Origin: a virus
Taxonomy: Duplodnaviria; Caudoviricetes
Length of the DNA: 58,074 bases
Reading direction: 5' to 3' (one strand)
IMG/VR virus record: IMGVR_UViG_3300027734_000080
Location: 1 to 58,074 of that record
Shown here: positions 1 to 58,074 of the stretch, piece after piece
Layout: every line of letters starts with the position of its first letter
Numbering within the stretch: the stretch's first letter is position 1
The notes under the pieces: model-generated
The model's input: the letters and a program-made list of their open reading frames with translations, nothing else
The model's database searches: none
What the model was told of the DNA's origin: nothing
Position numbers and translations under genes: made by a program

Positions 1-50
1 CGAATGGATAAAGCGGTTTTACGAAACTGCTGAGACGAGGATATTAGAGA

Positions 51-254
51 GTGACCGAAGCTGAGAGAATTCGTGAATGGCTAATCCGCGTTGCTGATGA
101 CGTACAAGAGAAATATGAAATGTACAAGATCGGCGTCGTCAAAAAACAAGAACTATTGGATTTCATTAGCCAGTCTTACGACACTCTTTTAGTGATGAAA
201 AAGGTTGCTCATGGCACGGCATATATGAGGGGCATTTCCCCGAAAGGAATTTAA
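51..254 (+). CDS. Hypothetical protein
   Basis: 67-aa ORF abutting the next gene. Confidence 0.6.
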   Translation: MTEAERIREWLIRVADDVQEKYEMYKIGVVKKQELLDFISQSYDTLLVMKKVAHGTAYMRGISPKGI

Positions 255-2756
255 ATGGAATCAAGAATCTATAACGACCTTGCCCTGTACGGTGCATTGG
301 TTATGGAAGTCAACGAGACTGGCTTCCCCGCAAACCCGAAAGTCGGCACCTTCTTAATGAAGGACAGCAACCTCTACGGCTACGTCAGCATTGGTGGTCT
401 AGAGACTTGGTATCCTTTCTCGCACAAGACTCTGTCTTACATTCACTCACAGGGCTTGAGTTCTACCACTTGGACTGTGGAGCACAACCTTGGGACTACT
501 AACGTCTGGATTCAAGTTAAAGACCAGAACGGAAACATTGTTTCTGTTGGCAAACAAGACATCAACAACAACTCTTTCCGCTTGACATTTACTGAAGCCG
601 TTCGCGGCACAGTAATGGTGGTGGCTCCCGACTCCGTAGACGTACCTGAAGTTAAGGCTACCGTGATTGATGTTGGTAATGTCCACATCAGCACTTCTGG
701 TATTACCGTAAACGGCTCGTCAGTTCTAACATCTACAAACATTCAAGGCCAGATTGATACATCTATCGCCGCTGTGGTGGGTGCTGCTCCCGCCGCTCTG
801 AACACATTGGAAGAGATTGCTGCTCAGTTGGCTAACGACGAGTCGGCTGTTTCCTCATTGACAACGATTGTTTCCAATAAAGCTAACAAAGATCTGTCTA
901 ACGTCACCACACTTCCTGCTGGCGTAGTTGCTCAGTTGAAGGGCGACACAGGTGCTACAGGCGCTGCTGGAGCCACTGGTGCTCAAGGCCCTGCTGGCCC
1001 TAACGGCGCTACTGGTGCAACAGGTGCACAAGGCCCACAAGGTATCCAAGGTCTCAAGGGTGATACAGGAGCCACGGGTGCTGCTGGCGCTAAGGGCGAT
1101 ACAGGTTCACAAGGTATTCAAGGCCCGCAAGGTCTGAAGGGCGATACAGGCGCAACTGGCGCTCAAGGTATCCAAGGTCTTAAAGGTGATACCGGAGCTA
1201 CAGGCCCACAGGGTATTCAAGGTATCCAAGGAGATACAGGTGCTACTGGAGCCGCTGGTGCTACGGGTGCTACTGGCCCCCAAGGCCCACAAGGTTTAAC
1301 TGGCGCTACTGGCGCTCAGGGTGCTAAGGGCGACACAGGATTGACTGGCCCTCAAGGCATTCAGGGTATCCAAGGCGCTAAGGGAGACACTGGTTCTACT
1401 GGTGCTCAAGGTGTAAAAGGTGATACAGGTGCTACAGGCCCCGCAGGTTCTGACGCTTCCGTAACCTCTAGCTCTATCCAGACCGCTCTGGGTTTTGCTC
1501 CTGCTAACGTGGCTTCTTTGTCTGGCGACATCATTCCTTCACAGACTGGTGTTTACGACATCGGTTCGCCTACTAAGAAGTTCAAGTCTATCTACACCAA
1601 GGAACTGCGGATTGACGCAAACACCTTGTACGTGGACGGCGTGCCTGTTCTGGGTTCTTCTGCCAACACCATTAACTTCACAGCCGACACCAACCAAGGT
1701 ATGCGTATCGCTACTAGCGGTTCTGGTACTTTGGTGCTTGACTCCGCAGCTTCCACAACCATCGGTTCTACTGGCTCTAATGCTGACGTGGTGGTTCAGT
1801 CTACAGGTACAGGCGGTCTGACACGCATCAGTTCTGCCACACAAATCACCATGACTGCCCCTACCGTGGCTACCGTGGGCGACCAAACCGTTTCGGGCAA
1901 CTTGACCGTTTCAGGTAACTTTACCGTGGCAGGTACTCCTACTACCGTGAACTCCACAGTTCTGGTGGTTAAAGACAATGTCATCACCGTAAACAAGGGT
2001 GAGTCTGGTTCTGGCGTGAGCTTGGACGTGGCTGGTTTGGACGTGGATCGTGGCGACTTGGCCCGTCAGCGTCTGATCTGGAAAGAATCCGCAGGTAAGT
2101 GGATGGCTGGCCCCACAACTCAAGAAGTTGCTTTGGCTACGGAAACTTACGTAGGAACGGCTATTTCCGGTAAAGCTAATACATCCAGCCTCTCTACAGT
2201 GGCTACAAGCGGTTCTTACGCTGATTTGTCTAACAAGCCTACATTGTTCTCTGGCGTGTACTCTGACCTGTCTGGTAAGCCCAGCTTGTCTACCGTTGCA
2301 ACTTCTGGGGATTACGGCGATCTGACTGGTAAGCCTACACTCTTCTCTGGCGCATACACCGATCTGACAGGTAAACCTACTCTGTTCTCTGGTGCTTATG
2401 CTGACCTGACTGGCAAGCCAACCATCCCAACAGTACCTACTGCTGTCAGCGCATTTACAAACGACTCTGGTTACCAAACCGCAGCCAACGTAACTACCGC
2501 GATTGCTGGCAAGGCAAACAGTGCCACAACATTGAGTGGTTATGCAATCACTGATGCGTACACAAAGACCGCAGTAGACAGTGCCCTTGCTCTGAAGGCC
2601 AACACCTCCAGCTTGGCAACTGTGGCAACCAGCGGTTCTTACGCCGATCTGACAAATAAGCCAACACTTTTTTCTGGTTCATTTGCAGATTTAACAAGCA
2701 AACCTACTACACTATCGGGATACGGAGTTACTGCCGTTGCTGGTGGAACATTCTAA
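255..2756 (+). CDS. Collagen-like tail/head fibre protein
   Basis: Long Gly-X-Y run (about 940-1445), TWTVEHNLG motif, [12 protein letters not shown] motif, SGxYxDLxxKP repeats, ends GGTF. Confidence 0.85.
940..1445 (+). repeat. Collagen Gly-X-Y coding repeat
   Basis: Repeated GDTGATG/GPQGIQG units. Confidence 0.9.
2190..2710 (+). repeat. SG(S/A)YxDLxxKPTLF coding repeats
   Basis: About 14-aa unit repeated several times in the C-terminal part of the fibre. Confidence 0.85.
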
Positions 2757-2768
2757 GGAGTATTAAAC

Positions 2769-3569
2769 ATGGCCGCTACAGGATTTACGCCTATAAAGTT
2801 GTATGCAAGCTCGACAGCTTCTGCTGTTCCTCTTGCTGCAAACCTCGACAACACCAACGGTGCAGAGTTAGCAATTAACACCGCAGATGGACGTCTTTTC
2901 TACAAGGATAGCTCTGGCGTTGTTCAGACTATGGCTTCTAAAGCCACTGGTGCTATCGGTGGTTCTACTACCCAAGTGCAGTTCAACAGTTCTGGCGCTT
3001 TGGCTGGTTCTGCTAACCTGACATTTAATGGTACGACTCTGACTTCGGCTGGTTTTGCCGGCCCCGGAACAGGCTTGACTGGAACCGCTTCCGGCTTGTC
3101 TATCGGTGGAACCGCAGCTACAGCTACCAACGTGGCTGGCGGCGCAGCTAATCAACTGCCCTACCAAACAGGCGCAGGTGCTACAAGTTTCATCACCGCT
3201 CCTACAGTTGCTTCTACGTCTTTGACATGGAACGGCTCTGCATTTACGTGGGCAACCGCTGGTTCAACTGTTACTGTAACAAACGATACATCTACAGCAA
3301 GTAACCTCTATCCATTGTTTGCTACTGCGACATCGGGTACTGTATCTGCTGTAAACACATCGAACGCAAAGCTGCTGTACAAGCCATCTACTGGTGACCT
3401 ACAAGCATCTCAAGTTGTTGCTAGTAACGGTATTGTGGTGAACTCAAACACCGTAGCCGCAAGCTACAGCATTCCATCGGGTTCCAGCGCAATGAGCGTA
3501 GGCCCCATGACTGTGGCAAGCGGTCAATCAGTAACTATTCCTACTGGCTCACGCTGGTTAATTTTGTAA
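2769..3569 (+). CDS. Tail fibre protein
   Basis: ELAINTADGRLFYK motif, Ser/Thr/Gly/Ala-rich, C-terminal VTIPTGSRWLIL. Confidence 0.75.
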   Translation: MAATGFTPIKLYASSTASAVPLAANLDNTNGAELAINTADGRLFYKDSSGVVQTMASKATGAIGGSTTQVQFNSSGALAGSANLTFNGTTLTSAGFAGPGTGLTGTASGLSIGGTAATATNVAGGAANQLPYQTGAGATSFITAPTVASTSLTWNGSAFTWATAGSTVTVTNDTSTASNLYPLFATATSGTVSAVNTSNAKLLYKPSTGDLQASQVVASNGIVVNSNTVAASYSIPSGSSAMSVGPMTVASGQSVTIPTGSRWLIL

Positions 3570-3584
3570 GGTTGGTGACTTAGA

Positions 3585-4238
3585 ATGCCGTTTTATCCAA
3601 CAGCGTTGCTGGTTATGGAGCATAATGTTACAGGAATGAAGTATTTCTGCAAGACAACACAACTCCATTGCTTGTCTTCGTATAGTGGTAGTGGTGTTTA
3701 TTGGAAAAAACATTTAAAAAAGCACGGTAAAGATATTTTGATTGGGTTGCTTGGTGTTTATTATGATGAAGATCGGTGTCGTAATGCGGCGCTTGAATTT
3801 TCAAAACAAAACAACATTGTTGAGTCGGAGGGGTGGGCAAATTTAATTTATGAAAATGGTTTTGATGGAGCGCCGCCCAAGGAAATGCATCCTATGTTTG
3901 GAAAGCCAAGTCCATGCAGGGGTCAAAAAAGACCTTGGGTTGGAAAATCCGGATCAGATAATCCCATGTGGGGAAAGCCCAGCCCAATGCGTGGTGTAGC
4001 AAGACCAAAAGGAAAAGACAGTCCACTGTTTGGTAGAAAACGCCCAGAGGGTGGAGGCAAAAAACCTCGCGCTGTTGTATGTATTACAGATGGAAAAGAA
4101 TTTGCATCTGTATCAGAGGCGGCAAAATATGTTGGTGGATCGGGAAGCCCAATTAGTCAATGTTGTTTGGGTAAATCTAAAACAGCTTATAGTAAAACTT
4201 GGAAATATAAGGAGAACTTATGCCATACGGAACGGTAA
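3585..4238 (+). CDS. Free-standing homing endonuclease (Seg/GIY-YIG-like, with NUMOD3-like repeats and a NUMOD1/HTH end)
   Basis: TGMKYFCKT...YSGSGVYW N-terminus, (H/N)PM(F/W)GK repeats, C-terminal FASVSEAAK..ISQCCLGK..TWKY; AT-richer than flanks. Confidence 0.75.
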   Translation: MPFYPTALLVMEHNVTGMKYFCKTTQLHCLSSYSGSGVYWKKHLKKHGKDILIGLLGVYYDEDRCRNAALEFSKQNNIVESEGWANLIYENGFDGAPPKEMHPMFGKPSPCRGQKRPWVGKSGSDNPMWGKPSPMRGVARPKGKDSPLFGRKRPEGGGKKPRAVVCITDGKEFASVSEAAKYVGGSGSPISQCCLGKSKTAYSKTWKYKENLCHTER

Positions 4239-5221
4239 ATGCTGACAGCTTAGTCAGTTCAGATGGTGGGGTAATCAGCCCCAACATTAATTCTTTGCGA
4301 AACCGCATTATCAATGGTGCGATGGTGATTGACCAGCGTAATGCTGGGGCGAGTGTTGCAACTACGACAACAGGGACTCCAACTTACACTCTTGACAGAT
4401 TCGCTTACCAATCTAGCCAAGCGTCAAAGTACACGGTTCAACAAAATGCTGGATCAGTTACCCCGCCAGCAGGATTCAAAAACTATTTAGGTGTTACTTC
4501 TACATCTGCATATTCAGTTGCCGCAGGAGATTATTTTTTATTGCGTCAACCTATTGAAGGTTTTAATACAGCCGATTTAGGTTTTGGCGCGGCTGGCGCA
4601 TCTACGGTCACAATTAGTTTTTGGGTTCGCAGTTCATTGACAGGTACGTTTGGCGGTTCATTAGAAAATGGTGCTGGAGATAGAAGTTATCCATTTAGCT
4701 ACACCATTTCAGCGGCAAACACATGGGAACAAAAATCAATAACTATTGCAGGTGATACATCAGGCACATGGGTGGGAGCAACAAACGCTGTTGGTATGTT
4801 AGTTGTTTTCAGTTTAGGAATGGGGTCTACCTACAGCGGAACTGCTGGTGCGTGGGCAACAGGAAACTTTTTAGCACCAACAGGCGCAACCAGCGTAGTC
4901 GGCACAAACGGAGCCACGTTCTACATCACAGGCGTACAGCTAGAAAAAGGCAGCGTAGCCACATCGTTTGACTACCGTCCTTATGGTACTGAGTTGATTT
5001 TGTGCGAACGGTATTACGACACTGGTAACAACACACTTGAAATCATTACTCCAGCGGGGCCTTTTACTATGCGTTTTGCCACAATAATGAGGGCAACCCC
5101 CACTCTTTCGACCAGTCAAAATAGTGGTTCTATATTTGACGTTAGTGTGCAAAAAGGGTCTTTTAGGGCGCAATCTACCGCCATCGCCGTACTTAACTAC
5201 ACAGCTTCAGCAGAACTATAA
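4220..5221 (+). CDS. Tail fibre / receptor-binding protein with carbohydrate-binding-like domain
   Basis: RNRIINGAMVIDQR...ITGVQLEKGSVATSF...ELILCERYY motif set typical of phage fibres. Confidence 0.8.
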   Translation: MPYGTVNADSLVSSDGGVISPNINSLRNRIINGAMVIDQRNAGASVATTTTGTPTYTLDRFAYQSSQASKYTVQQNAGSVTPPAGFKNYLGVTSTSAYSVAAGDYFLLRQPIEGFNTADLGFGAAGASTVTISFWVRSSLTGTFGGSLENGAGDRSYPFSYTISAANTWEQKSITIAGDTSGTWVGATNAVGMLVVFSLGMGSTYSGTAGAWATGNFLAPTGATSVVGTNGATFYITGVQLEKGSVATSFDYRPYGTELILCERYYDTGNNTLEIITPAGPFTMRFATIMRATPTLSTSQNSGSIFDVSVQKGSFRAQSTAIAVLNYTASAEL

Positions 5222-5230
5222 GGAATAACC

Positions 5231-5401
5231 ATGTACAAACTAATTAAAGACTCATTAACTAACAAAATAAACATGGTGCAACGTCTATCAGATAACGCTT
5301 TTATACCAATGGATGAGCAAAACACAGACTACGCCGCCTATCTAGCTTGGCTTGCAGAAGGCAACCAGCCTGAGCCAGCAGACGAAATTAAAGGAGAATA
5401 A
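5231..5401 (+). CDS. Small tail fibre chaperone-like protein
   Basis: Not in the ORF track; MYKL...[27 protein letters not shown] with an AGGA RBS. Confidence 0.7.
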
Positions 5402-5404
5402 ACA

Positions 5405-6214
5405 ATGTCTAACATTATCACAGCAGGAAATGCCACGAACAACGGCACTTCCATATCTTCTGACACCTCTGGTGTATTAGAGCTTAAAACAGGCTCTACT
5501 CCTACTACTGCGCTGAGCATTGATGCAAGCCAGAACGTAACACTTGCCAATGGATTGACAACCTCACAAAATATTACTACTGGTAATGGCGCGGCGTTTG
5601 TTTTTGGTGCGGCGACAACTGCATACATGCAAGGTTCTAGCACTTCAAATTTCTTAAGTTATTCCACCGCTTCTACCGAGCGTATGCGTATCGACTCCAG
5701 CGGTAACTTGCTGGTGGGGACTACAACTCGCGGTGGCGTAAATTCAGACTCTTTTGATTTTGACGTGCAAAATGCCACTATTTATCAAAATCATATAAAC
5801 ACTAGAGGCAATGGTTCAACTTATAGTGTGTTTGGTTATAACGGCGGAACCATTGGAAGTGTTACCCAAAATGGCACTACCGCAGTCGCGTACAACACAT
5901 CATCTGACTATCGCCTGAAGAACACCATTGCCCCAATGACGGACGCACTGGCAAAGGTTGCTGCGCTTAAGCCCGTAACCTACAAGTGGAACGCAGACGG
6001 CTCAGACGGTCAAGGCTTTATTGCTCACGAACTAGCTGAAGTTGTGCCTGAGTGCGTAACAGGTGAAAAAGACGCTGTGGATGCTGACGGCAAACCAGTT
6101 TACCAAGGCATCGACACCAGCTTCTTGGTTGCTACATTGACCGCTGCTATCCAAGAGCTTAAAGCCGAACTAGACGCAACTAAAGCTGAAGTAGCAGCAC
6201 TTAAAGGAGCATAA
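5405..6214 (+). CDS. Tail fibre with intramolecular chaperone (peptidase S74) domain
   Basis: SDYRLKN autocleavage motif, GFIAHELAEVVPECV, C-terminal coiled coil. Confidence 0.88.
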   Translation: MSNIITAGNATNNGTSISSDTSGVLELKTGSTPTTALSIDASQNVTLANGLTTSQNITTGNGAAFVFGAATTAYMQGSSTSNFLSYSTASTERMRIDSSGNLLVGTTTRGGVNSDSFDFDVQNATIYQNHINTRGNGSTYSVFGYNGGTIGSVTQNGTTAVAYNTSSDYRLKNTIAPMTDALAKVAALKPVTYKWNADGSDGQGFIAHELAEVVPECVTGEKDAVDADGKPVYQGIDTSFLVATLTAAIQELKAELDATKAEVAALKGA

Positions 6215-6216
6215 AA

Positions 6217-6702
6217 ATGGCAGTAACAATAGACGGAACAAGCGGGATAACATTCCCCAACAGCACGGTACAGGCTAGTGCTGGTAAGATTTTGCAGGTG
6301 GTTAGCACAACTAAAAGTGATGTTTTTACTACAACTTCAGGCACTTATGTTGATGTAACTGGACTATCTGCAACAATTACCCCAACAAGTTCTTCAAGCA
6401 AAATTTTGGTAATTGCAAATATTTCTTACTCCGCAAGTGGTGGTCGTGATGGTAATTTTCAACTTGTCAGGGGTTCTACTGTTATTCCTACCGGTGTTAC
6501 AGGCTCAGTATTAAATGGCTCTTATACATATTCAATGTTTAGTTTGGCGCAATCTTATTTAGACTCACCAGCAACCACTTCAGCAACAACATACAAAATT
6601 CAAGTTTATGTTAGTGCTGAAACAATTTATGTTAACCGTAGGGCACTTGATACAGCCTTTACTGGTCAATCAACAATTACTCTTATGGAGGTGGCAGCAT
6701 GA
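6217..6702 (+). CDS. Fibre-associated protein
   Basis: GKILQVV...ITPTSSSSKILV...LDSPATTSATTYK...STITLMEVAA. Confidence 0.7.
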   Translation: MAVTIDGTSGITFPNSTVQASAGKILQVVSTTKSDVFTTTSGTYVDVTGLSATITPTSSSSKILVIANISYSASGGRDGNFQLVRGSTVIPTGVTGSVLNGSYTYSMFSLAQSYLDSPATTSATTYKIQVYVSAETIYVNRRALDTAFTGQSTITLMEVAA

Positions 6703-6956
6703 TTGATTACACACTTATTCTTTCTGTAAATTATGTTGGCAAACAATGGACATTAAATGGTGATTCTTATGAAGGTCTTGATTGGCTAGACGTTTCACCA
6801 AAGCCAACACAAGCTGAACTTGATGCACTTTGGGAATCTACCAAAGCCGCAGTAGCAGCTAAAGCACAAGCAGCCATTGATATCAAGGCTTCTGCGCTGG
6901 CTAAACTGGCAAAGTTGGGTTTGACCCAAGACGAAGTAAAAGCGTTGGTTGGTTAA
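6699..6956 (+). CDS. Fibre chaperone-like small protein
   Basis: W..PKPTQAEL motif, KLGLTQDEV end, coupled to the upstream gene. Confidence 0.55.
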   Translation: MIDYTLILSVNYVGKQWTLNGDSYEGLDWLDVSPKPTQAELDALWESTKAAVAAKAQAAIDIKASALAKLAKLGLTQDEVKALVG

Positions 6957-6965
6957 AGCAGACGA

Positions 6966-7244
6966 ATGAGCCTACTACTCCTTCTCCTATACCCCATCGC
7001 TGTTCAATATGAGCGCGGTGGGCTATGGCGTGTATTCTTTCCAATTACTTTAGTCACTTTAGTGATTGATGTAATAGCGAACTATACGGAGTTGGCGTTG
7101 TTGACTTGGGACTTCCCGCAAGAGGGTGAATACACATTCTCTGATCGGCTGGTAAGGCTTAAGCACAATGGTGACTGGAGAGGGGTGATTGCAAGAATGG
7201 CTGTAGGGTACTGCGACATATTTTTTGAAGGCCATATCAAATGA
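6966..7244 (+). CDS. Hypothetical membrane protein
   Basis: Hydrophobic segments. Confidence 0.55.
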   Translation: MSLLLLLLYPIAVQYERGGLWRVFFPITLVTLVIDVIANYTELALLTWDFPQEGEYTFSDRLVRLKHNGDWRGVIARMAVGYCDIFFEGHIK

Positions 7245-7474
7245 GCGACCTTAACGCTTCTATCTCCGCCGCGACCTCAGAGGTTCTGGTAAGCCAAATG
7301 ACAGGTAAGAAGTTTTACTTGTCTAAGACTTTCTGGGTGAACGTACTGTGCGCGGCGGGACTTGGCCTTCAGATGCGCTACGGCTTTGTGATCGGTGCTG
7401 AACTGCAAGCTCTAGCTCTTACAGCGATCAACCTTGGTCTGCGTAAAATTACAAATCAACCTGTAACTTGGTAA
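7241..7474 (+). CDS. Holin-like membrane protein
   Basis: SKTFWVN motif, two hydrophobic helices, lysis region. Confidence 0.5.
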   Translation: MSDLNASISAATSEVLVSQMTGKKFYLSKTFWVNVLCAAGLGLQMRYGFVIGAELQALALTAINLGLRKITNQPVTW

Positions 7475-7478
7475 AAAA

Positions 7479-7712
7479 ATGGACGCCCAACTACTCATTA
7501 ACATTGGTCTCGGATTCTGCATGGCAGTTTGCGGATGGTTTGCTCGTGAGCTTTGGGCGGCTGTGAAAGACTTAAAGTCTGACCTTGCCAAGCTGCGTGA
7601 AGAGATTCCTAAAGTCTACGTCCAGCGCGATGACTACAGAGAAGACATGCGCGACATCAAAGAAATGTTTAGCAAGATCATGGACAAGCTTGAACTGAAG
7701 CAGGATAAGTAA
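7479..7712 (+). CDS. Membrane-anchored coiled-coil protein (holin/antiholin-like)
   Basis: N-terminal TM segment followed by a coiled coil. Confidence 0.5.
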   Translation: MDAQLLINIGLGFCMAVCGWFARELWAAVKDLKSDLAKLREEIPKVYVQRDDYREDMRDIKEMFSKIMDKLELKQDK

Positions 7713-7861
7713 TGGACACTATCGACATCCTAGCTAAAGTTTGGCCTCTCTTATTAGCCTTTGTTAGCCTTGTGATTGTCCTTGCAAAGCTTGATAACCG
7801 AGTCGCAGTCCTTGAGGAAAAGGTAAAAGTCTTGTTTGAGCTGTACAACAAGAAAGGGTGA
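7712..7861 (+). CDS. Small membrane-anchored coiled-coil protein
   Basis: Not in the track; MDTIDILAKVWPLLLAFVSLVIVLAKLDNRVAVLEEKVK; fills the gap with a TAATG overlap. Confidence 0.65.
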   Translation: MDTIDILAKVWPLLLAFVSLVIVLAKLDNRVAVLEEKVKVLFELYNKKG

Positions 7862-7864
7862 CGT

Positions 7865-8359
7865 ATGTTTGATTTTCTCGGTGGCGGTATTGTTGGCTCC
7901 CTTCTTGGGGGCATTTTTCGTTTAGTGCCTGAAGCATTTAAGTTTTTGGACAAAAAGAACGAGCGCGAACATGAGCTGGCTATGTTCGACAAACAATGCG
8001 AATTAGAAAAGGTCAGAGGATCACAAAAGTTAGCCGAGATTGGCGCACAAAGAGAAGCCACCGTAGATTCAGGCGTGATGGATGCCTTCAATGCTGCCAT
8101 CAACCAACAAACCGAAATGGTCAAATCAGCGGGGGGTTGGGTAGCCTCTCTATCCGCTTCTGTGCGCCCTGTAATGACTTACTACCTCCTGTTGCTATAT
8201 GGAGTGTTTAAGACCGCCACAATGGCTATTGGATATGCAAGCGGCCAACCTGTCCCCGAATTGTTAAAGGATGCATGGTCTGTAGACGACATGGCTTTGC
8301 TCTCTGGTGTAGTTAACTACTGGATACTTGACCGCACATTGGCTAAACGAGGTTTGTAA
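7865..8359 (+). CDS. Putative 3-TM holin
   Basis: SASVRPVMTY motif and TM segments directly before the lysozyme. Confidence 0.6.
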   Translation: MFDFLGGGIVGSLLGGIFRLVPEAFKFLDKKNEREHELAMFDKQCELEKVRGSQKLAEIGAQREATVDSGVMDAFNAAINQQTEMVKSAGGWVASLSASVRPVMTYYLLLLYGVFKTATMAIGYASGQPVPELLKDAWSVDDMALLSGVVNYWILDRTLAKRGL

Positions 8360-8799
8360 TGAACCTAGAGATCGCCGCAGAGCTTTGTAAGCGATTTGAG
8401 GGCTTCAGAGCAAAGCCCTACCTCTGCCCTGCGGGAATCCCCACCATTGGGTATGGATCGACTTACTACGCTGATGGCAAGAAAGTCACGCTGAATGACT
8501 CATCAATAAGCCAAGAAGCCGCTAATGCTCTATTAATGAGCGAGCTACAGCACACTTACTTGCCTGGCGTACTTAAAAACTGCCCCATACTTGCTACAGA
8601 CGAGCGCAAATGCAATGCGGTTGTGGACTTCTGTTATAACTTAGGTGTAGGCAGACTCCAAACCAGCACCCTAAAGCGCAAAATCAACGCCCAAGACTGG
8701 GGTGGGGCTAAAGAGCAATTAATGCTTTGGACTAAAGGCGGGGGTAAAGTGCTGCCTGGTTTGTTAAAAAGACGCCAATCCGAATGTGCCCTTATGTAA
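8359..8799 (+). CDS. Endolysin, GH24 lysozyme
   Basis: FEG...YLCPAGIPTIGYG, FCYNLG, LPGLLKRRQSE. Confidence 0.95.
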   Translation: MNLEIAAELCKRFEGFRAKPYLCPAGIPTIGYGSTYYADGKKVTLNDSSISQEAANALLMSELQHTYLPGVLKNCPILATDERKCNAVVDFCYNLGVGRLQTSTLKRKINAQDWGGAKEQLMLWTKGGGKVLPGLLKRRQSECALM

Positions 8800-8832
8800 T
8801 AAACATTGTCATTTTTGAATGGGAGGTTTAAA

Positions 8833-9000
8833 ATGTCAACAAAGCCCGTGTGGGAAAAAACCCGCCCTAAAAGTCTTGGCAAGCCAAAAGAGTTAAGCCC
8901 TAACCAGATCAAAGCCGCAAAGGCTTTCGCAAAGCGCACGGGTACTAAGTACCCATCTTTGGTGGCCAACATGGCTGGAGCAAAGAAAGGTAACTGGTAA
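8833..9000 (+). CDS. Small basic protein
   Basis: ATG after a GGGAGG RBS; KPVWEKTRPK...YPSLVANM. Confidence 0.6.
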   Translation: MSTKPVWEKTRPKSLGKPKELSPNQIKAAKAFAKRTGTKYPSLVANMAGAKKGNW

Positions 9001-9629
9001 TGGCCTCCGTAATGACGTATTCGTCGCTGGTAGAAAACATCCAATCATATTTGGAGCGTACCGACCAAGCGACTCTTGACAAGATCCCCACATTTATTAT
9101 GTTGGCGGAACAGGTCATGGCTGCGGACTTAAAGTTTCTTGGAAACTTAACTGTTGCCACAAGCAACATGGTTCAAGGCGAAAACGTCATAGATAAGCCA
9201 TCCCGCTGGAGAAAAACCGTATCCATGAATGTGACGGTTAACGGCGTGCGCCAACCCATATTCTTGAGAAAGTACGAATACCTAAGAGAATATTGGCCAG
9301 ATCCTTCTCAACAAGACGTGCCTTTCTTCTATTGTGATTACGACTACACACATTGGATGATCGCACCTACGCCTGATGATGATTACGCCTATGAGGTGCT
9401 GTATTATGAGCGTGTCCAGCCTTTAGATGCAACTAACCAAAGCAACTGGTTTACAGAATACGCTCCGCAAGCTTTGCTTTATGGATCACTCCTGCAAGCC
9501 ATGCCGTTCCTGAAAAACGATGAGCGCATTCCTATGTGGCAAGCTCAATATGAACAAATCATGAATGTACTGAAAACTGAAGACGTTGCCCGAATTGGGG
9601 ATCGTCAAGCGATTGCGAGGGATATATGA
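9000..9629 (+). CDS. Head-tail adaptor / tail tubular protein A-like
   Basis: TYSSL..IQSYLER...IPTFI..AE, APTPD, NW..EYAPQALLYGSL pattern. Confidence 0.65.
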   Translation: MASVMTYSSLVENIQSYLERTDQATLDKIPTFIMLAEQVMAADLKFLGNLTVATSNMVQGENVIDKPSRWRKTVSMNVTVNGVRQPIFLRKYEYLREYWPDPSQQDVPFFYCDYDYTHWMIAPTPDDDYAYEVLYYERVQPLDATNQSNWFTEYAPQALLYGSLLQAMPFLKNDERIPMWQAQYEQIMNVLKTEDVARIGDRQAIARDI

Positions 9630-10864
9630 GCTTTATTTCGCCCTTCACGGGAAACGTAATCCAACCTACGGACGTTTCTTACAGATCCGTTACGCTTTCT
9701 GCTGATACCCAACTGTTTTGGCCGATTAACGGTGGCGTTACAGACAATGTTGCCGCTCGGATTATGGACGTTACAGCCACTACTGCTGGCTTGTCTTTGT
9801 CTATGCCCCCCGCAAATCAAGCCTCTGTGGGTCAAGACGCCCTGATCCGAAACATTGGCGCTAACACCTTTACTGTTAAAGATGCTGCTGGCAACTCTAT
9901 TGCAAGCGTAGCCCCTAGTGCTTCACGTTACATCTACATCACCACAAACGCCACCATAGCAGGAACATGGGGCAACATTGCATTTGGCGTGGGATCTTCT
10001 AACGTAGATGCTGGCGCATTGGCTGGATACGGCTTAAAGGCTATCAGCAACACCCTAAATGCAGCTCACAACGTCACCACATTCTCTTCTGCCTATACCG
10101 CAATTGCTTCTGACCGTGCCTCTTACTACGTGTGGGACAACGGCGCAGGAACGCTGACCCTTACATCGGCCGTTACGTTAGGTAACGATTGGTTTATGAT
10201 GCTGCGTAATGGCGGGACTGGCACTTTGACCGTGGCCCCCTCTGGAGGAAACCTGATCAATGGTGCAGCTTCTATTTCTTTACAGCCTTCTGATTCCTGC
10301 TTTATCTGCTGCTCTGGTGTGGCTTTCTACACCGTCGGTCTTGGACGCAGCACTCAGTTCAATTTTACGCAGCTTACCAAGGCTGTTACATCTGGTAGCT
10401 ACACTCTAACCTCCGCTGAGGCCGCAAACGTCGTACAGAAGTACACAGGAACCTTAAGCGGAAACGTAACCGTTACAGTCCCACAAACCGTTCAGGTTTA
10501 TTACATCACCAACCAAACCAATGGAACTGGTGCTGGGTATACCATCACCTTTACCACAGGAGCTGGAGGCGGCACAGCAACCGTTCCCGCGGGTCAGCAG
10601 GTAATTTTGCTATGTGACTCTGTAAACCTCTTAAACGCATCTACGATTGCCGCTGGAGCCACCACTGTTTCTTTGGTCTCTGGTTCTGTGGGCGCACCAG
10701 CTCTAAACTTTGCCTCAGAGTCTTCTACAGGTATTTATCGTTCTGCAACTGCTGAACTAGCAATGGCCATCCTTGGCGTTAATTTGTTTACGCTGTCATC
10801 CTCTGGATTAACCATAAGCGGTACAGGAACCTTTACAGGCGGCATTTCGGGCGGAGTGTTCTAA
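9626..10864 (+). CDS. Virion tail structural protein
   Basis: Beta-rich Thr/Ser/Gly protein in the tail module; ends GGISGGVF. Confidence 0.65.
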   Translation: MSFISPFTGNVIQPTDVSYRSVTLSADTQLFWPINGGVTDNVAARIMDVTATTAGLSLSMPPANQASVGQDALIRNIGANTFTVKDAAGNSIASVAPSASRYIYITTNATIAGTWGNIAFGVGSSNVDAGALAGYGLKAISNTLNAAHNVTTFSSAYTAIASDRASYYVWDNGAGTLTLTSAVTLGNDWFMMLRNGGTGTLTVAPSGGNLINGAASISLQPSDSCFICCSGVAFYTVGLGRSTQFNFTQLTKAVTSGSYTLTSAEAANVVQKYTGTLSGNVTVTVPQTVQVYYITNQTNGTGAGYTITFTTGAGGGTATVPAGQQVILLCDSVNLLNASTIAAGATTVSLVSGSVGAPALNFASESSTGIYRSATAELAMAILGVNLFTLSSSGLTISGTGTFTGGISGGVF

Positions 10865-13068
10865 TGACGCAGAAGGTATTTGCTCTTGACACCAAGCCTG
10901 GCGTCCAACGGGACGGAACCATCTTTGATAAGCAATTTTACAATGATGGACGCTGGGTAAGGTTTCAGCGTGGACGCCCTAGAAAGATGGGCGGGTATCG
11001 TGTCATTTCTGATCAACTAACAGGCCCATCAAGGGGCATTTGGGTTAATGCTCAGAATGCATTTAACTACATCTTCAGTGGTTATAACAATGGTTTGCAA
11101 GTGCTCACTATTGATGATAACGGCATTGGGGCTGGAATTAATAACTTTACACTGTCAAACTTTACCGCCTCCAACCTAAACCTTTGGCAGTTTGATGGTT
11201 TCTACGATGTTGCGGGTGCTGGGGTTCAATCATTGCTGGCACACCCAGGGCAAAACCTCGCCTCAGTTGACAACGACTTTAATACGCCCGTCCTAATTGG
11301 CGACATTAATGGCACAACCATGTCACAGATTGGCACATTTACCGCCACAATTACCTCTACTGGCACTGCTGTAGTGACTATTCCAGCTTTAAATCCTTTG
11401 ATTGGTGCTGGACAAACCATAACAGGAACCAGCATTCCACCCAACACCACGGTGGTCTCGGTCTCCACAACCAACATAACTTTGTCTAGCGTAATTCCTG
11501 CTGGAGTCATTGTTGCGACTTTTAGCAACAACATTACTGTTTCTGGTGGGGTGGTGTCGCTTCACCCTTACGTCTTTGTTTACGGCAACAACGGCCTGAT
11601 TCAGAACTGCTCCGCTGGAAATGCCCAAGACTGGGTCTCCGCAGATGCTAATGCGACCAACGTAGCCACAGGAAAGATTGTCCAAGGGTTACCAGTCAGG
11701 GGTGGTTCAAATGCGCCTTCTGGGCTGTTTTGGAGCCTTGATAGCCTGATTCGCGTGTCTTATATCGGTGGAGCTGGAACACCCCCACAATACTGGCGCT
11801 ATGACATCATCAGCTCGCAGTCTTCTATTCTGTCTAGCCAATCTGCAATTGAGTACGATGGTGTTTACTATTGGTGCGGAGTAGACCGTTTCTTGATGTA
11901 CAACGGTGTTGTTAAAGAAATTCCTAACAACATGAACCAAAATTATTTCTTTGACAACCTGAACTATGCTCAAAGGCAAAAAGTTTGGGTCAGCAAAGTA
12001 CCTCGTTTTGGTGAGGTTTGGTGGTTCTACCCTAGAGGTGACGCTACTGAGTGTACTGACGCTATCATCTACAACACCCGTGAAAACATTTGGTACGACG
12101 CTGGCCAAGCTTTAGGTGCTCGCCGCTCGGCTGGTTACTTTTCGCAAGTGTTTCACTATCCTGTGCAAGCTAATTGGGATACATCCCCAGCGGCTACCGT
12201 TTTTACTTCTTCATTTAACACGGTAAGCGGAAGCCAATTCTTGTATCTAGACACGTACAACACCCAAGTTGTTTTGGGGCTGATTATTTCTGGTTCAGGA
12301 ATTCCTGCAAACACTTACGTTACAGCCATAAAGACCAGCAGCATCAAGACACTAGGAGCGATTACTGGAGGCGCAGGTTACGTTATCGGCACCTACACCA
12401 ACGTCACTCTTACTGGTGGCAGCGGAAGCGGCGCAAAGGCTACTGTAACCGTTGCTCTAGGCGCTGTAACAGCCGTTACCGTAACATCTAGAGGCGCTGG
12501 CTACCAAGTAGGAGATGTTCTTAGCGCATCCAATACCGAGTTGGGCGGGACTGGTGCTGGGTTCTCTGTTCCTGTTGCAACTTTGTATGCACAGGGCATT
12601 CAGATGTCTGCCGCAGCTACCGCAACGGCTACTGCCTCTCTGACATTTTCTACCCCGCCAAACAGAATTGAAATCCTCCAACATGAGATTGGAACAGACG
12701 CCATCAACGGGCAGAACGTTAATGCCATTGAAAGCTATTTTGAGACTAATGATCTAGGATGGGTCTCTGGAGGCCCCTCAGAACCCGCCATGACTGGAGC
12801 AAACAGATGGCTAAGGCTAGAGAGGGTAGAGCCTGATTTTGTGTTAGAGGGTAATATGACTCTTTACGTCACAGGTCGTCCCTATGCACAATCGGATGAT
12901 GCTCAATCTGTCCCTTATGTGTTTGATGCAAACACCAATAAAATTGACATGAAAGAACAGCGGCGGGAGCTTAGATTGAAGTTTGTGTCTAATGAAGCTG
13001 GTGGTGACTATCAATTGGGGCGTGTGCTCTTAAATGCAGATTTGGCGGGAGATGTCCGTGGATATTAG
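10864..13068 (+). CDS. Tail nozzle/stabilisation protein (tail tubular B / P22 gp10-like)
   Basis: WVRFQRGRP N-terminus, FGEVWWFYP motif, size and position. Confidence 0.6.
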   Translation: MTQKVFALDTKPGVQRDGTIFDKQFYNDGRWVRFQRGRPRKMGGYRVISDQLTGPSRGIWVNAQNAFNYIFSGYNNGLQVLTIDDNGIGAGINNFTLSNFTASNLNLWQFDGFYDVAGAGVQSLLAHPGQNLASVDNDFNTPVLIGDINGTTMSQIGTFTATITSTGTAVVTIPALNPLIGAGQTITGTSIPPNTTVVSVSTTNITLSSVIPAGVIVATFSNNITVSGGVVSLHPYVFVYGNNGLIQNCSAGNAQDWVSADANATNVATGKIVQGLPVRGGSNAPSGLFWSLDSLIRVSYIGGAGTPPQYWRYDIISSQSSILSSQSAIEYDGVYYWCGVDRFLMYNGVVKEIPNNMNQNYFFDNLNYAQRQKVWVSKVPRFGEVWWFYPRGDATECTDAIIYNTRENIWYDAGQALGARRSAGYFSQVFHYPVQANWDTSPAATVFTSSFNTVSGSQFLYLDTYNTQVVLGLIISGSGIPANTYVTAIKTSSIKTLGAITGGAGYVIGTYTNVTLTGGSGSGAKATVTVALGAVTAVTVTSRGAGYQVGDVLSASNTELGGTGAGFSVPVATLYAQGIQMSAAATATATASLTFSTPPNRIEILQHEIGTDAINGQNVNAIESYFETNDLGWVSGGPSEPAMTGANRWLRLERVEPDFVLEGNMTLYVTGRPYAQSDDAQSVPYVFDANTNKIDMKEQRRELRLKFVSNEAGGDYQLGRVLLNADLAGDVRGY

Positions 13069-13312
13069 AGGCCCAGCACTTGTTTATGACCCAAGGTTTC
13101 ATTCTTTTGATTCTTGGGCTAGTCTGATGTGTGAGTTGTATGCTCCGCAGCAGCTAGAAATTCCTAGCGCCCAAACGGATTGGAAGGTTTGGGGCAATGG
13201 CATAAAAGCAATTGATGTATTTACAAATGAAGCTATCCCTTCAACAGACAACTATGAAGACTGGCAAGTGTGGGCAGAAGCTCTAGTAAACGCCGTCAAC
13301 CCAGCAACTTGA
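13034..13312 (+). CDS. Hypothetical virion protein (start uncertain)
   Basis: Trp-rich ORF coupled to the tail gene. Confidence 0.55.
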   Translation: MQIWREMSVDIRGPALVYDPRFHSFDSWASLMCELYAPQQLEIPSAQTDWKVWGNGIKAIDVFTNEAIPSTDNYEDWQVWAEALVNAVNPAT

Positions 13313-13321
13313 GGTATTGAT

Positions 13322-13684
13322 ATGACACCAGCAGAAGTTATTACGGCAGACGCCAATGAGCGCGGAATAGACCCTCAACAAGTGTTGGGTGCTGTTGCTC
13401 AACTAATACAGAACAACCAAGGCAAGCTGTTTAATGCAGGGAATTCTGTTTTGTTTGTGCGCTTGTTATCTGAAGATATGGGTGAACTTCATTTCTTTAC
13501 GGAAGATTCTCCTATTGCGATTGCACGGTACATCAAAGTATTTTGGAATGGGCTAAAGGAAACTGGCATTAAACGAGTTTATGGCAATGCCGACAACCAA
13601 GAAATATTGCAGCTAATTCAAAGGGCTGGAGCAGACATACAACAACCCGATCTTGAGGGTTATAACTGGATGGCAGAAGTATGA
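13322..13684 (+). CDS. Hypothetical protein in the P22 gp14 / T7 gp13 position (possible GNAT fold)
   Basis: Position before the ejection genes; alpha/beta pattern. Confidence 0.4.
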   Translation: MTPAEVITADANERGIDPQQVLGAVAQLIQNNQGKLFNAGNSVLFVRLLSEDMGELHFFTEDSPIAIARYIKVFWNGLKETGIKRVYGNADNQEILQLIQRAGADIQQPDLEGYNWMAEV

Positions 13685-15846
13685 GATACCATCGTTTTGA
13701 TTTTCCCGATTTACCTATAAATGCTTTTAAGCACTATGGGGATAGACGCATCAAGCCTCAAGGTGGGGGTGGTGGAGGTTTTGTAAGTGATTTTATAGGC
13801 AATCCCCTTGGAACCACTTTAGATACAGCTTCTAGTATTGTTAACGGTGCATCTGACACTTTGCATCAAGTAACTGCTCCAGTATCAGACGTTGCGGTTG
13901 ATATGCTGAACACTGCGGCTAATGTAATTAAAAACGGAGGAGGAATTCTTACACCATTTAAAGGCATTTCTGATATGCTTCATAATGCTGGTGAAGGTAT
14001 ATCAAATACTCTCTCCAATGTAGGAGAAGGTGTATCAGACGTAATCCATGATGTTGGAACAACAGTAGCTAAAAGCCCTATTCTTAACACTGCCGCCTAT
14101 GCGTTCATGGTTGCTAATGGCGTTCCTCCATCTGTTGCTGCTGGCCTTGTATCTGCAAATGCTGGTGCGTCTCCAGAAAATGTTGTTAAAAACATGGCCT
14201 TGGCTGGGATTGGTTCTGAGATAGCCAATCAAGTAGCGCCAGAAATTTCCCAAATGACGGGAAGCTCAACTGCTGGCACAATTGCTGGACAGGCTGCTGG
14301 TTCGGCCGCAACTGCTGCGCTTACTGGTAGAGATCCCATTCAGGCCGCTACAAATGCTTTGATAACGGGCGGGATAACTGCGGGCACCGCGGAAGTTTTG
14401 GGCCAAGTAGACGGATACAGCGACCTTACTCCCACCCAACAAAGAGCTGTTTCTGCCGCCGTCTCTGCGGGGCTTCAAGGTAAAGACCCTACCGCCGCTT
14501 TAATTCGTGGCGCTATCAATATTGGCAAAGAAAAAGTACAGGATGAAATAAAGTACGCCAAATATGAAGATATGGACTTTGGAGTCAATCAAGGAACTGT
14601 GGACAAACTTGCAGAGTTGCAAGCTAGAGAAGTAGAAGCAGAAGATGCCGCTCGTGCTGCTGCGGAACAACGTCTTGCAGAAGAAAAAAACATTAGACAA
14701 ATTGAAGCCGCTAGGGCAGAGCAGGGCGCTACAGATATAACCGCGCCTACCAATACAGAACCCGCCGTTGATGAAAGTTACTTATCAAAATTAAGCCCAG
14801 CAGACCTTGAGCGGTATAAAGCAATGCAAGCTGGCATAGATACTGTTCCAAACCTTAAACCGCAAGATTCTGGAGTTTCTCAAGAAAGTATAGACAGCTC
14901 CCAAGCAACTCAAAAAGCAAACGAGGCTGCTGGTAAGTGGCCCGCTGGTTATAAAGCCAACGAAGATGGCACAGCCACAATGGTGCGCGATGATGGAAGC
15001 ACCACTACTATTGATGATAAAGGCAATATTGTTTATACAACAGAGGCTCCACCAGGCAGTCTTATCAGTGACAAAGTAACGGATAGTACTTTTACTAAGT
15101 TGTCTACAACACAAAAGTCTACAGCTCTAGATATGGTGAAGAACGGCATCCCGCTAAATCAAGCCGTTCAATATGTGAACTCTATGGGGCAGACTGCATC
15201 TCAACCAGCTCAACAAGCTCAACAAACCCAACAAACATCATCTGGAACTACACCATCTCCGCTATCACCTCAATACTTAACCTCAACAGCAAATAAGCAA
15301 GGGTTTGTAAATCCGCTATCAACATATCAAAAAATGGTTGCTTCGGATACAGCCCCTTTGCAGCCAAACCCAACACAAGATACCGTGCAAGTCTCACAAG
15401 GTAATGTTATGCCAGATTATTACAGTTATGGACAAAACCAATCTATTGATGATATATTGGGTATAACCGCTAAAGAGGGCGGTCTTGTTACACCTTTAAT
15501 GGCTAAAGGTGGATCAGTCCAAAAGTACGCAGAGGGCGGTCTATCAGTCCCAATGATGAATCATGGCGGCAAGATGCGCGGCGACTTCAGACACGGGGCG
15601 CATGTTGCGGGGCCTGGTGACGGTCAAAGTGACGACATTCCTGCAATGCTCGCAGACGGCGAGTTTGTGTTCCCGGCAGACGTGGTTTCCGCTTTGGGTA
15701 ACGGCTCTACTAAGGCTGGATCTCAAAAGCTATACGACATGATGCATTCCATTCGTGATCGAGCAAGATCAAAAGGCCCTAAAGATTTACCGCCTCCTGC
15801 GTTAAAATCACCACTAGATTATTTGAGCAAAAAGTCAAGGAGCTAA
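13681..15846 (+). CDS. Internal virion / ejection protein
   Basis: Leader followed by GGGGGG, Ala/Gly-rich hydrophobic region, GPGDGQSDDIPAMLADGEFV motif. Confidence 0.6.
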   Translation: MRYHRFDFPDLPINAFKHYGDRRIKPQGGGGGGFVSDFIGNPLGTTLDTASSIVNGASDTLHQVTAPVSDVAVDMLNTAANVIKNGGGILTPFKGISDMLHNAGEGISNTLSNVGEGVSDVIHDVGTTVAKSPILNTAAYAFMVANGVPPSVAAGLVSANAGASPENVVKNMALAGIGSEIANQVAPEISQMTGSSTAGTIAGQAAGSAATAALTGRDPIQAATNALITGGITAGTAEVLGQVDGYSDLTPTQQRAVSAAVSAGLQGKDPTAALIRGAINIGKEKVQDEIKYAKYEDMDFGVNQGTVDKLAELQAREVEAEDAARAAAEQRLAEEKNIRQIEAARAEQGATDITAPTNTEPAVDESYLSKLSPADLERYKAMQAGIDTVPNLKPQDSGVSQESIDSSQATQKANEAAGKWPAGYKANEDGTATMVRDDGSTTTIDDKGNIVYTTEAPPGSLISDKVTDSTFTKLSTTQKSTALDMVKNGIPLNQAVQYVNSMGQTASQPAQQAQQTQQTSSGTTPSPLSPQYLTSTANKQGFVNPLSTYQKMVASDTAPLQPNPTQDTVQVSQGNVMPDYYSYGQNQSIDDILGITAKEGGLVTPLMAKGGSVQKYAEGGLSVPMMNHGGKMRGDFRHGAHVAGPGDGQSDDIPAMLADGEFVFPADVVSALGNGSTKAGSQKLYDMMHSIRDRARSKGPKDLPPPALKSPLDYLSKKSRS

Positions 15847-15847
15847 T

Positions 15848-16858
15848 ATGGCTGACATTTTTCAGGGCACAATTGCCCCAGACGTTAATACCACAAGAAC
15901 AACTGGTACTACCGCCCCCCAATATTACACCGATTACTTGAGTGGTTTGGCTAGTGCGGGTACTACTGCCCTTAATCGTCCCACTAGCGAACTTGTAGCC
16001 CCTATGACTGCATTGCAGCAGCAGGGCTATGCAGCCATCCCTGGTGCCGCCACAGCGTATCAGCCAGGCCTTACCGCGGCAGAACAAACCGTTTCAGGCG
16101 TTGCTCAAGGTCTAACTCCTGAGAAAATTCAATCCTTAATGAATCCTTACACCACAGGCGTGGTGAATGAGATGGAGCGTCTGCAACAGCAAAACATCCA
16201 GCGTAACCTGATGCCTCAACTGAAGGCTGGTTTTGTTGGCAGTGGTGGACTAGGTAGCCAACGCTACGCAAATGCTTTAGGACAGACTGCTGCCGATTGG
16301 CAATCTAACCTGCTTGGTGCTCAGACTGGTGCTTTACAGCAAGGCTATAACCAAGCCCTGCAAGCCGCCATCAATGAAGGTCAATTGCAAAATCAAGCCG
16401 CACAAATCCAAGGCAATCTTGCTGGCCAACAACAGACATTAGGACTTGCTGGTGCTGGTGCTATGACTAAGGGCGGCGCAGAACAACAAGCCTTTGAGCA
16501 AGCCAAGATCAATGCACCTCTGACACAAGCTACTAACGTGGCTAATCTGATGAAAGGCTATAACGTGCCATCATCTACTACTGAGACTTACAAGGGGCCA
16601 TTGCCTGGCGCTTATGGTGCTTCTCCATTGAGCCAAGTTACTGGCTTGGGTGCATTAGTTGGAAGCGGATTGGGAAGCACTACAACAGTTACCCTTGGCC
16701 CAGATGGAAAACCAATTACAACAACAAATCCAAATTGGTTAAAGTCTATTTTTAATCAATTACCATCATTCAATAATATTTTTGGATCAACTGGATTAGA
16801 TAATACAGGCGGAGTTGGCACTAGCGCCGTTGGCGGTGTGGATGTTGGTGAGTTTTAA
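15848..16858 (+). CDS. DNA ejection / pilot protein
   Basis: Gln/Ala/Gly-rich helical protein with MNPY and GGLGSQR motifs. Confidence 0.6.
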   Translation: MADIFQGTIAPDVNTTRTTGTTAPQYYTDYLSGLASAGTTALNRPTSELVAPMTALQQQGYAAIPGAATAYQPGLTAAEQTVSGVAQGLTPEKIQSLMNPYTTGVVNEMERLQQQNIQRNLMPQLKAGFVGSGGLGSQRYANALGQTAADWQSNLLGAQTGALQQGYNQALQAAINEGQLQNQAAQIQGNLAGQQQTLGLAGAGAMTKGGAEQQAFEQAKINAPLTQATNVANLMKGYNVPSSTTETYKGPLPGAYGASPLSQVTGLGALVGSGLGSTTTVTLGPDGKPITTTNPNWLKSIFNQLPSFNNIFGSTGLDNTGGVGTSAVGGVDVGEF

Positions 16859-16869
16859 GGATAAACATC

Positions 16870-18333
16870 ATGGCAACAAACCCATTACTAGATATGCAAA
16901 AGCCTGAAGATGATGGCTACAACATGGCCCTTCAGAGGCTTATGTCTACGCTTGATTCTCGTCAGAATAGAGGCTACAACCCCAACCTTTTGGCTATTGC
17001 TGAAGGCATGTTGACGCCTACCGCTACTGGGTCTTTTGGTGAGGGTATTGGACAAGCAGCCAAAGCTGTTCGCGGAGTTCAAGAACAAGAGGCTAGGCGC
17101 GAGCAGGATAATGCCATGATGCGCTTCCAGTTAGCCAAAGAGAACATGGGCATACAGGAAAAAAGACGCAAGCAAGATTTGTTGGGCCAACTCTATAAAG
17201 AAACGCCACAAGGTTTTATACTTGACACAGAAAAAGCAAAAGAGTTAGCTCGTGTGACTGGAGATCCACAGTACATACAGCAAATTATTGCTAGTGAAAA
17301 ACAAAATAAAATGCGTCTAATTGGCGAACAAATGTTCACGCCAAAAACAATTGAAACAGATGGCGTTAAAAAAACAACATACGAATTTAATCCGAGTGCT
17401 GTATTTGATTTGGCAAAAATTTCTGACAATCCTGTTGAAGCCGTTGCTAAGTATGCTGAGATGGTTCCCAAATTGCGTAAAGCGGGAATGTTGGGTGGCG
17501 AGACAACAGACGCTACTCCATTTGATGCCATTTCCCTCATGTCAACAGATCCGGCAATTAAACTTCAAGCTCAAAATCTTGCGAAAAAATATTCAAAAGG
17601 TTTGATAGATGAAGATAAAGCCAATACGCTTGCCCAACAAATGTTGACCATGATGACAAGTCACATGGATCGTCAACAAGCAATGCAGTTTAATCAAGCA
17701 ATGCAAGGCATCATGTTGGGTCTACGCCAAGATCAAATGAGTTTTAATCAACTCATGCAAAAAGAAAAAATGGAAAAAGAGAAAAAAGAACAAGAGTCAA
17801 AACTTACAGACCAACAAAAAATTGATTATCAAAAAGTAATTGTTCCAATTATCAATGAGGGTGTAAAAGCAAGTTCTGCTTTGGCTCAAGTTGGTCAAAT
17901 TAAAAATCAAATAGAGAAAGCACCAAGTGGTGTCATGTCTGGCTTGTACGCATCTTCTGTTGGAAGACTGTTTGGAACAGATGATAATACCGCTCTTAGA
18001 AATTTAGAAGCACTCAGCAAATCATTGATTCCTATGATTCCTAGATTGCCAGGCCAAGCCTCCAATCTTGATGCCCAAAATCTTGAAAAGTCTATTGGTA
18101 GATTAACTGATCCAACCCTCACCAACGCACAAAGAAGAACGCTGGTTGCAGAAATTGAAAGTGGATTTAAAAGATTGTCTGATCGGGCTGAAGAATACCA
18201 AACTCATTGGGAATCCAATAAAACTTTGCCAAAAATTTCAAGCGCTCCTAAAGAATTGCCTAAACAAGCTCCACAACAATCTTCTCAACCATCAACTAGC
18301 GGATTCAAAATTCTTGGCGTGGAGAAACCATAA
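16870..18333 (+). CDS. Internal virion / ejection protein
   Basis: Helical coiled-coil protein in the ejection cluster. Confidence 0.55.
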   Translation: MATNPLLDMQKPEDDGYNMALQRLMSTLDSRQNRGYNPNLLAIAEGMLTPTATGSFGEGIGQAAKAVRGVQEQEARREQDNAMMRFQLAKENMGIQEKRRKQDLLGQLYKETPQGFILDTEKAKELARVTGDPQYIQQIIASEKQNKMRLIGEQMFTPKTIETDGVKKTTYEFNPSAVFDLAKISDNPVEAVAKYAEMVPKLRKAGMLGGETTDATPFDAISLMSTDPAIKLQAQNLAKKYSKGLIDEDKANTLAQQMLTMMTSHMDRQQAMQFNQAMQGIMLGLRQDQMSFNQLMQKEKMEKEKKEQESKLTDQQKIDYQKVIVPIINEGVKASSALAQVGQIKNQIEKAPSGVMSGLYASSVGRLFGTDDNTALRNLEALSKSLIPMIPRLPGQASNLDAQNLEKSIGRLTDPTLTNAQRRTLVAEIESGFKRLSDRAEEYQTHWESNKTLPKISSAPKELPKQAPQQSSQPSTSGFKILGVEKP

Positions 18334-20102
18334 TGGCTGATGTAATCTACAGAATACAAGCCCCTGATGGAAATATATTGAGAATTCAGGGGCCAGAGGG
18401 TGCTTCTGAGGCGCAGCTTTTAGAGGTTGCCCGCACTCAATATGTGGCCCAAAAAGCCGCAGAGCCTAAAGCTGAAGTTAGGGCTGAACCACAAAAAGTA
18501 GAAGCTCCTAAGAATAATCTTGCCAAACGGATTGAGTCTGGGGAAACCTATGTTGATCCTATGGGCGGCATTTACAGCCCAGAAATGGCTGCTTTTGGTG
18601 CTCCCATTGCGTCTGCTGCATTGGGTACTTTAAAACCTATTGCTGGCGCTGCACAGTTTTTAGGAATCAACAAACCAGCACAAGAAGTAGAAAAGTTATC
18701 CAAAACCCTTAAAGAGATTGGTGGAACTCCATCCTCTGTTGGTGAGTTTGTGGGAGAGGTGGCTAGCCCACTTTCTTTGAAGCTTGGTAAAGTCGCAGAA
18801 AAAGGCATTAGTGCTATTCCCAAGGTGGGCAAATCTGTTACCGCAAGAATGGCTGGCCAAGGTGCTGCTAGTGCTGCGCTAACACCCACATCTGATCAAG
18901 AAGACTACGCTAAGTTTCTTGAGGAAAAAGCTGGTCAAGTTGGGTTTGGAGCTGGAGCTGGCGCAGCCTTGGGAAAAGCAACTCAAGTAGCCATGAGTCC
19001 ACAAGTGTCAGAAAAAATGCAAATGCTCAAAGACATGGGCATGAAGTATTTCACCCCAGGCCAATTGGCAAGCGAAATTCCTGTTTTAGGCAGGTTGGCC
19101 CAAGGACTAGAGGCAAAGCTTACTAGCGTACCCGTTGCTGGTCAAATGGTTGCCCAAGGCATCAAAACAAGCGCAGAAGACTTTAATCGAGCACTGGCTA
19201 ACAGAGTGCTAAAGCCTTTGGGCGAAACAGTTCCCAAGGATATTCCTGCTGGCCGCCCAATGGTTGAATTTTTGGAAAACGAAATTAGCAGCAGATATGA
19301 TGAAATTTTGCAAAAAGCTAAATTTGTTAACAGATCTTCAACCGCAAACTCAAAAGGAACAGTAGAGACTTTGTGGGATAACATTTCAAAAACCACCAAT
19401 GATATGGTTCCATCACAAAGCAGATCTTTTGAGAAAGACATTGTGGAGAATGTTATCCAGCATCTTGAAAACAATACAGTTTTAAGCGGCGGGCAATTTA
19501 GAACGCTGGAGAGGTATCTTGGCGAGCAATCCAGCAGAAATTATGCTATGGGTCAAAATGAAGTTGCTCAAGCCTACTCTAAGGTTCAAGACATTCTTAG
19601 AAAAGAGCTTACAAAACAAAACCCGCAAATAGGTAAGCTTTTGACCGATACCCATCAAGCTTTTAAAAACTTGCTGCCTGTAAAGAAATCATCCGAAATG
19701 GTTGGTGCAGAAGAGGGCGTATTCAGCCCAACTCAGTTTAGGGGACAGGCAAAAGGCAAGCCTGAGTTGCAAAAGATTTCTGATGCCTCTATGAGGGTTT
19801 TAGGGCCAGCCGCACCCAATAGCGGTACGGCAGATAGATTGTTGGCTGCAAGCTTGCTAGGTGGCGCTTCTGGAGCTGCTGGCGTTACCGGAGGTTTAGC
19901 TGGGGCTGCTGCCGTTCCGCTTGTTCCGCTTGCATTGAGCGGTATGCTTTACAACAAACCAGCTATGGGCTTGTTAACTAAAATGGCAACTGATCGTCCA
20001 CAGTTTATGAAGCAAGCTGCTCCATTGGCATCTCAGGCTGCTGCTCGTGGCGCTGGAGTTTTGTCTGCAAGACCAGAAGAACAAAACATCTTGGATCAGT
20101 AA
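18333..20102 (+). CDS. DNA ejection protein (P22 gp16-like)
   Basis: APDG..I.GPEGAS N-terminus, TPGQ and PNSGTADR motifs, hydrophobic C-terminus. Confidence 0.6.
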   Translation: MADVIYRIQAPDGNILRIQGPEGASEAQLLEVARTQYVAQKAAEPKAEVRAEPQKVEAPKNNLAKRIESGETYVDPMGGIYSPEMAAFGAPIASAALGTLKPIAGAAQFLGINKPAQEVEKLSKTLKEIGGTPSSVGEFVGEVASPLSLKLGKVAEKGISAIPKVGKSVTARMAGQGAASAALTPTSDQEDYAKFLEEKAGQVGFGAGAGAALGKATQVAMSPQVSEKMQMLKDMGMKYFTPGQLASEIPVLGRLAQGLEAKLTSVPVAGQMVAQGIKTSAEDFNRALANRVLKPLGETVPKDIPAGRPMVEFLENEISSRYDEILQKAKFVNRSSTANSKGTVETLWDNISKTTNDMVPSQSRSFEKDIVENVIQHLENNTVLSGGQFRTLERYLGEQSSRNYAMGQNEVAQAYSKVQDILRKELTKQNPQIGKLLTDTHQAFKNLLPVKKSSEMVGAEEGVFSPTQFRGQAKGKPELQKISDASMRVLGPAAPNSGTADRLLAASLLGGASGAAGVTGGLAGAAAVPLVPLALSGMLYNKPAMGLLTKMATDRPQFMKQAAPLASQAAARGAGVLSARPEEQNILDQ

Positions 20103-20149
20103 TAGGTTACAATTACCCCACAACCTTGCAGTTGCCACTTCAAGGAATT

Positions 20150-20176
20150 AGCCCCCATCTCTGGGGGCTTTTTTTT
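20150..20176 (+). terminator. Intrinsic terminator at the convergence of the late and leftward operons
   Basis: AGCCCCCA-TCTC-TGGGGGCT followed by a T run. Confidence 0.85.
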
Positions 20177-20178
20177 AC

Positions 20179-20415
20179 CTACAGATTACCTCTGTACTCT
20201 TCCAACGCCCTGCCCACGTTTGTGTTTAGGGTGTTAACAAAGCGAACACACATAGCTCGTTCAGTCTGTGCGATACGGTGTGAAGCCACCAAGATGACCT
20301 TGTCAGCAAACTCCATGATGTCCAAATCGCCTGAGTAGAAGCCCTTTGGGTTCTCATTGTTAGTCTGAAAAAAGATCTGCTTGATGTCATCTTCTGTCAA
20401 CCAAGGGTTTTTCAT
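20179..20415 (-). CDS. Hypothetical protein
   Basis: Coupled ORF in the leftward operon. Confidence 0.65.
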   Translation of the reverse strand: MKNPWLTEDDIKQIFFQTNNENPKGFYSGDLDIMEFADKVILVASHRIAQTERAMCVRFVNTLNTNVGRALEEYRGNL

Positions 20416-20681
20416 CGGCTGCTCCTTTTGTTCTTAGAGGATTTAGAAGGCTTCTTGATTTCTTCAATGAAGTCAAACTCCAGCTCTTCCTCTTCTGTCT
20501 TGCCCCAGTTCTCTATAAAGAGGTCTACGTCCTTTTGGAAGGTTTCGTATTCTTCTTTTTGAGCCAATCCTTGGGCAACAATATCTTCCATCAGATCGCT
20601 GCACTCCCTGTAGGGAAGCTCTTGCAGAGCAAAGATGATTTTTTTAAAGTCTTCCGCAGACACTTCAAGTTTGAATTTCAT
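20412..20681 (-). CDS. Hypothetical protein
   Basis: ALQELPY motif, coupled ORF. Confidence 0.65.
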   Translation of the reverse strand: MKFKLEVSAEDFKKIIFALQELPYRECSDLMEDIVAQGLAQKEEYETFQKDVDLFIENWGKTEEEELEFDFIEEIKKPSKSSKNKRSSR

Positions 20682-21313
20682 AATATTTCCTTTCCAAGTT
20701 GATTTTTAGCGCGAATTTTTTCCCAATATGCTTTTTTTGCCACACTTATTTTTTCCCTATTTTCTGGACGGCGCATTGGATTTTCATCCCCATACATAAC
20801 AGGAAGGCGACTTCCCGTATTAAGGGCAATATGAGCCAAACGCATCTTTTCTTTTGCTTCATCAGAATGTTTCCACTTTGATGGATCTCCAGAACGAGGT
20901 CGTCCTTTTCTTATTGCGCTCATTTTTGCTTTAGTTTCTTCAGATGCTTTTCTTCCAGTTCTAGCTTTATCAAGTGCTTCAACAACATTTTTGGGCCTAG
21001 GTTTTCCTTTTAAATAATTTGTCCACTCTCTTTTTGCAATTTCATAAAGCCTACTGTTGTAGACTCTTATTTGATTTTTGTTTGACTGTTTCATCATTTT
21101 TGCTGCTTGCCACATGCCGCCGCCATAGATGTGGGCAAGAAGCATGTGGGCAACAAAATGTTCTCTTCCAGTTAGCCAAATCAAATTACTAGATTGATTT
21201 GTTCCTCCTTTTGACTTTGGAACAATGTGATGTTTTTCATAATAGACATTATTTTCACGAGGCCTCAATAATGCCTTCTGAATTAACAACTGATATTGAT
21301 GTTGGTGGTTCAT
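20678..21313 (-). CDS. HNH homing endonuclease with NUMOD3 motifs
   Basis: EKHHIVPKSKGGTN..NLIWLT.REHFVAH; SEETKAKMS and HSDEAKEKM. Confidence 0.9.
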   Translation of the reverse strand: MNHQHQYQLLIQKALLRPRENNVYYEKHHIVPKSKGGTNQSSNLIWLTGREHFVAHMLLAHIYGGGMWQAAKMMKQSNKNQIRVYNSRLYEIAKREWTNYLKGKPRPKNVVEALDKARTGRKASEETKAKMSAIRKGRPRSGDPSKWKHSDEAKEKMRLAHIALNTGSRLPVMYGDENPMRRPENREKISVAKKAYWEKIRAKNQLGKEIL

Positions 21314-22079
21314 AATTATTTTTCAATTTCCAAAAATTTAGTAAAGAAAAAAACATGAGCCAATGTTTCTGAAGATCTTCCTCAGACCATTTTTTAATTA
21401 CAACAAGACCAGGTTCTTTTACAGAAATAAAAACATTGGCGCATACCGCATTTGGCATGCCCAATCCTACACGATAAGCAGCTAATTGCATAGCGTTATC
21501 TGGATAGGCTTGCACTTCTTCGGGGTCTGTAAACTCTTTGGTCTTAAGGTCAATCACCACGTTTTCTGCGTGTAGATCTACCTTGCCCCCAAAGCCATAC
21601 TTGCTGGCAAAAGACTTCTCAGACTTAAAGTCTAAGCGGCCAAAGGTCTCTTCTATGCTCTGCGCTACGCCCACTTGGTACTCAGCCATGTTGGCCAGCA
21701 TGATGCCCTCATAGAAGGTCTCAATAGCCGCATGGATCTCGCTACCACGCTCCGCGGCCTGTTTGGCGTGTTCTTTAGAATCTTTGACAATCCTCTGAAC
21801 AAAGCTTTCTTCAGGCTCGCCATCAATCTTGGGCAAGGTCAAAGCCGCCAGCAACATCTGATTGAGCTTCCAAGCCTCTAGGCCTGGGCTAGCCGCACAT
21901 TTGATGATGGTGGTCACCGAGGGTAGCAAGTTGAGCTTGCGAGCGTCACGCAGCGTTGTAGAGCGTTGCTCGCCACTCTTTGCCGTCACATAGTAAGCTG
22001 GGGTGCCATCTATCTTATACCAATGCCCAGATTCCTCTGCTCTAGTGATGATCATGCCGCCTCCTGGGTTTTCCTTCAA
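21255..22079 (-). CDS. PD-(D/E)XK exonuclease
   Basis: PSVTTI, RGSEIH, GGKVDL...IDLKT, QLAAY. Confidence 0.85.
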   Translation of the reverse strand: MKENPGGGMIITRAEESGHWYKIDGTPAYYVTAKSGEQRSTTLRDARKLNLLPSVTTIIKCAASPGLEAWKLNQMLLAALTLPKIDGEPEESFVQRIVKDSKEHAKQAAERGSEIHAAIETFYEGIMLANMAEYQVGVAQSIEETFGRLDFKSEKSFASKYGFGGKVDLHAENVVIDLKTKEFTDPEEVQAYPDNAMQLAAYRVGLGMPNAVCANVFISVKEPGLVVIKKWSEEDLQKHWLMFFSLLNFWKLKNNYEPPTSISVVNSEGIIEAS

Positions 22080-22090
22080 AGAATAAACAT

Positions 22091-22564
22091 TTACTTGTAA
22101 ATTGGAGTATTGCTTCTATGCCATTCGTCGTGACATTTTTTGCATAACCAACGTACATCCAATGGTTTTGTGTAATCATCATGATGACCTTCAACTTTTT
22201 TATCTGAATTGCAAATTGAGCAATTGCTTGCTTTAGAAATCAATCCATCACATTTTGCTTTGTTAAAAATAAGATGAGCAGCATATTTCATTGGGTATCT
22301 TTCACGATACGCAATTTGTGATTTTCTTCTTACTATTTTTCCGGCTTCAGTTTTTTGATACCGAATAACAGCTTCAATGCGATGGGGTTGTTTTCCTCGT
22401 TTTCTGTCGTACTCTCTAATTTTTTCTAAATTAACCTCTCTATGTTTTTTTATGCGGCTTTTAACACAAGGAATACAATGGTTAAGATGCCCATCTGACA
22501 TAGAGTGATTTTTATAAAAATCTAAAAGAGGCTTTTCAATGCTACAACTTTTACACACCTTCAT
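22091..22564 (-). CDS. HNH endonuclease with N-terminal Zn ribbon
   Basis: CKSC...CIPC; CSIC...EGHHDDYTKPLDVRWLCKKCH. Confidence 0.85.
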   Translation of the reverse strand: MKVCKSCSIEKPLLDFYKNHSMSDGHLNHCIPCVKSRIKKHREVNLEKIREYDRKRGKQPHRIEAVIRYQKTEAGKIVRRKSQIAYRERYPMKYAAHLIFNKAKCDGLISKASNCSICNSDKKVEGHHDDYTKPLDVRWLCKKCHDEWHRSNTPIYK

Positions 22565-22602
22565 GCTTTCTCCTTAAAAAGGTATGTATCCATTATACCA
22601 TT

Positions 22603-23250
22603 TTAAAAAGGTAGATCCGACAAATCTTCGTCGTCAAGATCGTTAGGCATATCATCAAACCCGCTGCCTGACTTTTTGTTTTGTGCTTTCCACTCTGGAG
22701 ACTCGCTGATTTGTTTCTTCAAGAAGTCTGAGAATGTGTCAAACATTGCCATGTCAGGATCGCTGATTTGGAACATTTGGGCTGCGTTATGGCCATCAGG
22801 AAGTCCCGCAGACTTAACCGCATTTGGAACAGGGGTAATGGCCACAATGTTGGCATATACGCCATCACCTGTTTTTTTGGCTTTGTGGGCAACATTCAAC
22901 ATGCACCACTTGTCCAGCACGGTTTTAAGGTCAAATCGGCGCTGTTCTTCTACAGTAAAGGGTTTGCCCCTCCAAGACTGCAAATCAATGCGTAGGGTGG
23001 CTTTATCAGCCCAAGACATGGTGTAGTCCTTGGTGATGACTAAAGGCTCACCAGAGGCTGTGCAAAGGGGGTTTCCGTTGTCGTCCTCGCCAAAGACTTC
23101 CCAGCAAACTTTAAGCTTACGGAGAAACTTGACGTTTCCCTCAAATTCGCTTTTTTGCGTACCGAGATCAATGATGCGGTAGCAGCGTGCTAAGTGAAGT
23201 CCAGAAGGAACTGGGGCAAAAGAAGATTTAGGTTTGTTTTCAATGATCAT
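22603..23250 (-). CDS. Putative ssDNA-binding/recombination protein
   Basis: ARCYRIIDLGTQ, LQSWRG, acidic SSB-like tail DDEDLSDLPF, adjacent to the exonuclease. Confidence 0.65.
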   Translation of the reverse strand: MIIENKPKSSFAPVPSGLHLARCYRIIDLGTQKSEFEGNVKFLRKLKVCWEVFGEDDNGNPLCTASGEPLVITKDYTMSWADKATLRIDLQSWRGKPFTVEEQRRFDLKTVLDKWCMLNVAHKAKKTGDGVYANIVAITPVPNAVKSAGLPDGHNAAQMFQISDPDMAMFDTFSDFLKKQISESPEWKAQNKKSGSGFDDMPNDLDDEDLSDLPF

Positions 23251-23404
23251 ATGTAGTCCTGTGTAAAGCTGTTAAGAAATCCTGTGGATCGGTTGTAAAT
23301 GGGTCGGGTAATTGGCTCCTTTTCATTTCATCTTCAAGTAAAAACTTGCGGTACTCGTGCTGGGCTATGGGGTCTTCCAGCCATTCATAGTATTCTTGGT
23401 TCAT
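23240..23404 (-). CDS. Hypothetical protein (54 aa)
   Basis: Not in the track; MNQEYYEWLEDPIAQ..., coupled overlaps. Confidence 0.55.
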   Translation of the reverse strand: MNQEYYEWLEDPIAQHEYRKFLLEDEMKRSQLPDPFTTDPQDFLTALHRTTYDH

Positions 23405-23541
23405 ACAATCCCCTGCGCGTCTTCGTAAAGGCGTATGAAGTGAATCAAGCCCTCAATCTCGTCGTCAGAAAACTTTTCGCCATGAGCCAGCTCTTGGGCA
23501 AGTTCGGCAATCTTTTCGTCAGTCATTGGTTTGATGTCCAT
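23401..23541 (-). CDS. Hypothetical protein (46 aa)
   Basis: Not in the track; MDIKPMTDEKIAEL..., ATGA overlap. Confidence 0.55.
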   Translation of the reverse strand: MDIKPMTDEKIAELAQELAHGEKFSDDEIEGLIHFIRLYEDAQGIV

Positions 23542-23775
23542 TTAAATTCCTAACCATTTAATGAGTTGGATAAGCAAGAACGCACCAAAACAGATGCCAA
23601 CCATCTGTAAGACGACTTGCGTGAGGGGTTTCATGGGTCTTCTAACACCTAACATGGCCATCTGAACAGTTTCCTCTTCAGGCGTTATGCGGTGCTGCGG
23701 GGGGGTGTAACGGCATCCAATCTGAATGCCCTTGGGGGTTGTGTAAGGGATTACCTTACGCACGTCTTTTTCCAT
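23542..23775 (-). CDS. Hypothetical protein with C-terminal TM segment
   Basis: AGGAG RBS before MEKD; PYTTPKGIQIGCRY. Confidence 0.6.
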   Translation of the reverse strand: MEKDVRKVIPYTTPKGIQIGCRYTPPQHRITPEEETVQMAMLGVRRPMKPLTQVVLQMVGICFGAFLLIQLIKWLGI

Positions 23776-23811
23776 CACGTCACTCCTAAAAACCGCCGTA
23801 TCGGCGTGCAT

Positions 23812-23892
23812 GCATTACACCACAATTTAATCAACGGTTAAAATACTTGAGTAAAACTTGGGGTTGTTTTAACTAAAAGTTTGTGTCATACT
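23812..23892. promoter_or_regulatory. Divergent promoter/operator region
   Basis: Rightward TTGTTT(23864)-17-CATACT(23887); operator-like TTAAT-N5-GTTAA (23827-23841) and TTAAC-N5-GTTTG (23869-23883). Confidence 0.55.
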
Positions 23893-23913
23893 GCCGATCT
23901 GAAAGGGACAACT

Positions 23914-24114
23914 ATGACACTGACAGACTACTTTAAAGAAGAGCCACGAGGCGCAAAGAGTGAGATGGCAACCTACTTGGGCATATCCCTGACATGGTTC
24001 AGCCTATTGATCAACGGCAAGCGTAAGGCGTCCCCTAAGCTGGCTTTGGCAATAGAAGAGGCTACCCAAGGGCTGGTCAAGAAGGCTGACTTGCGGCCTG
24101 ATCTTTTTTCGTGA
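23914..24114 (+). CDS. Cro/YdaS-like HTH regulator
   Basis: MATYLGISLTWFSLLINGKR...IEEATQGLV...LRPDLF. Confidence 0.85.
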   Translation: MTLTDYFKEEPRGAKSEMATYLGISLTWFSLLINGKRKASPKLALAIEEATQGLVKKADLRPDLFS

Positions 24115-24128
24115 TAATATGACCCACA

Positions 24129-24235
24129 TGACGCTTGGCGGCGTTTTGCAGTAGGGTTACACATGCTGTCTGCTGGTACTGCACCAGTCCGCCAACATCC
24201 GAAAGGGTGAGACAGCAGGTGTAGCCCTTTTTTTT
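24129..24235 (+). ncRNA. C4/CI-like antisense RNA with upstream target sites, copy 1
   Basis: Long stem 24153-24171/24210-24228 closing two hairpins; loop TACTGCA and linker CCGCCAA are exact complements of upstream TGCAGTA and TTGGCGG; ends in a T run. Confidence 0.7.
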
Positions 24236-24244
24236 GGGGTTTTT

Positions 24245-24910
24245 ATGCATTACTACAAAAGGAACCTTGGCGACTATGCCAAGAAAGCAGGTCGACTGAC
24301 CATGCTCCAGCACGGAGCGTACACGCTTCTTATCGACTCGTGCTATGACCGTGAAGTTTTCCCCACGCTAGAGCAAGCAATTGAATGGACTTGGGCCTCA
24401 ACAGAGGCTGAGGTTGAGGCTGTTAAGTTTGTCCTTAGCAGGTTCTTTGTGCTCGATAAAGAGGGCAGATATGTTCAAGACAGGATACTTGAAGAGCTGC
24501 TCCAGTACCACGCCAAGGCCGACACTAACAAACGAATCGCCAACGAACGTGAAGCGAAGCGTAAAGAAAAGGGAACGAAGCGTACACGAGTCGTGAACGA
24601 ACCGCCACCTAACCAAGAACCAAGAACCATAAACCAAGAACCATCTTCCGCAAAGAAGCCAGCCAAGAAGTGTCCCAAAGACTTTGAGGTTACTGACGAC
24701 ATGAAGACTTGGGTGAAGACTGAATGCCCATTGGTTGATCATGCCGAGCAAACAAAGGTGTTCCGAGATTATGAATTTACCGCGGCTAAGAGTGACTGGG
24801 TTGGTACGTGGCGCAATTGGATGCGTAAAGCCAACCAATTTGCTGCTGAAAAGCAGACTACTGACCGCTACCCCAAAACCTCTTCTGGCATTATTGCGGG
24901 GGCCATATGA
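24245..24910 (+). CDS. Replication protein, DUF1376/YdaU-like
   Basis: MHYYKRNLGDY...HGAYTLLID, NQEP repeat linker, DW..TWRNW C-terminus. Confidence 0.85.
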   Translation: MHYYKRNLGDYAKKAGRLTMLQHGAYTLLIDSCYDREVFPTLEQAIEWTWASTEAEVEAVKFVLSRFFVLDKEGRYVQDRILEELLQYHAKADTNKRIANEREAKRKEKGTKRTRVVNEPPPNQEPRTINQEPSSAKKPAKKCPKDFEVTDDMKTWVKTECPLVDHAEQTKVFRDYEFTAAKSDWVGTWRNWMRKANQFAAEKQTTDRYPKTSSGIIAGAI

Positions 24911-25221
24911 GAGGTCACGACAAAATCATAGCCCTACGCAAGCAGCGCATGATCCCTGAGATTGTATTCCTAAATGACTTTCCGTGCGAGTTACCCAAAG
25001 AATGGTTTGACGTTTGTGTACATAATGACTCCATTACAAACCTTGACTTGAGGTTTTTGATTGGACTGAATGTCAGCATTACTGGAACGGATGAAAAACG
25101 AGTCAAGGCCTTGTACCAAAAGGCTGTGGATAACAAGCCCAAGTTAGTGGTTGCTTCTGTTGTAGACCCAACTAAACCTTCTTGGAAACAAACTGGATGG
25201 ATGGAGAGATATAGTGCCTGA
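24907..25221 (+). CDS. Hypothetical protein
   Basis: LDLRFLIGL motif; coupled between the replication protein and the helicase. Confidence 0.6.
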   Translation: MRGHDKIIALRKQRMIPEIVFLNDFPCELPKEWFDVCVHNDSITNLDLRFLIGLNVSITGTDEKRVKALYQKAVDNKPKLVVASVVDPTKPSWKQTGWMERYSA

Positions 25222-26194
25222 ATTTTTAGATGACAGCATTGACTTTGAAGCATACCTAGAAGATACAGAAGCTCAAACAAAGGTCAAGCCAGCAGCAGAT
25301 TTTGTGGGAGACGCTAAGGCTAGACTGCGACAGAAGCTATCCGAACCTAAAACCTTCCTGCCTTGGCCAAAGACCAATGAGAGCTTTGACTTCCGCCCGT
25401 CTGAGGTGACGGTTTGGGCTGGTCAGAATGGCCACGGCAAGACTGATGTGACTAGCCAGATTGCTCTATCCCTCTTAGGGCAAGGCGAACGTGTCTGCAT
25501 AGCATCGTTTGAGATGAAGCCCCTAGTGACCATTCAGAGGTTGATCCGGATGTTTTCGGGGACAAACCCCAATGCGCCTGAATATCAGACTGACGAGGGC
25601 ATTACTGCCCTAGAAGAGCTTTATGATGATTTTGGCCATTGGACTAAGCAGAAGATGTGGTTGTACGACCAAACAGGAACCGCACGACCCGAAACCGTAC
25701 TGGGTATGGTTAAATATTGTGCACAAGAGCTTAAAATAACTCATGTGTTTATTGACTCTCTTATGAAATGTGTCAAGAATGAAGATGACTACAACGGACA
25801 GAAAGCATTTGTTGACCAACTTTGTGCATTGGCTAAAGACTGCAATATCCACATCCACCTTGTGCATCATCTTAAAAAGCCCGCCAAAGAGACCGACATG
25901 CCCGACAAGCACGACACCAAGGGTAGTGGCTCCATCACCGACCAAGTGGACAACCTATTTATGGTTTGGCGGAATAAGGCTAAGGAAGATGATTACCGAG
26001 CCAAAGGCGTTATGAGCACCCGACAGACCGAGCCTGACTGCTACTTGTTGTGCAGAAAGCAAAGGAACTACGAGGGTGTAGCAGATGGCGAACCTATCGT
26101 AAGCCTATGGAGGCATAGAGATGCTGGGCAATTCATTGCTGAGTACGGCTCTGAGGCGCAGTTTTTTGTGAACTATCCACATCTTCCTTCTTAA
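25214..26194 (+). CDS. DnaB/SF4 replicative helicase
   Basis: Walker A GQNGHGKT, SFEM, VFIDSL, HLVHH, KGSGSITD, RKQR. Confidence 0.9.
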   Translation: MPEFLDDSIDFEAYLEDTEAQTKVKPAADFVGDAKARLRQKLSEPKTFLPWPKTNESFDFRPSEVTVWAGQNGHGKTDVTSQIALSLLGQGERVCIASFEMKPLVTIQRLIRMFSGTNPNAPEYQTDEGITALEELYDDFGHWTKQKMWLYDQTGTARPETVLGMVKYCAQELKITHVFIDSLMKCVKNEDDYNGQKAFVDQLCALAKDCNIHIHLVHHLKKPAKETDMPDKHDTKGSGSITDQVDNLFMVWRNKAKEDDYRAKGVMSTRQTEPDCYLLCRKQRNYEGVADGEPIVSLWRHRDAGQFIAEYGSEAQFFVNYPHLPS

Positions 26195-26200
26195 TTTTAT

Positions 26201-26428
26201 ATGAATGATTTGTTTGATAAATTTCCAGAATGGGTTGGTATGCCTGAATTTGTTCAAGAAAAGAAAGAGCCTTTTAAAGAACTAATTGTGCGCTTTGAGA
26301 CTGAGGCCGATTATTTGGAATTCCAGAGGCTGATTGGACAACAATTAACAGTCAAGACAAAAAGCATCTGGCACCCGTTCAAATCTCATTGGGGACTTGA
26401 AAAAAAAGTCTACAAAGATGCTGCCTAA
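26201..26428 (+). CDS. Small protein coupled to the glycosyltransferase
   Basis: EWVGMPEF...VRFETEADY..F..LIGQ.LT.KTKSIWHP. Confidence 0.65.
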   Translation: MNDLFDKFPEWVGMPEFVQEKKEPFKELIVRFETEADYLEFQRLIGQQLTVKTKSIWHPFKSHWGLEKKVYKDAA

Positions 26429-27305
26429 ATATCCAATTTATATAGTTTCTAAAGGCCGTCATAACAACGGTTTGACAACAAGGGCTTTGCATGAAATGGG
26501 GGTGCCTCATTACGTTGTGGTTGAAGAGCACGAATTAGAGCTTTATCAAAATGGTCGATGTTACGGTGAGCTTTTGGTTATGCCTCAAATTTATAAGGCG
26601 GAATATGAGCTTTGTGACGATCTTGGGTTTAGTAAGAGCACGGGGCCAGGCCCCGCTCGCAACTTCTGCATAGACCATAGTATCTGGAAAGGACATCGTC
26701 GCCATTGGGTAATGGATGACAATATTGATGCTTTCCACTACTTAAACAGGAATGAGAAATTTGAAGTACGTTCCGGTGCAACACTACGCGCTGCCGAGGA
26801 TTTCACGGAGCGGTATTCAAATGTTCCGGTATCTGGATTGAACTATTACAGTTTCTGCAAAAAGAACGATCCCGTTCCGCCATACATCCTTAATACGCGC
26901 ATTTATTCATGTCTTTTGATTGACAATACCTCTGGCTATAGATGGAGAGGTCGATACAATGAGGACACTGATTTATCGCTGCGCGTGTTGAAAGATGGAC
27001 TGTGCACAATCCAGTTCAATGCATTTTTGTGCGGCAAGATCACGACTCAGCGTATGCGGGGCGGCAATAGCGCGGATTTTTATGATGATGAGGGGACACT
27101 GCCCAAAAGCCAAATGTTGGCTGATTTACACCCAGATGTAGCAAAAGTTGTGTTTAAATTTAAGCGCTGGCATCATCATGTTGACTACTCACCATTCAAA
27201 AAAAATAAACTTATCAAAATAAAAAACACCAATAACATGCCAAAAGTTGACAACTATGGTCTTGTTTTGGTGTCAAAAGAAACAAAAATTGCTGAACTGA
27301 TTTAA
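26418..27305 (+). CDS. GT-A glycosyltransferase, TET-associated (TAGT/GREB1-like) type
   Basis: YPIYIVSKGR, GPARNF, HWVMDDNI, RYNEDTDLSLRVL, GGN motifs. Confidence 0.75.
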   Translation: MLPKYPIYIVSKGRHNNGLTTRALHEMGVPHYVVVEEHELELYQNGRCYGELLVMPQIYKAEYELCDDLGFSKSTGPGPARNFCIDHSIWKGHRRHWVMDDNIDAFHYLNRNEKFEVRSGATLRAAEDFTERYSNVPVSGLNYYSFCKKNDPVPPYILNTRIYSCLLIDNTSGYRWRGRYNEDTDLSLRVLKDGLCTIQFNAFLCGKITTQRMRGGNSADFYDDEGTLPKSQMLADLHPDVAKVVFKFKRWHHHVDYSPFKKNKLIKIKNTNNMPKVDNYGLVLVSKETKIAELI

Positions 27306-27313
27306 AAATTTTA

Positions 27314-27571
27314 ATGAAACCCCAGAAAAGAGAAAAAGCTGTACCCACAGAAAGACTCGCACCATCAAATGTCACAATCAGCCATGAAACTATTGAGCAC
27401 ATGAGAGACTGCGAAGCTAGAGAGTGGATACAGCGCTTCAAGAAAAAGAAAGATGAAAGAGGCTTTGGGGGTGCTAGAGAGTGGTGGGACGATATGTCCG
27501 AGAAGATTCGTAAAACCCGCGGGGAGAAGGAAATCCAAGACCTCCGCAACAGAATGAATAAATTCAGATGA
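27314..27571 (+). CDS. Hypothetical protein
   Basis: RDCEAREW motif. Confidence 0.6.
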   Translation: MKPQKREKAVPTERLAPSNVTISHETIEHMRDCEAREWIQRFKKKKDERGFGGAREWWDDMSEKIRKTRGEKEIQDLRNRMNKFR

Positions 27572-27996
27572 CAATGCAAGTATGCTTCACGGTAGAGGGC
27601 GAGCCAAAGGGAAAGGGCAGACCTAGATTTCGCCGTACCAAAAACTTTGTGCAGACCTACACCGACGCTAAAACAAAGTCCTATGAGCAGCAAATCAAAG
27701 ACGCTGCCACTAGAGCTATGGGAGAGTCAGAGCCTCTAGAAACGCCTCTGAGCGTGTTTCTTTACGTTCGGTTCTCTGTGCCCAAGTCTTACTCCAAACA
27801 ACGGACTAAGGACTGTCTATCGGGCAAAGAAAAGCCTACAAAGAAGCCTGACATAGACAACATCGCCAAAAGCCATCTTGACGCTATGAACGGAATTGTC
27901 TACAAAGATGATGTGCAGGTCATATTTATTTCTGTTAAAAAAATCTACTCTTCAATTACTGGGGTAGACATATTGGTTCGAGAGGAACTTGAATGA
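27568..27996 (+). CDS. rusA: RusA Holliday junction resolvase
   Basis: GEPKGKGRPRF, KPDIDNIAK..LDAMN...DDVQV. Confidence 0.92.
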   Translation: MTMQVCFTVEGEPKGKGRPRFRRTKNFVQTYTDAKTKSYEQQIKDAATRAMGESEPLETPLSVFLYVRFSVPKSYSKQRTKDCLSGKEKPTKKPDIDNIAKSHLDAMNGIVYKDDVQVIFISVKKIYSSITGVDILVREELE

Positions 27997-28370
27997 AGTC
28001 AAAGTACAACCGCGGGTCTACGATCCATCATGCGATGGTCAGGCTGGCTCGACACCCGCACGACCTTAATGAGCTGCGTAAAGCTATAAGCAACAGCTCA
28101 ACAGCTCGATTCCGAGAGTTTGTGGTGGAGCCGCTAATCTCTGATGGCATGGCTGAGATTAAAGACAACCTGTTCCAGCTCACGGATCTAGGTGAAGAGA
28201 GGCTTGAGTACCTTGGCCCCATCAAGATCCCCCTCAAGTCCGTCAGCACGGCTAGAGGAACAGGCACCTATGACGGAGCAGAGCTTAAAACCCAAGTGCA
28301 TCGAACAGGGGCTAATGACTACCTCAAGTGGCCCAGCCGAGTTGGTGACGATTACTTTTATAGAACATGA
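27993..28370 (+). CDS. Hypothetical protein (possible winged helix)
   Basis: FQLTDLG motif, coupled ORF. Confidence 0.55.
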   Translation: MKSKYNRGSTIHHAMVRLARHPHDLNELRKAISNSSTARFREFVVEPLISDGMAEIKDNLFQLTDLGEERLEYLGPIKIPLKSVSTARGTGTYDGAELKTQVHRTGANDYLKWPSRVGDDYFYRT

Positions 28371-28696
28371 ACATTCAAGACGCCGTTGACTACCTGATCA
28401 CCCACAGCAAGATTTACGCTCAAGCTAAAGCCGATCTTGTCTATATGGAAGAGATGCGTAAGACTGTCAAAGCAGAGCTTATGCAAGAAGCCGAGCACAA
28501 TGGCTTTACAAGCGCCGTATCCCAAGAGAGGGAGGCGTATGCCCACCCACGCTACAAAACGCACCTAGAGCACCTACAAGAGGCTACACGAGCATGTGAG
28601 CAAGAGAGGTGGATGCTGATTGCTGCACAAGCAAGAATAGAAGTGTGGCGCTCACTAGAAGCATCCAATCGAGCACAAGATAGGTCATTGATGTGA
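28367..28696 (+). CDS. Hypothetical coiled-coil protein
   Basis: QEREAYAHP.Y...IEVWRSLEA. Confidence 0.65.
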   Translation: MNIQDAVDYLITHSKIYAQAKADLVYMEEMRKTVKAELMQEAEHNGFTSAVSQEREAYAHPRYKTHLEHLQEATRACEQERWMLIAAQARIEVWRSLEASNRAQDRSLM

Positions 28697-28974
28697 CCAA
28701 GGCAGAGAAGCAGCACATGAATGCTGTGGCGGAGCTGGGGTGCTGTCTATGCCATCACATCCACGGGTCACATGAGCCTGGGCCTGTTGAGCTGCACCAC
28801 CTCAGAACTGGGGGCTGGGGCAAGGGAGGCTACCTAACCGTCATGCCCTTTTGCGTAGAGCATCATAGGGGTAACACAGGCATCCACGGCCTAGGGACTA
28901 AGGGATTTGAGAAGCATTATGGCGTCACCCAGCAGGAACTGTTGGACTGGACACTAGCTAGGGTAAACACTTAG
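28693..28974 (+). CDS. ref: Ref-like (recombination enhancement) HNH nuclease
   Basis: GCCLC...ELHH...PFCVEHHRG..GIH. Confidence 0.8.
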   Translation: MTKAEKQHMNAVAELGCCLCHHIHGSHEPGPVELHHLRTGGWGKGGYLTVMPFCVEHHRGNTGIHGLGTKGFEKHYGVTQQELLDWTLARVNT

Positions 28975-29076
28975 AAAAATATTTTGCAAATTTCTACAAA
29001 AGTCCTTGCATTGCTTTAACTTTCGGTTAAACTTCCCATCACTGCAATGTCGCAGGTAACGATACAAGGAAGCAAA
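28959..29076 (+). promoter_or_regulatory. Repeated early promoter/operator cassette, copy 1
   Basis: TTGCAT(29006)-16-TAAACT; operator 29016-29030; near identical to 30591-30706. Confidence 0.8.
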
Positions 29077-29295
29077 ATGGACTCAATGGAACACGGTTTT
29101 ATGGTGGCGGCAACCGCCCTACGCGCTATTAACTCACTAGATGCTACGCAAGTCACAGAAGAGGCTGCTGCTGCAATCATTGCGGCTCTGACAGCCAAGC
29201 TGATGCGTAGCCCTATGGCTCACCAAGACCACATTGTCGCCGCCGTGGAGTCTTTGGACTATGCCCACGAGTACCTGATCACTAAGGAGGTTTGA
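29077..29295 (+). CDS. Hypothetical early protein
   Basis: ATG after AAGGAAG inside the cassette. Confidence 0.6.
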   Translation: MDSMEHGFMVAATALRAINSLDATQVTEEAAAAIIAALTAKLMRSPMAHQDHIVAAVESLDYAHEYLITKEV

Positions 29296-29296
29296 G

Positions 29297-29542
29297 ATGA
29301 CCCGCCTAGAAGCAGTTGCAGCAACTCTTGGATTGGAGTATGAGTCAAACCAACAATTTAAAAGCGAGTACCAGTACCAATCAACCCGCACAAAAAAACA
29401 GATTTTTACTGCGGGAGGTGACTACTTTTGTATGAACGTAACAAAGCCAACTGACGAAGTTGGCAATGATTGGGCACTACACCCCGACCAATTCTGGGCC
29501 GAGAAAGTTGGATCAAAATTATGGATTAGCAAGGAGATTTGA
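29297..29542 (+). CDS. Hypothetical protein
   Basis: AAGGAGG RBS. Confidence 0.65.
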   Translation: MTRLEAVAATLGLEYESNQQFKSEYQYQSTRTKKQIFTAGGDYFCMNVTKPTDEVGNDWALHPDQFWAEKVGSKLWISKEI

Positions 29543-29543
29543 G

Positions 29544-29693
29544 ATGAACTACAACGAATTAGTGGACAGGCAAGAGTTCCTAGAGATCAAGTACCACCTC
29601 ACCAAGCAAGAGGCTTATGAAGCTGCTTGTTATGACCGTGACCCCGAGACTTGGGAGGGTAGCCGCTGGGAAGAACCTAGGGAAAATACCTAG
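29544..29693 (+). CDS. Hypothetical protein
   Basis: AAGGAG RBS; MNYNELVDRQEF. Confidence 0.55.
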   Translation: MNYNELVDRQEFLEIKYHLTKQEAYEAACYDRDPETWEGSRWEEPRENT

Positions 29694-29770
29694 AAAAAAG
29701 TCTTGTAATCCTTTAACTTTGAGTTAAGATACAACCACTGCGATGTTGCAGGAACGATAGAAAGCAAAAC
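29677..29770 (+). promoter_or_regulatory. Repeated early promoter/operator cassette, copy 2
   Basis: CTAGG-N7-CCTAG; TTGTAA(29703)-16-TAAGAT; operator 29713-29727; CACTGCGATGTTGCAGG. Confidence 0.8.
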
Positions 29771-30598
29771 ATGACACACCCTTTTGAAAAAGCAGGACTT
29801 GGCAAAGCCCCCTTTTCATGCACACACGTCAGCGAGAACGTCTTCACATTGCCTGACGGCACCAGCAAAGCTGGCGGCTGCTGTGACTACTGCGGTAATG
29901 GAATTCGCTGGGAGTTCTGGATTAAGGGTTCTATCGCTGGCGCACGTCAGTTCAAGGTGGGTTGCGATTGCGTTGCTAAGACTGGCTGGAGCATCGAAGG
30001 CTTTGAGAAGGTTCGTTCCGAGCACACCCGCGCACGCCGCAAAGAGGGTGCTGAGAAGCGTGCAGAGAAGAAGCGCGAAGCCCGCAAGGCTTGGATTGAT
30101 GAACAGCACGCCGCCAGAGCCATTGAGCGTGCGGCGGCTACCGAGGCATGGCGCAAAGAAAACAGCGCCTTGGCGGCACGTCTAGACGCTTACACGGGCG
30201 AGAATGACTTCCTGCGTTCCATGATTGATCGTCTGGGCTACTGGGGCACCTTGTCCGAAAAGCAAACCGAAGCCACCGAGTCCTGCTTCGCTACCATTGA
30301 CCGCGTCGAGTCCGCACGCCTGACCAGCCAGCACCTTGGTAATGTAGGCGACAAGGTCACTCTGACCATCACAGTTGAGCGCGTGATTGTGCTCAAGTCC
30401 GAGTTCTACGACGACAACTACATCACTATTGCCCGCGATGAGCAGGGCAACGCTATCACCTACAAGGGCAAGACCGACATTGGCAACAAGGGAGACACCC
30501 GCACCATCAAGGCCAGCGTCAAAGAGCACACCGTGTACAACGGCGTGAAGCAGACCGTCATCCAACGACCCAAGGTGGTTGAGGTGGCATTGGGGTAA
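29771..30598 (+). CDS. Zn-finger plus OB-fold-like protein
   Basis: CDYC...GCDC; C-terminal GDKVTLTITV...IKASVKEH..YNGVKQT..QRPK. Confidence 0.6.
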   Translation: MTHPFEKAGLGKAPFSCTHVSENVFTLPDGTSKAGGCCDYCGNGIRWEFWIKGSIAGARQFKVGCDCVAKTGWSIEGFEKVRSEHTRARRKEGAEKRAEKKREARKAWIDEQHAARAIERAAATEAWRKENSALAARLDAYTGENDFLRSMIDRLGYWGTLSEKQTEATESCFATIDRVESARLTSQHLGNVGDKVTLTITVERVIVLKSEFYDDNYITIARDEQGNAITYKGKTDIGNKGDTRTIKASVKEHTVYNGVKQTVIQRPKVVEVALG

Positions 30599-30706
30599 GT
30601 ACCTATAAAAATATTTTGCAAACTCCTGCAAAAGTCCTTGTATTTCTTTAACTTTGAGTTAAACTCCCTATCACTGCGATGTTGCAGGTAACGAAGAAAG
30701 ACAGAT
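30591..30706 (+). promoter_or_regulatory. Repeated early promoter/operator cassette, copy 3
   Basis: TTGTAT(30638)-16-TAAACT; operator 30648-30662; CACTGCGATGTTGCAGGTAACGA. Confidence 0.8.
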
Positions 30707-31042
30707 ATGAACGCAATTACTTCCGCTGAATCCCTTGCCCTTAGCCTGGCAAATGACATTGACGCACTTTATGTGCTCGACCAACAAGCTAAAGCATTGG
30801 CTTTGCAAGTCAAGGCAATGAAAGATGCACTCGCCGACAAATATGGCGAATCCCCCAAAGATGCAAGCGGTAAAAGCATCCCCTTCAAAGGCGAGATGTA
30901 CGAAGTAGTTATTCAATTGATCCCTGTTAAAGGCACTGTTGACTACAAAAAGCTGTGCGCCGCTTACAAGATTACTAACGAACAACTTGACGAATTCCGC
31001 AATGCTGATCGCGCAGACATTCGCGTAACCCCACAGAAATAA
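30707..31042 (+). CDS. Hypothetical early protein
   Basis: Directly after cassette 3; TVDYKKL motif. Confidence 0.7.
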   Translation: MNAITSAESLALSLANDIDALYVLDQQAKALALQVKAMKDALADKYGESPKDASGKSIPFKGEMYEVVIQLIPVKGTVDYKKLCAAYKITNEQLDEFRNADRADIRVTPQK

Positions 31043-31048
31043 ACCCAC

Positions 31049-31068
31049 GGGGCTTCGGCCCCATCTTT
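31049..31068 (+). terminator. cUUCGg hairpin, weak terminator or processing site
   Basis: GGGGC-TTCG-GCCCC with only a short T tail. Confidence 0.55.
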
Positions 31069-31079
31069 AGGAAAACATC

Positions 31080-31274
31080 ATGGACAATAGAACCGAATAC
31101 AGAAGAGGTCTTGATGCTGGTTTGGAGCTGGCCCTCCAAATTATCAATAGCACCGCTGACGTGCAGTTTGAAGACATTTCAGAGGTAGCCTTGTACCTGC
31201 ACAACCCAATCCAATACGCCCATTTCAAGAAGGAGAAAGCATGTTTGCCTATTGTGACTACATCAGCCACCTAA
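31080..31274 (+). CDS. Hypothetical protein
   Basis: AGGA RBS. Confidence 0.55.
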   Translation: MDNRTEYRRGLDAGLELALQIINSTADVQFEDISEVALYLHNPIQYAHFKKEKACLPIVTTSAT

Positions 31275-31441
31275 CCAAGAAAGCCCTGCTGGAGCATGAC
31301 CAGGAGGGTCTTATCAAGCTGGTTGGCTCTATCAAGTTTGACGTGGACGCCGAAGGGCGCATGGTCAGCTCTAAGAAGACCATTGAGGTGACGGACATGC
31401 AAGGAAAAAATTACGTCATCACGGTTGAAGAAGTCAAATAA
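31241..31441 (+). CDS. Hypothetical protein
   Basis: AAGGAG RBS. Confidence 0.6.
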   Translation: MFAYCDYISHLTKKALLEHDQEGLIKLVGSIKFDVDAEGRMVSSKKTIEVTDMQGKNYVITVEEVK

Positions 31442-31473
31442 AGATGTTCTAATTGCTTAACTAGGAGTTAAAC

Positions 31474-31644
31474 ATGAACTGTTTTCTTTGCGATAAGCCT
31501 GTGGATCGTGATGAAGAGTCGGCCTTCTTGGGTCGGTACGCCCACAAGGAGTGCTTTCTAGAGAGCATGGCCAAACAGCGTGATGCCATCCTAGAAGTGC
31601 AACGGCTAGAGAAAGAACGTATTGGAGGGAAAGATGAAACCTAA
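31474..31644 (+). CDS. Small Zn-finger protein
   Basis: Not in the track; CFLC...HKEC; its RBS lies inside the operator TTAACTAGGAGTTAA (31457-31471). Confidence 0.6.
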   Translation: MNCFLCDKPVDRDEESAFLGRYAHKECFLESMAKQRDAILEVQRLEKERIGGKDET

Positions 31645-31813
31645 AGAGCAAGCGGTGATTGAGATGTGCATTGAGAACGGCATTACCTATGGCATGGCCC
31701 GCGCCTACAAGCATACTGATGAGCCGACAGACGATCAGATTAAGTTTGTTCTGCGGGATGCCATCATGCACGAGATCTATGAGTGGTTTGATTTTGAAGA
31801 GAGCATGGAATAA
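31634..31813 (+). CDS. Hypothetical protein
   Basis: GGAGG RBS; G..RAYKH motif. Confidence 0.6.
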   Translation: MKPKEQAVIEMCIENGITYGMARAYKHTDEPTDDQIKFVLRDAIMHEIYEWFDFEESME

Positions 31814-31895
31814 CTGACCCCATCGGGTCATTTGTTAACGATTTTGAGCAAATAAGCATGTTTTTGTGCTTATCGGGACACTTTTTGAGGGTTTT

Positions 31896-32006
31896 ATGAA
31901 GATACTTTTGACTTGTTATTTGATCATGATTTTGGCAGTGTTAGGCCCGCTCATCACTATCGGCACTATTTATCTGCTAGGCAGGTTAGCGCCATTTACC
32001 TTTTAA
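31896..32006 (+). CDS. 36-aa membrane peptide
   Basis: GAGG RBS, almost entirely hydrophobic. Confidence 0.45.
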   Translation: MKILLTCYLIMILAVLGPLITIGTIYLLGRLAPFTF

Positions 32007-32013
32007 GAGAGTT

Positions 32014-32550
32014 ATGAAAGTTTACATCAGCAAGTACAGAGACCACTGGGTCTCGCCGTACACGATCTTAGAGAAGATTTTCTTCTGGCGAGAGATTGAC
32101 TATGACGAGCCGAAGATAGACAAGTGGGCCGACAGGCTCCGTCCTTTGTGTGAGGGTGTGAAGAATCTCTTGAATCTAATCCACCCAAGGATTGTTTACG
32201 TCAAGATAGATAAGTTTGACGTATGGGACATGGACACCACCCTAGCCCACATAATTTTACCCATGCTCAAACAGCTAAATAAAGTAAAGCATGGCGCTCC
32301 GATTGTCTATGACGAAGACGTTCCTGAGGAGCTTAAGTCTACCTCTGCCCCGCCCAAAGAGTGCGTGTGGGATGTAGACACCAATCATTTCAAGCGTTGG
32401 GACTGGGTGATGAATGAAATGATTTGGTCTTTTGAATACAAGCTCAAGGACACCGATTGGGAAGAATATGCCTTGTGGTCGGCTAATGCAGTCAGAGCCA
32501 AGAACGGCTACAGACTATTTGGAAAATATTACGAAGCACTGTGGGACTAA
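32014..32550 (+). CDS. Conserved phage hypothetical protein
   Basis: DVWDMDTTLAHIILPML...RWDWVMNEMIW...LFGKYYEALWD. Confidence 0.7.
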   Translation: MKVYISKYRDHWVSPYTILEKIFFWREIDYDEPKIDKWADRLRPLCEGVKNLLNLIHPRIVYVKIDKFDVWDMDTTLAHIILPMLKQLNKVKHGAPIVYDEDVPEELKSTSAPPKECVWDVDTNHFKRWDWVMNEMIWSFEYKLKDTDWEEYALWSANAVRAKNGYRLFGKYYEALWD

Positions 32551-32551
32551 C

Positions 32552-32746
32552 ATGAAACTCAACGTAGAACTTAGCAACGACACGATAGATGACATCTTCA
32601 TCAACCGTCTAAGGGAAGACCTTGAATTATTGGAGACAGAGACTGTCCCAGTTTTCTCAAGCGAACCTGAGATTGAGAAGCAGCACATCGGCGCTTTGAA
32701 GGGTGCGTATAAGCAGATTCTTTCTTACTATGGGGAGATGGTGTGA
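32552..32746 (+). CDS. Hypothetical protein
   Basis: ATG 1 nt after the previous stop. Confidence 0.55.
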   Translation: MKLNVELSNDTIDDIFINRLREDLELLETETVPVFSSEPEIEKQHIGALKGAYKQILSYYGEMV

Positions 32747-32842
32747 GCGCGACAATATGCACAGTAACGTATACCAAACGCGACAAATCCCAACAACCCG
32801 CGCGTTAGCACATACCAAACACGACAAACTTAAGGAAAACGC

Positions 32843-33004
32843 ATGACTATTCAATCCGATTTAAAACAGAAGCTCAGAGAATCCGAATTAATTTTTGAGA
32901 AGAACTGGCGGCGGCACCAGAACCTACAAATCGTCAAGGGCTTGTTCGCCGTGGCTTGTTTTTTAGCGTTCATCTTGTTCGCTGGGTTCTATATACAAAA
33001 GTGA
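32843..33004 (+). CDS. Small protein with C-terminal TM segment
   Basis: Not in the track; AAGGA RBS; MTIQSDLKQK...FLAFILFAGFYIQK. Confidence 0.55.
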   Translation: MTIQSDLKQKLRESELIFEKNWRRHQNLQIVKGLFAVACFLAFILFAGFYIQK

Positions 33005-33030
33005 TTCGCTATTCGCAAATGGAGAATAAG

Positions 33031-33255
33031 ATGACACAAGATGAAATCATGGAGATAGCACAAAAATGCAAGTTGATAGGAAGTAACCCGCGCCTTTATG
33101 GCATTTATATGGACGCCCTGTTGTCTTTTGCCAAACTTGTAGCAGAAGCAGAGCGTGAGGCGTGTGCAAAGGTGGCTGACGTATATGCAGGTTGTTTGGA
33201 GCGCAACTATTCTGAAATCATTGCAGACATAATCCGAGCAAGAGGTGAAACATGA
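33031..33255 (+). CDS. Hypothetical protein (AEREACA family)
   Basis: GGAG RBS; AEREACAK...IRARG. Confidence 0.65.
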   Translation: MTQDEIMEIAQKCKLIGSNPRLYGIYMDALLSFAKLVAEAEREACAKVADVYAGCLERNYSEIIADIIRARGET

Positions 33256-33509
33256 CATGGAATGAATACAACCTACTATTCCACAAACAACAGCTAAACC
33301 TTGTTGCGTTTAAACGTTTAATGGATTGTGACAAAGAGGTTTTGCGGTTGGTTAACGGTGCAATCGAAGCCGAGCGCGAGGCCTGTGCTGAAATTTGCAA
33401 GAAACACGCTGATGTGTATGCGGGGCTTGAACAAAACCCAACGACAAAAGCTGCATGGGCGGCTTGTATTGACAATCTTGATGCTATCCAAGCAAGGGGG
33501 CAAGCATGA
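33252..33509 (+). CDS. Hypothetical protein (AEREACA family)
   Basis: AEREACAE...IQARG. Confidence 0.65.
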   Translation: MTWNEYNLLFHKQQLNLVAFKRLMDCDKEVLRLVNGAIEAEREACAEICKKHADVYAGLEQNPTTKAAWAACIDNLDAIQARGQA

Positions 33510-33883
33510 CTAAAGACGAAATCTGCGGGTTGCTTAGACAAATCCACGATGTCTTAGCTATGCAGTCAGAAACAAATCAAGTTAAGCCTATAGCTTGGCT
33601 TGAGCCTGAATGGGGTGAAGCGATATGTCCCGAAGTTGGGTATGAGATAAAGATGACCGATGATCATCCAAGGGATTTAGGCTGGATACCTCTTTATGCC
33701 CACCCGCCACATAAGATCGGGAATATTGGTTGTTTAGGTATGCCAGTAAATGTTCCAGTTACTCCACCCCAGCGCACATGGGTAGGGCTGACGGACGAGG
33801 ATGAACTTGATTGGGAAGAAGGTGGTAACTTAAAAGATTTAGTCAAATCCATAGAAACCAAGCTCAAGCAAAAAAACACATGA
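33506..33883 (+). CDS. Hypothetical protein (WVGLTDE family)
   Basis: PIAW...PLY...WVGLTDE...KLKQKN. Confidence 0.65.
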   Translation: MTKDEICGLLRQIHDVLAMQSETNQVKPIAWLEPEWGEAICPEVGYEIKMTDDHPRDLGWIPLYAHPPHKIGNIGCLGMPVNVPVTPPQRTWVGLTDEDELDWEEGGNLKDLVKSIETKLKQKNT

Positions 33884-34110
33884 CACCCGCAGAACTATTG
33901 CACACAGATGCCGCAAGGTATGCGACCAACCGAAAGAACGCTTACATTGAAAAAATGAAGCAAAAAGAGGTTGACCCTATGAGTGAAGATGACCTCAATG
34001 GAAGGTGGCTTGCTCATTACGAAGGTTATAGAGAGGGCTATTGGGTTGCCACTGGTGCCGCTAAGTTTTCAACCGATCCCGCCAAACTTAAGGAGAAGAA
34101 CAATGGATGA
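33880..34110 (+). CDS. Hypothetical protein
   Basis: ATGA coupled; ends AKLKEKNNG. Confidence 0.6.
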   Translation: MTPAELLHTDAARYATNRKNAYIEKMKQKEVDPMSEDDLNGRWLAHYEGYREGYWVATGAAKFSTDPAKLKEKNNG

Positions 34111-34228
34111 CGGCTATTACTGCGTGATATGCAGCAGGTTTTTGCCATCAGATGAGCATGGCGTGATTGTGCATGATGATGTGCCTCACTCTGATATGGA
34201 TTTTGCAGAAGAGGAGAAACCACAATGA
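34103..34228 (+). CDS. Small Zn-binding protein
   Basis: CVIC...HDDVPH. Confidence 0.5.
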   Translation: MDDGYYCVICSRFLPSDEHGVIVHDDVPHSDMDFAEEEKPQ

Positions 34229-34596
34229 AACCCATAGCGTGGATAAAGATACGAGAACTGTCGTATATGCAAGCCGTTGCAGACCACGGCAAAGACGATT
34301 GGCAAACCAATCTTGGTCTGAAGCCCGAGCCTGATGACGAAGGTTTATACACCGAGACTCAGGTGCAGAAGATGCGGGAGAGTTTTGAGCAGTCTGTCAC
34401 TGACCCCGAGAACCAACCGAGCCAGTATGGAACAGTGCCAATGAAGGAATGGGTTGGGCTGACTGATGAGGAAATTGAAGCCACATGGAAGGATTCATGC
34501 ACGCTTGACAACGGGGAGGGCGCAAACCTTAAAAATCAACCTTTTTATCATTTGGTAAAACTTGCAGAAGCCAAACTCAAGGAGAAGAACGCATGA
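34225..34596 (+). CDS. Hypothetical protein (WVGLTDE family)
   Basis: KPIAW...WVGLTDEEI...AKLKEKNA. Confidence 0.65.
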   Translation: MKPIAWIKIRELSYMQAVADHGKDDWQTNLGLKPEPDDEGLYTETQVQKMRESFEQSVTDPENQPSQYGTVPMKEWVGLTDEEIEATWKDSCTLDNGEGANLKNQPFYHLVKLAEAKLKEKNA

Positions 34597-36540
34597 GACT
34601 CATCAGTTTGAACTGGAGTGATATCAAGGGAGAGGGTAATGTTTCTTACTCAAATGCATTCAACGAAGCGCACATCGTTGTGCAGTTGGATATGTTGAAG
34701 GACTGTATTGCTGACTTGCAAGACAAGTACGACGCATTGTTGGCTCAACCCGAATCGGAAAAGAACAAATGAACATCACACTTAACTTAGAAAAGCCTGT
34801 AGAGCCGTCTTCAGACTTTCCCAAGCACTCAATCAAGGCATTCTGGATGGACGATGGCCGCATTGGGGTAGTGGCTGCTGTTCAGAGGCAGGATGGCGGC
34901 TTTCACTTAATTCAAGACATACTTGATCTACCAAAGGACAAAAATGTATGAGCGATAGATTTGATTTAGAACAAGCCATCTTGCGGGCGGACATGGAGGG
35001 TGATTTAAACCTGCTCTTTGACCGTGTATGCAATGGGCCAGAGCTGTCTCAGGATGACATGGCTAACGCCTTGTTGGGACTCATCACCCTCAACTCTCTG
35101 AGGCACGAGAAGCTGTGGAATATCTTTGAAGATATGTGCCATCAAAAGAAATTTAAGGACAAATATGAAAAAGTGGATTGATCCCCCCAGCGGCTGGAAG
35201 TACGGATTCCCCAGAGTCTTTGATACAGAAAAGGACGGGGACTTGTACGAATGGCTAGTAGCTAATGGTTACCCACAAGAAGAGATAGAAGATTTAGGCA
35301 AACACTTTTACGTGCGTCAATGGCTGACAGAGGAAGAAGAATTGAAGGACAAGTCATGTTCCAATGGTTAAAACAACATCAGCCTAGAGTCTATGAGGTA
35401 ATTCATTACTTTAGGTTAGTGTTTGCTCACATAGGTATGTTCAGCCTCTTTGTGGCGGTTTTGTTTATGCTGGGCTATTGCCAAGAGGTTCCATTATGAG
35501 CGGCTGGCTACTTGCTGTTACGGGTTTGATCTACACGATTGTGGCGATTGATCAGGGCTACAAAGGTAATACGGGCATGGCCATCGCATATGCTGGTTAT
35601 GCATTTAGCAACATTGGACTATGGAAAATGACATCATGAACGAAAAAACTAGCACAAGTCTTGCCGACTATGTTAAAATTGAACTTGAAGTTATAAAAGA
35701 GAATGAAGATGGCAGCGCCGATATCTTGTTAAAGAATATCGACTCTAAAGCCATCCAATATCTTTTAAATTATGCGTTTGTGAATATGCTGAAGAGTGCA
35801 ATAGCCGAAGGTAAGTTGTATACACCAGGAGTGACGTATGAAGCAGATAGTAGTGACGTATGACGACCAGTTTGAGTTCCGAGAGGCCCACTATGCTCAC
35901 GAGGCGTGGGGAGCCATCCGAGAGGCCTACCACGAGCTAAATTCGACCCAGCGTCGATTAGACAGTGAACGGATGGACGATGGACTCAACTACATCAAAG
36001 AGGTGCTGGAGGCCGCTCTATCAAGGATAGAAGAATGAACAGGTCAGATGTCATGATCGCCGCCATTGCAATATTCGTCATTGGATATTTGATTGGCGAG
36101 CAAATGGCCCACAAAGACGTGATGAACGTGATTTCAAAAATTTGTGAGGTGCAAGCATGACTGATGAGCAGATTCAATATTTGAGAAACAAATACGACTT
36201 TATTGCATGGGAAGAGAAGGGCGTCAACAGCCTTCTACTAGATGCATGTGATGTGATCAATCGTTTGTTAGATGAAATTGAAGTGTTACGTTCTGAAATT
36301 TACTTAAAGGAGTGAGTTATGACTGGAATGGCCCCCTGCATGGACGATTATTCGCCTGGCTTCGTTGCTCTCGGCTTCCCCTCAAAGGACGTAGAGTTTA
36401 TGCCCCTGCTACAAAGCAGCGAGCGTAAGGTCTTAGACAAGCAAGCCGCCCTGATTGCTGCTAACCATCTGATCAACTACAGCCTGACTGGCCAAGCAAT
36501 TGATCTAGAGATTGCCGAGCGGCATCTAGCTCTTATTTGA
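34593..36540 (+). other. Run of coupled small hypothetical ORFs: 34593-34772, 34769-34951, 34948-35181, 35165-35371, 35356-35499, 35496-35639, 35636-35863, 35838-36038, 36035-36160, 36157-36314, 36319-36540
   Basis: Consecutive overlapping ORFs with RBSs; several are membrane peptides. Confidence 0.6.
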
Positions 36541-37690
36541 GCATTCCGAGGTCACATCTGTGACGCTCGACCTCACCGTGGTCACGGTGGTGGATAATAG
36601 CCACCATGTCTCTCCCAGCACGGTAACCATGCCCCGCAGCATACGCATCCTTAGCTGCTAGGGTTCTGAAGCTTTCACAAACAACGCCAGGGTACTCTCT
36701 CACCGACTGATGGTGAACGTGTCCTGTATACCAGTACCGATGCTTGGTCTGTCCCCAGTCCTTAGCGCGGTCACAAGCCATCACCCCCAACAACTGGTCA
36801 TGCTTGCATGTATCGCCGTGTGTAGCCCCGATTAAGACGCTTCCAAAGCGATGGAACCAGAACTTTGAGGGAGACAGGTCTACAGTCACCCTAGGATTGT
36901 TGGAGAAATAGGCTTGGATGGTAAAGGCCAACGCCCAAATAGCCTGTGGATCGTGGTTACCCGCCACAAACCTGACAATGACCTCTTCATGCTTCTCTAA
37001 AGCTCGCAAGATAGAGTGTCTGTAGGCTTCTATACCTATGCCCAACACCTTCACAAAGCGGCTATCCACATCAAGCTGGTGCTTGTGGGCTGGGGTCATA
37101 TTAGACTGATCATTGGCGTGAAACACATCTCCAAGTGGTATAATCACGCATGTCTTTGTTTCAGGTGTACAGCTCATGAGCCTATCAACGGCACCAAGAG
37201 TCAAGTCACGAGCCAGCTCAGAATTGAAATCCTCTCCAGCCTCTTCAGCCCAAGCGTACATCCCAAAGTGTGGATCGCCAATCGGGATAACAGTTAAAGT
37301 ATCATCACGCGAATACTTAGGCGCTTTAAGTATGGGAGACAGTCCTTTAATTTCTTGTGAAAGCTGCTCAATAACCAACTTGGTTAATTCTTCTCTCTTC
37401 TCCGCGTCTACTGTAGACTTTACCCACTGACCTTTAGGCTTGCCATCTTGATCGTAGTACGTAGAGACACCCTTAACCGTGTAGCCCTCGGGGACAACAT
37501 GAGTCATGTCATGATCAGGGGAGTGGCCTCTGAAAGAAGCTTTCTTTTTAACTGAATTTAAAGCCTCATTGATTGTGTTCTTGCTAACCCCCAAATGTCT
37601 AGCTGCTGACCTAACGCTTCCATGTTTCTCTACAGCCTCCAAGTATTCCAATTGACGCACGGTGCAAAATTCGTATAGCGATGAATACAT
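36533..37690 (-). CDS. HTH plus calcineurin-like metallophosphoesterase
   Basis: GSVRSAARHLGVSKNTI; GDPH, GDVFH, GNHD, HGD, GHVHH. Confidence 0.85.
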   Translation of the reverse strand: MYSSLYEFCTVRQLEYLEAVEKHGSVRSAARHLGVSKNTINEALNSVKKKASFRGHSPDHDMTHVVPEGYTVKGVSTYYDQDGKPKGQWVKSTVDAEKREELTKLVIEQLSQEIKGLSPILKAPKYSRDDTLTVIPIGDPHFGMYAWAEEAGEDFNSELARDLTLGAVDRLMSCTPETKTCVIIPLGDVFHANDQSNMTPAHKHQLDVDSRFVKVLGIGIEAYRHSILRALEKHEEVIVRFVAGNHDPQAIWALAFTIQAYFSNNPRVTVDLSPSKFWFHRFGSVLIGATHGDTCKHDQLLGVMACDRAKDWGQTKHRYWYTGHVHHQSVREYPGVVCESFRTLAAKDAYAAGHGYRAGRDMVAIIHHRDHGEVERHRCDLGMLK

Positions 37691-38121
37691 CAGGAACCTT
37701 TCAGTTTATAGGTACGAACAGGTGCGCGAGAGCCAGCATCATGCTTGCACACAAGCCTCACAGCTTTAACAGGATTGACCCAACCAAGGGCCTCATAAGT
37801 ACAGATAGCAGCTTTGCCTCCGGTGCCGATAGCCTCAATGCCGCGGGAAATGGGCATAGGAATCAAGGACTTAGAGTAGTATACCAACGTGCCAGCGCCC
37901 ATCACAAGCGCCTCGGAGTTAGAGAACTTAGGTGTTTTCCCCTTCTTGCCAATCTTCCACCACGACAAGAATTGAATAGACTCATCTACATCACCCGCAA
38001 AACCAAGGAGAAAACCCTTATGACGGTAGACCTTCTGACCAAACCAAATTCTGTCGCCATCAGTAATGGAGGAATCAGCCACCATAAGACCTAGCTTTAA
38101 ATCGGCAATGATTGTTGTCAT
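37690..38121 (-). CDS. Ntn-hydrolase (HslV / proteasome-beta-like) peptidase
   Basis: MTTII...MVADS...K...GFAG...AIGTG...A..LV..HD. Confidence 0.75.
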   Translation of the reverse strand: MTTIIADLKLGLMVADSSITDGDRIWFGQKVYRHKGFLLGFAGDVDESIQFLSWWKIGKKGKTPKFSNSEALVMGAGTLVYYSKSLIPMPISRGIEAIGTGGKAAICTYEALGWVNPVKAVRLVCKHDAGSRAPVRTYKLKGS

Positions 38122-38164
38122 AGTGTCCCCAAAGTTAACCACATTTTAAGACGAGAAAGTTACA

Positions 38165-38350
38165 ATGAGCGCATTTGATTGGAAAGGCCCAAGCCAAATC
38201 ACCCCAGAACTCAAGAAATCAGCCATTACTTCACAGAGGTCTAGCAAGGCTCTAGACGAATCAAGGAGTAAGGGTAGCTGGGCCAACACAAAGTGGAAGT
38301 TGTCCAACAGAGGCGAGAAAAGACTACACACCAAACGCAACATGGGTTAA
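38165..38350 (+). CDS. Small basic hypothetical protein
   Basis: SAFDWKGPS start; first gene of the rightward operon. Confidence 0.5.
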   Translation: MSAFDWKGPSQITPELKKSAITSQRSSKALDESRSKGSWANTKWKLSNRGEKRLHTKRNMG

Positions 38351-38379
38351 AATCAGCGCAAAGGAGTCATTGAGAGCAT

Positions 38380-38835
38380 ATGGCCAAGACAAAAGAAGTA
38401 ACCACTAACTTAGGTGGCAGACCCACAAAGTACGACCCATCATTCTGCGACATAGCTATAGAGCTAGGTAAGCAGGGTAAGAGCTTCCACTACATAGCGG
38501 GAAGCTTAGGTGTTTCTTATCGCACTCTATGCACTTGGAGGACTGAGCACGAGGAGTTTCTTCACGCCTTAGAGTTAGCGAACACTCACTCACAAATGTG
38601 GTGGGAAGATCAAGGCCAAGCCTACCTCGTGGGGACTAAAGATAGCGGCAACATCAACGCATCACTGTATGGCAGATCAATGGCGGCACGCTTCCCTGAT
38701 AGCTGGAGAGAGAACGTCAAGCTCAGTGGGGATAAGGAGAACCCTGTAGAGGTGAAGGTAGAGGCTCAAGGGCTAATCTCCGCGCTGATAGACAACATCG
38801 AACTCACTCGACAGAATGCAGGAACAACTGATTGA
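38380..38835 (+). CDS. terS: Terminase small subunit
   Basis: GRPTKY, HTH, W...H.EF, WWE, WRE...LSGDKENP; overlaps terL. Confidence 0.85.
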   Translation: MAKTKEVTTNLGGRPTKYDPSFCDIAIELGKQGKSFHYIAGSLGVSYRTLCTWRTEHEEFLHALELANTHSQMWWEDQGQAYLVGTKDSGNINASLYGRSMAARFPDSWRENVKLSGDKENPVEVKVEAQGLISALIDNIELTRQNAGTTD

Positions 38836-40240
38836 GACGCTGAAAGACCCCAAGTTCCAAAGTGCGTTTGCCACGCTTAGTATAGAAGAGCAAGTAGCAA
38901 GCGCATGGAGAATGAGGTGGTTGACTCAGGCTCACCAGCATCAGATCCTCCCCCATGGGGATTGGTGGTCGATTTTCTTATGTCTTGCGGGCCGCGGATC
39001 GGGCAAGACTCGTATGGCCTCGGAGCAAATTGGATGGTGGGCATGGAAACAACCCAACACCCGCTGGCTCGTAGCCGCCCCCACAAGCTCAGACGTAAGG
39101 GCGACTGCCTATGAAGGCGACTCAGGGTTGCTCAATGTCATTCCCAAAGAGCTTATAGCAGACTACAACAAGAGCTACCACGAGATCAAACTTGTGAACG
39201 GCTCACTCATTAAGGGCATCCCAGCATCCGAGCCTGAGCGCTTCCGCGGTGGACAATGGCACGGTGCTTGGTGTGATGAGCTTGCCGCTTGGGACTACCT
39301 GCAAGAGGCTTGGGATCAGATTCAATTCTCCGTGCGCTTGGGTAAGAAGACACGCATACTGTGCACAACCACGCCTCGACCCAAAGACCTGATCGTAGAC
39401 CTCGTGGGCAGGGATGGAGATGATGTCTGCGTTACTACAGCCTCGACCTACACCAACCTATCCAACCTTGCCCCAAGCTTTCAGAAGCAGATCCTCCAAT
39501 ACGAAGGTACAAAGCTGGGTCGGCAGGAGATCCACGCCGAGATCATCGACCCTGAAGAGTCGGGCATCATCAAGCGGGACATGATTAAGCTATGGCCAAC
39601 CTCTAGGGAGTTCCCCAAGTTTGAGTACATCTTGCAGAGCTACGACGTGGCCACTAGCGAGAAGACGGTGAACGACCCTACCGCGGCATCCACATGGGGC
39701 GTATTCAAGCCTTTAGACGGCCCTATGAGCGTTTTATTGATCGACTGCTGGCAGGACAGGCTACAGTACCCCGATCTGCGCCCAAAGGTCTTAGATGAGT
39801 ACGAGGTGGTGTATGGAGAGGGACGAGAAAAGAAACGGGTGGACTTGATCTTGATCGAGGACAAGTCAGCAGGTATCAGCCTGATCCAAGACTTGCAGAG
39901 AGCACACTTGCCTGTAAGGGCGTATAACCCTGGCCGTGCTGACAAGATGCAGCGCTTGAACGTCATATCCTCGCTGTTCGCTAGAGGCAGAGTCTGGATG
40001 CCTGAGAGCAGCCAGCGCCCACGGTACGTTAAGGACTGGGTAGAACCCCTACTGAGCCAACTCTGTGCGTTTCCTGATACAACCCATGATGATTTCGTCG
40101 ATTCGACATCCCAGGCCCTGCGCTTCCTGCGTGATGCTGGATGGATTGACATTGATGGCCCAGCCCCAGAGGCTTATGACGAAGACGATTACTATGACAG
40201 CGGAATGGCTAAACGGAAAGAGAATCCCTATGCAGTATGA
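38816..40240 (+). CDS. terL: Terminase large subunit
   Basis: AGRGSGKT, AWCDELAAW, TTTP, SYDVA, IEDK, HDDFVDS. Confidence 0.95.
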   Translation: MQEQLIETLKDPKFQSAFATLSIEEQVASAWRMRWLTQAHQHQILPHGDWWSIFLCLAGRGSGKTRMASEQIGWWAWKQPNTRWLVAAPTSSDVRATAYEGDSGLLNVIPKELIADYNKSYHEIKLVNGSLIKGIPASEPERFRGGQWHGAWCDELAAWDYLQEAWDQIQFSVRLGKKTRILCTTTPRPKDLIVDLVGRDGDDVCVTTASTYTNLSNLAPSFQKQILQYEGTKLGRQEIHAEIIDPEESGIIKRDMIKLWPTSREFPKFEYILQSYDVATSEKTVNDPTAASTWGVFKPLDGPMSVLLIDCWQDRLQYPDLRPKVLDEYEVVYGEGREKKRVDLILIEDKSAGISLIQDLQRAHLPVRAYNPGRADKMQRLNVISSLFARGRVWMPESSQRPRYVKDWVEPLLSQLCAFPDTTHDDFVDSTSQALRFLRDAGWIDIDGPAPEAYDEDDYYDSGMAKRKENPYAV

Positions 40241-40415
40241 TGAGATAGTGACCACTCACTTATGTGATGGCAGGTTTGAGATAGTGGCTGACCACATAGC
40301 ATTGAGAGAGCTGCTCAACGATCCTCTCAACGGTCAAGAAGCTATTGAGAGACTATGCGAGAGCCTGTCAACATGGATAGATAACCAATTGGACATTGAT
40401 AACCTAATAGGTTAA
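40230..40415 (+). CDS. Hypothetical protein
   Basis: MQYDEIVTTH..., overlaps the terL stop. Confidence 0.5.
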   Translation: MQYDEIVTTHLCDGRFEIVADHIALRELLNDPLNGQEAIERLCESLSTWIDNQLDIDNLIG

Positions 40416-40445
40416 TTGACACCCTGTTGTTTGCCAATGTACAAT
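40416..40445 (+). promoter_or_regulatory. Strong sigma70-type promoter
   Basis: TTGACA-18-TACAAT. Confidence 0.75.
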
Positions 40446-40449
40446 GGCG

Positions 40450-40542
40450 TTGTTGTCGTCGTAGTCAACAAGATGAAGCCATTTACTCATGCCTCGCCCC
40501 GTTATGGGGAACTACGACGGGGCAGTAGTAAGTGGCTTTTTT
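40450..40542 (+). ncRNA. C4/CI-like antisense RNA with upstream target hairpin, copy 2
   Basis: Hairpin loop CGTCGTAGT (40457-40465) is the exact complement of ACTACGACG (40511-40519) inside a long stem ending in a T run. Confidence 0.65.
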
Positions 40543-40800
40543 GTTACCGAGACAGCCGTCAGGGCGCGTCAGCTAAATGGTCTGCATGGACTGAACCCAA
40601 TAAACACCGCACTCGTTACACCCGCGAGCAAAAGGCGACCAGCGTTGATTGACCGACTGGTAAAGCATACGGTAACTCAGGTGGAAGAAACTAGGCCATA
40701 TGTATAAGCGAATCAATCCCTCATGGGCACTTGGGATATACGAGCAACATATCGTACATTCGGAGCGGGCAGGATCAATATCCACCCTAGCCAAACCTTT
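40543..40800 (+). ncRNA. Candidate structured RNA of unknown class
   Basis: No convincing ORF; several consecutive hairpins. Confidence 0.4.
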
Positions 40801-40840
40801 GCTTAAAGAGTATGATGTAGTCCTGAAAGGTTAAAACCCA

Positions 40841-41020
40841 ATGAAAAACTTTATTGAACTAAATGTTGCTGACGAATTTATCCTTCGTTTCTACAAAGAG
40901 CCAATTGGTAACGACCAGAACGTGTATGTGTTGCGAGTGACGGAAGAGATCATCAAGCTGATTCAAGATGACTTGGATGCTTGTGTGAAGCGCCGAGCTG
41001 GCGAACTACAAACACACTGA
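40841..41020 (+). CDS. Hypothetical protein (59 aa)
   Basis: Not in the track; MKNFIELNVADEF...; possible promoter TAGCCA-17-TATGAT upstream. Confidence 0.55.
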   Translation: MKNFIELNVADEFILRFYKEPIGNDQNVYVLRVTEEIIKLIQDDLDACVKRRAGELQTH

Positions 41021-41028
41021 GGTTAACC

Positions 41029-43305
41029 ATGGCCGATAAAGGCATCCCATTTGATGTTCCGACCCGCGCAAACCTTTTGCAGGGCCAGAGACTTATAGAT
41101 GAGCAACTTCGTGAGAAGGCTGCTAGGGATGCCAAGCTATCGCCGCTAGACAAAGCCTATGCTGCTTTAGAGGCTGCTAGAACCTTTGGCTCTGGCATAC
41201 TGGCTACTGTCGGATCGCTTCCTACTAGAGCCATTAAAGGCGAAGACGCCGCCCAAGAATACATTAACCAGCGTATGTACATCCCTACTACTGAGAAAGG
41301 CATGGACTATGTTGGTAATGTGGGTAACTTCTTAGAGCAACTAGAAACCAAATACAAGCTGCCTCCTGTTCTGCCTGAAGCCGTTGCTTTGCAGAACGTA
41401 ATGGGGCCAGCCGCCAAACAAGCTACTAAGCAAGCAGCTAAGGCTGCAAAGCCTGTGGTTGGCCAAGCCCTTGAGGACTATATGTTTAAGCAGGGATTGG
41501 CGCTTCCCGCAACCGTATACCACGGCTCACCCCACAAGTTTGACAAATTTGATGCAAGCAAGATCGGCACAGGAGAAGGCTCACAGGCTTATGGGCATGG
41601 TTTGTATTTGGCCGAATCTCCAGAGGTGGCAAGGGGTTACAAAGACAAATTGCAAGGCGGTGTCCTTGGGGAAAAAACAACTAGTTTTTTAGAATCTAAG
41701 TTGTCAAAAAGCAATCCAGAATTATTTACTACTGCAATTAAACCGCAAGTTTTAGACACCATATCTGCAAACGCAGGTAAAAGTCCGGCAGAGATGTCAT
41801 CTGCGTTAAATAGGCTTGCTGATAGCTTTGAAAGACAGGGCTTTGATTGGCAGCTTGCAGCAGCGCCAAATGTGCGAGAACTAGCCAAGAACAAACAACT
41901 GCTCTCAGATATATCTCAAAATGTGGCTGGCTCCCTTTACAAAGTAGATTTACCTGACGAGCAGATAGCAAAGATGCTGGATTGGGACAAGCCGCTGAGT
42001 CAGCAGGCGCCGGCTCTTGAGGCTTTGAGTAAAAACAAAGATTTTGCTCAATATGTTGAGAGAATTATGGAGCGCCCTTTGTCTGAATTAGACGGCAAAA
42101 CGCTTCAACGAATGGCAATAGGTTATGCGGCAGACAAAGGGTTAGGCGGCGCATCTGGCGCGGCTGACGTACTTCGCCAAGCGGGCATCCCCGGCATCCG
42201 TTACCTAGACGGCGGCTCTCGCGGCACTGGCGCAGGTACTAGCAACTTTGTAGTATTCCCCGGCGAAGAAGATGCCTTGACCATTCTTGAGCGCAATCAA
42301 CAGCCTATAAAGAAAGAATCTACACGCATTGCTGATAACCCCGACACCATGATGATGGAAGTAGAAGATCAGAAGTTTGGTATAGGAGGAATGGCTGGCA
42401 AAGCAGTTAAGTCTGCCGTAGCCACGAGAGAGCTAGAGAAACAAGCTGTACTACGTGCTGAAGCAGCCGCTAAGAGCGCTGCCAAGCAAGCCCTCATGCC
42501 CCAATACAACGAAGCAGTAAAGGGCATGACAAAGAAGCAAGACCCTCTATCGTTTGAAGAGTGGAAAGCCATTAACTACCCAGAAGGAACCCAAGGGTTG
42601 CAAAATGCCCCTCAAAAGCAAACCTTTAAGTATCCACAAGAATCTTTACCCGCAGAAGAGCGTGATGAAAACCTGCAAAAGTTTCTCGGTAACAGCAGGA
42701 TTAGGGATCGTCTTTACCATGCAACACCCAAGAATTTTTCCGAATTTAAGCCAGGTGGCGATGACCCAACAATCAGTGGCCCAGCAATTTGGCTGACGCC
42801 CAATGCCACAAAACAACCTGCCGCTCACAATATAAGCAGTCGCTCACAAGAGTTTAGAGAAGGAACCAATGTTATGCCTGTGTATGCTCAGGCTAGGTCT
42901 CCATTGTTGCTTGACGACAAGTTGGCAATTGAATGGGCAAGAGAGGTCTACGCTGACGGAAGCAGTGAATTTCCTGACTTGCTCTCCCCAAAAACAATTG
43001 AAGAGTTGAAAAAGGGTGGTTATGACAGCATTATTCATGCAGATCCCTACGGCAACCGCGGTGGTGAGCAAGAAATTATCATGTTTGAGCCAAACAAAAT
43101 CAAGTCAGCCATCGGCAATCGTGGCACTTATGACATCAACGAAGCCGACATAAACAAAGCTGTTGGTGGTGCTGTATTTAACACAGACCCCGACATGAGT
43201 GATGGTGGGCAGATTATCCAAGGCCCTCCATTCAAACATGGTGGCGATGTTAACCTAGACGCAATGTATATGGCCGTGAACGACGCGAAGTTTAGAAGGA
43301 AGTAA
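41029..43305 (+). CDS. Tandem ADP-ribosyltransferase-like (ART-PolyVal type) protein
   Basis: VYHGS..F..F...IGTGEG.QAYGHGLY; second LYHAT...VMPVY...GYDSII...EQEIIMFEPNKIKS. Confidence 0.7.
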   Translation: MADKGIPFDVPTRANLLQGQRLIDEQLREKAARDAKLSPLDKAYAALEAARTFGSGILATVGSLPTRAIKGEDAAQEYINQRMYIPTTEKGMDYVGNVGNFLEQLETKYKLPPVLPEAVALQNVMGPAAKQATKQAAKAAKPVVGQALEDYMFKQGLALPATVYHGSPHKFDKFDASKIGTGEGSQAYGHGLYLAESPEVARGYKDKLQGGVLGEKTTSFLESKLSKSNPELFTTAIKPQVLDTISANAGKSPAEMSSALNRLADSFERQGFDWQLAAAPNVRELAKNKQLLSDISQNVAGSLYKVDLPDEQIAKMLDWDKPLSQQAPALEALSKNKDFAQYVERIMERPLSELDGKTLQRMAIGYAADKGLGGASGAADVLRQAGIPGIRYLDGGSRGTGAGTSNFVVFPGEEDALTILERNQQPIKKESTRIADNPDTMMMEVEDQKFGIGGMAGKAVKSAVATRELEKQAVLRAEAAAKSAAKQALMPQYNEAVKGMTKKQDPLSFEEWKAINYPEGTQGLQNAPQKQTFKYPQESLPAEERDENLQKFLGNSRIRDRLYHATPKNFSEFKPGGDDPTISGPAIWLTPNATKQPAAHNISSRSQEFREGTNVMPVYAQARSPLLLDDKLAIEWAREVYADGSSEFPDLLSPKTIEELKKGGYDSIIHADPYGNRGGEQEIIMFEPNKIKSAIGNRGTYDINEADINKAVGGAVFNTDPDMSDGGQIIQGPPFKHGGDVNLDAMYMAVNDAKFRRK

Positions 43306-43308
43306 ATA

Positions 43309-45810
43309 ATGGCAACAGAATTCCCCATCGACCCAGAGTTTGGTCGAAATGAACCACCTGCACCTGAAGATCAAGGCATGGAGGTGGAGCTAGACCTAGA
43401 AGAATCCAGCATAGAAGAACTACCTGATGGCTCTGCTGTGGTCACTATGGATAACTTTAAAGGCCCTGATGAGGACGAAGACTTCTACTCAAACCTTGCT
43501 GAAGACATAGACCCTTGGGAGCTGGACAAGATCTCCCTGCGCTATCTTGGCTTAATCGACAAAGATAAAGAAGCCCGCTCACAGCGCGACAAGCAGTATG
43601 AAGAAGGCATCCGCCGCACAGGTATGGGGAATGATGCACCAGGCGGCGCTAACTTCATGGGCGCTTCTAAAGTAGTCCACCCCGTAATGGCTGAAGCCTG
43701 TGTGGACTTTGCTGCTCGCGCTATTAAAGAGCTGTTCCCACCAGATGGCCCAACCCGCACCAAGATTTTGGGTGACGTGGATAAAGAGAAGACTGAGGTT
43801 GCCGAGCGTAAGCGTGACTTCATGAACTGGCAACTTACCGAGCAGATTGAAGAGTTCCGTGATGAGCAAGAGCAGCTATTGACTCAACTCCCATTGGGCG
43901 GATCTCAATTCATGAAGATCTGGTATGACGAGAACAAGAAGCGTCCCTGCGCTGAGTTTGTTCCTATCGACAATATCTTGCTCCCATTCTCCGCCGCAAA
44001 CTTCTACACAGCCCAGCGCGTCACCGAGGTGATGGATATTACAGACTGGGAGTTAAAGCGCCGTATCAACTCAGGTCTATATCGTGATACCGATTACGTC
44101 CGTGCCACTATGGAGCCGGAACAAACCCGCGCCGAGAAAGCTACCGACAAGATTGAAGGTAAAAAGATTGACGAGAATGAAGACGGCGTAAGACGTATAT
44201 ACCATGTGTATACGTGGCTTGAGCTGGAAGATGACTCCTACACCAAGGGAGAGGCTGCGCCCTACATCTTGATGATTGACGACATTGAGAGCAAAGTCAT
44301 TGGCCTGTACCGCAACTGGGAAGATGGTGATGACACCATGTCCAAGCTGGATTGGCTGATTGAGTTCAAATTCATTCCATGGCGTGGAGCGTATGCTGTT
44401 GGATTGCCACACCTGATTGGAGGCTTGGCAGCAGCCCTCACAGGCTCTCTGAGGGCTTTATTAGACTCAGCCCATATCAACAACGCCCCAACCATGTTGA
44501 AGCTCAAAGGCGGCAAGATCAGCGGGCAGAGCCAACAAGTTGAGGTCACCCAAGTAGTGGAGATTGAGGGTGCGCCTGGCGTGGATGACGTTCGCAAGAT
44601 TGCCATGCCCCTGCCTTTTAATGCGCCTAGCCCTGTATTGTTCTCGCTGATGGGCTTCTTAGAGAAAGCCGCCAAGGGAGTTATTACTACCGCGGAAGAA
44701 AAGATTGCTGACGTAACCGCACAGGCTCCCGTTGGGACTACCCAAGCCCTGATTGAGCAGGGTGCTGCCGTGTTTGCTGCTATTCACGCCCGACTCCATG
44801 CAAGCCAAAGCCGTGTGCTTAAAGTTCTTGCTAGGCTGAACCGCTGGTACTTGGACGACATGCAAAAGGGTGACGTGGTTGAAGACCTAGAAATCACCCG
44901 TGAAGACTTCAAGCGCAACACAGACGTAGTTCCTGTGTCTGACCCCCACATCTTCTCTGAAACGCAGCGTATGGCCCAAATACAGGCCGTCATGCAGGTT
45001 ATGGAGAAGCACCCTGACCTGTTTAACCGCAAGTCTGTGATTGAGCGCTTCTTGAAGCAGATCAAGGTGCCAGGCGTCAATGAGTTGATGAAGGACGTTC
45101 CTGATCCTGAGAAGCGGGATTCTGCCAACGAGAACGTGGCTATGGCTATTGGACAGTCTGCCTTTGCTTATATGGAGCAAGACCACCTCGCCCACATCCA
45201 AAGTCACTTGGACTTCGCCAAAGACCCAATCCTTGGCGCAAACCCAATGATTGCTCCCGCATTCATACCCCATGTGATGGAGCACATCAAGCAGCACTTG
45301 ACCTTGTGGTATCTCAACCGCATGAATGGGTATGTGAACAAGTCCCTTGGCAAGCCTGTTACAGACTACGACGTGGAAGACGTTACCCCCAAGATTGACA
45401 AGCTGTTTGCTTTAGCTGGCCAGCACGTCAACCAAGACAGCGTACAGACATTCCAGCAAATCATGCCGATCATCCAACAGATGATGCAGCAGATGCAACA
45501 GTTCCAACCCAAGGCCCCAATGACTCCAGAGGCTCAAGTCCTTATGGATACCAGCATGGCGGAAACCCAGCGCCGCGCACAAAAGGATCAAGCGGATATC
45601 CAGCTCAATATGCAGAAGCATCAAGACGATATGGCGCTTGCCCAAGAAGAATTGCAACTCAAGATGGCTATTGCTCAAGGCGACAACGAAACCAAAGAGC
45701 GTATCGAATCTGCACGCTTGACCAGAGATGCCGTCAAGTTGCAAAACGAGCAGACCAAAACTGCACTTACTTTAACTAGCAAACAAGGAGGCCCATATGG
45801 CTACCAGTGA
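43309..45810 (+). CDS. Portal protein
   Basis: Large protein after terL; HPVMAEA, MNWQLTE, APVGTT, Gln-rich barrel tail. Confidence 0.85.
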   Translation: MATEFPIDPEFGRNEPPAPEDQGMEVELDLEESSIEELPDGSAVVTMDNFKGPDEDEDFYSNLAEDIDPWELDKISLRYLGLIDKDKEARSQRDKQYEEGIRRTGMGNDAPGGANFMGASKVVHPVMAEACVDFAARAIKELFPPDGPTRTKILGDVDKEKTEVAERKRDFMNWQLTEQIEEFRDEQEQLLTQLPLGGSQFMKIWYDENKKRPCAEFVPIDNILLPFSAANFYTAQRVTEVMDITDWELKRRINSGLYRDTDYVRATMEPEQTRAEKATDKIEGKKIDENEDGVRRIYHVYTWLELEDDSYTKGEAAPYILMIDDIESKVIGLYRNWEDGDDTMSKLDWLIEFKFIPWRGAYAVGLPHLIGGLAAALTGSLRALLDSAHINNAPTMLKLKGGKISGQSQQVEVTQVVEIEGAPGVDDVRKIAMPLPFNAPSPVLFSLMGFLEKAAKGVITTAEEKIADVTAQAPVGTTQALIEQGAAVFAAIHARLHASQSRVLKVLARLNRWYLDDMQKGDVVEDLEITREDFKRNTDVVPVSDPHIFSETQRMAQIQAVMQVMEKHPDLFNRKSVIERFLKQIKVPGVNELMKDVPDPEKRDSANENVAMAIGQSAFAYMEQDHLAHIQSHLDFAKDPILGANPMIAPAFIPHVMEHIKQHLTLWYLNRMNGYVNKSLGKPVTDYDVEDVTPKIDKLFALAGQHVNQDSVQTFQQIMPIIQQMMQQMQQFQPKAPMTPEAQVLMDTSMAETQRRAQKDQADIQLNMQKHQDDMALAQEELQLKMAIAQGDNETKERIESARLTRDAVKLQNEQTKTALTLTSKQGGPYGYQ

Positions 45811-45952
45811 TCAAGAACAAAAGAGCATTAACGTGCCACAACACAAGCGTATCGCAATGGGCGAAAAGCTTGATGGCACCAGCATGCAACCCAAAGGCCA
45901 ATCAAACGGCTCAAAACCACAAGGAGGTCTGTCACAAGCTAAGAAAAAGTAA
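45797..45952 (+). CDS. Small hypothetical protein
   Basis: Not in the track; AAGGAGG RBS; VPQHKRIAMGE. Confidence 0.55.
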   Translation: MATSDQEQKSINVPQHKRIAMGEKLDGTSMQPKGQSNGSKPQGGLSQAKKK

Positions 45953-46135
45953 ATGAACACAATTTCGGATCTTATAGGCGAGATTAAGTTACGTCAGGCT
46001 GAAATAGCCGCATCTCTTGCAGCAGGAAACGCTGTTAACTGGGAAACGTATCAACGCCTTGTAGGTGAACATAGTGGCTTAAAACAAGCCTTAGACATTT
46101 TAAATAAATTGTTAAAGGAAGACGATGATGAGTGA
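45953..46135 (+). CDS. Conserved small head-module protein
   Basis: WETYQRLVGE..GL..A motif before GroES. Confidence 0.65.
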   Translation: MNTISDLIGEIKLRQAEIAASLAAGNAVNWETYQRLVGEHSGLKQALDILNKLLKEDDDE

Positions 46136-46544
46136 ACGAGATAATGAGTTGGCGTGGGCTTTTCCCGCAGTAGAGCCAGGCGCGTTGCCGCTTGGTGGGC
46201 GTATTTTGGTGCAATTGCGCCGCGCTGTTAAAAAAACAAAATCTGGTATTTTTTTGCCTCACGAAACACAAGAGACAGAGAAGTGGCAGAACATGGTTGC
46301 AAAAGTAATTGCTCTTGGCCCATTGGCTTTCAAACATCGTGACACAATGCAAGGATGGCCAGAAGGCACTTGGTGCCAAGTGGGTGATTACATCCGTGTC
46401 CCTAAATGGGGTGGAGATCGTTGGGAAGTTCAAGTGCCCGGCGAAAAAGAAAATGAAGAGCCGTCTTTGTTTATGATTTTGAATGATCATGAAGTTATTG
46501 CCAAGCTAACTGGTGACCCGCTTTCAATGAAAGCATTTTTGTGA
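46125..46544 (+). CDS. groES: GroES-like co-chaperonin
   Basis: PLGGRILV...TKSGIFL...VIALGP...VGD...ILNDHEVIA. Confidence 0.88.
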   Translation: MMSERDNELAWAFPAVEPGALPLGGRILVQLRRAVKKTKSGIFLPHETQETEKWQNMVAKVIALGPLAFKHRDTMQGWPEGTWCQVGDYIRVPKWGGDRWEVQVPGEKENEEPSLFMILNDHEVIAKLTGDPLSMKAFL

Positions 46545-46552
46545 GGTGAAAC

Positions 46553-47524
46553 ATGAGTGATAAAGACGAGAATCTAGACATTAAAGTATCTGAAGGCGCT
46601 GATGGCTCTGCAACTGTAGACCTGCCTGATGGTATTGATAATCCTCAAACAGAGGAACAAGAGCCGCGGGAAGAGGTAGAGGCCGCAGAAGGTGGTGCAG
46701 TAGATGATGATGCTGACCAGCCTGATGACACCGAAGCCATCCGTGCCGCACGCCGTGCACGCCGCCGAGCTAAGAAGGAATATATTAAACAATCGAATGT
46801 AGAAAAAGACATTCGGTTACAAAACCTTCAGCGCCAAAACCAAGAGTTACAAGAACGACTTGCGGTAGTGGAGCGAAAAACCCACAGTTCTGAGCTTGCC
46901 CGAATTGATAAAACAATTGAGGATCAAGAGTTAAGACTGCAATATGCCCGCATGAAAATCTCTGAGGCAGCTAGTTCTGGTGATGGCGAAGCCATGGCCA
47001 AGGCCCAAGAGATGTGGTACGAAACTCGCAGCCAAGTTGAGGCGTTAAAAAACCTAAGAACCCAAGCAAATCAATCTACTCAAGACCGTCCTATCCAACA
47101 AGATAATGCAGAGATGCAGCGTCAAGCATCACGTTGGATGGATAGAAATCCTTGGTATGACCCAAAGGGCGAAGACGAAGATTCTGAAATAGCAAAAGTT
47201 ATAGATCAGAAATTAGTTAAAGAAGGTTGGAATCCCAATTCATCCGAATACTGGGAAGAGTTAGATAACCGCTTGCTAAAACGGTTACCGCATAGATATA
47301 ATGTTAATCATGACGAGAGGTCTTCTCGCAAACCGAGAAGTATTGTGACGGGTTCAGGACGCGAAAACATCGCCTCTAGTGGCAGTAAAAACTCATTTAC
47401 TCTATCCCCCGAGCAAGTGAGGGCCATGAAAGATGCTGGCTTCTGGGATGATCCTAGCAAGCGAGCACGAATGATCAAGCGTTACGCAACTGAATCTAAA
47501 CAATCTCAAGGTTATAGGAGTTAA
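46553..47524 (+). CDS. Putative scaffolding protein
   Basis: Acidic N-terminus, coiled coil, W..RNPWY, position before the capsid. Confidence 0.65.
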   Translation: MSDKDENLDIKVSEGADGSATVDLPDGIDNPQTEEQEPREEVEAAEGGAVDDDADQPDDTEAIRAARRARRRAKKEYIKQSNVEKDIRLQNLQRQNQELQERLAVVERKTHSSELARIDKTIEDQELRLQYARMKISEAASSGDGEAMAKAQEMWYETRSQVEALKNLRTQANQSTQDRPIQQDNAEMQRQASRWMDRNPWYDPKGEDEDSEIAKVIDQKLVKEGWNPNSSEYWEELDNRLLKRLPHRYNVNHDERSSRKPRSIVTGSGRENIASSGSKNSFTLSPEQVRAMKDAGFWDDPSKRARMIKRYATESKQSQGYRS

Positions 47525-47526
47525 AA

Positions 47527-48060
47527 ATGGAATCTCGTTTAAAGAAATCTCTCTCCGCTGGTGGTCGTGAGAACCGATCTTCGCAAGATCTAGACCGCGC
47601 TGCCCCCGAAGAGAAGTTCATGTCGTCTCAGGAACGTCGCAAGATGTGGAGTGATGAATGGACACAAAGCGCATTGCCCAAGACGCCAGAGTTAAAAGGA
47701 TGGCATCTTTGCTGGTTATCGACAACCAATAGTTATGACAGTATTGATAAGCGTATTCGCATAGGTTATGTTCCCGTTAAAGCCGAGGAATTTCCAAACT
47801 TTGAGAACTATCGCGTAAAAGCTGGCGAACACACTGGTTTTATTGCGTGCAACGAGATGTTGCTCCACAAAATCCCGATGGATATCTATCAGGATATTAT
47901 GGCGCACTTTCACCACGATGCACCACTTGAGGAAGCGAACAAGATTCGACTTCAAGCGGAGCAGCAAGTTGGACGCGATAGCAACGGTAAAGCGTTGGGT
48001 CGAATTGAAGGCGAAGGCTTGGACAACATTGATCAACGTGTAGAGGCTCCAATCTTTTAA
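47527..48060 (+). CDS. Head-associated protein
   Basis: W..WLS...GYVPVKAEE...MLL.KIP. Confidence 0.6.
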   Translation: MESRLKKSLSAGGRENRSSQDLDRAAPEEKFMSSQERRKMWSDEWTQSALPKTPELKGWHLCWLSTTNSYDSIDKRIRIGYVPVKAEEFPNFENYRVKAGEHTGFIACNEMLLHKIPMDIYQDIMAHFHHDAPLEEANKIRLQAEQQVGRDSNGKALGRIEGEGLDNIDQRVEAPIF

Positions 48061-48095
48061 TAGCCAATACACATCGAACTTAAAGGAGTAAGACT

Positions 48096-48668
48096 ATGTC
48101 TTCTACAAATGCTCCGTTCGGTATGCGCCCTGCGTTCCATCCATCTGGTCTGGATCGCGCCCAAGCGCTTGCTGGCGGTATCGTCTCTGGTTATTCCAGC
48201 GACATCCTGAAAGGTCAACCCGTAAAGTTGGCTACTACTGGCGTGATTCAAATCGCCGCTGCTGGTGACTCATTCCTCGGTGCCTTTGCTGGTGTTGAGT
48301 GGACTGACACTACTGGTCGTCGTCGCGTGTCCAACTACTGGCCCGCTAGCACTGCATTCCAAACTGGTTCATGCATTGCTTATTTCTACAATGATCCTAA
48401 CATCGTGTATGAAATTCAAGCTGACGGTTCTTTGGCACAAACCTCTGTTGGCGACATGGCCGACTTGAGCAACACCACTGCTGGCAGCAATGTCACTGGT
48501 TTGTCTCAGTGCACACTTTCCACAACTCTGGTTGGTGCTGGTAACAGCGCACAGATGCGTATTGTGGACTTGGCTCCCCTCGTAGATAACGCTTGGGGCG
48601 ATTCATATACGGTTGTACGTGCTGTGATCAATGAGTCACAGTTCCAAGCATCCACTAACGCTGTTTAA
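48096..48668 (+). CDS. Capsid decoration / minor capsid protein
   Basis: APFG.RP...DPNIVYEIQ; biased codon usage; precedes the MCP. Confidence 0.65.
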   Translation: MSSTNAPFGMRPAFHPSGLDRAQALAGGIVSGYSSDILKGQPVKLATTGVIQIAAAGDSFLGAFAGVEWTDTTGRRRVSNYWPASTAFQTGSCIAYFYNDPNIVYEIQADGSLAQTSVGDMADLSNTTAGSNVTGLSQCTLSTTLVGAGNSAQMRIVDLAPLVDNAWGDSYTVVRAVINESQFQASTNAV

Positions 48669-48679
48669 GGAGGCGAATC

Positions 48680-49594
48680 ATGGCAGCTCCAATGAGAAGT
48701 ACGGACTTTCGTTCGATTGTTGAACCTATCCTGAACGAATGCTTCGACGGCGTTTATGATCAGCGCACTGATGAGTGGAGCCGTGTGTTCCGCGAGCAGG
48801 AAGGCATCCCACGTAACTACCACGAAGAACCCGTCCTGTACGGTTTCGGTGCAGCACCTCAGTTGCCAGACGGCACCCCAGTGTCGTACCAACAAGGTGG
48901 CGTGTTGTTCCTCCAGCGCTATGTCTACCAAGTCTTTGGTTTGGCATTCGCTTTGACCAAAGTTTTGGTTGAGGACGGTGACCACATCCGCATCGGTCAG
49001 GTTTACGCTCGTCACTTGGCTCAGTCTTTGATTGAGACCAAAGAAACTCTGTCTGCTAACGTGTTGAACCGTGCGTTTAACTCGGCCTACCCAGGCGGCG
49101 ACGGCGTGCAACTGAACAGCGCTTCACACCCCATCGTGAACGGCACTGCAAGCAACCTGTTGGCTACTGCTGCTAACTTGTCACAGACCTCTCTTGAGCA
49201 AATGTTGATCCAGATCCGTCAGGCTGTGGACAACAACGGCAAGAAGATTCGTCTGGTGCCGCGTCAATTGGTGGTTGCTCCTGGCAACGTGTTCCAAGCT
49301 GAGGTTTTGCTGAAGTCTGTTCTGCGTGCTGGTAACGCCAACAACGACATCAACCCGATCAAATCTATCGGTTTGCTGGACGAGGGCGCTGCTGTTCTGT
49401 CACGTTTGACCAACCCAACCGCATGGTGGGTTCAGACTGATGCCCCAGAAGGTATGAAGCTCTTGATGCGTCGTAAGCTTGAAAAAACCATGGAAGGTGA
49501 CTTCGAAACCGACTCCATGCGTTACAAGGCTACCGAGCGTTACCAAGTTGGTTTCACCGACTGGCGTGCAATGTACGGTACTCCCGGCGTTTAA
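48680..49594 (+). CDS. Major capsid protein (Mu gpT-like, HK97 fold)
   Basis: GFGAAP, P..LVV.P, AWWVQTD, GDFET..RYK..RY..G..DWR..YG. Confidence 0.9.
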   Translation: MAAPMRSTDFRSIVEPILNECFDGVYDQRTDEWSRVFREQEGIPRNYHEEPVLYGFGAAPQLPDGTPVSYQQGGVLFLQRYVYQVFGLAFALTKVLVEDGDHIRIGQVYARHLAQSLIETKETLSANVLNRAFNSAYPGGDGVQLNSASHPIVNGTASNLLATAANLSQTSLEQMLIQIRQAVDNNGKKIRLVPRQLVVAPGNVFQAEVLLKSVLRAGNANNDINPIKSIGLLDEGAAVLSRLTNPTAWWVQTDAPEGMKLLMRRKLEKTMEGDFETDSMRYKATERYQVGFTDWRAMYGTPGV

Positions 49595-49601
49595 AGAAAG
49601 T

Positions 49602-49625
49602 GGGGGAGGCTAGTCCTCCCCTCTT
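49602..49625 (+). terminator. Hairpin after the MCP (partial terminator)
   Basis: GGGGAGG-CTAGT-CCTCCCC followed by TCTT. Confidence 0.55.
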
Positions 49626-49640
49626 CAACAGGAGAAAAGA

Positions 49641-50081
49641 ATGGCACAAACCTATTTTGGTTCAACCCTGCGTGCGGGGTCGGGTACATTGACAGACACC
49701 GTTGACGGTGGATTTGTCGTACTCACACAAACCACTACTGTGACTACTGTAGCTGCTGGCACTGCCGTTAGCTCCACAATCACATTACCTGCGAACTCAC
49801 AGATTATCAACTTCTTGGTTGATATGGTGACCGTTCCTTCCTTTGGTACTGCTACACAAGTTCCAGTAACTATTGGAACCGCTGCTGCTGGTACACAGTA
49901 TTTGTCTGCAACTGACGCTAGCGCTGCTGGTCGTACTACTTTGACATTTACTGCTGCTCAACTGACCGCAATGTCAGACATTGGCGCAAACCAAAGCGTG
50001 GTATTTACTGCTGATCCTAATGGCACCGTAGCTACTCAAGGCGTGTTCCGCCTGACCGTGGTTTACGCCCAGAAAGTTTAA
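49641..50081 (+). CDS. Head decoration / virion protein
   Basis: LPANSQI..GT..AGTQY...RLTVVY. Confidence 0.6.
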   Translation: MAQTYFGSTLRAGSGTLTDTVDGGFVVLTQTTTVTTVAAGTAVSSTITLPANSQIINFLVDMVTVPSFGTATQVPVTIGTAAAGTQYLSATDASAAGRTTLTFTAAQLTAMSDIGANQSVVFTADPNGTVATQGVFRLTVVYAQKV

Positions 50082-50091
50082 GGAGTAAATC

Positions 50092-51042
50092 ATGGCCGAG
50101 TTCAAACCAATGGTCAAAATGATGACCACCGAGCCTTCAATTGAATTGAAGCTCAAAAAGGGCGGGGAAGTTAAAAAAGCTATGGGTGGTGCAATGCCAG
50201 CCGTATTGCCTTCCGCTATGCCCGCACGCGGCGGCATGATGCCCGCTGCTCGTCCTGCCAAACCCTCATTGGCAGCTCGCCGTAAAGCCATGGCTGTTCC
50301 TCCAGCTATGAAAAAAGGCGGTGAAATGGAGTCCAAAGCCACCCACAAAGCCGAGATGGCCAAGATGGGTAAAATTGAGAAAGAGTTAAAATCTCACGAA
50401 GGCAAACCTGCTAGCAAAGCTCACAAGGGCTTGAAGACTGGCGGCGTTGCTAACGCTCAAGGCGGCTACAAAGAAGGCGGCATCATCAACACCGAGAAGC
50501 AAGGTGGAGCTTACCGTGACACCAAGATGCACACATCCAAGCCTGATAACTCTCCAGCTAAAACTGGCGAAGTGAAAGAAGGCAATGGCGGTGGCTATGC
50601 TACTGGTGGCGTTGCTAAATCCAATGCTGGTGGCTACAAAAAAGGTGGTGCCACAAAAAAGTTTGCTAGGGGCGGAGCAGTTCAGGACGATGGAGCGGCT
50701 GTAGAAATGCCGCAGGGAAATAAGCGTCCAGCACGTCCCGTTAGCATTAACCAACTTTCTGGAACCTATAAAAAAGGTGGTTCAGTAAAAAAGTATGACA
50801 CGGGCGGTGCGGTTGATCCCATCATCGCTCGTGAAACCAAGCGCATGGAGGCCGAGAAGGCTGCTGAGAAAGCAGATAACGAAGCTACTCGTGACGCAAT
50901 TCTCGGATTCCCTAAGCGCGTTTATGAAGGCGTAAAGGGATTCTTTACCAGCCCAGAGAAAAAGCCTGGCAGCGTAACTAAAACCGAGAAGTCTGTGACG
51001 GTTTCCCCCGCTAAGAAGCGTGGCGGTTCTGTAGAGTGCTAA
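50092..51042 (+). CDS. Lys/Gly-rich protein with repeated xxxGG motifs
   Basis: At least ten xxxGG units such as LKKGG, MKKGG, YKEGG, YATGG, FARGG. Confidence 0.7.
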   Translation: MAEFKPMVKMMTTEPSIELKLKKGGEVKKAMGGAMPAVLPSAMPARGGMMPAARPAKPSLAARRKAMAVPPAMKKGGEMESKATHKAEMAKMGKIEKELKSHEGKPASKAHKGLKTGGVANAQGGYKEGGIINTEKQGGAYRDTKMHTSKPDNSPAKTGEVKEGNGGGYATGGVAKSNAGGYKKGGATKKFARGGAVQDDGAAVEMPQGNKRPARPVSINQLSGTYKKGGSVKKYDTGGAVDPIIARETKRMEAEKAAEKADNEATRDAILGFPKRVYEGVKGFFTSPEKKPGSVTKTEKSVTVSPAKKRGGSVEC

Positions 51043-51044
51043 GA

Positions 51045-51070
51045 GTGGGGGCTTCGGCCCCTACTTTTTT
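51045..51070 (+). terminator. Intrinsic terminator
   Basis: GTGGGGGC-TTCG-GCCCCTAC followed by a T run. Confidence 0.85.
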
Positions 51071-51082
51071 CAGGAGATAAAC

Positions 51083-51856
51083 ATGGGAATCTATTCTTCT
51101 GCGTCGCGTCAAGGCGCATACGAGCCGTTTGAATTGCAAGTATCCCGCGGTCAAATTCAGGGCCACTCAATTGTTACGGTATCTGGTTATAACTCCGATG
51201 TTGATACTGCGTGGGAGATGATTACTCCTATTGGAGATTTATCATTTCCTGCTGCCGCTTTACAGATGACTGTAAGTTCATCTAGCGCCAACGATACAGC
51301 AGCGGGAACTGGTGCAAGAACCGTGCTACTCACGGGCTTAGACGCCAATTACGATGTTATTACTGAGACCGTGACCATGAATGGTCAGACCGCCGTAACG
51401 ACTACCAAATCATTTTTGCGTATCAACAGTATGTTGGTTGCAAGTGCTGGAACTGGATTGGCCAATGCAGGAACGATTTACATTGGTTCTGGCGTTGTAA
51501 CTGCTGGCGTACCAGCAACGATCTATAACTTAATTGCTGTAGGCTACAACAATGCAACATCAAGCCAATACACAGTACCCGCTGGCTACACTGGCTACTT
51601 GGCAATTGCGCGAATTGGTTTGGCACAAGATACTGGAACCAGCTTAATTACTGCAAGAACTCGTTTTGTGGGAACAAATGGAATTGCCATCACTGGCCCA
51701 TTGATTGTTACCAATAACAGTATTTCAACTCAACCATTTCCCTACCCTCTCTCAATTGCTGAAAAAACTCGCATTCAAGGCGAAGCAATTGGCGGGGCGG
51801 CAAACAATGAAGCGGCGGGTTTCTTTGAAATTGTTCTTATTAAAAATTCGGATTGA
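51083..51856 (+). CDS. Virion structural protein
   Basis: SSSSANDT..GTGARTV..GLD..Y...YTVPAG. Confidence 0.65.
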   Translation: MGIYSSASRQGAYEPFELQVSRGQIQGHSIVTVSGYNSDVDTAWEMITPIGDLSFPAAALQMTVSSSSANDTAAGTGARTVLLTGLDANYDVITETVTMNGQTAVTTTKSFLRINSMLVASAGTGLANAGTIYIGSGVVTAGVPATIYNLIAVGYNNATSSQYTVPAGYTGYLAIARIGLAQDTGTSLITARTRFVGTNGIAITGPLIVTNNSISTQPFPYPLSIAEKTRIQGEAIGGAANNEAAGFFEIVLIKNSD

Positions 51857-51861
51857 CAGCC

Positions 51862-52245
51862 ATGCCTAGCAAATCAGCATCTCAACACAGGCTCATGGAA
51901 GCCGTAGCGCATAACCCTAGCTTTGCAAAGAAGGTTGGTATTCCTCAAAAAGTAGGAAAAGACTTTGCTGCTGCCGATAAAGGCAAGAAGTTTAAAGAGG
52001 GTGGCCCAAGCCTAGCGGTTGGCCGTGGAGAAAAGCTGTCTGTGGAAAAGGGCGCTGGATTGACCGCCAAGGGTAGGGCTAAGTACAATCGTGAGACAGG
52101 AAGTCATTTGAAAGCTCCGCAACCACAAGGCGGCGCTCGAAAGGACTCGTTCTGCTCGCGCATGAGCGGTGTTGTAGAGCATTCAAAAGGTGACGCTCCA
52201 AGGGCAAAAGCATCCTTGAAGCGTTGGAATTGCCCAGGATGGTGA
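51862..52245 (+). CDS. Basic two-module protein
   Basis: MPSKS..Q...AVAHNP.FAKKVGIPQ module, FKEGG linker, GLTAKGR...SFCSRM...LKRWNC module. Confidence 0.6.
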   Translation: MPSKSASQHRLMEAVAHNPSFAKKVGIPQKVGKDFAAADKGKKFKEGGPSLAVGRGEKLSVEKGAGLTAKGRAKYNRETGSHLKAPQPQGGARKDSFCSRMSGVVEHSKGDAPRAKASLKRWNCPGW

Positions 52246-52253
52246 GGTAACGA

Positions 52254-53327
52254 ATGGCTTATTCAGGCACAGTTGGAGAGACCGTTATCAGCGTCCAAGA
52301 TCTGATTGATCATGGTGCGCGTCGATGCGGCAAATTGGCCGAAGAGCTTACCTCGGAGCAAATCGTATCTGCTCGCCAGTCTTTATATTTCTTGCTGTCG
52401 CATCTTGCCAATCAAGGCATCAACTATTGGGCAATCAATAAAAAAGTGTTTGGTCTAAAGGCTGATCAATACATCTACACCATGCCCGTGGGTTGCATAG
52501 ACGTTCTGAACGTGCTGTATCGCTCCATGAACCGACCTTCTGGGTCATACACAACCTCTGCTGGTGGAGTAATTGCAAATGTTTACGACTCCGACATTGA
52601 TACAGTTTGTCAACAAACAAGCGCCAATGGCAACATATCTGTTAATTACGGCACCAATAATCCCATATACGCTGGCTCTATTGGCTTTTTACCCTATGTT
52701 GCTGGGGGTGGATCGGCTACTTGGTCGATCACGCTAGAGTATTCGGTTGATGGCGTTACATGGAACACCCTAAACAACCTTGGAAGCATAGTTGTTACTG
52801 ACAATCAATGGGTGTGGACTGACATTGACCCAGGCCAATCGGTCATGTACTACCGAATCCGCGCTTACAACAACACAACATTGGCTCTGCGCGAGTGGTT
52901 TGTGGGCAATAACAGCCGTGAAATCCAAATGTCACGCCTAAATCGTGATGATTACACCAATTTGCCCAATAAAAACTTCACAGCCAACCAGCCGTTTCAG
53001 TTTTGGTTTGATAGAACTATCCCACAGCCTACTGTTTACCTATGGCCAACGCCTAGTGACCCATTTATTCAGATGACAGTCTGGTATCAGCGCCAAATTA
53101 TGGACGTTGGGGCGCTTTCTGGTGAGCTAGAGATCCCTCAAAGGTGGTATGAAGCTGTTCAGATGATGTTGGCGCACAGAATGAGCATGGAATTGCCCCA
53201 AGTTGATGCTGGGCGCATCCAATATCTTGAAAAAATGGCTGATAAGTACCTGTTTGAGGTGCAACAAGAAGAGCGCGATAAGTCGCCCATCTACTTTGCG
53301 CCCAACATATCGGTTTACACACGGTAA
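52254..53327 (+). CDS. Head-tail adaptor-like protein with an inserted discoidin-like domain
   Basis: ARQSL..L....N.GIN.W; LEYSVDGVTW...YYRIR insert; YLWPTP. Confidence 0.6.
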   Translation: MAYSGTVGETVISVQDLIDHGARRCGKLAEELTSEQIVSARQSLYFLLSHLANQGINYWAINKKVFGLKADQYIYTMPVGCIDVLNVLYRSMNRPSGSYTTSAGGVIANVYDSDIDTVCQQTSANGNISVNYGTNNPIYAGSIGFLPYVAGGGSATWSITLEYSVDGVTWNTLNNLGSIVVTDNQWVWTDIDPGQSVMYYRIRAYNNTTLALREWFVGNNSREIQMSRLNRDDYTNLPNKNFTANQPFQFWFDRTIPQPTVYLWPTPSDPFIQMTVWYQRQIMDVGALSGELEIPQRWYEAVQMMLAHRMSMELPQVDAGRIQYLEKMADKYLFEVQQEERDKSPIYFAPNISVYTR

Positions 53328-53668
53328 TGCCTACATTTCTTGACACTTCTGGCCTTACATCGGTTGCAATAGCAATTTGCGATAGATGCCGCATGAAAAG
53401 AGCATTTGTGTCATTACAATCAGACCCAAACTTCCCTGGTCTGCGTGTCTGTGATGAGGGCTGTAAAGATAACTTTGATCCGTACCGTTTGCCCGCTAGA
53501 AAAACGGAAAGAATTAACCTAAGATTTCCACGACCTGATGAAAGCGTGGCTGTACAAGACAATTCTTTGACAACTGGTGGATATGGCGATTTTGTAATAT
53601 CACCTGAGCAAAATACACAGACGCCCGAAAATAACGGGAACCTTGATAACCTGAATGTGAGTCCGTAA
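53327..53668 (+). CDS. Zn-ribbon virion protein
   Basis: AICDRC...GLRVC..C.D...RFPRPD. Confidence 0.65.
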   Translation: MPTFLDTSGLTSVAIAICDRCRMKRAFVSLQSDPNFPGLRVCDEGCKDNFDPYRLPARKTERINLRFPRPDESVAVQDNSLTTGGYGDFVISPEQNTQTPENNGNLDNLNVSP

Positions 53669-53670
53669 TC

Positions 53671-55869
53671 ATGGCAAACGTACAAATCTCTCAACTGCCA
53701 GCAGCGGGTGCTATTACAGGCACTGAGCTTGTGCCCGTTGTCCAAAATGGCGTAACCGTACAAACCACTACGGGCGCTATTGCTGCCTCGCCTAGCCAGA
53801 CTCAGACTTTCTTGACCAAGAATCTAGAGCCAAGCCTTCCCAATAGTCGTTATTTGTCCACCAATACGGGTTTAGCGATCACGGATGGTGGCGCACAGTC
53901 TTACCTACGTCTTAGCCTCAGCGGGGCCTCTGGGAGCCTAGAATCCGCTTCTACAGGCATGATTGCCAAGACTTCTGGCACTACCGTAGCCTCAAGGACA
54001 CTATCTACCTCTGGTTTGGGCTTAAGCGTCACAAATGGTGATGGAGTCTCAGGTAATCCCACTTTCCAGCTCACGGGTGTTGCCGCAGCGGTGGCGGCTG
54101 CTTCTGGTACTGGAATGCTGGCAATTGTCGGTGGAACCACTATTGCTGGTCGTCAGATCTTGGGAACTGCTAACCAAATAAACGTGGCAAATGGCGATGG
54201 CTCTAATAGCCCTGTAATTTCTATTGTGAGCGATCCCACAATACCTGGCACGGGTGGCATGACCATCCCCAAAGGAACGATTGCACAACAACCTGTTGGC
54301 GTTACTGGACAGATTAGATACAACACCACAAGCGGCCTGTTTGAGGGTTATACAGCAGGAAGCTGGCTTGCTTTTGCTCAAGGCAACGGCGTAACCACAT
54401 TTGATGGCGGAACTACTGGCCTAACCCCAGCACTTCCTACAAACGGCGCTATATCACTTGGTGGTACGTTAGTGGTTGCTAACGGCGGAACTGGCGCTAA
54501 CACTTTAAGCGGTTACCTAAAAGGTAATGGAACATCTGCTGTTACGGGTGTTGCAAGCATCCCAAGCACAGACATTACTGGTTTGGGCACAATGTCCACA
54601 CAGAATGCAAACGCTGTAGCCATTACAGGCGGAACCATTAGCGGATTGTCTGCCCCAATTGCTGTGGCTTCTGGTGGTACGGGCGCTGCTACATTGACTG
54701 GTTACGTTAAAGGAACAGGAACTTCCGCTCTAACCGCCTCCGCAACTATTCCTAACACCGACATTACGGGTTTAGGAACCATGTCTACTCAGAGCGCAAG
54801 CTTTGTGGCCATCTCTGGCGGGGCAATTAACGGAACCACTATAGGCGCAATTACTCCTGCGGCTGGTACGTTTACTACAGTTAACGCTACATCAGGGACA
54901 TTAGGCTCTGTGGCGCTTACTACTGGAACAATTACTACCGCACCATCTGGCGGTAATGATATTGTTAATAAGACCTACGCTGATGCACTTGCTGGCGGTC
55001 TTAACTTCCACCAAGCCTGTCGCCTTGCAACTACTGCCGCACTTCCAGCCAACACTTACAACAATGGCGCATTCGGTGTTGGGGCAACCTTAACTGCGAA
55101 TGCTAACGGTGCTCTTAGTGTAGACAGTACGCTAACTGTGGCTGGTAATCGCATACTGATTAAGAATGAGGCAGCCCCAGCCAACAATGGTGTGTACACC
55201 GTTACGCAAGTTGGAACCGCTGGAACTCCCTACATTCTGACTAGGGCAACAGACTTTGATACGCCGGGCACTGGGGTCAACCAAATTGACGCTGGCGATT
55301 TCTTCTTGATTACTGCGGGAACCGCCAACACCAATACGTCTTGGGTTCAACAGACGCCCCTTCCTATTACCGTTGGAATTACATCTATAGTATTTCAGCA
55401 ATTTGGTGCGCCAATTACCTACTCCGCTGGAACTGGTTTAACAGAGTCCCCCTCTTACACGTTTAACATTGGCAACACAGGCGTTACTGCAAACACCTAC
55501 GGCAGTGCAAGCTCTGTACCTCAAGTCATTGTTAATGCTCAAGGACAAATCACAAGCGCATCTAGCGTAGCAATTGCTATTGCGGCATCTCAAATAACAT
55601 CGGGCACTTTGCCTGTAGCCAATGGCGGAACTGGTGCAGCCACCCTTACGGGATACGTCAAAGGTTCGGGAACATCTGCCCTGACGGCTTCAGCCACTAT
55701 TCCAAATACAGATATTTCTGGGCTTGGCACTATGTCAACCCAAAACGCAAGCAGCGTAACAATCACTGGTGGAACGGTTGACGGAACCGTCATTGGAGGC
55801 ACTACCGCAGCCGCAGGTAGCTTTACAACTGTGACCGCTACTGGCGGTATTTCTGGAGGGACGTTCTAA
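53671..55869 (+). CDS. Tail fibre protein
   Basis: ISQLPAA N-terminus, GQIRYN..FEGY, RILIKNE...NGVY...LTRATD, triplicated internal block, ends GGISGGTF. Confidence 0.8.
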   Translation: MANVQISQLPAAGAITGTELVPVVQNGVTVQTTTGAIAASPSQTQTFLTKNLEPSLPNSRYLSTNTGLAITDGGAQSYLRLSLSGASGSLESASTGMIAKTSGTTVASRTLSTSGLGLSVTNGDGVSGNPTFQLTGVAAAVAAASGTGMLAIVGGTTIAGRQILGTANQINVANGDGSNSPVISIVSDPTIPGTGGMTIPKGTIAQQPVGVTGQIRYNTTSGLFEGYTAGSWLAFAQGNGVTTFDGGTTGLTPALPTNGAISLGGTLVVANGGTGANTLSGYLKGNGTSAVTGVASIPSTDITGLGTMSTQNANAVAITGGTISGLSAPIAVASGGTGAATLTGYVKGTGTSALTASATIPNTDITGLGTMSTQSASFVAISGGAINGTTIGAITPAAGTFTTVNATSGTLGSVALTTGTITTAPSGGNDIVNKTYADALAGGLNFHQACRLATTAALPANTYNNGAFGVGATLTANANGALSVDSTLTVAGNRILIKNEAAPANNGVYTVTQVGTAGTPYILTRATDFDTPGTGVNQIDAGDFFLITAGTANTNTSWVQQTPLPITVGITSIVFQQFGAPITYSAGTGLTESPSYTFNIGNTGVTANTYGSASSVPQVIVNAQGQITSASSVAIAIAASQITSGTLPVANGGTGAATLTGYVKGSGTSALTASATIPNTDISGLGTMSTQNASSVTITGGTVDGTVIGGTTAAAGSFTTVTATGGISGGTF

Positions 55870-56189
55870 TGTCGAGACAAGTTCAGACCGAGGTTACGGG
55901 TCTTGGAACAACTGATGTGGTGGGTGTGGATATTAACTTAACGCCTGTAAACGTGTCAGTTGCTGTAATGTTAAGCCCTGGTTCTACTTTAAAATACACC
56001 GTTGAGCATACTTATCATGATTTGTGGACTGCCCACAATCCTGCTGATATTGTTTGGTTTCCATTTATTGTAGATCAAACAGCTAATGCTGATGGATATT
56101 ATGCGTACCCAGTCTCTGGAGTGCGTGTTCGTGTCACGGAATATACATCAGGCTCCGTTATTCTAAAGGTGTTACAGGCAGGTATCTAA
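55869..56189 (+). CDS. Virion structural protein
   Basis: YTVEHT...W...Y.YPVSGVRV...LQAGI. Confidence 0.6.
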   Translation: MSRQVQTEVTGLGTTDVVGVDINLTPVNVSVAVMLSPGSTLKYTVEHTYHDLWTAHNPADIVWFPFIVDQTANADGYYAYPVSGVRVRVTEYTSGSVILKVLQAGI

Positions 56190-56465
56190 ATGGCCACTTA
56201 CTTTGCACGTCCATACGGCAAAGTTTACGGGACGGGGGCTACATCAGCAGGTTTAACTTCAGTTGGTCGTGTTTATACATTCAACACCCCTGAATTAAGC
56301 TGGACTGTGACGCACAACCTAGGGACGTATAACTTTGTTGCTAGTTTATTTGATTCCTCTTATCAACAATTTTTTGCTGGAATTAAAGTGATTAGCCCCA
56401 ACCAATTTGTTGTTTACATGACCGAGCCTACTGCTGGTTCGGTAAACGTAGTGTTTTCCTTATGA
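56190..56465 (+). CDS. Small fibre-associated protein
   Basis: WTVTHNLG motif shared with 255-2756. Confidence 0.6.
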   Translation: MATYFARPYGKVYGTGATSAGLTSVGRVYTFNTPELSWTVTHNLGTYNFVASLFDSSYQQFFAGIKVISPNQFVVYMTEPTAGSVNVVFSL

Positions 56466-56668
56466 CCTATGACATTGTTGTTTTAAAACGTGATATTCAC
56501 TTGGCTGCGTACATGAAAGCACATGGCGCGGTGCTTCAAACCTATCGTGACGAAAAATTTTACTTTAGCAGTGAGGTCTGTGAGACCGAATGGCGAGTCA
56601 AACACGCAGGGTCTGATGCTTTGAGAGTTGATCAAGAACTTCTTGTTCTTCGTCGCTTTCTGAAGTAA
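56462..56668 (+). CDS. Hypothetical protein
   Basis: DIHLAAYM...FYF. Confidence 0.55.
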   Translation: MTYDIVVLKRDIHLAAYMKAHGAVLQTYRDEKFYFSSEVCETEWRVKHAGSDALRVDQELLVLRRFLK

Positions 56669-56739
56669 GATTCCGTCTGCGTGAGTCGTGTCGAGTAAAG
56701 ATAACTTGTAAAACTAATTCCCTAATTTTGGAGTGACTC

Positions 56740-58074
56740 ATGGCTAATTTCCCAGTATTTCACGGTATTACCCTTGCGGCTAATGCCTACGTAGAAAACC
56801 TCAACCTAGAAATCTTATCTGCTGACCCCAGCCCCGTTGCTGCTGGCCGTCTGTGGTTCAACAGCACCGACAAAGTAATCCGCTATTCGGCTCTGAACAG
56901 CTCTGGCGCTGTGGTGATTCGCACCATCAAGGACGCTGAGTCTGCTGCTACTGAGTTGGCCGCTGTTCAAGCATCCGTTACCGCTGAAGCAACCCGTGCC
57001 CAGTCTGCTGAAGGCACCATTGCTTCTAACCTGTCTGCTGAGATCACACGCGCTACTGCTGCTGAAGCTGCTCTGGACGCTAAAATTGATCAAGCTAAAG
57101 CTGACTTGCTCGGCGGTATCCCTCCTTCGGTTTTGGACACCATCACCGAATTAGCTCAAGCTCTTGAGAACAATCCTGACATCATCAACGTGCTTGAAGG
57201 CATGATTGGTGACGTTCAAGACAACTTGGACGCTGAAGTTACCCGTGCTACCGCTGCTGAAGCTGCTCTGTCTGGCCGCATCACCACTGAAGTTTCTGAT
57301 CGCCAAGCCGCTGTTAGCGCAGAAGCCTCTACCCGCGCCGCTGCTGACTCAGCTTTGGACAGCCGTGTTTCTACCGTTGAAGGCCAAGTAAACGGCAAGA
57401 TCGGTAACCTGAACAGCCTGACCACTACTGACAAGTCAACCATCGTTGCTGCTGTAAACGAAGTTAACGCTGGCCTGACTAGCGAAATTGCTCGTGCTCA
57501 AGGCGCAGAACAGACCCTGACAACCGACTTAGCTGCTGAAGTTACCCGCGCTACTGGCGTGGAAGCTGGCTTGCGTACAGACCTTACTGCCGAAATTGCC
57601 GCACGTCAATCCGCTGTTTCCGCTGAAGCTACCGCTCGCGCCGCTGGTGATGCTACCAATGCAGCCGCCATTGCTACCGAGAAGTCACGCGCTGAAGGCG
57701 TTGAGGCTGGCCTCCGCACCGATCTGACTGCTGAAATTGCTCGTGCACAAGCTGCCGAGCAAACCAACGCTACTGCAATCGCCACCGAGAAGTCGCGTGC
57801 CGAAGGCGTAGAGGCTGGTCTGCGTTCTGATCTGTCTGCCGAGATCACCAACCGTCAAGCCGCTGTTACTGCTGAAGAGTCTGCTCGCCAAGCTGCTGAT
57901 GCATCGTTGCGTACTGACCTGAACACAGAAATTGCTGCACGTCAGTCTGGCGACCAAACTAACGCCACTGCTATCGCTACTGAAAAGAGCCGCGCAGAAG
58001 GTGTTGAAGCTGGTCTGCGTACCGACTTAACAACTGAGATTGCTGACCGCCAAGCTGCCGTTTCTGCTGAAGCC
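56740..58074 (+). CDS. Long coiled-coil fibre protein, truncated at the window end
   Basis: Not in the track because it has no stop; GGAG RBS; MANFPVFHG...GRLWFN...LDTITELA, then E..R..AE repeats. Confidence 0.85.
   Translation, partial: MANFPVFHGITLAANAYVENLNLEILSADPSPVAAGRLWFNSTDKVIRYSALNSSGAVVIRTIKDAESAATELAAVQASVTAEATRAQSAEGTIASNLSAEITRATAAEAALDAKIDQAKADLLGGIPPSVLDTITELAQALENNPDIINVLEGMIGDVQDNLDAEVTRATAAEAALSGRITTEVSDRQAAVSAEASTRAAADSALDSRVSTVEGQVNGKIGNLNSLTTTDKSTIVAAVNEVNAGLTSEIARAQGAEQTLTTDLAAEVTRATGVEAGLRTDLTAEIAARQSAVSAEATARAAGDATNAAAIATEKSRAEGVEAGLRTDLTAEIARAQAAEQTNATAIATEKSRAEGVEAGLRSDLSAEITNRQAAVTAEESARQAADASLRTDLNTEIAARQSGDQTNATAIATEKSRAEGVEAGLRTDLTTEIADRQAAVSAEA
57520..58074 (+). 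repeat. Tandem TEKSRAEGVEAGLR coding repeats
   Basis: Near-identical DNA units around 57676, 57784 and 57979. Confidence 0.8.

Follow-up and report, generated by a model that had tools for sequence, protein, structure and literature searches.

We identified a structured leader RNA of about 109 nt (24127-24235, + strand), with its own promoter-like box and terminator, just upstream of the replication genes in the window, by which we mean the entire virus record analyzed here (58,074 bases, rated complete by CheckV). Two sites at the 5′ end of this leader, a1 and b1, are complementary to a hairpin loop (a′) and to a junction linker (b′) within the terminator structure, and both pairings covary among its relatives. 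Our preferred reading, to which we assign a probability of roughly 55%, is that the element may act as a promoter-proximal, type-specific attenuator whose terminated RNA would feed back in trans on the replication genes. Judged by its sequence and fold, it is probably a compact, rearranged relative of the C4/CI RNAs, with a core common to C4.

All parts of the element lie on the + strand, and the window contains a single copy. The predicted promoter is an extended -10 box (TGaTAATAT, 24112-24120), recognized by its conservation in the family, from which transcription would start at approximately 24127, just 5′ of hairpin H0. This hairpin (ACGC/GCGT, 24131-24144) forms the 5′ end of the element; three of its four stem pairs change on both sides among relatives, and 100% of the aligned cells are paired. 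The H0 loop and its first closing base make up site b1 (TTGGCGG, 24135-24141), and after a spacing of five bases comes site a1 (TGCAGTA, 24147-24153), which is single-stranded and abuts the terminator stem. That stem consists of P1 (24154-24162 with 24219-24227) and P1b (24164-24171 with 24210-24217), which, like hairpin P2 (GCTGG/CCAGT, 24172-24188), were delineated by the minimum free energy (MFE) fold and by covariation. Loop a′ (TACTGCA, 24177-24183) is carried by P2 and is the exact complement of a1, while the 7-nt linker b′ (CCGCCAA, 24189-24195) is the complement of b1. There follows an accessory hairpin, P3 (24196-24209), with a GAAA loop, which is indicated by the fold and by both-side changes at three of its four counted stem pairs, and whose length and loop differ between relatives. 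The 3′ strands of P1b and P1 and a run of eight Ts (24228-24235) complete an intrinsic terminator (24210-24235) whose stem encloses the whole Y-shaped structure. An earlier sequence-only reading of this DNA had given the four strings TTGGCGG, TGCAGTA, TACTGCA, and CCGCCAA and their coordinates, all correctly. It had also described a cloverleaf; the structured fold is real, but its shape is that of a Y, a three-way junction in which one long stem bears two hairpins. The 85-nt core has an MFE of -40.9 kcal/mol (z = -4.9), a value reached by 0 of 200 shuffled sequences, and the fold including the 5′ hairpin H0 has one of -49.3 kcal/mol (z = -3.6). A search of the window for tRNAs and tmRNAs gave no hits.

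The genomic setting agrees with the earlier proposal that the RNA is placed on the replication operon. Upstream lies a gene encoding a Cro/YdaS-like HTH protein (23914-24114, + strand; Pfam PF15943, E = 1.4e-10; phrog_35, transcriptional repressor); the stop codon of this gene and the TG of the extended -10 box overlap. Directly downstream is a replication gene of the DUF1376/primosomal type (24245-24910, + strand; PF07120, E = 5.5e-19; phrog_3992, E = 1.6e-34), with its ATG at 24245, 9 nt 3′ of the T-run, preceded by a GGGG Shine-Dalgarno sequence at 24236-24239. Beyond it, and separated from it by an ORF of 104 amino acids, is a gene for a DnaB-like helicase (25214-26194). Searches of the 58-kb genome for tyrosine integrases, serine recombinases, and the S24 peptidase/repressor families gave no match, and immunity of a lysogen is therefore not an obvious setting for the element.

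The element belongs to a sizeable family. The first relative came from blastn against cultured and GenBank phages: MW202462, like its duplicate record MW202544, matches the element over 108 nt at 90.7% identity. This phage shares the element only, its flanking genes being different from those of the window; with CTCAGTA as its upstream site and TACTGAG as its loop, it shows a double compensatory change relative to the window. A pattern scan of viral contigs then gave at least 120 loci which, together with the window and locus L001, which has the CTCAGTA/TACTGAG version, amount to 122 places: 114 have both the upstream TTGGCGG and a T-run, two have the T-run only, one has TTGGCGG without a T-run, and five have neither. 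Because the letters of b′ were fixed in that pattern, two further scans were run in which other letters were allowed; these returned 38 and 36 matches, of which 1 and 21, respectively, were true elements. When a stricter pattern was applied to 185,579 species genomes, we obtained seven matches. Two of them were true elements, each on a short contig of a MAG, one from a Betaproteobacteria bacterium and one from an Acidibacter sp., and the remaining five were chance matches in other DNA. The finding of only two true copies in these genomes, together with the lack of matches to integrase and S24 repressor families in the window, leaves a role in lysogenic immunity unsupported. In all, we collected at least 135 elements. 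Family comparisons drew on 82 distinct element sequences and on 102 non-identical representatives, and at least 21 types of a′ loop were seen. An identical a′ type was also seen ahead of different replication genes. The element is common in uncultivated phages and is always positioned where the replication module begins.

For the long-range pairing a1:a′ we used a register-free test, in which the loop of each of the 102 non-identical representatives was compared with the 16 nt that follow b1. The element's own loop matched with at least six of seven Watson-Crick or G-U pairs in 100 of the 102 cases, and with seven of seven in 81, whereas loops taken from other elements matched the a1 region at a mean of 4.63 of 7. 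In an 82-row MAFFT alignment that was fitted to no structure, 97.4% of the cells expected to pair held standard pairs, compared to 84.5% in shuffled alignments, and none of 500 shuffles reached the observed value; sliding the partners against each other left 34-52% standard pairs. Changes on both sides were present at 25 of 43 pairs overall, at 12 of the 17 pairs of P1/P1b (97.6% paired), and at all seven pairs of a1:a′, for which the percentage paired is lowered to 90.6% by about a dozen rows of a second clade that pair one column shifted. Covariation extends to all of the stems.

Complementarity of b1 and b′ was found in 134 of the 135 elements, in three types: TTGGCGG/CCGCCAA (113 elements), TTGACGG/CCGTCAA (20), and TTGGAGG/CCTCCGA (1). 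The single imperfect element, L278, combines TTGGCAG with CCGTCAA. While the b1 loop is invariant among elements that share the same b′, it is altered together with b′ in the 21 variant elements, which occur on two backbones, the TTGACGG/CCGTCAA type being present on both backbone clades. On this comparative evidence, a1 pairs with loop a′ and b1 pairs with linker b′ in RNA. Since G-U pairs are frequent, the signal resides in the + strand RNA rather than in DNA, and we ruled out a DNA-level reading of the repeats as an origin or iterons, given that G-U is tolerated in these pairs only when they are read on the + strand. The two-site design of the C4/CI RNAs, which the sequence-only reading had invoked, is therefore borne out with respect to the complementarity of the upstream sites to loop and linker, and covariation of loops and targets across relatives, which it had named as a check, was found for both helices.

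We also asked what precedes and follows the element in the family. A -10-like hexamer, defined by at least four of six matches including A2 and T6, lies 10-21 nt (mostly 11-14 nt) 5′ of b1 in 99 of 102 distinct upstream contexts, compared with 13-24 of 102 in control windows; at five or more matches the figures are 82 of 102 and 1-4, respectively. TATGAT, TATAGT, and TATAAT are among the hexamers found. A simple promoter scan detected no full -35/-10 consensus, and it is the family conservation of the hexamer rather than such a scan that leads us to predict that the element has its own promoter. On the 3′ side, the start codon lies 8-19 nt (mostly 8-14 nt) beyond the T-run in 130 of the 133 elements that have a downstream ORF, and in the remaining three the ORF caller placed the start codon at 0. 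At such distances there is no room for a second promoter, and transcripts that express the gene must therefore pass the terminator. Most of the downstream ORFs (87 of 133) fall into one replication-initiator cluster, with matches to replication-initiation/primosomal PHROGs or to DUF1376, while another is a DnaD-like loader, and at some loci GIY-YIG or HNH homing endonucleases or small ORFs are inserted first. As judged from these annotations, the association with replication persists in spite of the differences among the downstream proteins.

No target sites other than a1 and b1 emerged from our analyses. The sequence-only reading had pointed to two near-matches downstream on the + strand, TGCATTA (24246-24252, over the start codon) and TTGGCGA (24267-24273), with the caveat that they might merely reflect a conserved protein start. 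The caveat proved correct. Across the family, the elements' own loops had no advantage over foreign ones in matching the 100 nt downstream (5.64 and 5.61 of 7, respectively), the ATGCAYTAYTAY gene start was found with many different loop types, and other downstream genes lack strings resembling TGCATTA or TTGGCGA. We therefore rejected both near-matches as a2/b2 targets; they do not covary with the loop and are a coding coincidence, the strings encoding the conserved MHYY and LGD residues. Words resembling TTGGCGG showed a slight excess downstream (21 of 102 versus 7 of 100), which fits the conserved LGD codons. Elsewhere in the window, the only near-perfect additional site (55311-55328, - strand) is within chance expectation, and in the flanks of the 135 loci, after removal of 135 trivial reverse complements, we counted 62 sites compared to 57.0 obtained with foreign loops.

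These results bear on one of the rival explanations, namely that control is translational, with a′ and b′ pairing over the start codon and at TTGGCGA in the manner in which C4 acts at icd in P1. Near-matches do exist in the window, as this explanation requires. However, the equal performance of own and foreign loops, the occurrence of one gene start with many loop types, the many downstream genes without such sites, and the coding of both strings for conserved residues all argue against it, and we consider it extremely improbable.

Among same-strand "antisense" immunity factors, the C4/CI RNAs of P1, P7, P4, and N15 are the classic examples, and to our knowledge they have been described almost exclusively from enterobacterial prophages and plasmid-prophages. 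In the C4 system, RNase P processes a longer transcript to yield a trans-acting RNA of about 77 nt. According to PMC5320573, RNase P cleaves C4 at the 5′ end of P1, and a′ is the specificity element. For P4, CI is described as an RNA processed from a leader that stops expression of the replication genes by premature termination through seqA/seqC (PMC4825925); RNAs of this type were thus already known to act on replication genes. In searches with the Rfam C4-family models, which had been suggested as a check, the element was not recognized. The C4 model (RF01695, gathering threshold 45 bits) found both positive controls, P1 c4 (68.8 bits) and P4 CI (74.9 bits), but had no match in the window at the gathering threshold, none at E ≤ 10 in the region 23800-24400, none at E ≤ 0.001 genome-wide, and none at E ≤ 1 in 14 member loci. 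The c4-a1b1 model (RF03163) likewise found the upstream sites of both P1 and P4, but neither the element nor any site in the 14 member loci. Rfam as a whole, at gathering and at permissive thresholds, had no match to the element in the window and the 14 member loci, and P1 and P4 in turn are missed by our own covariance model (R1) at E ≤ 1.

The likeness to C4/CI is nevertheless considerable at the level of architecture. P1 c4 also has a long closing stem around two hairpins; the stem of its a′ hairpin, GCUGG/CCAGU, consists of the same letters as that of the element; and its 7-nt b′ linker reads CUGUCAA where the element has CCGCCAA (consensus uUgCcAA), such that YYGYCAA is common to P1 and the element. 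In c4-a1b1, b1 is displayed in the loop of an upstream hairpin, as it is in the element, and a′, the specificity element of C4, is variable in this family as well. In the main clade, stem P1 of the element begins with GGG, which fits the GGW start given in PMC5320573. The differences are as clear. The short tetraloop hairpin of C4 precedes the a′ hairpin, whereas that of the element follows the b′ linker; the a′ loop of the C4 model, at 12 nt, is longer than the 7-nt loop of the element; and where C4 has a CCACC-type 3′ tail processed with RNase P, the element has a U8 terminator. The upstream sites in C4/CI lie 70-150 nt from the RNA, while those of the element touch it, and the sites are ordered and spaced differently; the a2/b2 targets of P1 at the icd ribosome site have no counterpart in the element.

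In its position the element resembles P4 CI, which is likewise encoded on the same strand in the leader of the operon under its control, and which pairs, as the element does, with a complementary site upstream of itself, located in P4 in a structured region of the a1b1 type. CI controls replication genes through premature termination, as reported in PMC4825925, and we propose the same for the element. In P4, however, the upstream site is about 150 nt away with a separate terminator in between, while the closing stem of the element is itself the terminator, and P4 has the downstream seqC, whereas the element has no downstream site. Since it fails the family model and departs in two features of layout, we file the element as a variant and not as a member of C4. 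Our search of the literature on C4, c4-a1b1, and P4 CI encountered no description of this variant; supplementary files, for example those of Weinberg 2010, may hold related motifs. The two-site logic of C4/CI thus exists in a far more compact form, with promoter, targets, effector, and terminator within about 120 nt.

The geometry of the element suggests how it may work as an attenuator. Transcription would begin just before H0, which shows b1 in its loop, with a1 next; in the Y-shaped remainder, the closing stem and U8 would act as an intrinsic terminator lying 9 nt upstream of the replication gene. Because a1 abuts the base of P1 and more than 20 base pairs separate it from a′ in the end loop of P2, a1:a′ pairing would be excluded as long as P1 is closed. 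When we folded growing chains in silico, those ending at 24194-24215 had as their MFE structure the nested b1:b′ and a1:a′ helices, and those ending at 24218 or later had H0 and the Y-shaped terminator. Similarly, among the 82 distinct relatives, 54 have both long-range helices as the MFE structure when cut after P3, and 81 adopt the Y fold at full length; scrambling a1 in the folding removes the a1:a′ helix in most relatives. The barrier between the two folds along a nested path is 22 kcal/mol, an upper bound that leaves pseudoknotted branch migration out of account. By prediction, then, the leader has a terminator adjoining the gene and an alternative pairing that excludes it, as expected of an attenuator. 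Geometry and folding suggest that the cis a1:a′/b1:b′ pairing would form before the 3′ strands emerge and would act as an antiterminator. Because it both precedes and excludes the terminator, it should delay the latter and allow RNA polymerase into the replication genes.

The proposed feedback in trans rests on the analogy with P4 CI, the hypervariability of a1/a′, and the display of b1 in a loop. By that analogy, terminated transcripts would accumulate as a stable Y RNA, and the exposed a′ and b′ of this RNA would bind a1 and b1 of new nascent leaders of the same type. Such binding would block the cis antiterminator and force termination, if we have the direction right, and the outcome would be type-specific negative feedback on the replication genes or the exclusion of like phages. 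Sites a1 and a′ are the most variable paired part of the element, with 0.28 and 0.235 differences per site, respectively, compared to 0.061 in P1 and 0.042 in H0, and one identical P1+P1b backbone carries ten different a1/a′ combinations. Predicted duplex energies averaged -7.6 kcal/mol for cognate and -2.6 kcal/mol for non-cognate pairs; we used these in place of RNAcofold of leader and Y RNA, which cannot model loop-loop contacts and returned 0.0 for every pair.

There are precedents for the logic proposed here. Antisense RNAs of the pT181/pIP501 type bind the nascent rep leader and block a pre-emptor, so that a terminator forms immediately ahead of the replication gene and a copy-dependent negative feedback results. 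The logic of our proposal is the same, but the regulatory RNA of those plasmids comes from the opposite strand, whereas here regulator and target would belong to one sense transcript. A further parallel is IsrK of Gifsy-1 (RF01394), for which PMC4825925 describes a leader that gives either a short terminated RNA or a read-through mRNA, as the element would, with the short form acting in trans on the long form; IsrK, however, activates translation of the downstream ORF, and the element has no Rfam match.

An attenuator acting purely in cis must be weighed against this reading. The transient antiterminator would then form within the same nascent chain, read-through would be set by folding and elongation kinetics (RNA polymerase speed, NusA, temperature), and the terminated RNA would have no function. 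The folding calculations predict just such a co-transcriptional switch, neither the window nor the flanks of the 135 loci yielded further targets, and every piece of covariation described above is equally expected from a purely cis switch. What a cis-only device leaves unexplained is the hypervariability of a1/a′ on otherwise identical backbones and the display of b1 in a hairpin loop, as in c4-a1b1. Presenting a site in a loop is characteristic of RNAs that pair rapidly with a second molecule. On balance we regard the cis-only explanation as a serious but rather unlikely one.

The opposite emphasis, in which the RNA is a trans-acting small RNA of the C4 type with its main targets in mRNAs of the host or of rival phages and the adjacent a1/b1 sites serve only for processing, self-masking, or autoregulation, strikes us as quite improbable. 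Canonical C4 does act on a downstream mRNA site while possessing a1/b1 sites too, and the element has a terminator and a predicted promoter of its own; on the other hand, it has no conserved downstream a2/b2, and cognate sites are not in excess in the flanks or in the window, phage DNA being what was examined. We rate as highly improbable the idea of an ordinary early terminator relieved by a protein antiterminator, in which a1:a′ and b1:b′ would only aid folding or processing of the RNA. The strong stem with U8 would suit such a terminator, as would its position with a Cro-like gene upstream and the replication genes downstream, which parallels that of the tR1 terminator in lambda. A covarying pairing that is geometrically incompatible with the closed terminator stem is difficult to reconcile with it, however, as is the predicted promoter of the leader itself immediately upstream, and no antiterminator gene was found among about 35 ORFs scanned.

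If the terminated leader does feed back in trans, the element may be an RNA-only device for feedback or exclusion contained in a single transcript, with the a1/a′ combinations serving as barcodes that define incompatibility or immunity groups and with the int-alpA RNA described below as a second, unrelated solution to the same task. We put this wider interpretation forward tentatively and consider it doubtful as a whole. Were it true, a terminated leader would remove the antiterminator of leaders bearing the same barcode, shutting off replication of its own phage as well as that of co-infecting ones, and barcode groups would exist among phages without integrase or protein repressor. Clean covariation, together with the many natural loop variants borne by one backbone, makes the element well suited to compensatory-mutation and cross-type tests.

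The leader also appears to be exchangeable. Among close relatives of the replication protein, 7 of 80 loci carry the element. In four near-identical genomes (L133-L136), the Cro-like gene is the same as in the window and the replication protein is 97-100% identical to that of the window; between these genes all four carry an RNA that, in L133, matches the Rfam motif int-alpA (RF02996) with 40.3 bits, compared to a threshold of 35.8 bits. When the window is compared with these four genomes, sequence identity is lost within the -10 box and regained at the ribosome site, suggesting that the leader is a cassette exchanged as a unit from promoter to terminator. Our literature search on int-alpA located no functional study. 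Leaders resembling int-alpA are present in at least 47 of 78 loci encoding relatives of the replication protein, which provides a first functional setting for this RNA motif, as a leader of replication genes.

In four near-identical sister genomes (L133-L136), the place of the C4-like cassette upstream of the replication gene is occupied by a different RNA, the int-alpA motif (Rfam RF02996), which in L133 lies at 1412-1478 and scores 40.3 bits. These genomes carry the same Cro-like gene as the window, and their replication proteins are 97-100% identical to that of the window. The int-alpA RNA was also found in L143 and in many of the loci L137-L212, and the leader is int-alpA-like, with a -10-like box in front of it, in at least 47 of the 78 loci encoding DUF1376 replication-protein relatives. 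The int-alpA motif is thereby given a setting, as the leader of phage replication genes.

Within the 3′ end of the window's Cro-like gene, just 5′ of the -10 box of the C4-like leader, there is a terminator-like hairpin followed by a T-run (24083-24109), by which transcription of cro may be kept apart from the promoter of the leader. In L001, the relative from MW202462, the leader is separated from the Cro-like gene by a small ORF (756-898; MKKLIAVYLAVLASTAWAC...CCFGNNCQTNCF) that is rich in cysteine and whose N-terminus is signal-like. Codons resembling the C-terminal codons of this ORF were found before many leaders of the int-alpA type. On the other side of the leader, the first gene 3′ of the terminator in some relatives is a homing-endonuclease gene of the GIY-YIG or HNH (HNH-AP2) type, as at L109 2080-2418, L079 9882-10355, L038 1249-1656 and L275 9148-9660.

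Among the 135 elements collected, only that of L278 (match 994-1037) has a b1 site, TTGGCAG, that is not fully complementary to its b′ linker, CCGTCAA. This b1 lies approximately 40 nt upstream of the element, which may be a recombinant or decaying copy. In L113, the 3′ half of the terminator is missing. On the minus strand of the window, a further b1+a1-like pair with one mismatch (TTGGCGG and CGCAGTA, four bases apart; 55311-55328) is antisense to a 732-aa ORF and is no more than would be given by chance.

The leftward early operon of the window (minus strand) contains an HNH/NUMOD3 homing endonuclease and an endonuclease VII-like gene (20678-21313 and 22091-22564) as well as a PD-(D/E)XK exonuclease (21255-22079). 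Among the ORFs scanned, no repressor-like gene adjoining the Cro-like gene was recognised. The early operon downstream of the leader includes a gene for a TET-associated glycosyltransferase (26397-27305; PF20691, E = 5.4e-48; phrog_842 glucosyltransferase), followed by RusA (27568-27996), which suggests hypermodified DNA.

Follow-up and report, generated by a model that had tools for sequence, protein, structure and literature searches.

The region from position 40416 to 40542 of the window, the whole stretch of 58,074 nt analysed here and a complete 58-kb phage record of IMG/VR, carries what sequence comparison identifies as a genuine small RNA element of a widespread freshwater-phage family. 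The anatomy of this element, its helices, the co-variation of its two complementary sites A and B, the lack of a third site from -500 to +1200 nt, the borders of the cassette that it heads and the spread of the family were all established by comparison among relatives. On balance, the element probably forms the section nearest the promoter in an RNA-only regulatory module akin to P1 C4 and P4 CI, in which address-specific attenuation or immunity would gate read-through. A preliminary description of the same DNA had proposed a near-consensus promoter, a loop hairpin, a 9-nt complement of the loop within a long stem and a closing U run between 40416 and 40542, and every one of these features was found in place (Table 1).

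Table 1. Coordinates of the two small RNA elements, the large downstream RNA and the neighbouring features in the window
Feature	Position	Strand	Remarks
Promoter, sigma-70-type	40416-40445	+	-35 TTGACA 40416-40421, 18-nt spacer, -10 TACAAT 40440-40445; 11/12 consensus matches
Hairpin 1, 5'-terminal	40450-40471	+	TTGTTG 40450-40455 pairs with CAACAA 40466-40471
Conserved core stem GTTG/CAAC of hairpin 1	40452-40455/40466-40469	+	94.6% paired in 64 distinct sequences
Site A	40457-40465	+	CGTCGTAGT; inside 10-nt loop of hairpin 1
Long stem	40475-40539	+	S1 40475-40487/40527-40539; S2 40490-40496/40518-40524
Apical hairpin of long stem	40497-40509	+
Site B	40511-40519	+	ACTACGACG; 3' bulge of long stem
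U run, six T	40537-40542	+	closes long stem; intrinsic-terminator-like end
Upstream neighbour, terminase large-subunit gene	38816-40240		Pfam Terminase_6N/6C
Downstream neighbours			59-aa ORF, then ART-PolyVal protein and portal
Large pseudoknotted RNA, ~240 nt	40556-40790	+	starts CCGTCAGGGCG; 20-nt invariant block 40579-40598
Helices of large RNA	40608-10/40635-37; 40639-42/40657-60 crossing 40647-52/40713-18; 40669-73/40695-99; 40719-21/40725-27	+
3' motif of large RNA	40780-40790	+	ATCCACCCTAG
Possible mini-ORF, 11 codons	40799-40834	+	TTG start; fixed distance after 3' motif; Shine-Dalgarno degenerate in this lineage
59-aa ORF, function unassigned	40841-41020	+	last part of recombining cassette; same ORF family downstream in at least 9 loci
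Sister element	24113-24235	+	between YdaS/Cro-like gene 23914-24115 and DUF1376 gene 24245-24910
Sister -10-like GATAAT	24113-24118	+
Sister hairpin ACGC-UUGGCG-GCGU	24131-24144	+	site a 24135-24141; hexaloop UUGGCG 24135-24140
Sister site b	24147-24153	+	TGCAGTA; single strand just 5' of long stem
Sister long stem	24154-24171/24210-24227	+
Sister site b'	24177-24183	+	TACTGCA; inner hairpin loop
Sister site a'	24189-24195	+	CCGCCAA
Sister U run, eight T	24228-24235	+

The 94-nt chain from 40452 to 40545 folds at -40 kcal/mol (z -5.3), a value reached by none of 200 shuffles, and the duplex between sites A and B amounts to -14.8 kcal/mol. A G+C-rich stem stands directly before the U run, as in intrinsic terminators, and the absence of the element from a simple terminator scan is explained by its loop, which is larger than the limits of that scan. 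The promoter-like sequence is not significant by scanning alone, given that two such sites were found in the window against 1.8 expected. No tRNA or tmRNA was found in the window. Contigs from RNA libraries (two runs) cover the region only from 40839 onward, the uncovered part being uninformative.

A coding reading of 40416-40707, where two ORFs had been predicted, was considered and rejected. The alignment to MW202484.1, the single related record among GenBank phages (76.5% identity), shows indels of 6, 3, 1, 1 and 5 nt and no codon-like pattern, and because such indels break the frame the ORFs drawn across the element are not credible. In MW202484.1 itself (L001), the CDS at 4024-4383 labelled as a hypothetical protein overlies both the small and the large RNA and is probably a mis-annotation.

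Relatives were gathered from IMG/VR with a 20-mer lying just downstream of the element, which returned at least 117 stretches. Among the matches listed, the hairpin and the long stem precede this anchor in 71 loci (53 unique sequences with 29 distinct loops). All 53 of these unique sequences, among the matches listed, hold a cognate Watson-Crick run of 6-9 nt between loop and bulge (6 nt in one, 7 nt in 30, 8 nt in 16 and 9 nt in six), which is at least 7 nt long in 52 of them, and over the 71 loci listed the run always ends 21-28 nt 5' of the U run. Loops set against non-cognate bulges pair over a mean of 4.16 nt, with 27 of 812 combinations reaching 7 nt; the pairing of loop and bulge exceeds chance in this comparison. 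A reciprocal scan of IMG/VR with the core pattern added at least 113 further loci, 103 of them with the hairpin, and in this independent set all 103 hairpin loci among the matches listed have a partner of at least 7 nt at the fixed bulge position and bring further new addresses. Loop and target vary together around a fixed core, as had been anticipated, and at least 29 distinct addresses occur across the relatives.

A covariance model built from 52 unique sequences of the 40416 type found 83 matches with E<=1e-7 when run against 89 sources, the E-values being rough; together with the loci found by core pattern, these bear out the earlier suggestion that the element belongs to a family. The whole structure is 91.9% paired in the model alignment as compared with 78.2% in shuffles (0/500 as high). 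Compensatory changes were found in 16 of the 25 predicted pairs of the 40416 element, and changes on both sides affect 8/13 pairs of S1, 7/7 of S2 and 5/7 of the loop/bulge helix in the model alignment. The A:B helix is 73.6% paired there, a figure kept low by register slips in the alignment, so the alignment-free test of loop against bulge is the more trustworthy. Upstream, a -10-like hexamer ends 6-7 nt 5' of the GTTG stem in 134 of 148 unique contexts, compared with 2-31 in shifted control windows, and owing to this conserved -10 position hairpin 1 is predicted, rather than mapped, to form the 5' end of the transcript.

These comparisons bear directly on another reading of the locus, in which the terminase operon simply ends at an intrinsic terminator and both the complementarity and the promoter-like site arose by chance. 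A stem with a U run does lie 3' of the terminase large-subunit gene, and the promoter scan is not significant alone; the co-variation seen in all 53 and all 103 relatives among the matches listed, the conserved position of the -10 hexamer and the occurrence of the module in quite different gene contexts nevertheless leave this reading very improbable, and the comparative data on sequence already refute it. The gene contexts also speak to the packaging role that had been proposed for the 40416 copy, for which nothing was found in support: the element heads a self-contained cassette that recombines as a block, and in many relatives the module lies 3' of a cro-like gene and 5' of a replication-initiator-like gene. 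A scan of bacterial and archaeal genomes with the 20-mer returned only two short MAG contigs, whose flanks are unlike the RNA.

Comparison of near-identical phages gives direct evidence that the address is the evolving part of the module, at least as read from sequence. Between the window and L053, L096 and L118, the 385-nt module differs at 6-7 positions while the flanking genes differ at 2-5 per 100 nt. Four of these 6-7 differences are compensatory: two loop changes (40460 C>A, 40463 A>G) have their counterparts in two bulge changes (40513 T>C, 40516 G>T). All four fall within the ~18 of 385 nt that make up A and B. Contigs from a single DNA metagenome run also carry several address alleles, with changes at exactly those A/B positions.

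The main rival to an address with a role in specificity is a purely internal one. Sites A and B may form a tertiary contact (a pseudoknot) of a stable small RNA or terminator, serving for example stability, a protein or RNase P, with the variation of the address being neutral compensatory drift. Both sites share one 92-nt transcript, no third site was found from -500 to +1200 nt in 53 loci, and ordinary stems of the element are likewise rich in compensatory change (S2, 7/7 pairs), all of which would suit such a contact. Drift of this kind would not lead one to expect the concentration of changes in A and B among near-identical phages, the presence of several alleles together in one sample, or the reappearance of this leader/inner-loop logic in P4 and in three further types of module, where different segments vary. 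We regard the internal contact as unlikely, though as a serious competitor of the address.

The search for a third cognate site covered -500 to +1200 nt in the 53 loci and found none enriched, the A- and B-like 7-mers numbering 6, 3, 3 and 1 against 4.8, 2.7, 1.7 and 0.5 expected. This result also bears on the idea of a classical trans-acting antisense RNA, the true target of which (a phage or host mRNA) would lie elsewhere, with site A serving as a decoy or maturation partner like a1b1 of P1. Downstream targets of this sort are indeed described for P1 and P4 in the account of PMC4825925, and the portal gene contains a second exact copy of ACTACGACG (45365-45373 of the window). A single such 9-mer is, however, close to the chance expectation for 58 kb when both strands are counted (estimate 0.4), and most near matches run antisense to the genes, in keeping with codon bias; with no cognate third site enriched around the 53 loci, an antisense RNA of the classical type appears rather improbable. 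As separate observations on the window, the portal-like ORF (43309-45810; PHROG 1216) and the ORF at 255-2756 are both exactly 833 aa long and share no DNA similarity, and direct repeats of 72-102 nt with ~85% identity occur at 28961-29062/30593-30694 and 29696-29764/30630-30700.

A second element of related design is located at 24129 (Table 1). The preliminary description held that the two copies share a core, and the covariance model, when built without the sister element, scores 24128-24235 at 20.1 bits (rough E 0.006), which is the top plus-strand match of the window besides 40450-40542 itself. On sequence, the kinship appears distant, weak but real. The relatives of the sister were collected with a 14-mer: 110 loci were inspected, 69 have the full element, and 43 of 44 unique sequences could be parsed. 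The hairpin ACGC-UUGGCG-GCGU and its partner CCGCCAA proved invariant in this family, and with them the pairing of the UUGGCG loop with CGCCAA that had been noted before; the variable address is a second pair, 24147-24153 with 24177-24183, which the preliminary description had missed. All 13 leader/loop combinations of this second pair, comprising 7 distinct loops, form 7 pairs when G-U is allowed, whereas non-cognate combinations form a mean of 5.16, with 32 of 142 reaching 7. The further claim that the pairing sequences of the two copies are unrelated was upheld, since the elements do not cross-pair (-5.3 and -4.8 kcal/mol, compared with -14.8 and -22.2 kcal/mol for the cognate duplexes).

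Neither copy falls into an Rfam family. No family of Rfam 15 matched anywhere in the window at gathering scores, and searches at E<=10 around the 40416 element (40300-40700), around the 24129 element (24000-24400) and over the large RNA gave chance-level matches only; among related loci, none was found in 14 at gathering scores and none relevant in 7 at E<=1. The C4 model (RF01695; gathering 45 bits) in particular had no match in the window at gathering, none at E<=10 in 40300-40700 or 24000-24400, and none in the same 14 and 7 related loci, and the isrK / P4 SeqA RNA model (RF01394) matched neither element at E<=10 and none of those related loci. The same search on P4, used as a positive control, recovered the CI RNA as C4 at 74.9 bits and the leader as isrK at 60.8 bits. 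The 240-nt downstream RNA had no match among all 4227 models of Rfam 15. Both the small RNA and the 240-nt RNA are thus outside Rfam, and a catalogue of 8,495 candidate viral RNAs (PMC10690425) may list them. A C4-type layout, with a long closing stem, inner hairpins and a single-stranded 3' junction holding the antisense segment, is present with one inner hairpin in the 40416 type and two in the 24129 type. Both types also have an upstream leader site that is complementary within the same transcript (a1b1 / seqA), and a downstream target (a2b2 / seqC) is absent for the 40416 type within +1200 nt.

The proposal that this is an undescribed regulatory system stands as far as Rfam membership is concerned and falls as to the principle, which by analogy of layout is already described in the P4 seqA/CI RNA and in P1 C4/a1b1. 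In P4, termination is Rho-dependent and the CI RNA is cut out by RNase P. The upstream hairpin loop of seqA/CI pairs with a single strand just 5' of the closing strand of the long stem, as in the 40416 element, and there are two pairing segments, as in the 24129 element. By our own reading of the alignments of the Rfam matches, the P4 leader offers GUGAGAA in its hairpin loop and then UUCACAGG, and the CI RNA has the complements of both, UUCUCAC at its junction and CCUGUGAA in a loop. One address of the 40416 family, GTGAGAA/TTCTCAC, equals this P4 core. PMC4825925 describes the CI RNA as bringing about premature termination through pairing with seqA upstream and seqC downstream. In P4 immunity and in the 40416 family alike, the RNAs come from the sense strand and belong to the leader of an operon for early functions or replication, and premature termination would be the outcome in the 40416 family as well. 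The 40416 element differs from P4 in the lack of an Rfam model match, in one pairing segment instead of two and in the lack of a downstream seqC-like site; furthermore, its long stem itself ends in a U run, whereas P4 has a separate terminator between the leader and CI.

C4 RNA is matured from a longer transcript by RNase P. In P1 it blocks the ribosome site of icd (a2b2), and P1 and P7, which differ in their C4 loops, are heteroimmune. The C4 and a1b1 of these phages resemble the 40416 family in that leader sites are complementary to small-RNA loops; they differ in that the family models are unmatched and no icd-like downstream target was found in the 40416 family. The c4 and c4-a1b1 motifs were both listed by Weinberg et al. 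(2010; PMC2864571). IsrK of the Gifsy-1 prophage, given in PMC4825925 as a structural homologue of the SeqA RNA, follows the same scheme as the one proposed here, in which transcripts from one promoter either terminate early or read through, and the short RNA acts in trans on its longer counterpart (PMC4825925); unlike in our proposal, IsrK activates translation of the long form according to the same source, and there is no sequence or model match. In IncI-alpha/IncB plasmids, a cis long-range pairing and the trans-acting Inc RNA compete for one hairpin loop, again as proposed here. The titles of Asano and Mizobuchi (1998) on ColIb-P9, cited in PMC10724649, name a UUGGCG loop as the place where a cis pseudoknot and an antisense RNA compete. 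The hexaloop of the 24129 element is identical to that of this control system, and leader peptides lie downstream in both. The plasmid antisense RNA, however, comes from the opposite strand, with rep translation and not termination as the output.

Directly behind the 40416 element lies a large RNA of ~240 nt, which is present in more than 110 viral contigs. Its nine helices have 95.9% of cells paired against 76.9% in shuffles (0/500 as high), its covariation score is 0.476 as compared with 0.134 in shuffles and at most 0.07 for slid partners, and both crossing helices are 100% paired. Among close relatives it shows 0-1 differences, whereas the flanking genes differ at 2-5 per 100 nt. The 3' motif ATCCACCCTTGG was found 180-260 nt after the anchor start in 113 of 117 loci among the matches listed, and a start codon follows this motif by 7-9 nt in 73 of 77 unique tails. 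Forty-eight of the 75 tails with a start codon open ORFs of at most 15 codons (typically five, e.g. MSKNS), and 23 are fused to a real gene. The 3' end of the large RNA, with its motif, Shine-Dalgarno sequence and start codon, resembles a portable translation-start module that opens either a mini-ORF or a downstream gene in frame.

The gene behind the large RNA varies. A 120-aa protein resembling the C-terminal part of replication initiators (PHROG 9474) is encoded immediately downstream in 38 loci among the matches listed, a major head protein follows in 11-14 of them, and in the window the large RNA precedes the mini-ORF and the 59-aa ORF, for which comparison with Pfam, PHROG and Atlas gave no lead. 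The promoter -10, the small RNA, the large RNA, the mini-ORF and the 59-aa ORF recombine as one block in the lineage of the window, from ~40433 to ~41000, with the downstream breakpoint lying near 41000 in L090 and L110. The 774-aa ORF that comes next (40981-43305) encodes an ART-PolyVal domain, an ADP-ribosyltransferase of polyvalent proteins (E 1.2e-21), and its real start is likely to be the ATG at 41029 behind GAGG rather than the TTG at 40981.

Judged by their distribution among contigs, the small and large RNAs are separable. Among the matches listed, the small RNA is followed by the large RNA in 45 of the 113 further loci, 58 have enough flank and no large RNA, and 10 are too short; given that 58 of 103 loci with enough flank have the small RNA alone, the gated cargo appears to vary. 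Several variants of the arrangement were also observed. In L067 (3385-3460), compared with L051, a 'mini' large RNA lacks the central ~208 nt and retains the 5' 45 nt, the 3' motif, the Shine-Dalgarno sequence and the AUG, with the same replication-like gene behind; this version may have arisen by deletion or may represent a short ancestor. Five loci (L009, L058, L062, L097 and L119) have an extra insert of ~110 nt between the small and the large RNA, with a tRNA-like T arm GGTTCGATTCC, despite which the Rfam search reported no tRNA in L009 and L058.

In some loci, the place of the 40416 type before the large RNA is taken by one of two other small RNAs, both promoter-proximal and terminator-ended. 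In type B RNAs (L015, L025, L029 and L109), 9-15 nt of the leader are complementary to an inner segment and co-vary with it (cognate mean 10.4 against 5.98). In type C RNAs (L004, L014, L099 and L102) a leader/inner complement can be seen by eye, and a generic test for it gave no separation between cognate (6.5) and non-cognate (6.2) combinations. A tentative generalization, which we consider possible and which remains the lesser chance, would unite these as a superfamily of RNA-only programmable immunity or attenuation modules in freshwater phages. It would comprise at least four architectures (the 40416 type, the 24129 type and two more) in which a leader pairs with inner loops of a terminator-ended small RNA, the addresses defining cross-immunity groups among co-occurring phages. 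Such modules would often gate a ~240-nt pseudoknotted RNA of a new class, the invariant core of which suggests a riboswitch or ribozyme. With its own start codon and mini-ORF of about five codons, this RNA would provide replication, capsid or accessory genes with a portable expression leader.

How the address might act can be sketched for the RNA-only module that we favour. Host RNA polymerase would start a few bases 5' of hairpin 1 and produce a transcript of ~92 nt ending at the long stem and U run, with the complementary sequence of A and B as the specificity address. The large RNA begins ~14 nt after the U run, which leaves no room for a promoter, so it would be made only by read-through and termination at 40537-40542 would be the control point; stopping or reading through at this place would set the expression of the 240-nt leader RNA and of the genes that it leads. 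While the chain is still growing, A and B would pair in cis before the 3' strand of the stem exists and so hinder the terminator, whereas a ready-made small RNA of the same address would bind site A of new transcripts in trans, block the cis pairing and enforce termination. The outcome would be address-specific negative feedback, or immunity, between related phages. We infer this switch action, and with it the transcript ends, the trans action, the direction of the effect and any processing, from the anatomy and its conservation.

Folding is consistent with such a sequence of events. When it extends only to site B (40452-40520), the chain folds best as the A:B helix, and at full length it folds into the terminator; likewise, the best fold of 24131-24195 holds both a:a' and b:b' and the full-length sister chain gives the terminator. 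These nascent folds have unremarkable energies (z -1.86 and -0.89). Site b of the 24129 type directly adjoins the long stem, with no linker between the two, and on geometric reasoning cis pairing and the terminator stem would therefore be mutually exclusive. In the 40416 type, S1 (13 bp beside the U run) is free of A:B and a 9-nt linker could permit a pseudoknot, so that in this model termination could proceed despite cis pairing; strong steric grounds exist for the 24129 type only.

To our knowledge, RNA immunity factors of the C4/CI kind come from a handful of enterobacterial phages and satellites. While immunity of this kind is known, what is new here is that its logic recurs on hundreds of contigs of uncultured freshwater phages, with several architectures that escape current RNA family models. 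The 240-nt RNA that often accompanies them ranks with the best-conserved sequence of these genomes. If the address does set specificity, the modules would constitute a natural set of orthogonal RNA-RNA regulators, and would mark superinfection-immunity groups in natural phage populations.
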